Assembly: GCA_002492335.1 (NCBI GenBank)
Contig: DKYD01000104.1
Coordinates: 27,749 to 80,941, forward strand
Source of the DNA: Lachnospiraceae bacterium UBA7109
GTDB taxonomy: Bacteria > Bacillota > Clostridia > Lachnospirales > Lachnospiraceae
Direction: 5' to 3'
DNA: 53,193 nt
The stretch's first letter is position 1, and the number at the start of each line of letters is the position of its first letter. Position numbers and translations under genes: made by a program. The notes beneath the pieces were generated by a model. The model searched no databases, had not been told where the DNA came from, and worked only from the letters and a program-made list of their open reading frames with translations. This document shows, one piece after another, positions 1-53,193 of the stretch.

Positions 1-1335
1 TCCCACATCCGGAAGCACATGGAATAAAATCGCATGGCCCGCCTCATGAAATGCCGTAATCTTCTTTTCTTTATCAGAAATAACCCGACTCTTCTTCTCC
101 GCTCCAATGCCGACCTTTACAAACGCTTTCCTGACGTCTTCCTGTTTTAAAAACATCCGGTTTTCCTTTGCGGCAATAATTGCAGCTTCATTCAGAAGGT
201 TCTCAAGATCTGCCCCTGTAAATCCCGCCGTTGTCTGTGCGATCTGTTTTAAATCAATCTCTTCACTGAGCGGTTTGCCCTTTGCATGGACTTTGAGAAT
301 TTCTTCCCTCCCCTGAACATCCGGTCTTCCTACCATAACCTTTCTGTCAAATCGTCCCGGCCTTAAGATTGCAGGGTCAAGTATATCTACACGGTTTGTC
401 GCCGCCATGACAATAATCCCTTCATTGACTCCAAATCCATCCATCTCCACAAGAAGCTGGTTCAGGGTCTGCTCTCTCTCGTCATGTCCGCCGCCCATTC
501 CCGTACCTCTGCGTCTTGCCACAGCATCAATCTCATCAATAAATATAATACACGGTGCATTTTTCTTGGCGTCTTCAAACAAATCCCTCACACGGGAAGC
601 TCCTACGCCGACAAACATCTCCACGAAATCAGAGCCGGAAATCGTAAAGAACGGCACTCCTGCCTCACCTGCAACAGCTTTTGCAAGCAATGTTTTACCG
701 GTTCCCGGAGGTCCTACAAGAAGTACTCCTTTCGGAATTCTGGCGCCAACCTGTATATATTTCTTCGGCGTCTTCAGGAAATCCACAATTTCCTCCAGCT
801 CTTCTTTCTCTTCCTTCAGTCCTGCAACCCGTGCAAATGTAATCTTTTTATCTTCCTCCGTACTCAGACGCGCACGGCTCTTTCCAAAATTCATTGCTTT
901 GGCGTTCGCTCCGCCTCCCTGCCGGTTCATAAGGAAAAACAGCAAAAGGACACAGCCCACGGCAAGAAGCGACGGCATAACTGCTGTCAAAAACCAATTG
1001 TCTCCCGGCACATCAGACATCGTATATGCGACGTCGTTTTCCTTCAGATATTTCTGAACCTCATTTACATCGGAAACATACAAATATCTGGCGTCACCAC
1101 TTATACCCGCTTCTTCCTTCAGACGTACTTCCACCCGTCCGGTCGGAACCGCTTTATTCTGGCTTACCGTCACCTCCTCTACGTCATCTGTCTTCACCAG
1201 CTTTTCAAATGCCTGCCAGGTAATCTCATCCTCTCTCTGCTCAAACAGGTTCGTAAACCAGAATACCACAAATAAAACAATGATAAATATCAGCAGTGTT
1301 CCACCGCCAAATCCTCGGTTATGTTTTGTATTCAA
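1..1335 (-). CDS. ftsH: ATP-dependent zinc metalloprotease FtsH (3' end truncated by the window edge)
   Basis: My own minus-strand translation; it is absent from the ORF track because no stop lies in the window. TTG start at 1335 follows an AAAGGGG RBS. It has an N-terminal TM segment, Walker A GPPGTGKT, Walker [10 protein letters not shown] and the zinc motif HEAGHA at the window edge. It sits in conserved tilS-hpt-ftsH synteny. Confidence 0.95.
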
Positions 1336-1349
1336 TCTGCTGCCCCTTT

Positions 1350-1877
1350 CTATTCTACCCCTTCTACAATTCCAATGTATGGCAGATTTCTATATTTCTG
1401 TGCATAATCAAGTCCATACCCCACGACAAATTCATCCGGTATCTCAAAACCGGTATAGTCCACATCCACTTTTCTAACCCTTCTGTCAGGCTTATCAAGC
1501 AGCGTACACAATTTCATGCTTGCCGGATGCCTCTTTGCGAGAATCTCCAGAAGATAGGAAAGCGTTCTTCCGGAATCAATAATATCCTCCACTACAATGA
1601 CATGCTTCCCTTCCAGGGATTCATCCAGGTCTTTTGCAATCTTCACAACGCCGCTGGAGGACGTGCCGTCCCCATAGCTGCTCACACTCATAAAATCCAG
1701 TGATACCGGCACGGAAATACGCTTTGCAAGCTCACACATAAAAAACACTCCGCCCTTCAGTACACAGATTAAATGCACCTGCTTTCCTGCATAATCTTCA
1801 CTGATCTGTCTTCCCATCTCTTTAATTCTTGCTGCAACTTCTTCTTCACTGAACATAATTTTAATTGTCTCTGCCAT
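1350..1877 (-). CDS. hpt: hypoxanthine phosphoribosyltransferase
   Basis: Internal start [13 protein letters not shown] within the 227-aa ORF. PRPP-binding motif [14 protein letters not shown]. Lies between tilS and ftsH as in Bacillus and Clostridia. Confidence 0.93.
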
Positions 1878-3222
1878 AATTTTCTCCTTTGTATAATTGT
1901 ATTTCCAAAATTCTTTTGGTTCTTTCTGTAATCTGATACATCTGATTCTGACGACGCCCCACGATCCACATAACATGTGAGCCATCCGCCGCAAGCCATA
2001 TCGCATCACGCTCACTTTGCGGAATTTTCTCATTTATAAAATACTGCTTCAGCTTCTGCGTATTTCCGGCTTTATCTATCGTAATATAATCGCCAGGCTG
2101 CCTGTGCCTGATTTTTACAGTATTTTTAATTATATCATAATCAAACCATTTCGTGTAGGGATTTTCCGGAAATACTTCATTCTTTTCTCCACGTTCCATA
2201 ATTCGAAAGATAAATTCTCCCTCCTCCGGCATCGTTTCCTTTCCCTGTCCTTTATAAACTCTTAATCCTTCATAGCATCTGACAGCAGTGATATCATAAG
2301 GGAGCTGCACTCTCCTTCCAACCTGCTTTTCCAACAGGTCTTCCAGTAATTTAACATGGACCGCTTCAATATCTTTACTTCTCCCGGCTGTTTCACAGAT
2401 AATCTGATGCAGCACATACGGCTGAAGCGCAGCGGCGATCTGCCGGTATTTGTCTTCCTCAAGCGTGGTCTCCCCCGGCTTTCTATGCTCTGTACATATA
2501 TTCTTTGCACGCGCCGCCTCCTCCTCTATATATTCGCCAAGCGCCCGCATCCGTTCCGCTGTTTCCGCGATATGAGCCGTTGCCTGTTCATTCAGATTCT
2601 CTTCCAGATAAGGGATCACCTGATTGCGGATCTTATTTCTCGTATAAACATTTTCCAGATTTGTCTCATCCGTACAATAGGATATTCCCCAATTTTTCAG
2701 ATATGATTCAATTTCTGTACGTTTCACACACAAAAACGGATGAATCCACACCCCTGATACAGGCGCTATCCCTCCCAGGCCCTTCAGTCCGGTTCCCCTG
2801 CATAAATTCCATAAAAGTGTTTCTGCATTATCATTCAAATGATGCGCAAGCGCAATTTTGCTCCCGCCCTTTTCCTTAAACACCTGTTCAAATGCGGTTC
2901 TCCTCACCTGCCGCCCGGCTTCTTCTAACGTAAGTCCCTGTTCATTTGCAAATTTCCCTACGTCCTTGCGAAAAGTAACAAGCTCCACATGCTCCCGGCT
3001 GCACACTTCTCTTACATACGCTTCATCATGGTCTGCACTTTCACCGCGGAGGCCATGATGCACATGGACTGCCGTAAGCGTAAACGGAATCTCCTTCTGC
3101 AGCCTGAGAAGCACGAAAAGAAGGCATATGGAATCTGCGCCTCCTGATATGCCCGCAATCACGTTATCATCACCCGTAAGCATATGATATTTTGCAACAT
3201 ACGCTTTTACTTTTTGATACAT
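1861..3222 (-). CDS. tilS: tRNA(Ile)-lysidine synthase
   Basis: N-terminal PP-loop motif GISGGADS. 453 aa. Synteny with hpt and ftsH. Confidence 0.92.
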   Translation of the reverse strand: MYQKVKAYVAKYHMLTGDDNVIAGISGGADSICLLFVLLRLQKEIPFTLTAVHVHHGLRGESADHDEAYVREVCSREHVELVTFRKDVGKFANEQGLTLEEAGRQVRRTAFEQVFKEKGGSKIALAHHLNDNAETLLWNLCRGTGLKGLGGIAPVSGVWIHPFLCVKRTEIESYLKNWGISYCTDETNLENVYTRNKIRNQVIPYLEENLNEQATAHIAETAERMRALGEYIEEEAARAKNICTEHRKPGETTLEEDKYRQIAAALQPYVLHQIICETAGRSKDIEAVHVKLLEDLLEKQVGRRVQLPYDITAVRCYEGLRVYKGQGKETMPEEGEFIFRIMERGEKNEVFPENPYTKWFDYDIIKNTVKIRHRQPGDYITIDKAGNTQKLKQYFINEKIPQSERDAIWLAADGSHVMWIVGRRQNQMYQITERTKRILEIQLYKGENYGRDN

Positions 3223-3313
3223 TTATCCAATCCCTTGCTTCCGTATATTTTGATCATCTCTTTCCATTAAATATATATAAAATCCTTTCAAAAAGCAAGT
3301 CTTCCCATATTTT

Positions 3314-4747
3314 CTATAATTTCCACATCCCGATTACCAACACTGTCATATCATCAAGCGGCAGTTCACCGGAGCGTTCCAATACCTTTCCAAGAATGTA
3401 ATGTGCCAGTTCTCCCGGATTCTGCAGCTGTGTATCTTCTATCAATTTACTTATAAATTCCTCCTGTCCATCTACCGGAACTGCATCTGTCACCCCATCC
3501 GTCAGCATGATCACAAAATCCCCGGATTCCAACTGTTTCGTCACGGTCTCGACCTCTAAATCCTGAATAACGCCAATCGGGAGCGCCACTGAATGAATTT
3601 TCTCCACCTTTTTCCCCCGCTTAATATAAGTTGCCGCGGCGCCTGCCTTTACAAACTCGCATGTCCCATCGTATAAATCAAATAAGCTGACGTCAATCGT
3701 CGAAAAGCGGACGTCTTCCCGTCCGATCACCAACGCTGTATTCATAATCTGGACTGCTGTTTTCACCGGGAACCCGGCATTCAGAAGCTCCTCCAGAAGC
3801 TCTACCACCATAGCACTGTCCCGGAAAGCTTCTTCCCCGGAACCCATGCCATCAGAAAGCGCGACTCCCTTCTTCCCACCCGGCAGATTGGTCATAAGAA
3901 AGGTGTCTCCAGATATCGTATCACAATCCTTTCCAATCTTTGCAACGCCCTGCAGCGTATGGTATCTGGCCCCCTCCACGCAGGCCACCGTGCAATATTC
4001 GTCTCCGATCACCGGACGTTCCCCCTGCTGCGGTATCATCACCCTTCCTACAATATCACCCACCTCTGCCGCCAGCTCCTTCACCGGTATCACATGCCCC
4101 CTGGATGCTTTTATGGTAAGATGTATCTCATAGCGCCCCTGAGGTGTAATATAAAATACGGAGGACAGCATCCGTATCCCTGATTTTTTCAAATGAGTCT
4201 TTATTTTTTTCTCCAAATGATTATCTTCAAAAATCCCCGCATCCAGTTCCCTTGTTGTACACTGAATTGTCTTTGCAAAATAATCAAGCTGGCTCGCATA
4301 TCCTTCTCTGTTCTGAACCAGCTTGTTTGTCCACATCAGCTTTTGTTTTGCATTTTCATAGTTTTCCAGTGTTTCTCTCAAAAACCGCGGCGCCATCATA
4401 CATTGTTTCTGAAGATTCCTCTTCAACTCCACATTCAACTCCGCCCCATATTCCTCCGCAGCACTCAGAATATCATACATCATACGGTATGTATCCAGCC
4501 TTTTTTCCCCCAGGCAGCTCTCTTTCCTTTCACATCCTTCGCACACCTTCTCTGTCACTTTACGGAACATTGTTTCATTCTCTTCCTTCGTAAATGCAAC
4601 TCTGTAATCTGCAAGCCCTGCAAAAGTACTGGAAACAGACTTCAGCGACTCTGCCAGCTTGTCCATCTGTATAACATACGGATTCATAAATACCGTCTTT
4701 TCTTTTACATCCGGCATCTTAATACTCCCTTCTACACGTGTTCCCAT
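3314..4747 (-). CDS. spoIIE: SpoIIE-like PP2C serine phosphatase (central regulatory domain plus phosphatase domain, no N-terminal membrane domain)
   Basis: PP2C motifs (ALSDGMGSGEEA, MLTDGVTD). Sits where spoIIE lies in the Bacillus yabP-yabQ-divIC...spoIIE...tilS block. Only 477 aa and no hydrophobic N-terminus. Confidence 0.75.
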   Translation of the reverse strand: MGTRVEGSIKMPDVKEKTVFMNPYVIQMDKLAESLKSVSSTFAGLADYRVAFTKEENETMFRKVTEKVCEGCERKESCLGEKRLDTYRMMYDILSAAEEYGAELNVELKRNLQKQCMMAPRFLRETLENYENAKQKLMWTNKLVQNREGYASQLDYFAKTIQCTTRELDAGIFEDNHLEKKIKTHLKKSGIRMLSSVFYITPQGRYEIHLTIKASRGHVIPVKELAAEVGDIVGRVMIPQQGERPVIGDEYCTVACVEGARYHTLQGVAKIGKDCDTISGDTFLMTNLPGGKKGVALSDGMGSGEEAFRDSAMVVELLEELLNAGFPVKTAVQIMNTALVIGREDVRFSTIDVSLFDLYDGTCEFVKAGAAATYIKRGKKVEKIHSVALPIGVIQDLEVETVTKQLESGDFVIMLTDGVTDAVPVDGQEEFISKLIEDTQLQNPGELAHYILGKVLERSGELPLDDMTVLVIGMWKL

Positions 4748-4816
4748 TTACATGCACAAAAAGCTCCGGACATCATGTCCGAAGCTTTATCTCATGTATT
4801 TTCACATATTGCCTGG

Positions 4817-5149
4817 TTACTCAGCTTTAAAAATAATCTCGTTTTCATTCACCAGACCCAGTTTTTCTTTTGCCAGCTCTTCTACATACTCATCTGTATT
4901 AATATATTTTTCCAGATCATCAATCTCAGCGGTTCTCTGCTCTTCCTCTTCAATCCGCTGTTCAAGCTCTTCTATCTGCTCGCAGTACTCTTCATCCTTT
5001 GCGCGAAGCGTAATTCCATTCGCAGATACAACCGCCGCCAACAGGATAATCACTGCACTGACAGCAAGCATACTTCTTCTATGCTGGCTCGCCCGTCTCT
5101 TCTGACGAACAGACCGTCTTCTCCTATTTTTCCTATTCATTCTACTCAC
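4817..5149 (-). CDS. divIC: septum formation initiator family protein (FtsB/DivIC-like)
   Basis: Basic N-terminus, a single TM (MLAVSAVIILLAAVV), an acidic coiled coil, and position after yabQ. Confidence 0.7.
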   Translation of the reverse strand: MSRMNRKNRRRRSVRQKRRASQHRRSMLAVSAVIILLAAVVSANGITLRAKDEEYCEQIEELEQRIEEEEQRTAEIDDLEKYINTDEYVEELAKEKLGLVNENEIIFKAE

Positions 5150-5214
5150 CCTTATAATCTCCCAACAGTAATTTAATATTACCCTTTTTCTTTCGGGTGC
5201 GCAATAGGTTTCTT

Positions 5215-5532
5215 TTATTTTTTGTTATTTTTATGTAGAAATTTTTCTTGTATTTTTTGCATTTTTCGCAGTAACAAAGTTGCCAGAAATACTCCTGCTA
5301 CAATACCTAGTACAAAATACCAGCGTATACTACCATTACTGGTTTGGTAAATCTGCACAAAGAAATAAAAAGCAATTCCAAGCCAGAACAAAACATCCTC
5401 AATACCTGTTACAATAAGGCTGTGCTTGAAAATTTCCCGGACACATTCCAGACACCGGTAGATCAGACGCGCGTTCATTCCGGAAATCACCGCTACCACA
5501 AATGTAATGAATTCCTTCTCTATTCCCGGCAT
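5215..5532 (-). CDS. yabQ: spore cortex biosynthesis protein YabQ
   Basis: Small protein with 3-4 TM helices immediately downstream of yabP (4-nt gap); conserved pairing. Confidence 0.75.
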   Translation of the reverse strand: MPGIEKEFITFVVAVISGMNARLIYRCLECVREIFKHSLIVTGIEDVLFWLGIAFYFFVQIYQTSNGSIRWYFVLGIVAGVFLATLLLRKMQKIQEKFLHKNNKK

Positions 5533-5535
5533 ATA

Positions 5536-5829
5536 TCACCTGAACAATTTGGAAAACAGATTCTCACCCTGCTTTGCCACAGTATGAACTTCCGAATAAG
5601 CAATGCTGTCTATATTTCCTGCCAGATCAACTTCTCCTTTTTCAAGACTCAGACGATTCACATGCAGGTCAGTCCCCTTCACCATCAGCATCCCCTGCTC
5701 CGTCTCCAGCAATATTTCATTCAAATCAAACGAAAGTACGTCAAGCACCCCCGTCACCATACTTGTTTTCCGGTTATTTATAACAAGCTTATGCCCTTTT
5801 TGTACCGTTCTTTCTTCCATAAATCTCAC
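5536..5829 (-). CDS. yabP: sporulation protein YabP
   Basis: 97 aa with a YabP-type sequence (VINNRKTSMVTGVLDVLSFD...LLETEQG.L.VKG.DLHV..L). Synteny supports it. Confidence 0.85.
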   Translation of the reverse strand: MRFMEERTVQKGHKLVINNRKTSMVTGVLDVLSFDLNEILLETEQGMLMVKGTDLHVNRLSLEKGEVDLAGNIDSIAYSEVHTVAKQGENLFSKLFR

Positions 5830-5869
5830 AACCTTTCTTAGTAATCATATGAAAGGTTGTTCCCTTTTA

Positions 5870-6109
5870 TTACAAATATCTGAACAAGTCTTTTGCTTCT
5901 TCCTTCTTTGTTGTTTCCTGAATATCAAGGACTTCTGCTTTCACCGTTTTTAATCCGAATTGTATCTCGATAATATCGCCCGGTTTCACCTTTACAGACG
6001 CCTTTGCAGTTTTCCCGTTCACAAGTACTCTTCCTGCGTCGCATGCTTCATTGGCAACCGTCCTGCGCTTAATCAAACGGGATACCTTCAAAAATTTATC
6101 CAGTCTCAT
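5870..6109 (-). CDS. yabO: S4-domain RNA-binding protein (YabO/Hsp15-like)
   Basis: MRLDKFLKVSRLIKRRT is an S4 motif. ATG at 6109 is preceded by a GGGAGG RBS. The track's TTG at 6124 is less likely. Confidence 0.8.
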   Translation of the reverse strand: MRLDKFLKVSRLIKRRTVANEACDAGRVLVNGKTAKASVKVKPGDIIEIQFGLKTVKAEVLDIQETTKKEEAKDLFRYL

Positions 6110-6121
6110 AATTCCTCCCAC

Positions 6122-6154
6122 CAAAAAAGACGGAGACCGTTACAACTCTCCGCC
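6122..6154 (-). terminator. rho-independent terminator downstream of hup
   Basis: Minus-strand GCGGAGA-N10-TCTCCGT hairpin followed by CTTTTTT. Confidence 0.6.
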
Positions 6155-6179
6155 TTTAAAATATATCCATCTATACTTC

Positions 6180-6455
6180 TTACTTATTAACAGCATCCTT
6201 TAATGCCTTACCAGCTTTGAATTTCGGTGCCTTACAAGCTGCAATCTTCATTGTCTTTCCTGTCTGTGGGTTTCTGCCCTCTCTTGCAGCTCTTTCAGAC
6301 GTTTCAAAAGTGCCAAATCCGACTAACTGAATCTTGTTTCCTTTCTTTAATTCTTCTGTAACTACATCAACAAAAGCTTTTAATGCTTTTTCAGAATCCT
6401 TTTTAGACAATTCAGCCTGGCTGGCAACAGCTGCAATTAACTCTGTTCTGTTCAT
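6180..6455 (-). CDS. hup: DNA-binding protein HU
   Basis: 91 aa: MNRTELIAAVA...GFGTFETSERAAREGRNPQTG...KAPKFKAGKALKDAV, a canonical HU sequence. Confidence 0.95.
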   Translation of the reverse strand: MNRTELIAAVASQAELSKKDSEKALKAFVDVVTEELKKGNKIQLVGFGTFETSERAAREGRNPQTGKTMKIAACKAPKFKAGKALKDAVNK

Positions 6456-6608
6456 GGATATTTTTCCTCCTCTTGTTTAAATCTCTGGGCAAATCGCCTC
6501 TAATTATTGTTATACCTGTTTTCGCTGTGTTTGTCAAGGCAATTTGCTACTTTTGCCCATATATGAAAGGAAAAAGTGTATTCATTCTGGCACACCCATC
6601 CGCTGCAG

Positions 6609-7622
6609 CTAAACAGTTACAAAAACATTCTTGAGAAATCTCTCTTTTTCCTCTGTCTGGCGAACTGCCATGTTCATCTTTTCTATATTCTTCACCGATA
6701 TCCACGCTTTATTCGAACGATAATAAGAATCCGCAATTTTCCAGAATTTTTCCGGATAAGTAAGACGAAGCTTCAGGTATTCTATTTCCTTTTTATTTAA
6801 CGGTTTTATCGCAGAATATGCATTCATAATACTATCCCCCAGCCTTTCTCTCCAGCCGTGCTTTTCCATCACTTTTCTCAGAAAATAATACAAATCCTCT
6901 GTCTGCACCCCTTTTTTCATTCTGTCAAAATTAACTGTCATCATTTCAGGCGGAGCAGAGGCCTGTGTAATCAACAGATTGTGGTAATTGTATTCTCCAT
7001 GTATAATATGCGATTCCCGGATGCTTTCCTGATACAGTTCATCATAATCAGACTCTTCCAGCATACTCAATGCAGTATCCGCCAGGTAATACATTTTATC
7101 AAAATATTTCAAAAACACAAATTCAAATTCTCCCTTCGGAGAAACCCCTCTTATAAACTTCCGCACCTTTTTAAGCTCACGATTATGACGCATATACTCT
7201 TCTTTTAAATGCATGACAGTCGGCACATGATTCTCCATTTCTTTTCTCATCAGAATATGTAGCTTTGCAAGATTTCCGGCCGCCTTCAAGAGTTCCGCTG
7301 TGTTGTGCACATTGCATTCCCGGCCATAGGACCACTGCCTGAGCAGATATTTATCCCCGGTCTGCGAAAGGCTTACGTATTCTCCTTCCCGGTTTTTTAT
7401 CGGATAATCTGCCTTCACATACCCCTGGCCAGCAAGATATTCGTATAACTCAAAAAGTGCGGGAAGCTTCGCCGATGAAACAGCCACCTCTTTTAATATT
7501 AATAATCCTTTATCCGTATCGCATAAAATAGCACCCCTTGTTTTACGGGTGCTGTCTGCCACAATATCGTATTGCTCCAATACGCTGTCTCGCTCATATT
7601 CCTGCATAACTCTCCCCTGCAC
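6609..7622 (-). CDS. CotS-family spore coat protein / phosphotransferase-fold kinase-like protein
   Basis: 337 aa with a kinase-like catalytic region (IIHGEYNYHNLL) typical of the CotS/aminoglycoside-phosphotransferase-like family. Start is uncertain (GTG 7622 or ATG 7607). Confidence 0.7.
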   Translation of the reverse strand: MQGRVMQEYERDSVLEQYDIVADSTRKTRGAILCDTDKGLLILKEVAVSSAKLPALFELYEYLAGQGYVKADYPIKNREGEYVSLSQTGDKYLLRQWSYGRECNVHNTAELLKAAGNLAKLHILMRKEMENHVPTVMHLKEEYMRHNRELKKVRKFIRGVSPKGEFEFVFLKYFDKMYYLADTALSMLEESDYDELYQESIRESHIIHGEYNYHNLLITQASAPPEMMTVNFDRMKKGVQTEDLYYFLRKVMEKHGWRERLGDSIMNAYSAIKPLNKKEIEYLKLRLTYPEKFWKIADSYYRSNKAWISVKNIEKMNMAVRQTEEKERFLKNVFVTV

Positions 7623-7680
7623 TTCACATTACATATTCTCTCTATCGTATGTGAAAAAAAACAGAAATAGACCTGAAACC

Positions 7681-7713
7681 AAAAAATAAAGAATGTGCCT
7701 TAGCACATTCTTT
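7681..7713 (-). terminator. rho-independent terminator downstream of proS
   Basis: Minus strand: AAAGAATGTGC-taag-GCACATTCTTT followed by ATTTTTT. Confidence 0.7.
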
Positions 7714-7743
7714 CATCCGAACCTGAAACAGGTTCACTCATTA

Positions 7744-9186
7744 TTAATAAGATTTTCCCCAGTATGCCATATGTTTTGCGGGTTTCTTACACCAGATACA
7801 TTCATCTGAGATCATTTCTTCGTCTTCAATCAGACATCTTGTAGAAGCTCCGCCCGTGACCGCCTTTACCTCTGCCTCGCAGTCCGGATCTCCACACCAG
7901 CACGCCTTTACAAATCCACGGTTTTCCTTGAACTTCTCTACCATCTCATCCATATCAACCGCCGTATCAATATGTGCCTGCAGGAATTCTTCTGCCCTGT
8001 CGTACATATCCTTCTGAATGGTTTCCAGAATGCCCTTAAGCTTCTGTACGATTTCATCTATGGAAACAACCATCTTCTCACGTGTATCGCGCCGTACAAC
8101 GACAACCTGATGGTTTTCAATGTCTTTCGGTCCGATCTCAATACGGGTCGGGATTCCAAGAATCTCCTGCTCAGAGAATTTCCATCCCGGACTCTTATCA
8201 GAATCATCGATTTTCACTCTGTAGCCCGCTTTCTTAAGCTCCTCAAAGAGAGTATAAGCAGCATCCAGCACACCTTCCTTATGCTGTGCAATCGGAATAA
8301 TCCGACACTCCACAGGCGCTACGCGCGGCGGAAGCACAAGGCCGTCATCGTCTCCGTGAACCATGATAAGACCGCCAATACTTCTTGTAGACAATCCCCA
8401 GGAGGTTTCATAAACACTCTTTAACTGATTGTCTTTATCAATATATTTAATATCAAAAGCATCCGGGAAGCCACTGCCAAAGAAATGGCTGGTTGCCGCC
8501 TGAAGCGCTTTTCCATCATGCATCAGCGCCTCAACCGTATAAGTATCCTGCGCTCCGGCAAACTTCTCATTCTCCGCTTTTCTTCCGGATACGAAAGGCA
8601 TTGCCAACGTTTCTTTATAAAAATCTCTGTATATCTGAGCCATCATCTTCGTGCGTTCTTCTGCTTCCTCATAGGTTGCATGAATGGTGTGTCCCTCCTG
8701 CCACAGAAATTCTCTGGAACGAAGGAACGGTCTTGTCGTCTTCTCCCAGCGGAGTACCGAACACCACTGATTCCATACCTTTGGCAAATCCCTGTAAGAC
8801 TGCACTGTTCTTGACCACAAATCACAGAACAACGTCTCGGAGGTCGGTCTGATACAGAATCTTTCCTGCAGTTTTTCCATCCCCCCGTGCGTTACCCATG
8901 CTACCTCCGGGGCAAATCCCTCAATATGATCCTTCTCTTTCTGCAGCAGATTCTCCGGAATCAATTCCGGGAGATATACATTTTCAACGCCTGTTTCCTT
9001 GAATCTTCTGTCCAGATCTGCCTGAATCAGTTCCCAGATCGCGTAGCCGTTCGGCAGATAATTGAGACATCCCTTTACACTTGAATAATCACACAGCTGT
9101 GCCTCACGGACAACATCCGTATACCACTGTGCAAAATCTTCTTCTCTTGAAGTAATGTTTTTTACTAATTTCTTTTCCTTTGCCAT
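7744..9186 (-). CDS. proS: proline--tRNA ligase (archaeal/eukaryote-like short type)
   Basis: The N-terminus (ITSREEDFAQWYTDVV...) and class II aaRS motifs point to ProRS. The C-terminal ...AYWGKSY is characteristic of this ProRS type. ATG 9186 is preceded by GGAGAG at 7-nt spacing. Confidence 0.93.
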   Translation of the reverse strand: MAKEKKLVKNITSREEDFAQWYTDVVREAQLCDYSSVKGCLNYLPNGYAIWELIQADLDRRFKETGVENVYLPELIPENLLQKEKDHIEGFAPEVAWVTHGGMEKLQERFCIRPTSETLFCDLWSRTVQSYRDLPKVWNQWCSVLRWEKTTRPFLRSREFLWQEGHTIHATYEEAEERTKMMAQIYRDFYKETLAMPFVSGRKAENEKFAGAQDTYTVEALMHDGKALQAATSHFFGSGFPDAFDIKYIDKDNQLKSVYETSWGLSTRSIGGLIMVHGDDDGLVLPPRVAPVECRIIPIAQHKEGVLDAAYTLFEELKKAGYRVKIDDSDKSPGWKFSEQEILGIPTRIEIGPKDIENHQVVVVRRDTREKMVVSIDEIVQKLKGILETIQKDMYDRAEEFLQAHIDTAVDMDEMVEKFKENRGFVKACWCGDPDCEAEVKAVTGGASTRCLIEDEEMISDECIWCKKPAKHMAYWGKSY

Positions 9187-9275
9187 TGATTTTCTCTCCA
9201 TCATTTACGATTAAATTCGAATCTTTCCCACATTTCTGCAATTATTCGTAATTTTAATCTATAGGAAAATGTTTG

Positions 9276-9315
9276 TCAAGACAAAGCGGGAAATTCCTCC
9301 CGGAGATTCCCCGCT
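9276..9315 (-). promoter_or_regulatory. terminator-like hairpin inside the ~245-nt proS leader (possible attenuator)
   Basis: Minus-strand AGCGGGGAAT...ATTTCCCGCT stem (one mismatch) followed by TTTGTCTT. It lies between a TGTTATAAT -10 element (9438-9446) and the proS start. Confidence 0.35.
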
Positions 9316-9437
9316 CTTTCCAAATGACATTTCCAGACTTATCCTGATATACCCAGATATTTTTCGACATCTTTCGACATTTTAAGGAAAAGAATTTTCC
9401 CATGATATGCTCGTTCTGCCCTACACCAATTAAATTA

Positions 9438-9446
9438 ATTATAACA
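9438..9446 (-). promoter_or_regulatory. extended -10 promoter element (TGTTATAAT) for proS
   Basis: Read directly on the minus strand in the divergent intergenic region. Confidence 0.4.
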
Positions 9447-9521
9447 TAATTTTTCCGGGTTGCATATTTTTCTGCGTCGTGGTTAAATGATAGATAAGAT
9501 TTAAAACTCAGGAGAAAAGCT

Positions 9522-10238
9522 ATGAAAAGCCCCATTTTACACGTGTTTTATGAAGATGAACACATGATTGTCTGTTATAAGCCCGCCAAAATCGCAACAG
9601 AAAGTAGCAAAATCGGTACACCGGACATGATAAGCATATTAAAAAACTATATCAATCAATCTTCCGGTCGAACAGGGAATTCCTATCTCGCCGTTATCCA
9701 CAGACTTGACCAGCCGGTCAGCGGAATTCTTGTATTTGCCAAAACACCTTTTGCGGCAAAGGAGCTGAACCGTCAGCTCACAGCCCACAAGTTCGGCAAA
9801 TATTATCTTGCGCTGGTGAGCAAAGCTCCTGAAAAGCAGGAAGCAGCGTTGGAACACTATCTTGTAAAAGACGCGCGAAGCAACACATCCCGGATCTGCA
9901 GCCCTCATACTCCCGGTGCGAAATTTGCCCGTCTTTCTTACAAAATACTGACAGATCAGACAGACTTCTTTTCCACTGACCGGTACAGTTCCGATTCCGA
10001 AAGTTCTCCGACTGTTCTGGAAATACATCTGGACACCGGACGGCACCATCAGATTCGGGTACAGCTTGCCGGTATCGGCTGCCCCATTGTCGGCGATACA
10101 AAATATAATCCTGCATCATCCCACATGCATACATGGCAGGATATCTGTCTGTGTGCATACAAATTAAGCTTTTATCATCCAGTCACACGCAGACCGATGC
10201 ATTTTGAAATCTCTGCCGGCGATTTCAAAACTTTATAA
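9522..10238 (+). CDS. RluA-family pseudouridine synthase
   Basis: Catalytic motif HRLDQPVSGILVFAKT and C-terminal GR.HQIR motif. Confidence 0.9.
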   Translation: MKSPILHVFYEDEHMIVCYKPAKIATESSKIGTPDMISILKNYINQSSGRTGNSYLAVIHRLDQPVSGILVFAKTPFAAKELNRQLTAHKFGKYYLALVSKAPEKQEAALEHYLVKDARSNTSRICSPHTPGAKFARLSYKILTDQTDFFSTDRYSSDSESSPTVLEIHLDTGRHHQIRVQLAGIGCPIVGDTKYNPASSHMHTWQDICLCAYKLSFYHPVTRRPMHFEISAGDFKTL

Positions 10239-10254
10239 AAAGAAGGAAATGATT

Positions 10255-11607
10255 ATGAAAAAGATTTTATTACCCCAAAAAGTAAATTATATTATCGAAA
10301 CCTTGCAAAGTCATGGTTTTGAAGCATATGCGGTAGGCGGCTGCGTCAGAGATTCTATTCTCGGACGCACCCCGGAAGACTGGGATATTACGACCTCAGC
10401 TATGCCGGAAGAGACAAAAGCCTTATTTCCACGCACCTTCGATACCGGTATTGAACACGGCACCATTACCGTTCTTCTGGATGGGGAGGGATTTGAAGTG
10501 ACCACCTACCGGATTGACGGAAAGTACGAGGACAGCCGCCATCCGTCCGAGGTAACATTTACCCGTTGCCTTCAGGAGGATCTGCTTCGCCGGGACTTCA
10601 CGATTAATGCAATGGCATACAATAACACCACCGGACTTGTTGATATTTTTGACGGTAAAAAAGATTTAGAAAAAGGAATCATCCGCTGTGTCGGAAATGC
10701 TTCTGCCAGATTTTCGGAAGATGCGCTCCGCATCCTGAGGGGAATCCGGTTTGCAGCCCAGCTCGGCTTTACCATTGATAAAGAAACGAAGGACAGTATG
10801 CAGAAACTTGCACCGACACTTCAGAAGATCAGTGCAGAACGCATACAGACCGAGCTGGTTAAAATGCTGGTATCCGATCACCCGGAATTTCTCCGGGACG
10901 CCTTCCGGCTTGGAATAACCGCGCAGTTTCTTCCCGAATTCGACATTCTTATGAATACTACACAGGAAACGTCTCACCACATGTATACAGTCGGAGAGCA
11001 CACATTACATGCACTGCAGAATATACGCGCAGACAAGCTCCTGCGCCTCACCATGCTGTTTCACGACATGGGTAAGCCTGCATTCAAAACATTTGACGAA
11101 AACGGACAGGCTCACTTTAAAAAGCATGCCGCCCAAAGCGAGATTATCACCCGGAAGGTTTTAAAAAGGTTAAAGTTTGATAACGACACTCTCGCAAAGA
11201 CAAGCAGACTTGTGCTTTATCATGATTACCGTATGCCTGCAACTCCCAAAAATGTAAGGCGCGCAATAAATAAGATTGGAGAAGACCTGTTTCCTTATTA
11301 TATGGAAGTCCGACGGGCAGACGTAATGGCACAAAGCCTTTATAAACGGGAAGAAAAACTGCAAAATCTTGACGAGATCGAACAAATTTATAATGATATT
11401 GTATCTGCAAAACAATGTGTATCACTCAAAACTCTTGCGGTGACAGGGAAAGACCTCATAGAAGCCGGTATGGAACCCGGAAAAGGGATCGGGGAAAAGC
11501 TGAATGAATTTCTTTCGCTTGTTCTGGATGATCCTTCTCTGAATACAAAAGAAGAACTATTAAAACGACTGAACAGAGCTGAAGAAACCAAAGGATGGAG
11601 AGCATAA
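10255..11607 (+). CDS. cca: CCA-adding tRNA nucleotidyltransferase with HD domain
   Basis: Polymerase-beta motif AVGGCVRDSILGR..DWDITT, RRDFTINA, and an HD region (LFHDMGKP). ATG 10255 follows AGAAGGAAA. Confidence 0.88.
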   Translation: MKKILLPQKVNYIIETLQSHGFEAYAVGGCVRDSILGRTPEDWDITTSAMPEETKALFPRTFDTGIEHGTITVLLDGEGFEVTTYRIDGKYEDSRHPSEVTFTRCLQEDLLRRDFTINAMAYNNTTGLVDIFDGKKDLEKGIIRCVGNASARFSEDALRILRGIRFAAQLGFTIDKETKDSMQKLAPTLQKISAERIQTELVKMLVSDHPEFLRDAFRLGITAQFLPEFDILMNTTQETSHHMYTVGEHTLHALQNIRADKLLRLTMLFHDMGKPAFKTFDENGQAHFKKHAAQSEIITRKVLKRLKFDNDTLAKTSRLVLYHDYRMPATPKNVRRAINKIGEDLFPYYMEVRRADVMAQSLYKREEKLQNLDEIEQIYNDIVSAKQCVSLKTLAVTGKDLIEAGMEPGKGIGEKLNEFLSLVLDDPSLNTKEELLKRLNRAEETKGWRA

Positions 11608-11629
11608 TGCTCTCCACTTCTGTTCATGA

Positions 11630-13180
11630 TCATCCTATAAGATTTATTTTTTCCAATAAATAAAACATTACCGTTTTATCACCAATAATAATCTTTCCAC
11701 TACAAGCCATACCATTTTTCAAAGTCGCACTGTCACCATCTTTATTCTGTAATTTCATATTATCACACTTCACTTTAACAACATAATAAGCAGATCCCGT
11801 ATTATCATTGACAGTAATATCCTTCGATATATTAGATACCGTACCTGTAAAATATCCATATTCGCTTGATGGAAAAGCTGCAATCTCAAATTTAACTTCT
11901 TGTCCTTCAGAAATCTTTCCTATATCCGAGTTATCCACATATAACTCAGCATAAAACTCCGATTCGTTTTCCGGATAAATACTTCCAATATTGCCTCCTT
12001 CCTGGACATAACTTCCTTGCTTAAAATTCTGACTGCAATAAAAATACCCTGAAGAAGGTGCACTTATTGAACAATTGTCATTCTTTATATTATAACTTTT
12101 AAGATACTCCTCACACTCACTCTTCTTATCTTCATATGCTATTTTTTCACTGGCTAAATTTCCCTTTTCTGTGAGAATTGCAACATCATTGTTTGATATA
12201 TCATTTCCAATGTTATCAAGTTCGAGCTGCGCAGATTTCAAATTAGTATTTAAAGTGATAAGATTCTCATTACAGCTCTCAATCATCTGCTCAATATTTG
12301 CAACTTGAGTTGCCTCCAAATTAGAAAGAACCTGCCTCTTTTCTTCCTCAATTGTACTTATATTATTTTGCAAGGATTCCTTTTGATTTTTTAAACTCTC
12401 TAAATCTGTAACTTCATCAGCTTTTTCTACCTGTTGTTCTATTAGACCAATCTGGCGCTGACATTCCGTAATTTTATTATCATATTGTAGCTTCGAATAA
12501 TCATATGATGAAATATAGCCGCTAACAATACTACTATAGTAACTGTCACTTAAGCCAAATGAATTATTTCGGCTTGTAATACAATTTTTTACTTGTCCAA
12601 GCTTGATTATCTTTGTCTCATACTGCTCTATCGTTGATGTAACTGACGCAATATTGCCTTGATATATTTCCTTTTGAGCACCTGTAGAATGAGCGTCAGC
12701 CTTAATATTTTCTATCAGTAATGCTCTTCGATTCACAAATTCTTCATAATACGGATTCTCTTTATAATCTTCCGAAATAACTGTTCCATTATCAAGTGCC
12801 TTTTCATATGCATCTAAAATATCAAGCCTCGCATTTATATTCTCCAAGTCAGTCTGATACGATATAATAGTGTCAGACAAAGAATCTATTGAAACAACAT
12901 AAAGAATATCTCCCTCTTTGACATATGTACCATTTTCCACCCGACAATCAGATATCTTCCCCGACACTCCACTACTTATATCGTAAACAGAATCCGCATT
13001 TCTAAATATTCCATCACTTTTTACCACATCATCTAGTTTAAATACTGATGCCCAAATACAAGCTGATATAAGTACTGCTAAAACAGCATATATTGTATAG
13101 ACCAAAAAGGGATTGGGCTTAGACTCATAAACCTCTACACTATCACTCAAATCCTTCATTTCTGTAATAATTGGTTTCAT
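11630..13180 (-). CDS. HlyD-family bacteriocin secretion accessory protein
   Basis: 516 aa with an N-terminal TM and a long coiled coil, then a C-terminal beta-barrel-like region. Its start overlaps the PCAT stop by 4 nt (ATGA). Confidence 0.88.
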   Translation of the reverse strand: MKPIITEMKDLSDSVEVYESKPNPFLVYTIYAVLAVLISACIWASVFKLDDVVKSDGIFRNADSVYDISSGVSGKISDCRVENGTYVKEGDILYVVSIDSLSDTIISYQTDLENINARLDILDAYEKALDNGTVISEDYKENPYYEEFVNRRALLIENIKADAHSTGAQKEIYQGNIASVTSTIEQYETKIIKLGQVKNCITSRNNSFGLSDSYYSSIVSGYISSYDYSKLQYDNKITECQRQIGLIEQQVEKADEVTDLESLKNQKESLQNNISTIEEEKRQVLSNLEATQVANIEQMIESCNENLITLNTNLKSAQLELDNIGNDISNNDVAILTEKGNLASEKIAYEDKKSECEEYLKSYNIKNDNCSISAPSSGYFYCSQNFKQGSYVQEGGNIGSIYPENESEFYAELYVDNSDIGKISEGQEVKFEIAAFPSSEYGYFTGTVSNISKDITVNDNTGSAYYVVKVKCDNMKLQNKDGDSATLKNGMACSGKIIIGDKTVMFYLLEKINLIG

Positions 13181-15414
13181 CCGTCTTTACCCACCTTTCT
13201 GTTGTGCAACTCATCTGATACTTCAAGGCTCTGCTGTTTTATTAATTCTGCATATTTACCGCCGGACTCTGTCAGTTCCTTATGATTCCCGCTTTCAATA
13301 ACTCTTCCATTTTCAAACACATAGATTTTGTTACAATTCTTAATTGTGCTGAGTCTGTGGGCAATAAATATGACTGTCATATCCTTAGAAAACTCATTAA
13401 TAGTTCTATCAAGGGCACGTTCTGTGATGGCATCAAGGTTACTGGTTGCCTCATCAAGAATAAGTATATCTGGTTTCTTAAGCATAGCCCTGGCTATTGC
13501 AAGACGCTGCCTCTGTCCACCAGAAAGGTTAGCTCCATTCTCATCAAGCATAGTCTCGTATCTAAGCGGTAATTGATTAATAAAATCATGAGCCTGCGCC
13601 ATTTTGCTCGCCTCTATAATATCATCCATTGTGGCATTGTCTAAGCCAAGTGTTAAATTCTCAAATATTGTCCCACTGAATAAAAATGTTTCTTGAGGAA
13701 TATATGCGATTCTGTCTCTGATTTTTTCAATCTGAATATCCTCAATGTTATTACCATTGATAAGAATTTCTCCTTTTTCTACAGAATACATATGAAGAAG
13801 CAGCTTTGAAAGTGTTGTTTTTCCAGACCCGCTCTCACCCACAAAAGCAACCTTCTGTCCTTTTTCAATTTTGATATTTATATCCTCGAGGACCAATCTT
13901 CTTGTCCCATAACGGAAGCTTAAACCCTTTATCTCAACATCTCCGGCAATACTTTCAGGATGAAGCTTTCTATTTTCCGCCTCAGTCTTTTCCCCTTCCA
14001 AGTCTAATATTTCTCCAAGTCTGTCTGCTGCAACAACAGCAGTTTGCATCTGTGGCTGAAGATTAATAAGGTTTTTCACCGGATCTAAAAAGTATGCAAG
14101 AAGAGCATTAAAAGTAATAAGTGAACCAATCGTCATCTCGCCATTTATCACGCTTATGCCCCCAATCCATAAAATCACAATTCCACCCACAAGCTCCACA
14201 AACGTCTTAAGTGAAGTTTGCAAATTTTCTACCCAACACAGTTCAAAAATACTTCTTAACAGTTTTATAAACTTACGTTCCGTTTCCAAGTTGACCTTTG
14301 GTTCTGCATTATAAGACTTAACAGTTTGAATTCCATTTAACGATTCTACCATATATGAAGTCAACTGTGCATTATCCTCCATCTGCCTGCGATTGAGTCT
14401 CTCATACCACTTATTAAATCCGACAACGGTTGCAAAATACAGGACAACCATAATTATTGTAATAACGAAAAGCGCAGAATTTTGAATATAGAGTATTATC
14501 GCCCCAGCAACTGCCATCAGTGTATCAATCATAATTGTAAGCGTTGCACCGGAAATGGCATCTCTCACCTTACTGGCATCATTGAATCTTGAAATAATTT
14601 CGCCCACCTTTCTTGTACCAAAAAAATTCATAGGTAGTTCTAAAACATGACGATAATACCCCAGAAGCAATGCAATATCCAATTTCTGACTCAAATATAA
14701 CAGCAAATGCGACCTAAATGCATTCAATATGACTTTAAACACATTTAAAGCAATCACACCTATAGATAATGTCATAAGTGTTTTACTTAATGCATCCGGT
14801 AACACTGTATCTATGAGCTCCTGGAAATAAAACGCTCCCAATATTCCAAGAATTGTATATACTAATGAAGCAAAAAATATATGAAGAAGCAGTTTTTTCT
14901 GTGGTTTCAACAGATAAAAAAAACGGCTAAACAATCCTTTTGTTTCGTCGCCCTTTGCAAATGCTTCTTTTTTAACTAACAAGATCAAAACACCGCTCCA
15001 TTGATACTTTGGTGCTTTCCCCTCGTCGTGGACTTCTCCAAAAAAATCTTCCGGCGTCAGTTTTACAATTCCAACTCCCGGATCCGCTATGATTATCTGT
15101 TGCTTTGTAATTTTATGTATTACCACATAGTGTAACAGACTTCCATTTACAATCACATGAGCGATACAGGGCAATGGAAACTCTGAAAAAAAAGCTTCTT
15201 TATTTCCCCTTACCCCTTTTGCGCTAAACCCTAACTGTTCTGCTGCTTTAACTACACCATATACATTTGTTCCCTGTTTATCTGTACCCGCGACCTCACG
15301 GATTTGAGTTATGCCTATTTTATAGCCATTTTGTTTACAAATAGTCGCAAGACAGGCAGCTCCACAATCTGTAATGTCATGTTGTTTTATACAATAATAT
15401 TTCATCTTTTTCAT
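13177..15414 (-). CDS. peptidase C39-domain ABC transporter (PCAT; double-glycine leader processing/export)
   Basis: N-terminal C39 motif QHDITDCGAACLATI with the catalytic Cys, a 6-TM domain, Walker A GESGSGKTT, signature LSGGQRQRLAIARA and Walker B ILILDEATS. Confidence 0.93.
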   Translation of the reverse strand: MKKMKYYCIKQHDITDCGAACLATICKQNGYKIGITQIREVAGTDKQGTNVYGVVKAAEQLGFSAKGVRGNKEAFFSEFPLPCIAHVIVNGSLLHYVVIHKITKQQIIIADPGVGIVKLTPEDFFGEVHDEGKAPKYQWSGVLILLVKKEAFAKGDETKGLFSRFFYLLKPQKKLLLHIFFASLVYTILGILGAFYFQELIDTVLPDALSKTLMTLSIGVIALNVFKVILNAFRSHLLLYLSQKLDIALLLGYYRHVLELPMNFFGTRKVGEIISRFNDASKVRDAISGATLTIMIDTLMAVAGAIILYIQNSALFVITIIMVVLYFATVVGFNKWYERLNRRQMEDNAQLTSYMVESLNGIQTVKSYNAEPKVNLETERKFIKLLRSIFELCWVENLQTSLKTFVELVGGIVILWIGGISVINGEMTIGSLITFNALLAYFLDPVKNLINLQPQMQTAVVAADRLGEILDLEGEKTEAENRKLHPESIAGDVEIKGLSFRYGTRRLVLEDINIKIEKGQKVAFVGESGSGKTTLSKLLLHMYSVEKGEILINGNNIEDIQIEKIRDRIAYIPQETFLFSGTIFENLTLGLDNATMDDIIEASKMAQAHDFINQLPLRYETMLDENGANLSGGQRQRLAIARAMLKKPDILILDEATSNLDAITERALDRTINEFSKDMTVIFIAHRLSTIKNCNKIYVFENGRVIESGNHKELTESGGKYAELIKQQSLEVSDELHNRKVGKDG

Positions 15415-15549
15415 CTCTCTATCTTACTTCTTATTCAATAGCAAAAACCTCCGCACTATTTAAATGCTAATTTCAAAAATAGATTTTCTTATATCTGATA
15501 TTTATATACCTGCTTTTCCTTATTTACGATTATCGCGCGACCTGCTTGA

Positions 15550-16120
15550 CTACTCATTTGGTATATACCAGTAACTATTAAATCCATACATGTAAACTCT
15601 TGCTGACTTCGGCATTTGAACGACTGCATTATATATATTGTAATAATCGCCTACGCCCCTCCAATTGCAAATGCCCCTGCCGCACCTAAGATAACATATC
15701 CCGGATTAAGCAAAAAAATAATATACGGAACAAATCCAAATACTACACTTGGAAAAATGCTCATAATTATAAATCTCCGTTTACTAAATGTTTCCGGACC
15801 GACTACAAATAACATCCCCCATTTCAGAGCATGATATAAGTATACTCTTCCCTTAAAAAAATTGCATGTAACAATTCATGCGGTACAAATGTCAAACACA
15901 TGATACCGCCACCTATACCTATCAACTCAAGATTTCTTACTTCAGTTCTAACGTATATTAACATCACAAACAAAATAGTTACAGCAATCGAAATCACATT
16001 CATAACTACTGCGAATTTTCTGCCTTCCAATTCTTTAAATTTCACAGCATTCGGCATATGCTCTCCATGGGGCAGCGTAGACGGATCGCCATTATACTTT
16101 CCTTTATAAATAAGTTTCAT
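15550..16120 (-). pseudogene. DUF3267-type putative zincin membrane peptidase, broken by two homopolymer frameshifts
   Basis: Frame 1 (the track's 98-aa ORF) carries HELLHA. Reading continues in a second frame (..FFKGRVYLYHALKWGMLFVVGPETFSKRRF...GAFAIGG) after a T7 run. It continues in a third frame (GVGDYYNIYNAVVQMPKSARVYMYGFNSYWYIPNE*) after a G4 run. Confidence 0.7.
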
Positions 16121-16254
16121 CTTCCCTATTAGACGCCCCTCCTACTCACTCATTGCCCCTATGCTGCTAATAACAAAAAACGCTATATACAACATAAAAC
16201 CAATGCTTAAAAATTCTTTTTTTGCACAAAAGCTCTTAACACAATCTTCATCCT

Positions 16255-17022
16255 TTAAAACAAACATTGTTTTCCTTTAAAAATAAATATTAACGCACCA
16301 CCCGTTACAAATACGATTTGTAGTACTGTTGTAATTGCCCCAGTCGGTATAAAATCTGATATTATTGCACCAAATAAATTAAATGACATATGCAAATAAA
16401 TTGCATACTTTATTTCCCCTGTAATAATCACGATATTTGCACACAATGCCCCCAAAAATATCGTGTATAACAACTGCTCCAAATTTGCATGAAATAATCC
16501 AAAAAACAGACTACTAATCGCAATTGCTATAACTTTTCCATATGGCAGCAGCTCTTCTAACAATATTTTTCTAAACAAAAGTTCTTCAAAAACAGGTGAA
16601 ATAATTACCACGCAAACAAAAAGTAAAACTATTGGTACATTCTCTACATAAGATTCTACAACGCCTTTATTCATTTCTCCGGTTATCAAATATATTTTAA
16701 GATAATTAACTATCTTATCTGTAACGTTAGATAATACTGTTGTCATTCCTAATAATATAAGTAAATATCCGCCACCATCACAAATCGAAAGCTTTCGTTC
16801 CAAGGATACTTCATTTATATCTCTTTTCTTCATACCCTTAGTAAATAGTTGAAAGAAGTATAAATACCCAACACTGGCCATACATCCACCTATAAGCTGA
16901 ATTGATTGTGTACTTAAAGGTAAACTTACAACTTCCATAACACCAACAACCAAACCACTAAATATACTAGACAGGAGCATGGCGCCTAGCAAGGCGCCAC
17001 TAATTTTACTGATTGTTTTCAT
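16255..17022 (-). CDS. CPBP-family intramembrane metalloprotease (Abi / bacteriocin self-immunity type)
   Basis: Multi-TM protein with motifs FEELLFRK, FGLFHAN and YLHMSFN. Confidence 0.85.
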   Translation of the reverse strand: MKTISKISGALLGAMLLSSIFSGLVVGVMEVVSLPLSTQSIQLIGGCMASVGYLYFFQLFTKGMKKRDINEVSLERKLSICDGGGYLLILLGMTTVLSNVTDKIVNYLKIYLITGEMNKGVVESYVENVPIVLLFVCVVIISPVFEELLFRKILLEELLPYGKVIAIAISSLFFGLFHANLEQLLYTIFLGALCANIVIITGEIKYAIYLHMSFNLFGAIISDFIPTGAITTVLQIVFVTGGALIFIFKGKQCLF

Positions 17023-17041
17023 TTTTTATAATCCTTTCAAT

Positions 17042-17902
17042 CTAAAACAGCGCAAAAATTATCAAAGTTACTGCCACAAAAACAAATCGCTTCGACACCA
17101 AACACTTTTTCCACTGTATCTCTTCTTTAATAAAAGCAAATATTTTTTCTCTTTTTTTCCAATAAATAATAATTGCCCCAAAACAAATAATTGCAAATAA
17201 CAAAAAAGCTACTGTCTTTAACTCTGTACTGTTAATTCGGGACATAACTTCTGCCATAGAATTATTAAAGACATGAAATATCACTGCCCAATATAAAGAA
17301 AACTCTGTTGCTACATAACCTAAAATTATGCCTATTAATACAGCATAAATTCCTTGCTCTATATTCCCATGATATATTGCAAAAAGAATAGCTGATATTA
17401 TAATAGCTGATTTATTTCCTAATATTTTCAACAAATTCAATATGATATCGCGAAATAGTACTTCTTCAAAAAACGGGCCGATTATACAAGTAAATAAAAT
17501 AATGCTTATCGATTCCATCTGACTGGTATCGTTGACTAATGAACTCTGAATGGTATACCCTATATTATGAAGAGTTACATTTAAGATCTCTATTATTATA
17601 TTAGCCAATATCTGGGCAATAATAATCCCACCAATGCCCCCTAATAAAGCTGACTTTGACATTCTCCTATATATTATTTTTCTGTGATTCTTATTCACAT
17701 ACTTAACTGAAAACAATATTGTAAAAAAAACGAGCCAACTAGTAAACATAAAAATCCCACTCATCTTCAAAAACTCTGTAAATTCTTGATTGTCTGTAAA
17801 AGCAATAAACAGCAACATCAACACTATTTCCACTAAATATCTTACTAAGATAATGTTTGCTATCTTTTCCATATTCTTTTTAATTTGCATAGTATTTTGC
17901 AT
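17042..17902 (-). CDS. CPBP-family intramembrane metalloprotease (Abi / bacteriocin self-immunity type), paralogue 2
   Basis: Multi-TM protein with motifs FEEVLFRD, FAIYHGN and FHVFNN. Confidence 0.85.
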   Translation of the reverse strand: MQNTMQIKKNMEKIANIILVRYLVEIVLMLLFIAFTDNQEFTEFLKMSGIFMFTSWLVFFTILFSVKYVNKNHRKIIYRRMSKSALLGGIGGIIIAQILANIIIEILNVTLHNIGYTIQSSLVNDTSQMESISIILFTCIIGPFFEEVLFRDIILNLLKILGNKSAIIISAILFAIYHGNIEQGIYAVLIGIILGYVATEFSLYWAVIFHVFNNSMAEVMSRINSTELKTVAFLLFAIICFGAIIIYWKKREKIFAFIKEEIQWKKCLVSKRFVFVAVTLIIFALF

Positions 17903-17923
17903 ATCTTATACCCCGCATACATA

Positions 17924-17952
17924 AAGGTATACTCCAATCCGAAGTATACCTT
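17924..17952 (-). terminator. perfect 10-bp stem hairpin between the last peptide gene and the first CPBP gene (partial terminator or processing site)
   Basis: AAGGTATACT-N9-AGTATACCTT read directly. Followed on the minus strand by TTATGTAT, a weak U-tract. Confidence 0.5.
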
Positions 17953-17962
17953 CCTTTGGTTC

Positions 17963-18109
17963 TCATGATCGACAAAGTTTCATCATTGCATTTGCCCATC
18001 GATCCGCTAGTTTCCCTGCATAAAATCCAACTTTATACCAAAATCCAGCACCACCATTAATGCTTTGCATTTCATCCATTTTCATTTCATAAAAATATTC
18101 TTTTTCCAT
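17963..18109 (-). CDS. double-glycine-leader bacteriocin precursor, peptide 1 (48 aa: MEKEYFYEMKMDEMQSINGG|AGFWYKVGFYAGKLADRWANAMMKLCRS)
   Basis: Hand translation. GAGGGG RBS 9 nt upstream of the ATG. Leader has E(-8) M(-7) I(-4) G(-2) G(-1). The 28-aa mature part has a GxxxG motif and net charge +4. Located just upstream of the immunity and PCAT genes. Confidence 0.85.
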   Translation of the reverse strand: MEKEYFYEMKMDEMQSINGGAGFWYKVGFYAGKLADRWANAMMKLCRS

Positions 18110-18126
18110 ATTTACATACCCCTCTA

Positions 18127-18285
18127 CTATTTTTTACTTCTTAACCCTTTCATAAAACCCCTTCCAAAATCATAAATTTCTTCTGCAAATGAAAGTGCGA
18201 TACGAATAACTTTTCCCCAACCTCCGCCATTAATATTTTCCATTTCACTATCTGACAAATTATAAAATATTTCTTTTTTGATCAT
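18127..18285 (-). CDS. double-glycine-leader bacteriocin precursor, peptide 2 (52 aa: MIKKEIFYNLSDSEMENINGG|GWGKVIRIALSFAEEIYDFGRGFMKGLRSKK)
   Basis: Hand translation. AAGGAGAG RBS. Leader LSDSEMENINGG matches the LS..E(L/M)..I.GG consensus. The 31-aa mature part has a GxxxG motif and net charge +4. Double stop TAGTAG. Confidence 0.85.
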   Translation of the reverse strand: MIKKEIFYNLSDSEMENINGGGWGKVIRIALSFAEEIYDFGRGFMKGLRSKK

Positions 18286-18362
18286 ATATTTATTCACTCT
18301 CCTTATTTCTACAAATTATTTTCCATCTTTAAGGTGAACAGTTATACATGCTCTCCTCTTAT

Positions 18363-18491
18363 TTAACAAAACGCTCTAAACAGTCGATAAATAGGCTTTA
18401 AAACAGATTTCCATATTCTTCCTCCACCTTCTGTTTCTTGCATTTCTTTATATGAAAGTTCAGAAAGTTTTTTCTTTTCAAAACTTATCAT
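18363..18491 (-). CDS. double-glycine-leader peptide 3 (42 aa: MISFEKKKLSELSYKEMQETEGG|GRIWKSVLKPIYRLFRAFC); candidate inducing pheromone or third bacteriocin peptide
   Basis: Hand translation. AGAGAGGTGAG RBS. Leader LSELSYKEMQETEGG. The 19-aa mature part has net charge +5 and no acidic residues. It is the first gene of the peptide operon. Confidence 0.8.
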   Translation of the reverse strand: MISFEKKKLSELSYKEMQETEGGGRIWKSVLKPIYRLFRAFC

Positions 18492-18593
18492 ACTATCTCA
18501 CCTCTCTTTTCTAATTATTTCTTTAACTTTTACACTTATTCGAAAAAGCGATAATCTTAACCCGGGTACTTTTCTTAAGTGCTTGTGTTTTTG

Positions 18594-18795
18594 AGACTCT
18601 GATGGTTTGCGCAAATTAATCAGAGTACTCTTTAATTTATTATATAAAGCCGTTTGCAAGAGCAAACCTCTCTATACCGAAATATTTGCAATATATCGGG
18701 ACTAATTTCCACAAGAATTGTTTTAACTCTTGTTAAATGTGTGGTGGAACAGTCAATGGCTTCTCTCTATTTTTCAGAAAGGAGCAGCTATACCT
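18594..18795 (+). ncRNA. candidate IS110 bridge/seek RNA in the 5' non-coding end of the IS
   Basis: About 200 nt of non-coding leader upstream of the recombinase. It contains the hairpins GAGACTCTGA-N17-TCAGAGTACTC and GTTTGC-AAGA-GCAAAC. IS110-group elements are known to encode a structured guide RNA here. No covariance check was possible. Confidence 0.3.
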
Positions 18796-20058
18796 ATGAA
18801 AGTTGTTTATCAAACCTGCTGTGGTGTCGATATTCACAAATCTTTTCTCGTTGCCGCAATCATCAAAACCACTTCTGGAGTTCAACCTTCGTATCAAAAG
18901 AAGCGCTTCTCCACCTTCAACAATTCCATTCTTGAGTTTAAGAAATGGCTGTTGGACAATTCCTGTCGTGACATTTGTATGGAATCCACTGAAAAATACT
19001 GGATACCTGTGTTCAATCTTTTGGAAGACGAAATCAACGTCACCATCGCTAATCCCAAATGGGTGAAAGCTGTCAAAGGGAACAAGGACGATGCCAAAGA
19101 TTCCAAATGGATCGGGGACTTGTTCAGATTGGGGCTTGTTCCGGAAAGTTATATACCGTGCAAAGAAATCCGTATTCTCAGGGAGTTTACGCGATACCGG
19201 TATAAACTGACTTCCTGCAAAAGCAGCGAGAAGAATCGATTTCAGAATGCGCTTACTGTTTGTAATGTCGCATTAGATTCGGTTGTTTCCGATATCTTTG
19301 GGAAATCAGCCACCTCCGTCATCGATTATCTCCTTGAACAGTCCAACAATTCCATCAACCACGAAGAAATATCCTCCAGACTGCTTCGCTCACTCAAGAA
19401 GAAGTCCGAAAATGTCATTGAGTCCATCGAAGGGTATCAGATGACTGATTCCCAGAAATATCGTATGCGTCTTGTACACGCACACATGGATTATATCAGA
19501 TCTACAATTGTAGATATAGACTCAATGATTGATTTGTTGGTCGAACCTTATGATAATGCTGTCAAGCTACTATGTACCATCCCCGGAGTAGACCGCAATA
19601 GTGCGATCACTATTATCTCTGAGATTGGTACAGATATGACACAGTTTTCTAATTCCAAGCGTTTATGTTGCTGGGTGGGTCTGACTCCTGGTAATAATGA
19701 GTCTGCTGGTAAGAAGAAATCTGTCCGGATAACACGTGCCGGTGTCTACCTCAAACCTGCGTTGGTGCAAGTTTCCCATGCAGCCGTGAAATCTGACAAG
19801 TCCCCTTACTACAAAGCCAAATATGAACGCATCATGAAACGTCGTGAAAAAAAGCGTGCCATTATTGCGATCGTCCGGATGATCCTCACTGCCACCTATC
19901 ATATGCTGTCTACAGGCGAAGCGTGGAATTCCTCCGATCTTTACAAGATTGATATGCCTGAACCTCTTAAAGAAAAACCAAAAGAGAAAGCTATCAAACA
20001 AGCTATGAAGCTATTAATTGCTGAGAGAATCATTGAAGAACCCCTGTTAGTCACATAG
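18796..20058 (+). CDS. IS110-family transposase/recombinase
   Basis: N-terminus MKVVYQTCCGVDIHKSFLVA (DEDD/RuvC-like GIDVHK-type motif). C-terminal region ...LCCWVGLTPGNNESAGKKK..ITRAG... is typical of the family. AAAGGAG RBS upstream of ATG 18796. Confidence 0.92.
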   Translation: MKVVYQTCCGVDIHKSFLVAAIIKTTSGVQPSYQKKRFSTFNNSILEFKKWLLDNSCRDICMESTEKYWIPVFNLLEDEINVTIANPKWVKAVKGNKDDAKDSKWIGDLFRLGLVPESYIPCKEIRILREFTRYRYKLTSCKSSEKNRFQNALTVCNVALDSVVSDIFGKSATSVIDYLLEQSNNSINHEEISSRLLRSLKKKSENVIESIEGYQMTDSQKYRMRLVHAHMDYIRSTIVDIDSMIDLLVEPYDNAVKLLCTIPGVDRNSAITIISEIGTDMTQFSNSKRLCCWVGLTPGNNESAGKKKSVRITRAGVYLKPALVQVSHAAVKSDKSPYYKAKYERIMKRREKKRAIIAIVRMILTATYHMLSTGEAWNSSDLYKIDMPEPLKEKPKEKAIKQAMKLLIAERIIEEPLLVT

Positions 20059-20260
20059 CATTTTTCAATATATCAACCTTGTTTCAAAAGGCTATTATCT
20101 AATAGCTTGTTTAAGTGCGCCAGTTTTTGGCTGTCCTGTACTTTCTTTCACACTAATCCCCTTTTAATAATTTTAATATATTAGACGTTTGTGAAACGCC
20201 GAAAGATGCATAAATACAGTATTTTTTTGTTGTCAAAACAAATTCGACAACAACAAATAT

Positions 20261-20526
20261 CAGTTTCTTTCTCTTCTTGATGAATCCATTAACCTTAATG
20301 AAATTGTTCCTGTTTCTTTTGTTTCTCATTTTCACGCTCGCACCGGAAGACCTCGCAAACACCAGCTTTATCCTATGCTCAAAGTTCTTTTGATTCAGCG
20401 CATTTTCTCATTCCCAACAGACACTCTCCTGATTGTTTTTTGAAATATCCTCAGGAATTGCGTGATTTCTGCGGCTTTGATGTTGCACCAGATGGTTTAA
20501 AATTTACTCGTTTTAAACAGGAATGA
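20261..20526 (+). pseudogene. relic of a DUF772/InsH-N-terminal-type transposase (frameshifted and truncated)
   Basis: Reads ...HFHARTGRPRKHQLYPMLKVLLIQRIFSFPTDTLLIVF, then a frameshift in a T-run, then LKYPQELRDFCGFDVAPDGLKFTRFKQE*. Only about 88 codons remain. Confidence 0.6.
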
Positions 20527-20622
20527 TAAGAAGCAAAGAAAAATGTACTTTTCTTATCTTCTCCAAGCATATTTCCACAAAAAATTCCAGATACTGCAGA
20601 TTATCAAAACTCCATCACCCCA

Positions 20623-20652
20623 CAAAAAATAGACTAAAAACTTTGTTCAGTC
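20623..20652 (-). terminator. probable terminator after the histidine kinase gene
   Basis: Minus-strand bulged hairpin GACTGAAC-AAA-GTTTTTAGTC followed by TATTTTTT. Confidence 0.45.
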
Positions 20653-20703
20653 TTTAGCCTATCTGTTAACCACATTATTTTCCAGCTGTTTTCTGCGGAT
20701 GGT

Positions 20704-22089
20704 TTATTTATTCGATAAACGGTTATTTTTTATCCTAATTTCCGCATAAAATTGATTTTCTTCTTTTTTGTACAGAAACTCCCCGTTATATTTTTGAACT
20801 ATATTTTTAATATTTTTCAATCCAAAACCGTGGTTCTTTTTATCTTCTTTTGTTGTTTCAAAATTATTTCCACATAAGTTTTCTTCACTATTACAAGAAT
20901 TTTTTTCAATAATATATGTATATATCTTTCCTGTTTTTATGGTAAACGATATATATTTCTCTAAATCATTCACCTTTTCAACCGCTTCAATCGCATTAAC
21001 TATTAAATTTGAAGCAATAATCCCCATATCCCTATCAGAAATAATCAGATTATCCGGTACATATCCTTTCACTTCAATTTTACTTTTATTTTTCACAGGT
21101 AATAAATAATAGTTTAATATCACATTCACCGTCTCATTTCCCACATCATAATCATATTTGCTTATAAGATTTATCTCCTTTAACGTATCAGCAATATATC
21201 TTTCCAGTCCATAATAATCCTTTTTTTCAGAATAATTTTTCATTTGAATTAATTCTGCAATAATGTCATGTCTAAATTGCCGGGTTTTCTGTTCTTTTGC
21301 TAACAACACCTCAAAATGTTTCTTTTGCTGAACACTATATTTTTCCAGCATTTCATTCTCCAAAAAATATTTTTGTTGTACATTAAAAGAATAAATCATT
21401 AACAAAAACGCAACAAATATTATTCCTCCTCCAACCATCACAAGACCCAGTCCCAAAATACCTGGTTTTGTATTTAATACCTCCGCCAGTGAATATGTAA
21501 AAAAAGATAACATCGCTGTAATTATAAACAAGGGAAACGAAATTATAATATTCATCTTGGGTTTTAAAACAAATGCATTTCTTTCAAGTTTTCTCCCCAG
21601 GAGAAAGAAATATATCCATAATAAAGCGATAACCAGAGCCGTATAAACTATAGATATAATATTTGTATTGACACTAATAAAACACAAAAAAATATATTCT
21701 ATTACACTTTCTAATATTGTCAACAACGGAAATGCTATAAAAAATAAATTAATTGATTCTAACCATAACAAATGATATACTCCTGTAACATTTGCAATCG
21801 ATGCTATTAATGCCAACAGAAACGTTACATCTAATCTGTTAACATATATGATGCAAAGAACAGACGCTATATTTATGACTATCATAATTATATTTCTTCT
21901 GTATTTCTTATCGCTTCTTCTCTTTCCAAATATGGTATAATAAAATGATAAATATTCTATTATGATTGTTACATATAACAATAAATTCAACAAAACTTCC
22001 ATACTTTTATTTCCGTTCCAATCTTCTAAAATAACATCCTTTTCTTTCTTAATTCCACTCTTTTCAATTTCGACACTTATCAAAATCAA
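20704..22089 (-). CDS. AgrC/ComD/PlnB-type (HPK10) membrane sensor histidine kinase
   Basis: The N-terminal half has about 6 hydrophobic helices. The C-terminal ATPase carries NHGFGLKNIKNIVQKYNGEF. It abuts the LytTR regulator. Start is uncertain (TTG 22089 or ATG 22002). Confidence 0.85.
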   Translation of the reverse strand: MILISVEIEKSGIKKEKDVILEDWNGNKSMEVLLNLLLYVTIIIEYLSFYYTIFGKRRSDKKYRRNIIMIVINIASVLCIIYVNRLDVTFLLALIASIANVTGVYHLLWLESINLFFIAFPLLTILESVIEYIFLCFISVNTNIISIVYTALVIALLWIYFFLLGRKLERNAFVLKPKMNIIISFPLFIITAMLSFFTYSLAEVLNTKPGILGLGLVMVGGGIIFVAFLLMIYSFNVQQKYFLENEMLEKYSVQQKKHFEVLLAKEQKTRQFRHDIIAELIQMKNYSEKKDYYGLERYIADTLKEINLISKYDYDVGNETVNVILNYYLLPVKNKSKIEVKGYVPDNLIISDRDMGIIASNLIVNAIEAVEKVNDLEKYISFTIKTGKIYTYIIEKNSCNSEENLCGNNFETTKEDKKNHGFGLKNIKNIVQKYNGEFLYKKEENQFYAEIRIKNNRLSNK

Positions 22090-22771
22090 TTATTTTCTGC
22101 ACTACTTCTTTATTCCTTCGCCTTGATATTGGCACTTTCCCACCATTATTCATTTTTATATAGTGTTTATAAACATCAAGCACATAAAGAACATTTATAA
22201 TATAACTTCTATGTACTACAATAAAAATTCTTTCATCCAAATCATCCCATATAGTCTTCAAAGATTTATTACTTTCAAATACCTTGCCTTTAGAATATAT
22301 TTTCAAATAATCGCGGTTGGCTTCTATCACTTCAATTTCTCTTTGTTGTAAAAAGCAATCCTCACCTCTATATTTCAACTTTATCATTTCATATCCCGCT
22401 AAAGAAAGAAAAGCATTATCTAATGCCTCAAAAAATTCTTCTTTTTCAATTGGTTTAGTCACAAATCTTGTCGCGCCTATTTTAAAAGCTTCTTTAAATC
22501 GCTCACGTTTGCTTGTCAACATTATTATATTCGTTTCGATTCCTCTTTTAGCTAATTCTTTCGCAGCTTGGATACCATCCACCTCCGGCATATCAATATC
22601 CAACAAAATAATATTATAACCTTCTGACATTTCTAATAAATCCTTAGCAGAAAAACAACTATAAATATCATATGTATAATTTCCATTTTTTCTATATTGT
22701 TCCAGAAGTTCTTTTACTTCTCCATGCATTACCTTATCATCGTCACAAATCACAATACCCACATGCGCCAT
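22064..22771 (-). CDS. LytTR-family response regulator (AgrA/ComE/PlnC-like)
   Basis: Receiver domain (VICDDD...ILLDIDMPEVDG) plus a C-terminal LytTR domain (..FIVVHRSYIINVLYV..). Confidence 0.9.
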   Translation of the reverse strand: MAHVGIVICDDDKVMHGEVKELLEQYRKNGNYTYDIYSCFSAKDLLEMSEGYNIILLDIDMPEVDGIQAAKELAKRGIETNIIMLTSKRERFKEAFKIGATRFVTKPIEKEEFFEALDNAFLSLAGYEMIKLKYRGEDCFLQQREIEVIEANRDYLKIYSKGKVFESNKSLKTIWDDLDERIFIVVHRSYIINVLYVLDVYKHYIKMNNGGKVPISRRRNKEVVQKIIDFDKCRN

Positions 22772-22815
22772 TTCTTAAATTTCCTCTTAATATGTATTTT
22801 GTTCGAATCTTTTAT

Positions 22816-22844
22816 ATTATAGCAAAAAAGATAACGAAACACAA
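22816..22844 (-). promoter_or_regulatory. sigma-A-like promoter for the RR-HK operon (TTGTGT-N17-TGcTATAAT)
   Basis: Read directly on the minus strand about 45 nt upstream of the RR start. Confidence 0.5.
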
Positions 22845-22867
22845 ATCTACTCCATACATTAACTCAT

Positions 22868-22901
22868 CAAAAAGGCGCTGCAATTTTGCAGCGCCTTTTT
22901 A
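22868..22901 (-). terminator. rho-independent terminator of spoVG (symmetric, potentially bidirectional)
   Basis: AAAAAGGCGCTGCA-N4-TGCAGCGCCTTTTT. Confidence 0.8.
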
Positions 22902-22908
22902 TCACTTT

Positions 22909-23187
22909 TTATTCTATTACATCCGTCTCTTCACGTAATGCTTCTTCATATTTTTCAAGGATGATCTTCTGAATACGTTCTCTTGTTCCCGAATTAATCG
23001 GATGCGCAATATCTCTGTACTCTCCGTCCAGCGCTTTTTTGCTTGGCATAGCAATAAAAAGACCTTTTTCCCCTTCAATCACTTTAATATCATGTACAAC
23101 AAATTCTTCATCCATCGTAATAGATACCACAGCCTTTAACTTGCCTTCTTTTGCCACTTTACGTACACGCACATCTGTAATCTGCAT
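22909..23187 (-). CDS. spoVG: septation/sporulation regulator SpoVG
   Basis: [11 protein letters not shown]....[28 protein letters not shown] is the canonical SpoVG N-terminus. ATG 23187 follows GAAAGGGG. Confidence 0.92.
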
Positions 23188-23217
23188 TGTCTGACAGCCC
23201 CTTTCCTGCAAGCCGCA

Positions 23218-24336
23218 CTATAGTGCATACCTCTCATTCTTTTCAACAACAACTTTCACACCATTTTCGCCTACATGACGCGTATTTGCTCTGATCGTAT
23301 CACGGCTTTCAACAATACAGTTCTCAATATACGTATTATCTCCCAGATATACATCATTTAAAATAATTGAGTTCTTGATTACACAATTGTTACCGACAAA
23401 TACTTTCTTAAAGATAACGGAATTTTCCACCGTACCGTTAATAATACTTCCACTTGCCACAAGACTGTTCTTTACAGTAGAACCAGGATTGTATTTTGCC
23501 GGCGGCAGATCGCTTACCTTAGAATAAATATCCGGATACTGCTTGAAGAAATAATTTCTTACTTCCGGCTTCAGGAAATCCATATTTGTCTGATAATAAG
23601 CTTCTACTGTAGAAATATTATTCCAGTAATCTTTAATCTTATATCCGTAGATATTCTTTAAATTCTTATATCTGATCAGGATATCACTTACAAAATCATA
23701 TCTTTCCTCTTCCGCGCTATGCTCAATAAGTTCAATAAGCAGTCTTCTTCTGATCACGTAAATACCAGTGGAAATCGTAGTCGCACTTGTAATCATCGGC
23801 TTCTCTTCGAACTCCTCAATCCGCATATTGTCATTCATTTTTACAGTGCCAAAGCGGCTTGCATCCTCACCCTGTGCAAGTTCCTTACATACAACTGTAA
23901 TATCTGCTTTCTTTTCAATATGATACTCCAGCACCTTATTATAATCCATTTTATAAATACCATCACCAGATGTGATAATTACATATGGCTCATGACATTT
24001 TTTCAGGAAATCAAGATTCTGATAAATGGCGTCCGCTGTTCCTCTGTACCAGTAACCATTGTCCATTGTAATGGTAGGTGTAAATACATAAAGTCCTCCC
24101 TGCTTTCTTCCGAAATCCCACCATTTGGAAGAATTCAGATGTTCATTCAAGGAGCGTGCGTTGTACTGCGTCAGCACCGCCACCTTCTGCACATGGGAAT
24201 TAGACATATTACTAAGCGCAAAATCAATCGCCCTGTAGCTTCCTGCAACAGGCATTGCCGCTACGGCACGCTTATGTGTCAGTTCCCGCATCTTATTACT
24301 ATTACCGCCCGCTAATATAAGTCCTACTGCTCTCAT
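23218..24336 (-). CDS. glgD: glucose-1-phosphate adenylyltransferase subunit GlgD
   Basis: Nucleotidyl-transferase fold with a degenerate N-terminal motif ([14 protein letters not shown]). Immediately downstream of glgC with a 4-nt overlap. Confidence 0.88.
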
Positions 24337-25610
24337 GCCATTTCACCTGCCTTTATTAATGTCTCTCCGCTTTCCAGTACTCCATCCGGATAATCTTCTT
24401 TCACCGTCACGCCGCTGATTGCTGTATTCTTACCAATCTGAACGCCATCCGGAACCAGGGAGTTCTCTCCGATCGTAACAAGTCCGAAGGAATAAATTGC
24501 CGGTTTCAGCTTATTCGGCACATCGCTTCCGATTCCCAGTGTTACATTATCTCCAATCTTACAGCTTTCTGCAACGATAGATTTATCAATTACACAGTTT
24601 TTACCCACAACCGTATCGTTCATAATAATGGAATCCCGCACTACCGTTCCTTCTCCGATTGTAACACCGGATCCGATAATACAATTGTGTACTTCTCCGT
24701 AAATCTCAGAACCATTACAGATAATACTTCTCTCTATTACAGACTGTTCTGAAATATACTGCGGAGGAAGAATACCATTGGTATTGGTATAAATCTTCCA
24801 GAACTCCTCATAAAGATTGAATTCCGGAATGATATCGATAAGCTCCATGTTTGCTTCCCAGTATGAGCCAAGTGTTCCTACATCCTTCCAGTAACCATTG
24901 TACTCATATGCAAATAATCTCTGTCCGTTCCCATGGCAGTATGGGATAATATGTTTACCAAAATCACAGCCCGGCTCGTCCTTCAATGCAAGAAGCGCGT
25001 CTCTCAGCACCGGCCAGCTGAAGATGTAAATACCCATGGACGCCAGATTACTCTTTGGCTCCGGCGGTTTCTCCTGAAATTCCGTAATCTTTCCGTCATC
25101 GTCCGTAACCACGATACCAAAGCGGCTGGCTTCTTCCATCGGTACCGGCATAGCGGCAATTGTAATATCCGCATTATTCGCCTTATGATAATCCAGCATC
25201 ACTTCATAATCCATCTTGTAGATATGATCGCCGGAAAGAATCAGCACATAGTCCGGATTAAAGCTTGCCATATAATCCAGGTTCTGGAAAATGGCATTCG
25301 CCGTACCAGTATACCATTCGCTGTTCGTACTCTTCTCATACGGCGGAAGAACCGTAACGCCACCAATATTACGGTCCAAATCCCACGGAACACCTATACC
25401 AATATGTGTATTAAGCCGCAGCGGACGATATTGCGTCAGCACTCCGACAGTGTCGATTCCCGAATTAATACAGTTACTGAGCGGGAAGTCAATAATTCTA
25501 TATTTTCCTCCAAAAGCAACTGCCGGCTTGGCAACTTTTGCTGTAAGGACGCCGAGTCTGCTTCCCTGTCCTCCTGCCAACAGCATTGCTATCATCTCTT
25601 TCTTTCTCAT
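24333..25610 (-). CDS. glgC: glucose-1-phosphate adenylyltransferase
   Basis: [12 protein letters not shown]...[22 protein letters not shown] motif and a C-terminal left-handed beta-helix. Confidence 0.92.
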
Positions 25611-25851
25611 GTCATCACCCTTTCTAAAATGTCTCTTGCTTGAAGTATACCATATTTTTCTTCTTTAGTGAACATTTTTTACAAATAATTTTAATTTTCT
25701 GTTAACTTTTTATGAAATAATAACAAAAAATTTGGGTTGGTTTTTTTTGCATATATGTTTATAATATATGAAGGGGAAATTTACCATATTACAAATATGG
25801 CAAACTCTCTGAAAGTTCCAGGAATTAGTATAATAATAAGGAAGGGATTTT

Positions 25852-27231
25852 ATGTATAAAATTAATTTTAAAAAGCCTGTACATGTACATTTCATAGGGA
25901 TCGGCGGCATTAGCATGAGCGGCCTGGCTGAAATATTATTAAAGGAAGGTTTTACCATATCCGGTTCTGACAATAAGGAATCCGCACTGACCGATAATCT
26001 CGAGAAGGCCGGCGCCGCTGTCTTTTACGGACAGAAAGCTTCGAATATTATAGACGGAATCGATGTTGTTGTATATACGGCAGCCATCCATGAGGACAAC
26101 GAAGAATACCAGGCTGCCCTTGCGAAAGGACTTCCTATGCTGAGCAGAGCTGAACTTCTCGGACAGCTCATGACCAACTACAAGATACCGATTGCCGTGT
26201 CAGGCACCCATGGAAAAACAACGACAACTTCCATGCTGTCTCACATACTTCTTGCCGGGGACATGGATCCAACCATATCTGTAGGCGGTATTTTAAAAGC
26301 AATCGGCGGCAACATACGAGTGGGCAGTTCCGATATATTCGTAACCGAAGCCTGCGAATACACAAATAGCTTTTTACACTTTTTCCCAAAAATCAGTGTT
26401 ATTTTAAATATAGATGAAGATCATTTGGATTTCTTTAAGGATCTGGAAGATATCCGCTGCTCTTTCCGTGAATTTGCAAAGCTTCTTCCAAAAGACGGAG
26501 CCTTGATTATAAACGGAGAAATCGACCGTCTCGGCGAAATCACCGAAGGCCTTCCTTGCAAAGTCGTCACCTTTGGCTGTGACCACTCTATGAATTACAG
26601 TGCAGTGAATATTGCACATAACAGGCTGGGAGAAGCTTCCTTTGATTTCCTGAAAGACGGTGTATTTGTGGAGCGCATTTCCCTTTCTGTAAACGGAATC
26701 CATAATGTAACGAACGCACTGGCAGCACTGGCGGCGGCAGATCTGCTTCACATACCGGTGGAAACTGCCAGAAGAGGATTAAAGGACTTCACCGGAACAG
26801 ACCGGCGCTTTGAATATAAGGGCGAATTTAACGGTGTTACCGTTATTGATGACTACGCACACCATCCGACAGAAATTGCGGCCACATTAACCGCGGCAAG
26901 ACATTATCCGCACCGGGAAATCTGGTGTCTTTTCCAGCCGCATACGTATACCCGCACAAAAGCGCTGTTTCCGGAATTTGTAGAGGCGCTTTCCCATACG
27001 GATCATGTTATTCTTGCTGACATTTATGCAGCAAGAGAAACTGATACTCTGGGAATTTCATCAGAGGCAATTGCTGATGCTCTGAAAGAACAGGGCTGTG
27101 ATGCTTATTACTTCCCATCCTTTGAAGAAATAGAAGCTTTTTGTCAGGAGCATTGCCAAAAAGATGATATGTTGATAACTATGGGAGCCGGAGACGTTGT
27201 AAACATTGGCGAAACTTTGATTGGAAAATAA
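25852..27231 (+). CDS. murC: UDP-N-acetylmuramate--L-alanine ligase
   Basis: VHFIGIGGISMSGLAEILL, GTHGKTTTTSM, and a Mur ligase C-terminal domain. Confidence 0.93.
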   Translation: MYKINFKKPVHVHFIGIGGISMSGLAEILLKEGFTISGSDNKESALTDNLEKAGAAVFYGQKASNIIDGIDVVVYTAAIHEDNEEYQAALAKGLPMLSRAELLGQLMTNYKIPIAVSGTHGKTTTTSMLSHILLAGDMDPTISVGGILKAIGGNIRVGSSDIFVTEACEYTNSFLHFFPKISVILNIDEDHLDFFKDLEDIRCSFREFAKLLPKDGALIINGEIDRLGEITEGLPCKVVTFGCDHSMNYSAVNIAHNRLGEASFDFLKDGVFVERISLSVNGIHNVTNALAALAAADLLHIPVETARRGLKDFTGTDRRFEYKGEFNGVTVIDDYAHHPTEIAATLTAARHYPHREIWCLFQPHTYTRTKALFPEFVEALSHTDHVILADIYAARETDTLGISSEAIADALKEQGCDAYYFPSFEEIEAFCQEHCQKDDMLITMGAGDVVNIGETLIGK

Positions 27232-27263
27232 TTATCCACATTTTCCACACAATTTTATCCACA
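27232..27263 (+). promoter_or_regulatory. cluster of three co-oriented DnaA boxes (TTATCCACA, TTTTCCACA, TTATCCACA)
   Basis: Two perfect boxes and one 8/9 match to the DnaA-box consensus TTATCCACA within 32 bp. The cluster is about 50 bp upstream of a TGcTATAAT -10 element (27313-27321) for the DnaD-like gene. Confidence 0.7.
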
Positions 27264-27364
27264 AAAAACTCTTTTTTTGAATCAAAAAATCCTTTTTTGT
27301 CGGTTCTCTTGATGCTATAATGGATGTCACCAACGAAATTTTGTAAGGAGGACCGGCACTGGTT

Positions 27365-28369
27365 ATGAAAAAGCTAACACTGACAAGTCATGTACAGACT
27401 GACACTACCGTACTTGAAAATGAATTTATTGACAATTACATGGCAAAAGCGAACGGAGAATATGTAAAAGTATATCTTCTTCTTTTGCGCCATCTGAATG
27501 AACCTGCCGGGACTTTGACTATTTCCAGAATTGCAGATCTTCTGGATCACACGGAAAAAGATGTAATCCGGGCGCTGAATTACTGGAAAAAACAGGGTCT
27601 TCTCGAATATGAGACCGGCTCTTCCAAAGAGCGGGAAACGGATATCCGGACAGGCGCACCGGACAAACAAGCGGACACGCCTTCTGCCACAGTAGAAGCG
27701 CCGACGCCGCTTGCAGCAGTCCCGGACATCCGGCAATACCGCAACCGAAAGGAATTCCGGGAGCTTATATTTGTTGCGGAACAGTATCTGGGCAAAACTT
27801 TATCTGCAACAGACATCGACACAATTACTTACTTTTATGAAACCTTACATATGTCTGCAGATTTAATTGAATATCTGATTGAATACTGTGTAGACAATGG
27901 ACACAAGAGTATGCACTACATTCAGAAAGTAGCTCTTTCCTGGAACGAGCGTGGGATTACTACAACCGCACAGGCTAAATCAGGTACGCTGGCTTATAAT
28001 AAAAACTGTTACAGCGTCCTGAACGCATTTGGTATCAAAGGACGTGCCCCGGCGTCTTCTGAGCTTTCCTATATAAAGAAGTGGAATGAGGAATACTGCT
28101 TTTCACTGGAAATTATTCTGGAGGCCTGCAACCGCACGATGAACACGATTCACCAGCCAAGCTTTGACTACGCGGACTCCATTCTTCGCAACTGGCTGAA
28201 AAAAGACGTGCGACACCTAAAAGATATTGAAACTGTTGACGCCGATTATCTGAAACAGAAACAAAAAAGGCAGCCTTCAACCCCTGCCATAAAAAATAAC
28301 CGATTTAACAATTTTGACAGCCGCTCCTATGATATGAATGATCTGGAGCGCAAACTGGTACAACAATAG
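27365..28369 (+). CDS. DnaD-domain replication initiation protein (DnaB/DnaD-like helicase-loading factor)
   Basis: N-terminal wHTH-like region and a C-terminal DnaD-type domain (..YFYETLHMSADLIEYLIEYC....S..YI.KVA..W...GI.T). Followed by a DnaI-like ATPase as in Firmicutes. Confidence 0.8.
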   Translation: MKKLTLTSHVQTDTTVLENEFIDNYMAKANGEYVKVYLLLLRHLNEPAGTLTISRIADLLDHTEKDVIRALNYWKKQGLLEYETGSSKERETDIRTGAPDKQADTPSATVEAPTPLAAVPDIRQYRNRKEFRELIFVAEQYLGKTLSATDIDTITYFYETLHMSADLIEYLIEYCVDNGHKSMHYIQKVALSWNERGITTTAQAKSGTLAYNKNCYSVLNAFGIKGRAPASSELSYIKKWNEEYCFSLEIILEACNRTMNTIHQPSFDYADSILRNWLKKDVRHLKDIETVDADYLKQKQKRQPSTPAIKNNRFNNFDSRSYDMNDLERKLVQQ

Positions 28370-28388
28370 ACAGGAGTAAAGACAGCTT

Positions 28389-29402
28389 ATGGCTCTATCA
28401 AATTCTCAGTATGACCAACTGATGCGTATTTATGAACAGAGACAACTGGATAATGAACACCTGCTTCGCAGCCACTATAAAGACGCCTGCGAGATAATCC
28501 CTGAACTTCAGAATATTGATAATAAGATTGCATCTCTGAGCGTTTCCAGTGCACGCGCTCTGCTTGAAGGAGACGATTCTTCTCTTTTTTCATTAAAAGA
28601 GCATATCCAGACTCTTTCTGCACAGAAACGTTCACTGCTTTTAAATCATGGTTTTCCTGAGGATTATCTGGAACCCCATTACATCTGTCCTGACTGCCAT
28701 GATACCGGTTATATTGATTCTGAAAAATGTCACTGCTTCAAAAAAGCAATCATTGATTTACTATATACACAATCCAATCTGCAGGAGATTCTTGAAAAGG
28801 AAAACTTTTCCACTTTCTCCACAGACTATTATTCATGCAGTCATATAGATCCTCTAACCGGAAGATCTTCCAGAGAATCCATAGAGACTGCTTTAAAAGT
28901 ATGTCATGAATTTGTAGATACCTTTCCGAATACTTTCCAGAATATCTTTCTATACGGAGATACCGGGGTTGGAAAGACCTTTCTTTCCCACTGCATTGCA
29001 AAGGAATTGATCGAACGTTCCTGCTCGGTTATTTATTTCTCCGCATCCCAGTTATTTGACCTTCTTGCAAGAAATGCCTTTGGAAAAAAAGAAGATTCGG
29101 AAGATGGTATGTTTGACCATATTTACGACTGCGATTTACTGATTATTGATGATCTCGGCACAGAGCTCGCCAACAGTTTCACTGTTTCCCGGCTCTTTGC
29201 ATGCCTGAACGAACGTATACTGAGAAAAAAATCTACTGTTATTTCTACAAACCTCGCACTGGAAGACATAAAATCTATATACTCTGAGCGTATTTTTTCC
29301 CGCATCAGCAGCAGCTATATTATGCTCCGGCTGACGGGTGATGATATTAGAATTCAAAAAAAATTACTGAATCTGGGAGGTACAAAAGATGATACGCCGT
29401 AA
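28389..29402 (+). CDS. DnaI/DnaC-like helicase loader ATPase
   Basis: Zinc-binding motif CPDCHDTGY..C.C. AAA+ Walker A LYGDTGVGKTFL and Walker B LLIIDDLG. Confidence 0.8.
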   Translation: MALSNSQYDQLMRIYEQRQLDNEHLLRSHYKDACEIIPELQNIDNKIASLSVSSARALLEGDDSSLFSLKEHIQTLSAQKRSLLLNHGFPEDYLEPHYICPDCHDTGYIDSEKCHCFKKAIIDLLYTQSNLQEILEKENFSTFSTDYYSCSHIDPLTGRSSRESIETALKVCHEFVDTFPNTFQNIFLYGDTGVGKTFLSHCIAKELIERSCSVIYFSASQLFDLLARNAFGKKEDSEDGMFDHIYDCDLLIIDDLGTELANSFTVSRLFACLNERILRKKSTVISTNLALEDIKSIYSERIFSRISSSYIMLRLTGDDIRIQKKLLNLGGTKDDTP

Positions 29403-30573
29403 TGAACGAATACTGGACAATATACCAATCGGAGCTTTAGGTATTATTGCTCTTGATGGCTGCCAGGAAATGGGAAGGAAGGTAAATGATTATCTTGTCA
29501 AATGGCGCAGGGAAGATGGACATATCCACAAAAACGACGTCGTATACAACGGGTATGAACGTGATACTTACCTCATTAATGCAAAGGTTCCCCGTTTTGG
29601 TTCCGGAGAGGCAAAGGGAATCATCGGAGAATCTGTCCGTGGCAAGGATCTCTATCTCATGGTCGATGTATGCAATTACAGCCTCACCTACTCACTGACC
29701 GGACATATCAATCATATGTCCCCGGATGACCATTTTCAGAATCTGAAACGTGTGATTGCCGCTGTCGGCGGAAAAGGACGCCGCTTAAATGTCATTATGC
29801 CCTTCCTCTACGAAAGCCGCCAGCACAAAAGAAGCACGCGGGAGTCTCTGGACTGTGCAATCGCACTTCAGGAACTGGTTCGCATGGGCGTTGAAAATAT
29901 TATTACCTTTGACGCGCACGACCCAAGAGTCCAGAATGCGATCCCATTAAACGGATTCGAAACGGTTCGTCCAACCTATCAGATTGTCAAAGGACTTCTC
30001 AGCCGTTATGACGATCTGCAGATCGACAGCGATCATATGATGGCAATCAGCCCGGATGAGGGTGCGACAAGCCGTGCCGTATATCTTGCTAATGTGTTGA
30101 ACCTGGACATGGGAATGTTCTATAAGAGACGTGATTATACACGCATGGTCGGCGGACGCAATCCGATTATCGCCCACGAATTTCTCGGAGCATCTGTGGA
30201 GGGTAAGGACGTCATTATCCTGGACGATATGATTTCTTCCGGAGACAGTATCCTGGATGTTGCAAAGCAGTTAAAACAGCGCAAGGCAAAACGGATTTTT
30301 GCCGCCGCCACTTTTGGACTTTTCACAAACGGATTAGATAAATTCGACCAGGCATACGAAGAAGGACTGATTGACGCCATCCTGACTACCAACCTGATTT
30401 ATCAGACCCCGGAGCTTCTTGAACGTCCTTACTATATCAGCTGTGATATGAGCAAATATATCGCACTTATGATTGACACGCTCAACCATGATGGTTCTAT
30501 CAGCAGTATATTGAATCCAAGCGAGCGTATCCAGCAGGCTCTTTCAGAGTACAACAAAGCCAGAAACAGCTGA
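29389..30573 (+). CDS. ribose-phosphate pyrophosphokinase-family protein (long, divergent Prs-like)
   Basis: Motifs ESVRGKDLYL, ITFDAHDPRVQNAIP and the PRPP-binding loop VIILDDMISSGDSI. 394 aa, longer than canonical Prs. Confidence 0.8.
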   Translation: MIRRNERILDNIPIGALGIIALDGCQEMGRKVNDYLVKWRREDGHIHKNDVVYNGYERDTYLINAKVPRFGSGEAKGIIGESVRGKDLYLMVDVCNYSLTYSLTGHINHMSPDDHFQNLKRVIAAVGGKGRRLNVIMPFLYESRQHKRSTRESLDCAIALQELVRMGVENIITFDAHDPRVQNAIPLNGFETVRPTYQIVKGLLSRYDDLQIDSDHMMAISPDEGATSRAVYLANVLNLDMGMFYKRRDYTRMVGGRNPIIAHEFLGASVEGKDVIILDDMISSGDSILDVAKQLKQRKAKRIFAAATFGLFTNGLDKFDQAYEEGLIDAILTTNLIYQTPELLERPYYISCDMSKYIALMIDTLNHDGSISSILNPSERIQQALSEYNKARNS

Positions 30574-30682
30574 ACTGTCTATTGCGAACTGATACTTCAG
30601 GCAGGAAATATTGTATAGTTTCACTTTCTTTCTCTGCCTTTCTATAGTATAATTAAAAAAAGAAATACTATGGGAGGATAAC

Positions 30683-31111
30683 ATGCCGAAAACACAACAT
30701 GAATTGAAAAACTCATTGCTGTTTCGAGTTACCTTTGGCATTCTGGCGCCATTGACTTTGCTGGCAGGAATGTGGATTCTGTATCATTATGGGAATCCTT
30801 TCCCCTGTTTTTTCCACAAAATTACCGGTTTATACTGTCCCGGCTGTGGAAGCGGGCGCGCACTCTATGCCCTGGTACACGGAAATATTCTGACCGCCTT
30901 TCGGAATAACATCTTTTTATTATTTGCACTTCCGTTTGTAGGCTGGTATTTTTTCGGCAGATATTTGGAACTGGTATTTCACCGGAGCTTCATCAGAATG
31001 CCTGCTATATCCTTAAAAACCTATCATCTGATCATGGCTGGCATCCTGATATATTGGATTGCAAGAAACCTGCCCTGGTTTCCATTTACTCTGCTTGCTC
31101 CGATTTCCTAA
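30683..31111 (+). CDS. DUF2752-domain membrane protein
   Basis: Small multi-TM protein with the CPGCGSGRA motif typical of DUF2752. Confidence 0.75.
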   Translation: MPKTQHELKNSLLFRVTFGILAPLTLLAGMWILYHYGNPFPCFFHKITGLYCPGCGSGRALYALVHGNILTAFRNNIFLLFALPFVGWYFFGRYLELVFHRSFIRMPAISLKTYHLIMAGILIYWIARNLPWFPFTLLAPIS

Positions 31112-31164
31112 ATATTAAAAAAGAAAGGTTCCTGTGAAACTTACATAGGAAAAAGGTATGTAAC

Positions 31165-31698
31165 ATGAAAGTATGTCCATTTTGTAATTCTCAGTATTCG
31201 GATGATGTGAAATTCTGCCAGCAATGCGGGCATGAATTATCGTCTGTAAATCCAGATACTTCAAGTGCTCAGAACAGCTATGAAACAAGCACACAAAACA
31301 ACTATAACGCTAACCAGCAGAACAACAGCTACAATACTAACCAGCAAAACAGCTACAATGCCAATCAGCAATATGACTACAATACCAATCCGCAGTACAA
31401 CATGAATAACAATTACAATGAGCCGACTGCTTCTCTGGGCAGTATACAGCTGAACACAACAAAACTTACTGTATGGTCAATCGTCAATCTGATCTGCTGC
31501 TGTATGCCCCTTGGAATTGCAAGTTTAATTTTCTCGTTAACTGCTAAGAACAAACCGACTCCGGAAGAGCAGAACAAGGCTCTGAAGACCGCCCTCACTT
31601 TATGCCTGATTGGTACGATCGGCGGAGTAATTGTTGAGTTCTTATACGTCCTTTTGATGTTCTTTCTGGGATCTAGCGGTTATGGGTATATGATGTAA
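31165..31698 (+). CDS. zinc-ribbon / CD225 (dispanin, IFITM-like) family membrane protein with an N/Q/Y-rich linker
   Basis: N-terminal CPFC..(11 aa)..CQQCG zinc ribbon. C-terminal WSIVNLICCCMPLGIASLIFS...K CD225-like hairpin. Confidence 0.75.
   Translation: MKVCPFCNSQYSDDVKFCQQCGHELSSVNPDTSSAQNSYETSTQNNYNANQQNNSYNTNQQNSYNANQQYDYNTNPQYNMNNNYNEPTASLGSIQLNTTKLTVWSIVNLICCCMPLGIASLIFSLTAKNKPTPEEQNKALKTALTLCLIGTIGGVIVEFLYVLLMFFLGSSGYGYMM
31273..31422 (+). repeat. imperfect in-frame tandem repeats encoding an (N-S-Y-N-x-N-Q-Q)n low-complexity linker
   Basis: Repeated AACAGCTACAAT.C.AA.CAGCA units visible in the DNA. The protein reads NSYETSTQNNYNANQQNNSYNTNQQNSYNANQQYDYNTNPQYNMNNNYN. Confidence 0.55.
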
Positions 31699-31708
31699 TT
31701 TTCACGTT

Positions 31709-31756
31709 AAAAAGACCTGCTGCAACAGCAATACACAATGCAGCGGGTCTTTTTAT
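31709..31756. terminator. bidirectional terminator between convergent genes
   Basis: AAAAAGACCTGCTGCA-N14-TGCAGCGGGTCTTTTT. Confidence 0.7.
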
Positions 31757-31779
31757 GAATCCTCTAACGATATATTAGT

Positions 31780-32676
31780 TTAATTTTCGTATTCAAATCC
31801 ACTCGGTTCACTCAGCGGCTGCTCCAGAAGCTTCGGATGTGCAAAAATATATTTTATCAGCTTCAGGCTTCTTGCAAAATAAAATCCATCCGCAATCCGT
31901 TCATCGAGCGTCGCACCGATATCGATCAAATCTCTGATCTCCTTGCGTCCATCCGGCATCAGTACTTCTTCTTTGTGCAATGTCCCAATTGTAATCATAA
32001 TACTGTTTGTGCCGTAATTATTCAAATGATGATACACCGAAGGACATTTAATACTACCCAGATTGCTGCACAGAATCGTCGTATAGTTCGGATCTCCCTC
32101 CGTAATAAACTTCGGATTCATCCCCCAGAAATCCAGCCAGCGGATCATGCGGATCAGGAGCATCAGGATTGGGCGTGGAATTTTAGCAAAAGAGTCTAAC
32201 AAACTATCCACTCCACCGGTCGAATGCTCACTTTTTCTTGTCTCCCGTACATCCCCGATAATCTTCTTGCTGATCTCATCCAGAGAATCTGTGTCCTTTG
32301 GAACCAGAACCATAAGCGCCTCCTCTGCATGGTCGGTAAACCGACGCTTGCAGACAAAACTCAGACTTATTTCATTACGCTCATAAATCCGACGTCCCTG
32401 AATAAACCGGTTCATAAGCGGACGTTCTCTGACCATTCGTGCCAGTCCGGTAATCGCACAGTGAAAAATCGTTGTCTTGTAGTCCGGATGCTCTGCATTC
32501 TTCTCTTCCAGATATTTCACAAGCTCTGTCGCATCAATGGTATCATTTAAATAAACCTCGCAATCCGTCCGGTTTGGCATCAAATGCGCCATTACCGTCT
32601 GAAGTCCGGGCGCGTTACGCACCCAGCGGCCATCACGCCTGTCTCCCCAGTGTCTTTTCTGCTTCTGTTCCTTCAT
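31780..32676 (-). CDS. 2-oxoacid dehydrogenase acyltransferase catalytic-domain (CAT-like) family protein
   Basis: The C-terminal region carries the catalytic-type motif LDERIADG (a DHR..DG-like variant). ATG 32676 follows AAAGGAGAA; the track's longer ORF start is rejected. Confidence 0.7.
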   Translation of the reverse strand: MKEQKQKRHWGDRRDGRWVRNAPGLQTVMAHLMPNRTDCEVYLNDTIDATELVKYLEEKNAEHPDYKTTIFHCAITGLARMVRERPLMNRFIQGRRIYERNEISLSFVCKRRFTDHAEEALMVLVPKDTDSLDEISKKIIGDVRETRKSEHSTGGVDSLLDSFAKIPRPILMLLIRMIRWLDFWGMNPKFITEGDPNYTTILCSNLGSIKCPSVYHHLNNYGTNSIMITIGTLHKEEVLMPDGRKEIRDLIDIGATLDERIADGFYFARSLKLIKYIFAHPKLLEQPLSEPSGFEYEN

Positions 32677-33490
32677 AAACGGTTTCTCCTTTCCTGAGAG
32701 GTCTGCATGGAATATGGAATTCCTCCCACACATTCCGAACAAACCCCGAGACGTCAACCTCTCCGGTCAATGGCTCAAATGTATTATCATAATGATCTAA
32801 CAATATTTTTTTCGGCTGAAGGCGTCTTACCAGGTTCAATGCATAAGTATCTGCATCGCTCCTGCCCTGCAGAGGAAGAATCAATAGATCTGCCCCGGTG
32901 GGATAGGATACATTTTGATCCAGATTCATACTTCCCATAATCTGCACACGCTTTCCTGCACAAATCACCTCATAAAACAAGATTTCTTTATTCTCCGGAT
33001 ATGTCATATTCAGATACAAGAGCCGGAGCAGATGCCCCGGATGCCGGAAAAACCTCCGGCTGCAAACGGTTCTCAGAATCAGCGGAAAATCAAATCTGCA
33101 ATGCCTTCCCTGCAGGCATCGAACTGTAAATGGTCCGATTGCCACCTCTGTACCCGGCTGAATCTCTCGAAACTGCATCTCAGGCATCCCCCGGCGCAGC
33201 AACGTTTTCTTCGGAGTCTCTGTGCAATAAATAATCGGCCGCTCTTCATGCGAAGACTCTCCTTCCTGCCTTCTGTTCTTTGCATACAATCTGGGCAGGT
33301 GATAAATATGATCGAAATGCCCATGAGTAATAAAAATATTTCTCATGCATCTTAATTCTTTCTCATATGGCAATATTTCCGGTGGTTTTTTTAATTCCCC
33401 CGGACGAATCCCCATAAATGGATCGAATGCAAGACCGACGCCCTCTTCTTCCAGCATCAGGCTTGCCGTGCCGTACCAGATCAGTTTCAA
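32633..33490 (-). CDS. MBL-fold metallo-hydrolase
   Basis: ITHGHFDHI metal-binding motif. 4-nt overlap with the upstream ligase gene. Confidence 0.8.
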   Translation of the reverse strand: MKLIWYGTASLMLEEEGVGLAFDPFMGIRPGELKKPPEILPYEKELRCMRNIFITHGHFDHIYHLPRLYAKNRRQEGESSHEERPIIYCTETPKKTLLRRGMPEMQFREIQPGTEVAIGPFTVRCLQGRHCRFDFPLILRTVCSRRFFRHPGHLLRLLYLNMTYPENKEILFYEVICAGKRVQIMGSMNLDQNVSYPTGADLLILPLQGRSDADTYALNLVRRLQPKKILLDHYDNTFEPLTGEVDVSGFVRNVWEEFHIPCRPLRKGETVYEGTEAEKTLGRQA

Positions 33491-35190
33491 GCTGACTCGC
33501 CTCCTGCCTCTTTCGCCGCATTTGCTTCTTCCTCCAGCAAACGATACGCCACCTTGCCTACCAGCGTCTTTGGAAGTTCTGCGCGGAATTCAATCTCTCT
33601 TGGCAGCGCATAGCGCGCTATATGCATACGCAGTTCCTTCATAATCAGCTCCTTGCGCTCTTCGTCCGGAACCACGCCATCCCTTAATACGATATAGGCT
33701 TTCACCCGATGCATCCTGCGGGGATCCTTCACGCCGATCACACAGCTGTAAGAAACCTCCGGAATCCGGTCGATCGCGTTTTCGATCTGACCCGGATATA
33801 CATTGTAACCGTTCGTAATAATCAAACGCTTCATCCGCTGCCTGTAATAAACATATCCGTCCTCGCTCATATATCCCAGATCGCCGGTATAGAGCCACTT
33901 TTTTCCATCCGCAAATGTCCGGATCGTCTGCGCCGTCTCTTCCGGATTATCCAGATAACCCAACATAACCGTTGGACCGGTAAGGATAATTTCTCCCTCT
34001 TCCCCAAAAGGCAGAGCCTCCATTGTCCCCGGCTTTACAATCTGATACTCTGTATCCGGGAACGGAATTCCAATGCTTCCCTCGCGGTAAGTATCCCGCG
34101 GCGTCAGGCAGCTCGCCGTCACGCATTCCGTCAATCCATAGCCCTCCCGCACCTGAATAGAAGCTCCGTGCTCTTTCAAAAAAATATCAACCTTTTTCTT
34201 CAATTCTACAGAAAGCGAATCCCCTCCGCAGAACATCCCCCGCAGAAAATCAAGTGTTACTCCATCCAGTACCGGCATATGTAAAAGTGCTTCAAAAATC
34301 GTCGGCACACCCGCGATAAAATTCGGTTTCTTCTTCGCAAGCATTTTCGCATAGCTTTTATTATTAAACGTCGGCATCAAGATACAACAGGCGCCATGAA
34401 TCAATACCGTATGCAGGTTGATACCCAGCCCGAATCCATGAAAACAGGGCATACAGCTCAGCATCTTCAGCCCCTTGCTGAATTCCTCTCCGATTGCTTC
34501 CCTCGCCTGCATCGCGCAGGCATTAAAATTCAGATCCGACAGACATATCCCCTTCGGCGTTCCGCTGGTACCTCCACTGTAAAGAATCACCGCTGTCTTC
34601 TCTGTATCAAACACCGGTTCCGGAAGCTCTGTCCTCTTGTCCGCCTGTTTTAAAAATTTTTTCCACAGCATCGCGTGATCTGTATTTGGAAATTTCAGAT
34701 AATCCTTCCCTTTTTTCAAAATAAAAGCAGTTTTGAGCGCCGGTTTCAGTTCATCCTGGATTCGTGCCACCAGAACCATCACCGACTGTTCAACATTTTC
34801 CAATGCCTTTTCCACCTTTTCACAGAAAAGATCCACCGTCAGGATTGCTTTACTTTTGGATAAATTCAGATAAAAACTGATTTCATTTTGCGCAGAAAGC
34901 GGATGCACCATATTAGCAACCGCACCGATCCGGTTCAATCCATAGAAACAATCCAGCGCCTGAGGCATATTCGGCATACAGATTGTCACTACATCCCCGG
35001 CCGTAATGCCCATCTTCAGAAATGCGCGGGCGACCTGCTCAATGCGCCTGACAAACGACTGATAGCTTGTCTTTCTCCCATAAAACTCGTAAGCTGGTTC
35101 TCCCGGATATTCCCTGGCGATCCGCTCCACCATCTGAAACATAGTCAGAGCCGGATACTCCAGATGTTCTCGTTGTTTAAATGGTTCCAT
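33487..35190 (-). CDS. AMP-binding enzyme (acyl-CoA synthetase / adenylate-forming ligase)
   Basis: AMP-binding signature ILYSGGTSGTPKG, TGDLGYMSEDGYVYYRQR and a C-terminal K..GKV motif. Confidence 0.9.
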   Translation of the reverse strand: MEPFKQREHLEYPALTMFQMVERIAREYPGEPAYEFYGRKTSYQSFVRRIEQVARAFLKMGITAGDVVTICMPNMPQALDCFYGLNRIGAVANMVHPLSAQNEISFYLNLSKSKAILTVDLFCEKVEKALENVEQSVMVLVARIQDELKPALKTAFILKKGKDYLKFPNTDHAMLWKKFLKQADKRTELPEPVFDTEKTAVILYSGGTSGTPKGICLSDLNFNACAMQAREAIGEEFSKGLKMLSCMPCFHGFGLGINLHTVLIHGACCILMPTFNNKSYAKMLAKKKPNFIAGVPTIFEALLHMPVLDGVTLDFLRGMFCGGDSLSVELKKKVDIFLKEHGASIQVREGYGLTECVTASCLTPRDTYREGSIGIPFPDTEYQIVKPGTMEALPFGEEGEIILTGPTVMLGYLDNPEETAQTIRTFADGKKWLYTGDLGYMSEDGYVYYRQRMKRLIITNGYNVYPGQIENAIDRIPEVSYSCVIGVKDPRRMHRVKAYIVLRDGVVPDEERKELIMKELRMHIARYALPREIEFRAELPKTLVGKVAYRLLEEEANAAKEAGGESA

Positions 35191-35281
35191 GTTTTTCCTC
35201 TTAACCTCTCATCCTCTGTAATATTCACAGGCAGACCGACAAAAGACGTCGTTTCTTTCGAACTGTCCTGATATATTATAC

Positions 35282-35447
35282 GTAACCAGTTCAGCCCACG
35301 CCATTCGCAAAACGCGCCTGCGGCACTTCTTCGCTGCTACGCAGCTGTTTTTGCTCATAAACGGGCGTTCCGCTCATGCCCTGTAAGATGCGCATATCCA
35401 TGCGAGCATGATGCGCGCATCTTACAGGGCATGGCTGAACTGGTTAC
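35282..35447. repeat. 166-bp nested perfect inverted-repeat element (MITE-like or structured RNA)
   Basis: The outer 15-bp arms are GTAACCAGTTCAGCC (35282-35296) and GGCTGAACTGGTTAC (35433-35447). The inner 19-bp arms are CATGCCCTGTAAGATGCGC (35375-35393) and GCGCATCTTACAGGGCATG (35415-35433). There is also a GCAAAAC/GTTTTTGC stem. Confidence 0.7.
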
Positions 35448-35474
35448 TATTATACTACGAATAATGCAGATACC

Positions 35475-35516
35475 ACAAGAGGGGAATGCTTATAAGTCAA
35501 AGCATTCCCCTCTTGT
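35475..35516 (-). terminator. 17-bp perfect hairpin downstream of the ABC ATPase gene
   Basis: ACAAGAGGGGAATGCTT-N8-AAGCATTCCCCTCTTGT. No strong U-tract on either strand. Confidence 0.6.
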
Positions 35517-35533
35517 AGTATTCAAGATGGTTC

Positions 35534-36202
35534 TTATCTGGCCAGCAGCTCCAGTTCCCCGTCTCTCATCCTGTATGCCACATCTGCCGCTTCAGCGACC
35601 TCCATATCATGCGTTACAATAATCACACAGTATCCTTTCTCATGCGCAAGGGTACACAGGATCTCAATAATATTCTGTGTGTTCGCGCCGTCAAGGTTTC
35701 CAGTCGGCTCATCACCCAGTATAATCTTTGCATTGGATGCAAGACTCCTTGCAATTGCCACACGCTGCCGCTCCCCGCCTGACAGCTTTGACGGAAACCG
35801 CTTCATCTGCTCTTCTGTAATCCCCACGCTCTCAAGCAGCCCGGCTGCCCTCGGCTTTGCATCTTTAGGCGACACCCCGCACAGTTCCATAGGGAAGCAG
35901 ACATTTTCCATAACCGTCAGCAGCGGAAAGAGATGGAATGCCTGAAAGATCATAGAAATACTTTCACGCCTGTAACGGTCAAGATTCAGTTCTGCCAGGC
36001 TCTCTCCTTCAAAAACAACCTCACCCTCCGCAGGCAGATCCAATCCCGCCAGCAAGGACAAAAGTGTAGACTTTCCGGAGCCGGAGGGTCCTACGATCGC
36101 ATAGACCTTTCCCTCCTCGAACGTACAGGAAACTCCTGAAACAGCGGCTCTGTGTGCATTTTTATAAGTATACGTCACATTATCTAAAGTTAAAATCGGC
36201 AT
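35534..36202 (-). CDS. ABC transporter ATP-binding protein (MacB/LolD/FtsE-like)
   Basis: Walker A GPSGSGKST, signature LSGGERQRVAIARSL and Walker B IILGDEPTGNLD. Confidence 0.92.
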   Translation of the reverse strand: MPILTLDNVTYTYKNAHRAAVSGVSCTFEEGKVYAIVGPSGSGKSTLLSLLAGLDLPAEGEVVFEGESLAELNLDRYRRESISMIFQAFHLFPLLTVMENVCFPMELCGVSPKDAKPRAAGLLESVGITEEQMKRFPSKLSGGERQRVAIARSLASNAKIILGDEPTGNLDGANTQNIIEILCTLAHEKGYCVIIVTHDMEVAEAADVAYRMRDGELELLAR

Positions 36203-36227
36203 ATGTTTTCTCCTTTCTACTTGCAGG

Positions 36228-39200
36228 CTATTCTCTCACCTGTAACAACTCTAACACCCTGTGTCTGGTCACTTCTATTGCCGCTGCAAATGCTCCGCAG
36301 AAATTTCCAAGGAAATACAGCATCCAGCACAAGGAAATGGTCTTTATACTTCTCATAAAAAGCCCCGGACTGAATATGGCAAGAATTCCCGCCACGAGAG
36401 CAATTCCAACAATACACAAAATAATCTGTTCAAATACAAGTATGCACCGGGTGCGTCTTTTTGTCACACCGAGAATCCGCAGAAATGCGGCTTCTTCGGC
36501 TAACTGCATGATAAGCAGCCACGGACCGAACAGACCAATCAGCACGGCTGCAGCCACAGCGATCGGGAACAACGACTCCAGCAGTTCACGAATGCGTGTT
36601 GCATTTTTCAAAACTTCCGAGTCAATATGAAAGTTCGCATTGTTTGAATACCTCATTCCTGCTTTTCTCAAGTCCTCCAGTAACCCCGTGACCTCCTTCA
36701 CGTTTTTATTATCTGCCAGCGTAAATTCACAGTATCCAACCGGAAATACCTGTCCATATAGTGTCTGCGCCGCATCATTGATCGATGTAAAAATACCCGT
36801 TCCTTTTTCATCCGCGGTCTCCAGGATTCCTACTACCTTATACGGTTTTCCTGCCCGTTCAATCGCCATCTCAAGCTTATCCGCCGTGTACACCTGCGGC
36901 ATAAACTGATATAGCATATCTGACATCAGCGTTATTTCGTCCCCTGCCTGAACGCCGAGTTTTTCCGCCAGTTTCTTTTCCACCAGACATACGCCGCCTG
37001 TACCTTTGAAGACGGAAGCATCATATCCTTCTGCATAGGTAATATGATAATCCTCTGTCAGATAACGCTCTAAATTATTTGTAAATGTGATGCCGCTGCG
37101 GGTTCCTATTCCATTCACACGCACATCCAGACAATTATAGTAGTAAATATCCTGAAGCAGCTTTGAATCTTCCAGTTTGCTGACAGAATCTGAAGTAAAC
37201 TCCACAGCTCTCCCCTTCACCTCAGCCTCGCGAACGGCGTCACGGTAGGTAAGCCTTGCCATTGTAAATGTTCCGATTCCGGCAGACAGTACGATTGTAA
37301 GAATCAGCGATACTGCCGTTTTCCCAGGACCTCTTAGCATATGGCGCAAAATATAAGCCATCCCGTGATGAAGTGCATGATAGCTTCTATGTGTCGGCAA
37401 AAAGGCCTGCGAACAAAGCTTTTCCATATCTATTCCGGCAGGAACCGGCGCTGTATCTGCAATATCCGAAATTTTCTCTGCATGCGCAGATTTACCTGCA
37501 AAAATCCCCGGAGTCCTTATTCCCACAACATGGTCTGCTCCCTTGTGAAGCAGTTCAAGCGGCGACAACCTCTTCATCTTCCAGAGGAAGCTCCACGCCA
37601 AAAGGAAGATAAATACCAGTTCAAACAACAGGCAAAGGACCACAACACCTGCCGGAAGCGAAGCATCCAGAATATAGGAGTAACCTTCAGGCGCCGCACT
37701 GTCTGACATACCCGCCAGTGTTTCTGCCACTGTATAAGACGCGTAGAATAATCCCGCAATGCCGCCTGCCGATATCGCAAATACAGATAAGGTCATCAGC
37801 GGCAGCACAATCGATCTGCCTGCCTTTTTGCCGGGAACTCCCAGTGTCCGCATGATCGCATAGACCTGTCCGTTTCTTCCAATATAGAGGTATACGGCAA
37901 GAAACAGTGCAAGTGCGGCTCCAAGCACATAGAGAATGGTTGTCAGAAGCGAAGTGAGCGTTCCTGTCTCAATACTATCTTTCATATTGGACCATCCCCC
38001 GTCTGAAAACCGGAGCGCCAGCCCCATTTCGGAAGCCTTTTTCTCTGCCGCATCCCGGAACTCTTCTATGTCGTCCGGGTCTTCTACAAAGACGCTGTAA
38101 TCTGCCATTGAGATTTCATAGTTATCCGGAACTGCAACCGGAAGAAGCGATTTGTTTACAAAAATCGTCCCCGGGCCATATCTCCACGGCCACTCGTTCA
38201 TCCGCTCTTCCACCGGATTATTGAACCGGTACACACCTACGATTTCAAGTTCTGCGGAAGTCTTAAAGTCTGACATCGTTTCTGCATCCCTGGGACGCGT
38301 CCCCATGGCGCTTCCATGGCGCTTCACCCTGTCCCCCAGCTTTATATGAATCGTATCCCCAAGCGACAGCCCATACGTTTCTATAAATGTCTCACTCACC
38401 ACGCAGCCTTCTGTATCCTTCACGGTCAGAGGCCGTCCCTGAGAGATAACCAGCTTCCGTTCATTCACATATGGGATCGCACGCATATCCGATACATACT
38501 CGACGTCATACGACATGATTCCCTGATTGATTGCTGCAATCGTTCCCTTGTACCAGGAAAATTCCTCTGTCTCCAGATAATCCGGTCCCAGCCCGTCCAG
38601 CTTTCGTATAATATCATAGGTATGTTCCCCGTCATCTCCGCCTCCTAAAGTAAAGGCCGTACCGGATCGTTCATAATAAAATCCACAGATCAGGTACCTG
38701 CTTCCCTTTTCCAGGGTATCGTAATACTCCCTCTTCTGCCTCACCTCATCAGCAATATTAAACGCTTTGCCGTCTTCAAACTGCACCTCTATCTTCATTG
38801 TCTTTACATCGTTATTTTCCCGGTTTTTTCCAAGACTTAAATCAAGATCGCCGGCATGTATTTTCACATCATCAAGTAACAAATATAATCTGGGCCACCT
38901 TGTATCCGCATCATATTCCTCATACCCGGTATAAGTACCTTCTACAATAAAATCATTTGTAAGAAAGGTACATTCCTGATCCAAAACGCGCTTATAATCC
39001 TCCACAAGCCCGTCTGTTGTATATCTGGTATCAGCCAGAGTAACTCCGGGCAGTGAAGAAAATTCCTCGAGCTGCTCATCGGTCGGCCAGGGTTTATCTT
39101 CCGGGGAAATATACATTTCCATATCGTATGCCAGGATTTCCGGCACACTGCAGTCAAGCGCCGCAACACCATAATAGAAGCTCTGCGCCCTTGCTGATTC

Positions 39201-39329
39201 CCTTGTGGTAACTGCATAATCCGTCACCCTGAAAAATAAGGCAAACGAAGCCGCAGCAATCAAAAGGAAAGTTAACATCATTTTGACCGGATCCCGCAAA
39301 AGCGACTTGAAAGCAATCGATCTCCTCAT
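36228..39329 (-). CDS. large FtsX-family ABC transporter permease (two FtsX/MacB-type membrane modules with large extracytoplasmic domains)
   Basis: 1033 aa with an N-terminal TM and two clusters of hydrophobic helices (mid-protein and C-terminal). Adjacent to a MacB-type ATPase. Confidence 0.85.
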   Translation of the reverse strand: MRRSIAFKSLLRDPVKMMLTFLLIAAASFALFFRVTDYAVTTRESARAQSFYYGVAALDCSVPEILAYDMEMYISPEDKPWPTDEQLEEFSSLPGVTLADTRYTTDGLVEDYKRVLDQECTFLTNDFIVEGTYTGYEEYDADTRWPRLYLLLDDVKIHAGDLDLSLGKNRENNDVKTMKIEVQFEDGKAFNIADEVRQKREYYDTLEKGSRYLICGFYYERSGTAFTLGGGDDGEHTYDIIRKLDGLGPDYLETEEFSWYKGTIAAINQGIMSYDVEYVSDMRAIPYVNERKLVISQGRPLTVKDTEGCVVSETFIETYGLSLGDTIHIKLGDRVKRHGSAMGTRPRDAETMSDFKTSAELEIVGVYRFNNPVEERMNEWPWRYGPGTIFVNKSLLPVAVPDNYEISMADYSVFVEDPDDIEEFRDAAEKKASEMGLALRFSDGGWSNMKDSIETGTLTSLLTTILYVLGAALALFLAVYLYIGRNGQVYAIMRTLGVPGKKAGRSIVLPLMTLSVFAISAGGIAGLFYASYTVAETLAGMSDSAAPEGYSYILDASLPAGVVVLCLLFELVFIFLLAWSFLWKMKRLSPLELLHKGADHVVGIRTPGIFAGKSAHAEKISDIADTAPVPAGIDMEKLCSQAFLPTHRSYHALHHGMAYILRHMLRGPGKTAVSLILTIVLSAGIGTFTMARLTYRDAVREAEVKGRAVEFTSDSVSKLEDSKLLQDIYYYNCLDVRVNGIGTRSGITFTNNLERYLTEDYHITYAEGYDASVFKGTGGVCLVEKKLAEKLGVQAGDEITLMSDMLYQFMPQVYTADKLEMAIERAGKPYKVVGILETADEKGTGIFTSINDAAQTLYGQVFPVGYCEFTLADNKNVKEVTGLLEDLRKAGMRYSNNANFHIDSEVLKNATRIRELLESLFPIAVAAAVLIGLFGPWLLIMQLAEEAAFLRILGVTKRRTRCILVFEQIILCIVGIALVAGILAIFSPGLFMRSIKTISLCWMLYFLGNFCGAFAAAIEVTRHRVLELLQVRE

Positions 39330-39370
39330 AAATTTCTACCTCCTGTCATTCTAAATTTTCCCAACATCTC

Positions 39371-40456
39371 CTACTCATTAAAATAAACATAATAGGTGTC
39401 ATCACTGTGTTTTATATGATAAGCATTATCAGCTCCTGTCTTTGATGCATCCTCCCCCATCGTACCATGATTTTCCGCCGCTTCGTAATCCGGCTGGATT
39501 ACAAACGAATAAGAAAGAAACAAAAACAGCCCAAACACCAGGAAGCATACACCCGAGAATACTTTTCCCTTTCTTTTGCATATATTTCCTGCTGAAACAA
39601 TCCGGAAACGCTCCACAACTTCGGACTGCGAATTTCTCGTAACGAAGGCCGTCGCCCCGCAAAATAATTTTTCCTGTCTTTTCGCTTCTGCATTTTTCAG
39701 CATCCTGACAATCGTAGTCAGATATTCCGCCCTGTCTCTGCTTCCAAGCTTGTCTGTCACATCCAGGTCACATTTGATCTCCAAAATCTGGGATAAATCT
39801 CTTTTCAGCAGATACACCACCGGATTCCACCAGAAAACACATCCATAAATATGTATAAAAATCTTAATGATCAGATCCCGGTTCTGAAAATGTGTATATT
39901 CATGACGAAGAATATAATACAATTCTGAATCGCTGTATGTCTCTTCCGGAAGAATAATTGATTTCCGGAAAATACCGACCCCCATCGGAATTACAACATG
40001 ACTGCTGCGTCGGACCGTAACCGACAGCTCTCTTCTGCTTTTATTCAATACACGGTTATAAACCCGCCTGCATTGCTCGTCCTCACATACAACATAGGAT
40101 TCCACTTCCTTCAAGGCTTTCCGATACCGGAGAATAAACCGTATTAACAGCGCCACAGACACCGTCAGCCAGACGGCAGCCAGAACAGCCACAGACGATA
40201 TCTGTGCCGCCCCTGTTTTGCCGGCAGAGGACTCTTTGTAAAAATAATTCAAAGCCCCACTGGGAGGAATCACTCTGGTAAAGGAAAACTTATAAGGAAT
40301 CACCATCCGGAGTACGGAAGCCAGATATAAAAATAATATATTTGTAATTCCTATCTGTCTGATAAAAAATTGTTTTTTCCGGCAGAGATAATTAAATACC
40401 ACCACTATACTGCTGCATATCACTGACATTAATAAAGAAAAAATTGTAATCTGCAT
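39371..40456 (-). CDS. M56-family (BlaR1/MecR1-like) membrane metalloprotease, no penicillin-binding sensor domain
   Basis: Zinc motif RHEYTHFQNRD, multi-TM, and only a short C-terminal extracytoplasmic tail. Confidence 0.85.
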   Translation of the reverse strand: MQITIFSLLMSVICSSIVVVFNYLCRKKQFFIRQIGITNILFLYLASVLRMVIPYKFSFTRVIPPSGALNYFYKESSAGKTGAAQISSVAVLAAVWLTVSVALLIRFILRYRKALKEVESYVVCEDEQCRRVYNRVLNKSRRELSVTVRRSSHVVIPMGVGIFRKSIILPEETYSDSELYYILRHEYTHFQNRDLIIKIFIHIYGCVFWWNPVVYLLKRDLSQILEIKCDLDVTDKLGSRDRAEYLTTIVRMLKNAEAKRQEKLFCGATAFVTRNSQSEVVERFRIVSAGNICKRKGKVFSGVCFLVFGLFLFLSYSFVIQPDYEAAENHGTMGEDASKTGADNAYHIKHSDDTYYVYFNE

Positions 40457-40461
40457 ACTTA

Positions 40462-40887
40462 TTACTCCTTTAATTCTTTACTCTTTAGCTCTTCTATAAT
40501 TTCCTCTAACTGCTCCACCAGCGCGTCACTGTCCTGTTCGCCGGCCTCATTCACCATCGCTACCGTTACTGCGGCAATCTCACTGCTCCCTATCCCCTTC
40601 GACATAACAAGCTTTGCCGCATACTGCTCTCTCGTAACTGCCGGAGTGAACTGCCTTGCGTACTGCGTGCCGCACTGCACGGTACCACATACCTTTATCA
40701 TTCCCTTTTTAAGCAGCGAGCGCAGCATGATATGTACATAGTTTCCATTCCAGGATCGGTCCGCAGAAATGTCCAGGATTTCTACACTTGTCAAAGGTTC
40801 CTTACATTCCCAGAATATTTCCATTAAGTCTTCTTCACTGTTTGTTAAATACTTTGATTTTTTAGATATCATAATTGTTTTCTCCAC
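40462..40887 (-). CDS. BlaI/MecI/CopY-family transcriptional repressor
   Basis: N-terminal winged helix (LT.SEEDLMEIFWE...LTS.EI...), about 140 aa, immediately upstream of the M56 protein. Confidence 0.85.
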   Translation of the reverse strand: MEKTIMISKKSKYLTNSEEDLMEIFWECKEPLTSVEILDISADRSWNGNYVHIMLRSLLKKGMIKVCGTVQCGTQYARQFTPAVTREQYAAKLVMSKGIGSSEIAAVTVAMVNEAGEQDSDALVEQLEEIIEELKSKELKE

Positions 40888-40927
40888 ATTTTTAATATTT
40901 ACTACTAATATTTTTTTTTACTCTTAA

Positions 40928-40956
40928 AGTATAGTATAGAAATGTATGACTGTCAA
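40928..40956 (-). promoter_or_regulatory. sigma-A promoter of the blaI-like operon (TTGACA-N17-TATACT)
   Basis: Read directly on the minus strand about 40 nt upstream of the repressor gene. Confidence 0.55.
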
Positions 40957-40984
40957 CAAAAAATCAACGTCTTAAAAATTGTAT

Positions 40985-41017
40985 ATAAAAAATCCGGGCA
41001 AAAAATCTGCCCGGATT
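40985..41017 (-). terminator. rho-independent terminator (ends the csbB-yfhO-small ORF unit)
   Basis: Minus strand: AATCCGGGCA-N7-TGCCCGGATT followed by TTTTTTA. Confidence 0.7.
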
Positions 41018-41068
41018 CTTTAAGGCCTTTACACAAGTCTTTCGTATATTTTTTCAATGCTTCTGCAG

Positions 41069-41245
41069 CTATTCTCCACCCGGACCGTCTTTTCTCGGTC
41101 TGGATGATTCCGGAAGCGGTTCTGTCAGAGTAACTGCATTACTCTGGGAATCTCTGTGCGGATTTTGCTGTTCCCGTTCTTTCTGCCCACTCTTCTTTCC
41201 GGCACGCAGGGCGTCCGGGAATAAATCTGTCTTTATTTCGCCCAT
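41069..41245 (-). CDS. hypothetical small hydrophilic protein (58 aa: MGEIKTDLFPDALRAGKKSGQKEREQQNPHRDSQSNAVTLTEPLPESSRPRKDGPGGE)
   Basis: Hand translation; below the track's size cutoff. AGGAGGAAAG RBS about 10 nt upstream and a terminator about 50 nt downstream. No recognisable family. Confidence 0.4.
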   Translation of the reverse strand: MGEIKTDLFPDALRAGKKSGQKEREQQNPHRDSQSNAVTLTEPLPESSRPRKDGPGGE

Positions 41246-41319
41246 AGCATACTTTCCTCCTGATATAAATCATTAATAGATAGTATGTCCATGGCCTCTG
41301 GAAATATTCGTAATTGTAT

Positions 41320-43929
41320 TTATTCTCTGCAGCCACGATTTCTCTCTTTCCCATGCCATAACATCCCGGCAAATATCACGATCCCGACAAGCGACAGCCA
41401 TTTCCCAGGCCCGGCGCCCGGTGCATGATACCTGATTTCTACCTGATGTCCTCCTGCTTCTATTTCTGCTCCAAGAAATGCTGTGTTCACCTTTTCTTTC
41501 CGTACTTCCTTTCCATCTATACATACAACAAAATGCTTATCATACGGAATTGATGTAATAAAATGCCCCCGTTGTTTTACATAAATTTTTCCTGCAATGA
41601 CATTTCCTTTTGTCTTCTCCTTATCCACCTGAAATTCCGACTGACAGAAAACAGAATCCGGAAGCTCTGCAAGAAAACTTTTTACATTTGACAGCTCATA
41701 TTTGCCCTTTCCAAATTTGATTTCAATCTGCTCCTGACCGGCTTTCAAGGGCACTGCATAGGTAAAGGTCGTATTATCGTTATAATAAAAATGATTTTTA
41801 CAAGCCAGTTTATTGCGAATCCCCTCCACCCAGACCGCAATATCCCGGGACGGCTTTTGATTTTCCACATCAAACTGCAGAAACAACACCCTGCTGCCGT
41901 CTGTCGCTTTGTGCTGTATCTCCGGCTGTTCTTCGCTTCCCATACGGGGAATTTTTATTTTACAGCTTTTATTTTCACGAGAATCGATTTCCGCCGGAAG
42001 CCCTATCTTCACCGGATCCACCCGGCTGTTCCCGGGCACACCCCTTTCATCCGTCTCATGATCTGTCACCGAAGCTTCAAGCAGTACAAGCTGATTATAA
42101 GGAAATGGCAGTTTCTTATACTCCTCTTCGGATATCGTCCGGTTTGACGCATAGGCAATTGGCAGAGCATTTTCCTGTACATACATCGTGTCACCGGAAA
42201 AAATGTATTTTATTCCCATGAATCTCTGATATACCGGATTCTGTACCGGAGACTGCATAAGAAAATTACGGAAGGGCTGTTCAAGCTGAAAGGTACTCCT
42301 TCGAAATTCTAAGTATTCTTTATTATAAGAGGACGAATATATAGATGACACATATTGTCCCGTATCATGAATACGATTTAAATTTGCGGCATTTTCGTCA
42401 TCCGTTCCCAACTGCTCTATCCGGTAAAATCCATCTTCCCTGTCAGCAATTTGTTTGATTTCGTTCTCGATACCCGAATCCGTTACTGTTTTATAAAATC
42501 CCGGATCCTCCGCCCGGTCCGCTTCTGTATTCATTACATAGCCATATCCCGACAGAAATATAACCGGAGGAATTAGCAGAAAAACGGCCTTTTTATGCAA
42601 AATCCGAAAGTATTTTATTTCTATAGAAGCATGAAATATAATATAACCTGCCGTCATTAACAGGCCATCGAGAAAAATGAGTCTCCACCAGCGTCCTGCG
42701 TCCCCCTGATTCCGCCCGGCATAGATAAGCGCCAGTGTTGCTATGTATGGCAACAGCTTCACTCCTGCACGCATCCATCCCCGGGCTCCAAAAACCCCCT
42801 GTCTTGCTTCTCCCCTCTCCATATCGCGCAGGTAATATGCAAGAATATAACAAAGCAACGGCAAAAAAGGAATCATCACCTTATCCCGGATATACAATCC
42901 TCCATTCAGAAGATATACGAACACCGGAACTGTCAGAAGAATCAGGCATCCCCACGCCAACACTCTCTCATGAAGCTTCCTGAAAAACAACATGGCGATG
43001 AGAGCCGTAACTGCAAGGGTCGTAAGCCCTATTCCATAAGGTGAATAGAAAAATTCATCCAGGGAAAACCGGGGTACAAAAAGTGTACTTATATCGGACT
43101 TTGCACCCGCGCCTCCTCTTCCGGTCAAAGCCATTGCTGTCGGGACAAGCAGAAAAGCGCTCATCAGCACTGCTGTAATAAAAGGAATGGAAAACCGCAC
43201 TCCCTCCTTCAAAAAATTCGTAATTCTTTTTCCCAGAGTTTCTTTTTGACTCGTCTCTTCACATATTTCCAGATAACGGTGGATCCCGTACAAGATCAAA
43301 ACAAGCATCCCGCCAATACTAAAATAAAAACTGGTCATAATCATCAGAAAAACACTAACCGTAAGAAGCCCTCTGTGTCTTTCAAAATAACGGTCCACAC
43401 CAAGAAAACCCAGACACAAAAAGGGCATATAATTTACAAACATAATCTGATTGTAAGAATGATAGATCATTGGCCCCGCAAGAAGAAACAGAAGCGCTGT
43501 TCCAAAAGACAGACTTTTTAAAAATCCTCTTTTCACGAGCCAGTAATACAACAGCAGAACAGAGGCTGCAAGGCACAAAAACTGCGCCGCCATCATATAA
43601 TCAGACATTTTCACAAAAGGAAACAGATACGACAGCAGGACAACCGGACTATACAGCCCATAATATGCAAAGTTGTAAATATTCTGTCCTCCCCCGATAT
43701 GAAATGCAAATTCCGGGAAAAACTCCCCCGTCTCATAGAACAGCCTCCGAAAATAATCCGGCAGCACACTGTGCTGGCTGATCCAGTCCACCTTAGAACC
43801 AAATATCCTATGGTCAGGAATAAACACCCGGCAGAAGAAAATCGTAAACATGATTAAAACAAAATAAGGAAAATATCTTTGATATTTACAGAGAAACTTT
43901 TTCATATCATTTCCCTTCCTCATCTTCAC
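41320..43929 (-). CDS. yfhO: YfhO-family polytopic membrane protein (putative glycosyl-transfer/flippase partner of CsbB)
   Basis: 869 aa with about 13 TM helices in the N-terminal two-thirds and a large C-terminal extracytoplasmic domain. Overlaps the upstream GT2 gene, as in B. subtilis csbB-yfhO. Confidence 0.8.
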   Translation of the reverse strand: MKMRKGNDMKKFLCKYQRYFPYFVLIMFTIFFCRVFIPDHRIFGSKVDWISQHSVLPDYFRRLFYETGEFFPEFAFHIGGGQNIYNFAYYGLYSPVVLLSYLFPFVKMSDYMMAAQFLCLAASVLLLYYWLVKRGFLKSLSFGTALLFLLAGPMIYHSYNQIMFVNYMPFLCLGFLGVDRYFERHRGLLTVSVFLMIMTSFYFSIGGMLVLILYGIHRYLEICEETSQKETLGKRITNFLKEGVRFSIPFITAVLMSAFLLVPTAMALTGRGGAGAKSDISTLFVPRFSLDEFFYSPYGIGLTTLAVTALIAMLFFRKLHERVLAWGCLILLTVPVFVYLLNGGLYIRDKVMIPFLPLLCYILAYYLRDMERGEARQGVFGARGWMRAGVKLLPYIATLALIYAGRNQGDAGRWWRLIFLDGLLMTAGYIIFHASIEIKYFRILHKKAVFLLIPPVIFLSGYGYVMNTEADRAEDPGFYKTVTDSGIENEIKQIADREDGFYRIEQLGTDDENAANLNRIHDTGQYVSSIYSSSYNKEYLEFRRSTFQLEQPFRNFLMQSPVQNPVYQRFMGIKYIFSGDTMYVQENALPIAYASNRTISEEEYKKLPFPYNQLVLLEASVTDHETDERGVPGNSRVDPVKIGLPAEIDSRENKSCKIKIPRMGSEEQPEIQHKATDGSRVLFLQFDVENQKPSRDIAVWVEGIRNKLACKNHFYYNDNTTFTYAVPLKAGQEQIEIKFGKGKYELSNVKSFLAELPDSVFCQSEFQVDKEKTKGNVIAGKIYVKQRGHFITSIPYDKHFVVCIDGKEVRKEKVNTAFLGAEIEAGGHQVEIRYHAPGAGPGKWLSLVGIVIFAGMLWHGKERNRGCRE

Positions 43930-44851
43930 TGGAATCTTTCAGTATAAAGATTGGCCTGTGTTTTGTCTCAAGGTAAGTTTTGGACAAATATTGTCCTACT
44001 ATGCCTGTACAAAAGAGCTGGATACCACTCACAAAAAATATAATACATACCAGAGACGGCCATCCGGATACCGGGTCTCCCCAGATGAGCTTCCGGACGA
44101 TAACAAAGAGAATAATAAAAAATGCAAGCAGGCAAAACCCGACGCCGACAACAGCCGCAAGAGACAAAGGCGCTACGGAGAAACCGGTAATTCCTTCCAG
44201 CGAATATAGAAATAATTTCTTCACCGACCATTTTGTCTGACCTGCCGAACGCTCTATATTCTGAAACTCCAGCCATTTTGTCCGAAAGCCTACCCACTCG
44301 AAAATCCCCTTCGAAAAACGGTTATACTCACTCATTTCCAGCACTGCATTTACCATTTTCCGCTTCATAAGCCGATAATCCCTGGCTCCGTTCACAATCT
44401 CTGTCTTCGATATCCGGTTTATAAACTTATAAAAATTTTCAGACAGAAAGGAACGCAGCTTTGGTTCTCCGGCTCTGGTGGAACGTCTCGTTGCCACGCT
44501 GTCATAATCTTCCTCCGTCAAAAGTCTGTACATTTCCGGCAAAAGTCCCGGAGGATCCTGCATATCCACATCCATAGTTGCCACATAATCCCCGGCCGCA
44601 TTCTGGAGACCTGCATAAATAGCCGCTTCCTTCCCAAAGTTTCTGGAAAAAGAAAAATATTCACACCTGGCATCTGTTTCATGAAATCCCTTTAAGATTT
44701 CAAGTGTCCGGTCTGAAGAACCGTCATCTATAAATAAAAGCTCAAATTCCACCTCCGGCATCTGCTTCATAATCTTACACATTTCCCGGTAATATACAGG
44801 AAGTGCCTCCTCCTCATTAAAGCAGGGAACTACAACACTTATTTTGTTCAT
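43907..44851 (-). CDS. csbB: family-2 glycosyltransferase (CsbB/GtrB-like undecaprenyl-phosphate glycosyltransferase)
   Basis: VVVPCFNEEE, FIDDGSSDRT, a DxD (MDVDMQDPP) and two C-terminal TM helices. Confidence 0.85.
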   Translation of the reverse strand: MNKISVVVPCFNEEEALPVYYREMCKIMKQMPEVEFELLFIDDGSSDRTLEILKGFHETDARCEYFSFSRNFGKEAAIYAGLQNAAGDYVATMDVDMQDPPGLLPEMYRLLTEEDYDSVATRRSTRAGEPKLRSFLSENFYKFINRISKTEIVNGARDYRLMKRKMVNAVLEMSEYNRFSKGIFEWVGFRTKWLEFQNIERSAGQTKWSVKKLFLYSLEGITGFSVAPLSLAAVVGVGFCLLAFFIILFVIVRKLIWGDPVSGWPSLVCIIFFVSGIQLFCTGIVGQYLSKTYLETKHRPIFILKDSSEDEEGK

Positions 44852-44916
44852 CTGTCACACCTCCGCTTTGCCCTTTCTGTCTATTTTTTCCTTTGTATCC
44901 ATATTTTAATCGACAG

Positions 44917-44949
44917 TTCTTAAGAAACCGGCTAATTAATTCTTAAGAA
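44917..44949. promoter_or_regulatory. two copies of the 10-bp palindrome TTCTTAAGAA, 23 bp apart, in the divergent csbB / response-regulator intergenic region
   Basis: Read directly at 44917-44926 and 44940-44949. A TATAAT for the plus-strand TCS lies about 25 bp downstream. Confidence 0.4.
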
Positions 44950-45090
44950 TTATTAACATATCCTTATCTTTTCTAAAAATACGTTATAATATGAGATAAA
45001 GGAAAACAGACACAAAACGGAGCTCATTTATTGGGCCGCTCACAAGATAATAACCGAAACTAACGGATAGCGAAAGGAACCATTCCATAA

Positions 45091-45825
45091 ATGACAGAAC
45101 ATTCACACATCCTTATTGTCGATGACAATCAGGAAATCCGGGAAATTATACGCATATTACTGGAAGGAGAAAGTTTTCTTATTACAGAAGCCGGAAACGG
45201 CCGGGAAGCATTAGAAATAATAAAAGTCGAACATTTTGACTTAATTATCCTTGATGTCATGATGCCGGGGCTGAACGGATACCAGACCTGTCTGGAAATA
45301 AGAAAAGCAAGCAACGCACCCATTCTTTTTTTAACCGCCCGTACAAAAGACAGTGACAAAACTCTGGGATTTTCCAGCGGAGGGGACGACTATCTGAGCA
45401 AACCCTTCTCTTATAATGAATTAATCAGCCGAAGCAAGGCGCTGATTCGAAGATATCAGATCTATAAGGGGAAAGATAATGCCGAAGCCAAAAACTCTGA
45501 AAACAGTATGCATATTCCTCTCAGGGGAAAGTTTCGCTATCATCATCTGGAAATTGACGAAGCTCAGGAAATTGTCCGAATAAATGAGAAAGCTCTCGAT
45601 CTCACCTATATCGAATATACCATACTTCTTCTCCTGATAAAAAACCGCCGGCAGATTTTCTCCACCCAGCGGCTCTATGAAGCAGTATGGGGCGAACCTT
45701 ACTATTACGGTGCAAACAACACGGTAACCGTCCACATCCGCAACTTGCGCCTGAAAATAGAAGAAGACCCAAAAAATCCTGTCATTATAAAAACTGTCTG
45801 GGGAAAGGGGTACCGCTGTGATTAA
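45091..45825 (+). CDS. OmpR-family response regulator
   Basis: Receiver domain (ILIVDDN...DLIILDVMMPGLNG) and a C-terminal winged helix (..TVWGKGYRC). Confidence 0.92.
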   Translation: MTEHSHILIVDDNQEIREIIRILLEGESFLITEAGNGREALEIIKVEHFDLIILDVMMPGLNGYQTCLEIRKASNAPILFLTARTKDSDKTLGFSSGGDDYLSKPFSYNELISRSKALIRRYQIYKGKDNAEAKNSENSMHIPLRGKFRYHHLEIDEAQEIVRINEKALDLTYIEYTILLLLIKNRRQIFSTQRLYEAVWGEPYYYGANNTVTVHIRNLRLKIEEDPKNPVIIKTVWGKGYRCD

Positions 45826-47182
45826 AAAAATATCCATAAAAATAAAATCCATGAAAATCCGTAATCAATTCGCTCTTCTGATTGTATGTGCAGGGTTACT
45901 CGCATTTTTATTATTTGAACTTCTCTGGCTGAATAAATGGCCCATTTCCTCAAAGCTTATGGGCACAGATTTTTATCATACACAGTTAGACAACCTTGTT
46001 TTCCTGAATAAATTTTATGAAAAAGCAAAGGAACTGGATCTTCCTGAAAATGAGAACGACACCGAAGCTGCCGCCCTTCTGAAGCCGCTCTTTAACCTGG
46101 CGGACGAATATACCTCCATCTATCTTTATGACAGCAAAAGCGGCCTGTACTTAGCAGGAGAATATGCTTCTGTTATGAAAGAAAAAGATCTGTTTCCCCG
46201 TTTTTTTGCTATTGGATACCGACTGACTGATGGAGAAGGCGAATATATGCGCTTTTTCCCACTGGACTTTCATAATGGTACAGCGATGGTTATGATGATC
46301 AACTATCACCGTTCTTTATTCCTGTATCCTTATTTATGCGGCTGCCTCTTCCTCTCTCTGCTTCTCTTTTTCCTGATTGTTTTATTTTTCATCAGCAGAA
46401 AAATAAAGTCTATTGTAACGCTTGAGAAAGAAGTTCTCACCATGGCGTCCGGTGATTTGACACACCCTCTGCCCGATCTTGGGGAAGATGAAATCGGCAT
46501 TCTGTCTCAGCAGCTAAATCACCTGAGAGAAACGCTGAACGAAAATATTATAAAAGAACAGGAAAGCCGAAAAGCCAATCAGGATCTGATTACTGCCTTA
46601 TCCCATGATCTGCGCACTCCACTCACGATTTTAACGGGATATCTGGAAGTATTGAAACACAGACGAACTCCTGACAGGCAAGAAGAATATCTGGAAAAAT
46701 GTCTTCAGAAAACAGAAGATATCAAAGAACTTACCGACCGGATGTTTGAATACTCCCTTGTCTCCGAAGAAAACGAAACACCGGAACTCATCTGGATTTC
46801 TACCAATTTTATCCGGCAAACGCTGCATGAAAACTGCGACTTTATCAGGCTTGCCGGCTTTCATCCTGCATTCTCTATGTCTGAAAGCTCCTGCGTATTA
46901 AAAAGTGATAAAATAATGCTGAAACGCATTTTCACAAATCTTTTTTCCAATATTTTAAAATACGGTGATAAAAAAAAGCAGGTACTCATATCCGGTACAT
47001 TTCATAAAGGAACTTTAACTGTAACAATATCAAACACAATTAAAAATGAAAATGCCCAAACCCTCAGCAACAATATCGGTCTCAAAAATGTACAGAAAAT
47101 GTTATATCTGCTTGGCGGAGAAATGGCTGTCAGCAGGAACTCAGATTCTTTTACTGTTAAACTAAAATTTTACACACTCTGA
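45818..47182 (+). CDS. sensor histidine kinase (two TM, HAMP, HisKA, HATPase)
   Basis: H-box ALSHDLRTPLT and a C-terminal ATPase domain. 8-nt overlap with the RR gene. Confidence 0.9.
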   Translation: MIKKISIKIKSMKIRNQFALLIVCAGLLAFLLFELLWLNKWPISSKLMGTDFYHTQLDNLVFLNKFYEKAKELDLPENENDTEAAALLKPLFNLADEYTSIYLYDSKSGLYLAGEYASVMKEKDLFPRFFAIGYRLTDGEGEYMRFFPLDFHNGTAMVMMINYHRSLFLYPYLCGCLFLSLLLFFLIVLFFISRKIKSIVTLEKEVLTMASGDLTHPLPDLGEDEIGILSQQLNHLRETLNENIIKEQESRKANQDLITALSHDLRTPLTILTGYLEVLKHRRTPDRQEEYLEKCLQKTEDIKELTDRMFEYSLVSEENETPELIWISTNFIRQTLHENCDFIRLAGFHPAFSMSESSCVLKSDKIMLKRIFTNLFSNILKYGDKKKQVLISGTFHKGTLTVTISNTIKNENAQTLSNNIGLKNVQKMLYLLGGEMAVSRNSDSFTVKLKFYTL

Positions 47183-48771
47183 CTGTCGACGGCATTTCCA
47201 GACAGCAGCCGCCAGCTGCTTAATTCTGTCTTTCCATAAGGAATCCCCAGATTCTTAAGCATTTCTTCTTCCCGCTTCTGGCAGGTAAAGAGAAGCACCT
47301 GCCTCTTATTTCTGTAAAGCCACTCAAGCGTCTGCTCCAGACGCACATCGTCGTAATACGCGAACGTATCATCCAGAATAACCGGAAATTCTTCACCCAT
47401 CATCTCTCCTACCGCCATACGGAGAGCAAAATAAACCTGCTCAACACTTCCTCTGCTCACCTGCCGGATAGAAATCCTGCGTCCTTCCGACAATAAATAA
47501 GGCGTCAGTCCATCCTCTATCACAAGCCGGTTGTATTTCCCACCGGTAATATCCCCTATAATTTCTGAAGCCCTTGCATTCAGATCTACCCGGAGTTTCT
47601 TCTGCAAATGTTCCGATAATGTCTGAATTCTGTCAATCGCCATCTGAATCGCGGCCTTCTGCCGGTCATATTCCAGATATGTATCGGACACTTCATCAAG
47701 CTCCATCAGCTCCTCCTGGATATTTTCATATCGAACCTGCTTACCTTTGCGTTCTTCTTCTCCCCGCTCCCATGCCCAGATAAGCCGCTCGAGAGATATC
47801 TTTTCTTCTGTCGGTGTAATTTCCTCCAGAATACGTTCAGGCTCAGTCTTTTCCTGCTTTTTCCCGACCTTCATACGGTTCCACACATAGATAAGAAAGC
47901 TCAGAAACAAAACAATCGTAACAAGGAAATTCCATGGTCTCGGAATAACTGCAAAAGCTCCGACAAGAATCAGTAGAAAAATTAGTATTTCTAACGGATG
48001 TATCCTCCATTTTTCCGGACGGATTTCATCAATCACCCGCTGCTTCTGTTCCGGATTTTCCCCAATTTCTTCTTCCCGTTTCCTCCTGTCTGCAATCTCT
48101 TCTTTCAGTTTTTCCTGTTCCTCTGTAATGCGGTGAATATCACGCCATATATAAGAAGCCTCCTGTTCCAGCCTGTCCCGCTGCGTCTTTTTTTCGGACA
48201 CACAGGCCTGCGCCGCTTTCTCCACTTCCTTTTTCTTTCCTTTCAGCACAGATACCGCCGCATCAATATCCAGACTGTCATCCCCTGAAGCATAGTAACT
48301 ATTCGCATAATTCTCCAGCTCCGAAGCCAGGGAACCACCAGGAGCCGCCTTCAGCTGAGCAATCGAAACAGTATTGTCATAGACGGACGGGGTAAGCCCA
48401 TTAAGAAGCATCTCAAGATCTCCGTCTTCTGCCGAAAGCTCCTCACCGTCTTCTTCACAGACAATTGTCGTTTTCTTTGTATACTTATCAAAATTACGCT
48501 CGATAAAAAAATGCTTTCCTCCTGCCTCGATTCTCATTTTCCCCGAATAAAAATTCGGATTCTCCCACGGTTCATACATAGAAAATGTATCATTTATTGC
48601 AGCACGTCCCCGGCCGCGCTCCATACCAAACAGCATCGCTCTTATGAACATATGGATCGTCGACTTTCCGGATTCATTTTCACCGTACAGAAGATTGATT
48701 CCCTCCGAAAGCGTAATCTTTTTATTTAGAAATTTCCCAAAACTACCAAGCAGTAAACTACAAATCTTCAT
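47170..48771 (-). CDS. YhaN/SbcC-like SMC-type ATPase with a central transmembrane hairpin
   Basis: N-terminal Walker A GENESGKST, coiled-coil segments and a C-terminal Walker B PVILDDTFAYYDD. Two adjacent hydrophobic helices sit mid-protein (LEILIFLLILVGAFAVI / FLVTIVLFLSFLIYVW). Confidence 0.75.
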   Translation of the reverse strand: MKICSLLLGSFGKFLNKKITLSEGINLLYGENESGKSTIHMFIRAMLFGMERGRGRAAINDTFSMYEPWENPNFYSGKMRIEAGGKHFFIERNFDKYTKKTTIVCEEDGEELSAEDGDLEMLLNGLTPSVYDNTVSIAQLKAAPGGSLASELENYANSYYASGDDSLDIDAAVSVLKGKKKEVEKAAQACVSEKKTQRDRLEQEASYIWRDIHRITEEQEKLKEEIADRRKREEEIGENPEQKQRVIDEIRPEKWRIHPLEILIFLLILVGAFAVIPRPWNFLVTIVLFLSFLIYVWNRMKVGKKQEKTEPERILEEITPTEEKISLERLIWAWERGEEERKGKQVRYENIQEELMELDEVSDTYLEYDRQKAAIQMAIDRIQTLSEHLQKKLRVDLNARASEIIGDITGGKYNRLVIEDGLTPYLLSEGRRISIRQVSRGSVEQVYFALRMAVGEMMGEEFPVILDDTFAYYDDVRLEQTLEWLYRNKRQVLLFTCQKREEEMLKNLGIPYGKTELSSWRLLSGNAVDSQSV

Positions 48772-48772
48772 A

Positions 48773-49828
48773 CTATCCTCTTCTTGTCTCCATCAATGCA
48801 TGGACGCCTTCGCATAATGCACGATGTTCTATACTTCCCTCTTCATTTCCCTCAAAGCTTTCAATAAACTGTGAAAGAAGATTGTCACGATTTTGTTTCT
48901 TCAGTTTTTCAAACTGATAAGACGGTACGGTATCATCCACAATCTCTATCACATTTCCCAGATCATCCCTGTCATTTACATCAAAAAGAATATCCGCATC
49001 TCTTTCTCCTGTAAGGATGATTTTATAAATATGTTCCTCTCCCTTTTCGGCAATCTTTTCCCGTATCAGAGTCCTCACCGCATGTCCTGTCATATCCGCC
49101 CGGACAGGAACCTCCATGTGCACATATTCCCTTGATGCGGCAGGAACAAATTTCGTCCGGCAGCCCTTTGTCGTCAGCTCACCTGATATATACCCATGGA
49201 TACCTGTATCATTTTTGTCGATCGGCTCCAGCGCCCCGGCATATGCAATCTTCCCCGGACAGATCTGCTGCGGCTTGTGAATATGTCCAAGGGCAATATA
49301 ATCATATCCCAGACCAAGCAGATCCTCCTTCTTCATCGGAATATGCTTCTCGTCACCACCGTGGGCAAGGAGAATCTCATAAGCCTGCCGTCTCTGTGGA
49401 AATGCCCGTGCATAAAGCTCCTCCGTAATCTCCCTTGTATAATAGCTGAGTCCGTAGACCGCGAGAGAATACTCCGGGAATTCCACACAGGAAATCTCCC
49501 CGGATAGAAGCATGTGTACATGATCTGCCCACACAAAGGTTCTGTAATAAGAATCCTTCCCCACATAATCATGATTTCCTGCAATCATCACTACCTGTGT
49601 ATGAGAAAGAGACGAAAATAAATAATTCAGCTCCTTTAATTCCCTCTTCAGCGGCTGCCTGTGAAACAGATCTCCTGCAATCAGCAGCAAATCTATCCGC
49701 TGTGCCTCACAGATCCTGATGACCTTTTCGAGACTGCTCCATATTTCTTTTGCCCGTTTTTCCCTGTGTACGCTTCCAATTTGCGGTTCTGCCCCCAAAT
49801 GAACGTCTGCGATGTGTATGAATTTCAT
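48773..49828 (-). CDS. YhaO/SbcD-like metallophosphoesterase (DNA repair exonuclease family)
   Basis: MKFIHIADVHLG (motif I), GDLFH, AGNHD, GHIH. ATG 49828 chosen; the track's extension to 49930 is rejected. Confidence 0.85.
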   Translation of the reverse strand: MKFIHIADVHLGAEPQIGSVHREKRAKEIWSSLEKVIRICEAQRIDLLLIAGDLFHRQPLKRELKELNYLFSSLSHTQVVMIAGNHDYVGKDSYYRTFVWADHVHMLLSGEISCVEFPEYSLAVYGLSYYTREITEELYARAFPQRRQAYEILLAHGGDEKHIPMKKEDLLGLGYDYIALGHIHKPQQICPGKIAYAGALEPIDKNDTGIHGYISGELTTKGCRTKFVPAASREYVHMEVPVRADMTGHAVRTLIREKIAEKGEEHIYKIILTGERDADILFDVNDRDDLGNVIEIVDDTVPSYQFEKLKKQNRDNLLSQFIESFEGNEEGSIEHRALCEGVHALMETRRG

Positions 49829-50969
49829 CTTCTGCTTCCTTTTCCTTCTCCTTTGACGGCAGCAATACGATAAACTGCGTCTTTCGCTCGTCACTCTTTG
49901 CCCGGATCTTCCCACCATGCTTCTCCACAATTACCTTTGCAATGGCAAGCCCCAGACCGGCCCCTCCTGTTCCGCTGGACCTTGAATTATCTACCCGGTA
50001 AAATTTTTCAAATATCGTCTGAAGCATATCTCCCGGAATTTTATTTCCTTCATTGGTAAATGTAATCTCTACGCCGTCCCGTTTCATCCGCGCCGCTATC
50101 TCAATCCTTGTATTTTCATAACAATACGCGATCGCATTCCGCAAAATATTATCAAATACCCTGGCAAGCTTATCCGGGTCTCCATAAACAACCAGATTTT
50201 CCTCCACATCCACTTTACAAGACAGCTTCTTTTCCTGCAGCACACCGTACAGCTCGTCCGCAATCTGCTCCAGCATCATAGAAAGGTTAATCTCCACCGG
50301 ACTCAGCTCTATATTCTGAAGATTATAACGGGTGATATCAAAAAATTCGTTAATAAGCTCCCCCAGACGAAGTGATTTCTCCAGCGCAATATGGGTATAC
50401 TTTTCCCGTTCCTCCTCCGGCATATCCGGATGACCGTCCAGCATACTTAAGTATGCCACAATAGAAGTAAGCGGTGTTTTTAAATCATGGGCAAGAAAAA
50501 GCACCAGATCATTCTTCTTCTTTTCACTTTCCGCCGACTGTATTTCCTGCCGTTTCAAAGTCGCCTTAATCTCATTCAAACGAATTTCAAAGGGCTTCAA
50601 TTCCGTGATCAGATGAATCGGCTCTGTTGATTCCGAGACAATATTCTCAATTCCCTCTTCCAGATCATCCAGATACTTTGTCATTTTTGACAGCGCCACA
50701 TAGAAAAACAATGCAAATAAAAGAAGGAAGCCGACAATAATATAAAAATCTTTATTATCACCCAGAATCCTCCAGTAAAGCTCGATCGCCCGTTCCTCTT
50801 CCACGTGAAACTCTTTCAGTACATCTACAAATGTCTTTGCGAAACTGTCATTATATATCCCATCAATAACATAATTCAGCAAAAAACCGCCGACAAGTAC
50901 CGTAAGCGCCGTCACCAGCACTGTCTGCAGTAAAATGCTGAATTTTAGTTTACGATAATTATTCTTCAA
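49707..50969 (-). CDS. VanS-like sensor histidine kinase
   Basis: H-box FLAHDLKTPLTSIVAYLSML, plus ITRYNLQ, GDPDKLARVFDNILRNA and GGAGLGLAIAK closely resemble VanS-type kinases as I recall them. A basic tail of about 40 aa overlaps the next gene. Confidence 0.88.
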   Translation of the reverse strand: MKNNYRKLKFSILLQTVLVTALTVLVGGFLLNYVIDGIYNDSFAKTFVDVLKEFHVEEERAIELYWRILGDNKDFYIIVGFLLLFALFFYVALSKMTKYLDDLEEGIENIVSESTEPIHLITELKPFEIRLNEIKATLKRQEIQSAESEKKKNDLVLFLAHDLKTPLTSIVAYLSMLDGHPDMPEEEREKYTHIALEKSLRLGELINEFFDITRYNLQNIELSPVEINLSMMLEQIADELYGVLQEKKLSCKVDVEENLVVYGDPDKLARVFDNILRNAIAYCYENTRIEIAARMKRDGVEITFTNEGNKIPGDMLQTIFEKFYRVDNSRSSGTGGAGLGLAIAKVIVEKHGGKIRAKSDERKTQFIVLLPSKEKEKEAEDEIHTHRRRSFGGRTANWKRTQGKTGKRNMEQSRKGHQDL

Positions 50970-51648
50970 CCTTATAACCTACTCCCCATACCGTCTTAAT
51001 AAAATCAGATTTACCTGTAGGAATACTCATCTTCTCACGGAGATGGCGGATATGTACCATAACTGTATTATTGCTGTTTTTGTAGTATTTCTCATTCCAT
51101 ACCTGCTCAAACAGCTCTTCTGAACTCATAACCTTTCCCCTGTTTTCACACAGCAGCCACAAGATTTCAAATTCAATCGGCGTTAGTGTCAGCGGAACCT
51201 CATTGTAAACACATTCATGCGAACTCCGGTTGAGAAACAGCCCGCCAAAGTCAATAATATCGCCTTCTTCTTTTGTATTTTCATTATACTGTGTATACCG
51301 CCTGAGCTGTGCCTTTACCCGGGCCATAAGCTCCAGAGGATTAAACGGTTTGGGAATGTAATCATCCGCTCCCAGTGTAAGTCCTGTAATCTTATCGATA
51401 TATTCCGTCTTTGCCGTCAGCATAATCACCGGAAATGTATATTTTTCCCGGATACGCTTCAATATATGAAATCCGTCTACATCAGGAAGCATAATATCCA
51501 AAAGCGCCAGATCGATCTTCGTGTTCTCGATACATGCAAGCGCTTCTTCTCCGGTATAAAATTTAAATACATGATATTGATCATTTTGAAGATACAGCTC
51601 AACGACATCTGCAATTTCCTTCTCATCATCAACAACTAAAATATTCAT
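50959..51648 (-). CDS. VanR-like OmpR-family response regulator
   Basis: ILVVDDEKEIADVVELYLQN..Y.VFKFYTGEEALACI and ...VHIRHLREKM....IKTVWGVGYK resemble VanR as I recall it. Confidence 0.9.
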   Translation of the reverse strand: MNILVVDDEKEIADVVELYLQNDQYHVFKFYTGEEALACIENTKIDLALLDIMLPDVDGFHILKRIREKYTFPVIMLTAKTEYIDKITGLTLGADDYIPKPFNPLELMARVKAQLRRYTQYNENTKEEGDIIDFGGLFLNRSSHECVYNEVPLTLTPIEFEILWLLCENRGKVMSSEELFEQVWNEKYYKNSNNTVMVHIRHLREKMSIPTGKSDFIKTVWGVGYKVEE

Positions 51649-51674
51649 AGAACTCCTTCTCTTTTCTCCTGCTC

Positions 51675-53066
51675 TTACAATTCACAGTTATTTACAGTTC
51701 TTGGGAAAGGCAGCACATCTCGGATGTTGCCCATTCCTGTAAGATACATAATGCATCTTTCGAATCCCAGGCCAAACCCGGAATGTCTCGTAGAGCCGTA
51801 TTTTCTGAGATCCATATAGAAGCTGTAATCTTCTTCCTTTAATCCCAGTTCCTTCATTCTCGCCGCCAGTTTTTCAAAATTATCCTCTCTCTGGCTTCCG
51901 CCGATAATCTCACCAATTCCCGGAACAAGACAGTCTACTGCCGCAACCGTCTTTCCGTCATCATTTTGTTTCATATAAAACGCTTTTATTTCTTTCGGGT
52001 AATCTGTTACAAATACCGGACGTTTATAAATCTGCTCTGTCAGATATCTCTCATGCTCTGTCTGCAAGTCTGTACCCCAGGATACCTTATACTCAAAGTT
52101 ATCATTATTCTTCTCCAGAAGCTCCACTGCCTCTGTATAAGTCACTCTTGCAAATTCAGATGACACTACATTATTCAGTCTGTCAAGAAGTCCCTTGTCC
52201 ACAAAGGAATTAAAAAAGTGCATCTCTTCCGGAGCATTCTCCAGCACATAGTTGATCACATATTTTAACATAGCTTCTGCAAGATCCATATCATCTTCCA
52301 GATCTGCAAATGCCATCTCCGGCTCAATCATCCAGAACTCCGCCGCATGTCTCGTCGTATTGGAATTCTCTGCACGGAAAGTCGGTCCAAACGTATAGAC
52401 GTCTTTAAATGCCTGCGCATAAGTCTCCGCATTCAGCTGTCCGCTTACCGTAAGGCTTGTCTCCTTGCCAAAGAAGTCTTTGGAATAGTCAACTTCCCCA
52501 TCTTCTGTAAGTGGAATATCCGCCGGGTTCATTGTCGTTACACGGAACATTTCCCCCGCACCCTCACAGTCACTTCCTGTGATAATCGGTGTGTGCACAT
52601 ATACAAAGCCTCTCTCCTGAAAGAATTTGTGAAGCGCATATGCCGTCAGAGAACGCACACGGAATACCGCCTGGAAGGTATTAGTCCTCGGACGCAGATG
52701 TGCGATCGTGCGCAGATATTCAAAACTGTGGCGCTTCTTCTGAAGCGGATAATCCGGTGCGGAAGCCCCCTCAACCACAACCTCATCCGCCTGTATCTCA
52801 AATGGTTGCTTTGCCTGCGGCGTTGCAACAAGCATACCTTTTATAATAATTGCCGCGCCTACATTTAACCGGGATATCTCATCAAAATTATCCATCTTGT
52901 CATGGTATACAACCTGAAGCGGTTCAAAAAAAGTACCGTCATTTACAACAATAAAACCAAATGATTTGGAGCCGCGAATACTGCGGACCCACCCTCCAAC
53001 AGTAATTTCTTTATCAAGATAATCCTCTTTGTGTCTGTATAAGTCTTTAATCCTAATCAAATCCAT
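51675..53066 (-). CDS. asnS: asparagine--tRNA ligase
   Basis: OB-fold N-terminus ([24 protein letters not shown]), class IIb motifs, and motif 3 [15 protein letters not shown]. 463 aa. Confidence 0.94.
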
Positions 53067-53193
53067 ACCAATAACTCCTTCTTGTCTTTTTCGTCATGTA
53101 GCCATTATAGCATACCCTTTTCTATTTTAAAAGGTGGGATACTGCTACATTTTGCAAAACCATTTAAAAAAAGGGGCTGTCGCACTAAGTAAT

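What the first reader, a model, noticed from the sequence alone, without database searches (positions are those of the whole stretch)
17963..18491. Three unannotated double-glycine-leader peptide genes hidden in the 'empty' gap upstream of the immunity and exporter genes
The ORF track shows nothing between 17902 and 18654, but hand translation of the minus strand gives three tandem small ORFs of 42, 52 and 48 aa.

- Each is preceded by a purine-rich RBS: AGAGAGGTGAG, AAGGAGAG, GAGGGG.
- Each begins with a 20-23-aa leader ending in GG, and all three have E(-8) and M(-7). I(-4) is present in peptides 1 and 2; peptide 3 has T at -4.
- L(-12) is present in peptides 2 and 3. This is the consensus recognised by C39-peptidase ABC exporters.
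- A C39 PCAT with an intact catalytic Cys, its HlyD partner and two CPBP immunity-type genes follow on the same strand.
- The predicted mature peptides are AGFWYKVGFYAGKLADRWANAMMKLCRS, GWGKVIRIALSFAEEIYDFGRGFMKGLRSKK and GRIWKSVLKPIYRLFRAFC.
- All are cationic and amphipathic, and none is one I recognise as a named bacteriocin.

This is the most likely novel bioactive system in the window.
Basis: partly seen in the sequence, partly recalled or inferred. Interest (0 to 1): 0.88.

Follow-up and report, generated by a model that had tools for sequence, protein, structure and literature searches.

The report
Two-peptide bacteriocin operon with pheromone-like peptide
The three small genes are real: two of them form a distant, gut-Clostridia version of the lactococcin G-type two-peptide bacteriocin with its own immunity gene and exporter. 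The third is probably a secreted signal peptide. This is a new member of a well-known kind of system, not a new kind.

Summary
Three minus-strand ORFs of 42, 52 and 48 aa (here pepA, pepB, pepC) have ribosome-binding sites and double-glycine (GG) leaders, and they are the only such ORFs in the window.

- **Real genes.** pepA and pepB recur in an ENA contig with dN/dS of 0.07 and 0.14. pepB, pepC and the first CPBP gene (CPBP-family intramembrane protease, CPBP1) recur as a colinear unit in a metagenome contig.
- **Family.** pepB passes NCBIfam's cutoff for lactococcin G-beta/enterocin 1071B. pepC's best hit is lactococcin G-alpha/enterocin 1071A, below cutoff. Both keep the GxxxG helix-packing motif at the homologous position.
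- **Differences from the canonical family.** Both peptides lack the cationic C-terminal tails. The gene order is beta then alpha. Immunity is a CPBP/Abi protein, not LagC/Eni.
- **pepA.** It is 19 aa when mature, +5 in charge and strongly amphipathic, and it has no family. It lies downstream of an AgrC-like kinase and a LytTR regulator, so I read it as an inducing peptide. This is inferred, not shown.
- **Damage.** An IS110 and an IS fragment separate the kinase from pepA.
- **Side finding.** A roughly 150-nt conserved leader element precedes pepA and unrelated GG-peptide genes in ten other fetched loci, nearly all labelled Lachnospiraceae.

Verdict: new member of a known kind, moderate interest.

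The parts
18363..18491 (-). pepA: 42-aa GG-leader precursor. The predicted mature peptide is the 19-aa GRIWKSVLKPIYRLFRAFC (+5, average mass 2353.9 Da). Candidate inducing peptide, or alternatively a one-peptide bacteriocin.
   Evidence: ORF and RBS. Ortholog in L001 with 38/42 identity and dN/dS 0.07; the mature part differs only by R2K. No family hit and no other relatives. Hydrophobic moment 0.82, shuffle p<0.001.
18127..18285 (-). pepB: 52-aa precursor of the beta-like peptide. Mature 31 aa, GWGKVIRIALSFAEEIYDFGRGFMKGLRSKK, with a G22xxxG26 motif, +4, 3561.2 Da.
   Evidence: NCBIfam NF038034 lactococcin G-beta/enterocin 1071B: 40.9 bits against a cutoff of 37. Orthologs in L001 (88% identity, dN/dS 0.14) and L007 (18/30 mature identity). 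Alignment A4 conserves Y-[DE]-F..G...G. Mature-only HHalign against canonical beta peptides gives P=0.0011.
17963..18109 (-). pepC: 48-aa precursor of the alpha-like peptide. Mature 28 aa, AGFWYKVGFYAGKLADRWANAMMKLCRS, with a G8xxxG12 motif, +4, 3241.8 Da.
   Evidence: Best NCBIfam hit is NF038035 lactococcin G-alpha/enterocin 1071A: 30.3 bits, E 3.3e-7, below the cutoff of 37. The ortholog directly after the pepB ortholog in L007 has the same length with no gaps, 16/28 identity, dN/dS 0.21. Alignment A3 keeps GxxxG and A15 invariant. Mature-only HHalign against canonical alpha peptides gives P=0.0029. No relatives among 1.84 billion representative proteins.
18518..18677 (-). Conserved non-coding leader/promoter element directly upstream of pepA. 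Its blocks, in order: a TTTATATAA -10-like box; the inverted repeat ACTCTGAT-N15-ATCAGAGT; AAGCAC; an AAAAGTACC-NN-GGT palindrome; CTTTTT; AATAAGTGTAAA; and the RBS.
   Evidence: blastn and nhmmer find 16 copies in 11 sources (the window and 10 fetched loci). 13 of them lie 12-26 nt upstream of a GG-leader-type peptide ORF (one ends in AGG), and those ORFs encode unrelated cargo. RNAalifold and pair counts: 94.7% of cells paired, 7 pairs with double-sided change against 2.4+-1.0 in shuffles. No Rfam match.
17923..17953 (-). 13-bp stem-loop between the pepC stop and the CPBP1 start. Possible partial terminator or mRNA stabiliser that would favour peptide transcripts over downstream genes.
   Evidence: The 81-nt stretch that contains it (17895-17975) folds to an MFE of -19.9 kcal/mol, z=-2.5 against shuffles. 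No T-run follows it.
17042..17902 (-). CPBP1: 286-aa CPBP/Abi (Rce1-like) membrane protein. Inferred cognate immunity protein of the pepB/pepC pair.
   Evidence: Pfam PF02517, E 8e-17. Motifs EEVLFR, FAIYH and HVFNN are intact. A full-length colinear homolog sits directly after the beta-alpha pair in L007 (29% identity, E 2e-36).
16255..17022 (-). CPBP2: second CPBP/Abi protein, 255 aa. Its role is open: immunity to pepA, orphan immunity, or a processing function.
   Evidence: Pfam PF02517, E 1.6e-17. Motifs intact. Weak MroQ-like hit, 38.8 bits against a cutoff of 270. No counterpart in the other fetched loci.
15651..16120 (-). Frameshifted DUF3267 'putative zincin peptidase' gene, carrying an HELLH motif and split into 98-aa and 54-aa ORFs.
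   Evidence: Pfam PF11667 on the 54-aa piece, E 3e-8. The two ORFs are in different frames.
13177..15414 (-). C39 peptidase-containing ABC exporter (PCAT), 745 aa.
   Evidence: Pfam Peptidase_C39, ABC_membrane and ABC_tran. Q11/C17/H95/D111, Walker A and LSGGQ present. 71-88% identical to PCATs of many Lachnospiraceae.
11630..13180 (-). HlyD-type accessory/membrane-fusion protein, 516 aa.
   Evidence: Pfam HlyD_3 and HlyD_D23. It follows the PCAT in nearly all related loci.
18713..20172 (+). IS110-family insertion sequence (420-aa transposase at 18796..20058), inserted just upstream of the conserved leader element. These are the minimum extents.
   Evidence: Pfam DEDD_Tnp_IS110 and Transposase_20. 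75% DNA identity to a Roseburia sp. 831b IS110 over exactly 18713-20172. The same junction is seen in Logan contig L002.
20253..20522 (+). Frameshifted N-terminal fragment of a second transposase (from its sequence it looks IS1182/IS5-like, DUF772-type).
   Evidence: 82% DNA identity to an unannotated stretch of an Agathobacter rectalis plasmid. The translation carries a frameshift and a stop. The family assignment is from recognising the sequence, not from an HMM.
20704..22089 (-). AgrC/HPK10-type membrane histidine kinase, 461 aa.
   Evidence: Pfam HATPase_c_5 (GHKL), E 5e-21. NCBIfam AgrC, E 2e-8, below cutoff.
22064..22771 (-). LytTR-family response regulator, 235 aa.
   Evidence: Pfam Response_reg plus LytTR.

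Best explanation
The gap holds the structural genes of a class II (unmodified, GG-leader) bacteriocin operon carried on an 11-kb low-GC island. The transcription order is: conserved leader element, pepA, pepB, pepC, stem-loop, CPBP1, CPBP2, a broken DUF3267 gene, the PCAT exporter, and HlyD.

Proposed mechanism:
1. **Export (inferred from domains).** The three precursors are recognised through their GG leaders by the C39 domain of the PCAT. They are cut after GG and exported with the HlyD partner.
[quoted passage not shown] They pack helix to helix through their GxxxG motifs in the target membrane, probably docked on a membrane protein, and permeabilise the cell. For the lactococcin G group that receptor is UppP/BacA.
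3. **Immunity (inferred).** CPBP1 protects the producer. The basis is its conserved position after the beta-alpha pair, plus the precedent of Abi-type immunity proteins for plantaricin EF, plantaricin JK and sakacin 23K.
4. **Signalling (weakest step, about 0.45).** The 19-aa cationic pepA is the secreted inducing peptide sensed by the upstream AgrC-type kinase and LytTR regulator, as in plantaricin A, the Blp system or gallocin GSP.

An IS110 and an IS fragment now lie between the kinase and pepA. They leave the conserved leader element intact.

Confidence for steps 1-3 taken together is about 0.75.
For: - **Real coding genes.** Exact ORFs, RBSs and leaders. The only GG-leader ORFs in the window. 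Purifying selection against L001: pepA dN/dS 0.07 and pepB 0.14, with 18 of 28 nucleotide differences at third codon positions. pepC against L007: dN/dS 0.21, no indels.
- **Two-peptide pair.** pepB scores 40.9 bits on NF038034, and its L001 ortholog 39.7, against a cutoff of 37. pepC scores 30.3 and its L007 ortholog 26.4 on NF038035, each as the best or only hit. The controls Ent1071A and Ent1071B score 69.7 and 60.7.
- **Motifs.** GxxxG is conserved at aligned positions in both peptides.
- **Leader-free test.** Mature-only HHalign gives alpha-alpha P=0.0029 and beta-beta P=0.0011. The crossed pairs give P=0.18 and 0.27.
- **Synteny.** Beta, alpha and CPBP are colinear in L007.
- **Export.** PCAT catalytic residues and an HlyD partner are present.
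- **Regulation.** A LytTR regulator and a GHKL HATPase_c_5 kinase lie upstream on the same strand. A regulator-kinase-short GG peptide layout recurs in L032.
- **Literature.** GxxxG is essential and UppP/BacA is the receptor of the lactococcin G group (PMC12765074). Abi-type immunity is established for other two-peptide bacteriocins (PMC8538875). One PCAT exports both the pheromone and the two peptides in the gallocin system (PMC10100652).
Against: - pepC is below NCBIfam's cutoff. About 12 model positions of both family models are leader, and leader-only hits score 13-16 bits.
- Mature-only HHalign probabilities are low (10-20%), so common descent with lactococcin G is likely but not secure.
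- Both peptides lack the canonical C-terminal tails. The gene order is reversed relative to ent1071A-ent1071B. There is no LagC/Eni-type immunity gene.
- The L007 pair has net charge 0.
- **Against pepA as a pheromone:**
  - No LytTR-type direct repeats were found in any intergenic region.
  - pepA is absent from L007.
  - In L001 the nearly identical pepA follows a membrane protein with no detectable similarity to the window's kinase. That protein gives only weak, sub-threshold kinase hits.
  - A second CPBP gene could be pepA's immunity gene.
- There are no expression or activity data. The IS insertions and the frameshifted DUF3267 gene hint at decay.
Confidence: 0.72

Rival explanations
1. 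pepA is not a signal. It is a third, independent one-peptide bacteriocin (or a dual-function peptide like plantaricin A), and CPBP2 is its immunity protein. The locus would then encode two bacteriocins.
For: - There are two CPBP genes but only one two-peptide pair. Only CPBP1 has a counterpart next to the beta-alpha pair in L007.
- pepA is the most amphipathic and most cationic of the three: moment 0.82, charge +5.
- No LytTR boxes were found.
- The protein upstream of pepA in L001 is unrelated to the window's kinase.
- In other loci the conserved leader element precedes ordinary bacteriocin-type cargo rather than pheromone-like peptides.
Against: - At 19 aa, pepA is short for a class IId bacteriocin and typical for inducing peptides (general knowledge of IP-673, CSP and PlnA).
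- It has no GxxxG motif and no bacteriocin family hit.
- In both loci that carry it, it sits immediately after a large polytopic, sensor-like membrane protein.
Confidence: 0.3
2. The three peptides are three separate single-peptide bacteriocins with no obligate pairing.
For: Each has its own RBS and its own GG leader. Family evidence for the alpha-like peptide is below threshold.
Against: - The pepB and pepC homologs are adjacent, in the same order and followed by the same type of CPBP gene, in an otherwise different locus.
- Each carries one GxxxG motif at the position homologous to the interacting motifs of lactococcin G/enterocin 1071.
- HMM and HHalign pairings are specific: alpha to alpha and beta to beta, not crossed.
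Confidence: 0.08
3. In this strain the locus is a silent or decaying remnant. IS110 and a second IS fragment have uncoupled it from its kinase and regulator, so the peptides are not made. This concerns activity, not identity, and is compatible with the best explanation.
For: - IS110 at about 18713-20172 and a frameshifted transposase fragment at 20253-20522 lie between the kinase and pepA.
- The DUF3267 gene is frameshifted.
- A simple consensus scan finds no sigma-70 promoter upstream of pepA.
Against: - All three peptide genes, both CPBPs, the PCAT, HlyD, the kinase and the regulator are intact ORFs with catalytic motifs.
- The conserved 5' element, including a TATAAT box, is complete. The IS lies just outside its 5' edge.
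Confidence: 0.3
4. The ORFs are chance reading frames in AT-rich intergenic DNA.
For: They are short, and the region has only 30-33% GC.
Against: - Curated-threshold HMM hit at E 1.8e-10.
- In-frame conservation with dN/dS of 0.07-0.21 in two independent contigs.
- RBSs, canonical leaders and the functional context all fit.
Confidence: 0.01

Closest known systems
Lactococcin G / lactococcin Q / enterocin 1071 / enterocin C group of class IIb two-peptide bacteriocins (NCBIfam NF038035 alpha, NF038034 beta)
   Same: - Two adjacent GG-leader genes.
- The beta-like peptide passes the curated family cutoff, and the alpha-like peptide has this family as its best hit.
- A GxxxG motif at the homologous position in each peptide. 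The local motifs G-x-W/F-x-x-[IV]-G-x-x-x-G (alpha) and Y-[DE]-F-x-x-G-[FL]-x-K-G (beta) are shared.
- Export by a C39 ABC transporter with an accessory protein.
   Different: - The host is a gut Clostridia lineage (relatives of its exporter are Lachnospiraceae), not Lactococcus or Enterococcus.
- The peptides are shorter (28 and 31 aa against 39 and 35). They lack the conserved tails GNMSDVNQAxRINRKK(K)H and KEGNKxKWKN.
- The gene order is beta then alpha, not alpha then beta (pEF1071).
- Immunity is a roughly 290-aa CPBP/Abi protein, not the roughly 110-aa LagC/Eni type.
- The locus is linked to a LytTR/AgrC-type two-component system.
- Mature-only similarity is weak (HHalign P about 1e-3).
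Plantaricin EF / JK loci of Lactiplantibacillus plantarum (PlnA-PlnBCD three-component regulation, Abi-type immunity PlnI/PlnL, PlnGH exporter)
   Same: This is the closest match for how the system works overall:
- Two-peptide bacteriocins with GxxxG motifs.
- CPBP/Abi immunity genes directly after the peptide pair.
- A short cationic GG-leader inducing peptide.
- An HPK10-type kinase and a LytTR regulator.
- A PCAT with an accessory protein.
   Different: - No sequence relationship of the peptides to PlnE, F, J or K was detected.
- The putative inducer gene lies after the regulator and kinase and heads the bacteriocin operon, instead of preceding the kinase.
- No LytTR direct repeats were found.
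Gallocin A / Blp-type loci of streptococci (GSP or BlpC pheromone, BlpHR, BlpAB)
   Same: One PCAT secretes both the GG-leader pheromone and the two bacteriocin peptides. A two-component system controls several operons (PMC10100652).
   Different: Gallocin peptides are long disulfide-stabilised hairpins, and their immunity peptide is small and peptide-like. The peptides here are short helical GxxxG peptides with CPBP immunity.

Membership tests
Lactococcin G-beta / enterocin 1071B family (NF038034) | Score at or above NCBI's curated cutoff (37 bits) | tested here: met
   pepB 40.9 bits, E 1.8e-10. L001 ortholog 39.7 bits. L007 ortholog only 25.6 bits. Control Ent1071B 60.7 bits.
Lactococcin G-alpha / enterocin 1071A family (NF038035) | Score at or above NCBI's curated cutoff (37 bits) | tested here: not met
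   pepC 30.3 bits, E 3.3e-7. L007 ortholog 26.4 bits. In both cases this family is the best hit. Control Ent1071A 69.7 bits. Leader-only peptides score 13-16 bits on this model.
Lactococcin G / enterocin 1071 group | GxxxG helix-helix motif at the homologous position in both peptides (alpha G7/8xxxG11/12; beta G18xxxG22) | tested here: met
   Alignments A3 and A4 keep the glycines of alpha G8xxxG12 and beta G22xxxG26 invariant across the new and canonical peptides.
Lactococcin G / enterocin 1071 group | Similarity of the mature peptides independent of the leader | tested here: inconclusive
   Mature-only HHalign: alpha P=0.0029 over 16 columns, beta P=0.0011 over 14 columns, with probabilities of 10-20%. 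Crossed pairs give P=0.18 and 0.27. phmmer against PDB chains found nothing.
Lactococcin G / enterocin 1071 group | Conserved cationic C-terminal tails (alpha ...NMSDVNQAxRINRKK(K)H; beta ...KEGNKxKWKN) | tested here: not met
   Both new peptides end 11-12 residues (alpha) and 8 residues (beta) earlier in the alignments, as ...KLCRS and ...GLRSKK.
Lactococcin G / enterocin 1071 group | Gene order alpha then beta, followed by a small (about 110 aa) LagC/Eni-type immunity gene | tested here: not met
   pEF1071 has entA, entB, then a roughly 110-aa membrane ORF. The window and L007 both have beta, alpha, then a 286-302-aa CPBP.
Lactococcin G / enterocin 1071 group | Activity needs both peptides; the receptor is UppP/BacA | not testable with these tools
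   This needs synthetic peptides and resistant-mutant mapping. The literature basis is PMC12765074.
Class IIb (two-peptide) bacteriocins in general | Two adjacent GG-leader peptide genes in one operon with one adjacent immunity gene, exported by a dedicated C39 ABC transporter with an accessory protein | tested here: met
   pepB and pepC are 18 nt apart. CPBP1 starts 60 nt after pepC. PCAT and HlyD lie on the same strand. The peptide-pair-plus-CPBP unit is conserved in L007.
Abi/CPBP bacteriocin immunity proteins (PlnI, PlnL, SkkI type) | Polytopic membrane protein with the Rce1-like domain and its three conserved motifs, encoded directly next to the cognate bacteriocin genes | tested here: met
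   PF02517 at E 8e-17 and 1.6e-17. EExxxR, FxxxH and HxxxN are present in CPBP1, CPBP2 and the L007 CPBP. Whether they actually protect was not testable.
Three-component peptide-pheromone regulation (inducing peptide, HPK10 kinase, LytTR regulator) | AgrC/HPK10-type kinase and LytTR response regulator in the locus | tested here: met
   HATPase_c_5 at E 5e-21, plus Response_reg and LytTR. AgrC model at E 2e-8, below cutoff.
Three-component peptide-pheromone regulation | Short cationic GG-leader peptide gene adjacent to and co-oriented with the kinase and regulator | tested here: inconclusive
   pepA fits in size, charge and leader, and is the next native gene after the kinase. However, 2.2 kb with two IS elements intervene. 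pepA is absent from L007. In L001 it follows an unrelated membrane protein.
Three-component peptide-pheromone regulation | Pairs of 9-10-bp direct repeats about 21 bp apart (LytTR boxes) in the regulated promoters | tested here: not met
   No 9-mer direct repeats (up to 1 mismatch, spacing 18-24 nt) were found upstream of the regulator, pepA, pepB, CPBP1 or the PCAT. In the consensus of the conserved element I see only a loose AAGT[AG]T repeat 21 nt apart, and it is degenerate in the window's copy (read by eye).

The most novel reading that the evidence does not exclude
pepB and pepC define a new, rare subfamily of lactococcin G-like two-peptide bacteriocins in gut Clostridia (Lachnospiraceae by the relatives of its exporter). 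Its members are tail-less, ordered beta then alpha, and protected by a CPBP protein. It might still use UppP/BacA, or it might use a different receptor in Clostridia.

In addition, the roughly 150-nt conserved element upstream of pepA could be a previously undescribed structured 5' leader. It could be a cis-regulatory RNA or a composite operator. It would control many unrelated GG-leader peptide operons across Lachnospiraceae genera.
Probability: 0.3. Interest if true: 0.55.

Novelty: new member of a known kind. Interest (0 to 1): 0.36.

Why it matters
- **New peptides in an understudied group.** Unmodified bacteriocins of strictly anaerobic gut Clostridia are much less studied than those of lactic acid bacteria. 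This locus offers a concrete pair that can be synthesised chemically (31 and 28 aa) together with a candidate inducer (19 aa).
- **Rarity.** These peptides are extremely rare in public data: three loci in all, found in searches of a 5.8-billion-protein collection and a 241-million-record metagenome collection. No paper in the searched library holds the sequences.
- **A natural deletion experiment.** If the pair is active, it tests which parts of lactococcin G-type peptides are needed for receptor docking and killing. It keeps the GxxxG cores and lacks both C-terminal tails.
- **The shared leader element.** It could give a handle on how Lachnospiraceae co-regulate their variable bacteriocin cargo.
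- **What it does not change.** None of this alters the known paradigm for class II bacteriocins.

Tried and rejected
- **Pfam on the peptides.** Only sub-threshold leader or LcnG-beta hits.
- **phmmer against PDB chains.** Nothing at E up to 10.
- **Word-index homolog searches.** pepB found one relative, pepC none and pepA none beyond its own cluster.
- **Exhaustive HMMER with pepC.** Only itself and one spurious 1203-aa protein.
- **tblastn against plasmids.** Weak hits in Levilactobacillus brevis and Staphylococcus epidermidis (E 0.8-2). I inspected them and do not count them as family members.
- **First genome and metagenome scans.** They used leader-derived patterns and confirmed nothing. 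A pattern from the mature core then found L007.
- **Profile search of 86 loci.** No further pepA, pepB or pepC relatives. Weak hits are driven by the leader.
- **A beta-like/alpha-like looking pair in L018.** It failed the NCBIfam test, with leader-level scores only.
- **LytTR direct-repeat search.** Negative.
- **Simple sigma-70 scan upstream of pepA.** Negative.
- **Exact IS110 ends from other copies.** This failed: only the same Logan contig carries the identical transposase, and a search with the Roseburia copy returned only that same record. The boundaries given are therefore minimum extents from the 75%-identical Roseburia copy.
- **Organism identification.** Neither genome scan returned the window's own genome. 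Lachnospiraceae is inferred from PCAT relatives at 71-88% identity, synteny with Coprococcus ammoniilyticus, and IS relatives in Roseburia and Agathobacter.
- **Structure prediction.** Not attempted. The tool folds single chains and accepts only window sequences or hits of the search for homologous proteins, so a heterodimer or receptor complex could not be modelled.
- **Sequences from memory.** Only enterocin 1071A and B were verified against a record.
Full report
**1. The observation**

Reading the minus strand of 17800-18800 and listing all ORFs of at least 20 aa confirms three tandem small ORFs:
- pepA, 18491..18363, 42 aa.
- pepB, 18285..18127, 52 aa from the ATG. The upstream in-frame GTG overlaps the RBS, so I reject it as the start.
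- pepC, 18109..17963, 48 aa.

A regex scan of all six frames finds no other credible GG-leader ORF in the 53 kb. The mature peptides carry +5, +4 and +4 net charge. Their helical hydrophobic moments are reached by at most 0.3% of shuffles.

All three exact sequences already exist as called proteins in the public collection, in near-singleton clusters.

**2. Context**

The genes sit in a low-GC island of about 11 kb, roughly 11.6-22.8 kb (GC 0.28-0.38 against 0.41-0.49 outside). The island lies between a CCA-adding-enzyme gene and spoVG.

On the minus strand the order is:
1. LytTR response regulator (22771..22064).
2. AgrC-like GHKL histidine kinase (22089..20704).
3. pepA, pepB, pepC.
4. Two CPBP/Rce1-like proteins (17902..17042 and 17022..16255).
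5. A frameshifted DUF3267 zincin gene (16120..15651).
6. A C39-ABC exporter, i.e. a PCAT (15414..13177).
7. An HlyD-type protein (13180..11630).

The PCAT has Q11, C17, H95 and D111, and the CPBPs have their three motifs.

Two plus-strand insertions lie between the kinase and pepA. One is an IS110 element, at least 18713-20172, 75% identical to a Roseburia IS110. The other is a frameshifted N-terminal fragment of another transposase at 20253-20522.

**3. Are they real genes?**

Two independent contigs say yes.
- **L001** (ENA) carries pepA (38/42 identity) and pepB (46/52 identity). DNA similarity to the window starts at pepA's RBS and ends at pepB's stop. Differences are concentrated at third codon positions, with dN/dS of 0.07 and 0.14. 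The contig ends 45 nt after pepB, so it says nothing about pepC.
- **L007** (metagenome) was found with a degenerate DNA pattern for the mature core AEEIYDFGRGF. It carries a pepB homolog, then immediately a pepC homolog, then a CPBP gene.
  - The pepC homolog (mature ESFWYNVGYFVGQMADRWADAMFKLAKS) has the same length with no gaps, 16/28 identity and dN/dS 0.21.
  - The CPBP gene is colinear with CPBP1 (29% identity, E 2e-36).

The conserved unit is therefore beta-like, alpha-like, CPBP. L007 has no pepA.

Beyond these loci the peptides are essentially absent from public data and from the searchable literature.

**4. What are they?**

NCBIfam gives pepB 40.9 bits on NF038034, lactococcin G-beta/enterocin 1071B (cutoff 37). 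The L001 ortholog scores 39.7 and the L007 ortholog 25.6. pepC scores 30.3 and its L007 ortholog 26.4 on NF038035, lactococcin G-alpha/enterocin 1071A (cutoff 37), as the best or only hit.

The authentic enterocin 1071A and B, read from plasmid pEF1071, score 69.7 and 60.7. These controls also show that about 12 positions of each model are leader. Peptides that share only the leader score 13-16 bits.

Alignments with the canonical peptides keep the GxxxG motifs invariant: alpha G8xxxG12 and beta G22xxxG26. The surrounding residues also align: G-x-[WF]-x-x-[IV]-G...G in alpha, and Y-[DE]-F..G...G in beta.

To remove the leader's contribution I compared mature-only profiles. New-alpha against canonical-alpha gives P=0.0029, and new-beta against canonical-beta gives P=0.0011. 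The crossed pairs give P=0.18 and 0.27. The pairing is specific, but the signal is weak.

I conclude that pepB and pepC almost certainly work as a class IIb two-peptide bacteriocin. They are a distant branch of the lactococcin G group, or conceivably a convergent look-alike. Only enterocin 1071A and B were verified against a record.

**5. Differences from the canonical group**

- Both peptides are shorter and lack the conserved cationic tails.
- The gene order is beta then alpha in both the window and L007. pEF1071 has alpha then beta.
- Immunity is a CPBP/Abi protein, not the roughly 110-aa LagC/Eni type seen downstream of entB.

Abi-type immunity is documented for plantaricin EF, plantaricin JK and sakacin 23K (PMC8538875). 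The lactococcin G group targets UppP/BacA and depends on GxxxG packing (PMC12765074).

**6. pepA**

Its mature form is 19 aa, +5, the most amphipathic of the three, and ends in Cys. It has no GxxxG motif and no family. It is under strong purifying selection: the mature part is identical in L001 except R2K, with four synonymous changes. It heads the operon.

Once the IS material is set aside, it is the next gene after the regulator and the kinase. A similar layout of regulator, kinase and short GG peptide occurs in L032. One PCAT exporting both a GG-leader pheromone and a two-peptide bacteriocin is established for gallocin (PMC10100652). I therefore favour an inducing-peptide role, at a probability of about 0.45.

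Four observations count against this:
- No LytTR direct repeats were found.
- The protein upstream of pepA in L001 is unrelated to the window's kinase and is only weakly kinase-like.
- L007 has no pepA.
- The second CPBP gene could be an immunity gene for pepA acting as a bacteriocin.

**7. A side finding that bears on regulation**

A blastn of the related PCAT loci against the window showed something unexpected. The roughly 150 nt directly upstream of pepA (18503-18657) is 73-83% identical to sequences in many other PCAT loci.

nhmmer finds 16 copies in 11 sources: the window plus 10 fetched loci, of which 9 are labelled Lachnospiraceae and one is Eubacterium sp. CAG:248. 13 of them lie 12-26 nt upstream of a GG-leader-type peptide ORF, and those ORFs encode unrelated cargo. 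One locus holds three copies.

The element has a fixed block order:
- GATAT.
- TTTATATAA, which is -10-like and reads TATAAT in the window.
- The inverted repeat ACTCTGAT-N15-ATCAGAGT.
- AAGCAC.
- AAAAGTACC-NN-GGT, a palindrome whose centre varies as CCTAGG, CCCGGG or CCATGG.
- CTTTTT.
- AATAAGTGTAAA.
- The RBS.

RNAalifold proposes three helices. On these, 94.7% of cells pair. Seven pairs show double-sided changes against 2.4+-1.0 in shuffles (0 of 500 reach the observed value). Slid controls pair at only 26-48%. Rfam has no match.

My reading is a sigma-A-type promoter followed by a structured 5' leader of about 130 nt. A composite DNA operator is not excluded, and the self-complementary centre of the palindrome actually favours a DNA reading for that block.

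Two consequences follow for this finding:
- pepA is the first gene of a unit that uses the regulatory cassette shared by these loci.
- The IS110 lies just outside the cassette's 5' edge, with the junction between 18678 and 18713. The operon's own control region is therefore intact.

**8. Export module and organism**

The PCAT is 71-88% identical to PCATs of Lachnospira multipara, L. pectinoschiza, Coprococcus ammoniilyticus, Roseburia and many Lachnospiraceae MAGs. Each of these carries different GG-leader cargo. The exporter is thus a conserved chassis with swappable peptides.

The C. ammoniilyticus locus is syntenic with the window on the spoVG/glgCD side, at 72% DNA identity, but holds other cargo and no CPBP. 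The window's genome was not returned by either genome scan. Lachnospiraceae is inferred.

**9. Verdict**

- **Observation:** confirmed.
- **Interpretation:** supported and sharpened. The system is a class IIb bacteriocin operon consisting of a beta-like and alpha-like pair, CPBP immunity, and a PCAT with HlyD. It is headed by a probable inducing peptide and sits next to a LytTR/AgrC two-component system. IS insertions lie between the sensor genes and the operon.
- **Novelty:** every component type and the overall logic are well known, so this is a new member of a known kind. The peptides themselves are rare, undescribed and easy to test.
- **Interest:** moderate, 0.36.
- **Least expected result:** the conserved leader element shared by unrelated bacteriocin operons across these loci.

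Noticed in passing
window 18518-18677 (minus strand); copies at L009 7125-7257, L012 3860-3988, L013 4811-4932 and 6751-6879, L015 2-122, L016 4579-4710, L018 7339-7460, L019 5322-5430 and 5469-5595, L022 3896-4020 and 6696-6822, L043 613-744, 2241-2373 and 6999-7131, L048 6847-6972: A conserved non-coding element of about 135-160 nt (73-83% DNA identity) lies 12-26 nt upstream of GG-leader peptide genes with unrelated cargo, mostly in Lachnospiraceae loci. It holds a -10-like TTTATATAA box, a covarying inverted repeat and a long-range helix. On the proposed structure 94.7% of cells pair, and 7 pairs show double-sided change against 2.4 expected. It has no Rfam match. It could be a structured 5' leader RNA or a composite operator.
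   Followed up: partly
window 18713-20172 (+) and 20253-20522 (+): An intact IS110-family element and a frameshifted N-terminal fragment of a second transposase are inserted between the histidine kinase gene and pepA. The second fragment looks IS1182/IS5-like and is 82% identical to an unannotated stretch of an Agathobacter rectalis plasmid. The IS110 left end falls within 35 nt of the 5' edge of the conserved leader element. An identical IS-pepA junction is present in Logan contig SRR5329486_301 (L002).
   Followed up: partly
window 15651-16120 (minus strand): A DUF3267 'putative zincin peptidase' gene (HELLH motif) lies between CPBP2 and the PCAT. It is split by a frameshift into 98-aa and 54-aa ORFs. 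This is either a pseudogene or a sequencing error. Its role in bacteriocin loci is unknown.
   Followed up: partly
L007 95-313, 249-479, 612-1166: The metagenome contig that carries the pepB/pepC/CPBP module also encodes two other GG-leader peptides, one of them glycine-rich and lactobin A/cerein 7B-like. It also encodes a 184-aa signal-peptidase-II-like (Peptidase_A8) membrane protein upstream. It is therefore a multi-bacteriocin locus with a different composition.
   Followed up: no
L009 236-2923 against window 25624-22939; L008-L056 generally: The PCAT and HlyD pair is a conserved chassis at 71-88% protein identity across Lachnospiraceae genera, and its GG-leader cargo is highly variable. 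The Coprococcus ammoniilyticus locus occupies the same chromosomal site next to spoVG/glgCD as the window's island, but with different cargo and a different kinase and regulator. This suggests cargo swapping at a fixed site.
   Followed up: partly
L001 8256-9644 and 10160-10204: In L001 the nearly identical pepA-pepB cassette follows a 462-aa polytopic membrane protein. That protein has only weak, sub-threshold kinase-ATPase similarity and no detectable similarity to the window's kinase. DNA homology to the window is limited to the cassette itself. The last 16 nt of the contig (GTGAACTTTGAAAATT) could be the start of a further GG-leader gene.
   Followed up: no
window 22869-22900: A perfect 15-bp inverted repeat (AAAAAGGCGCTGCAA/TTGCAGCGCCTTTTT) lies just downstream of spoVG. 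It is probably a bidirectional terminator marking the island boundary, and it accounts for the weak sub-threshold Rfam rli40 hit.
   Followed up: no
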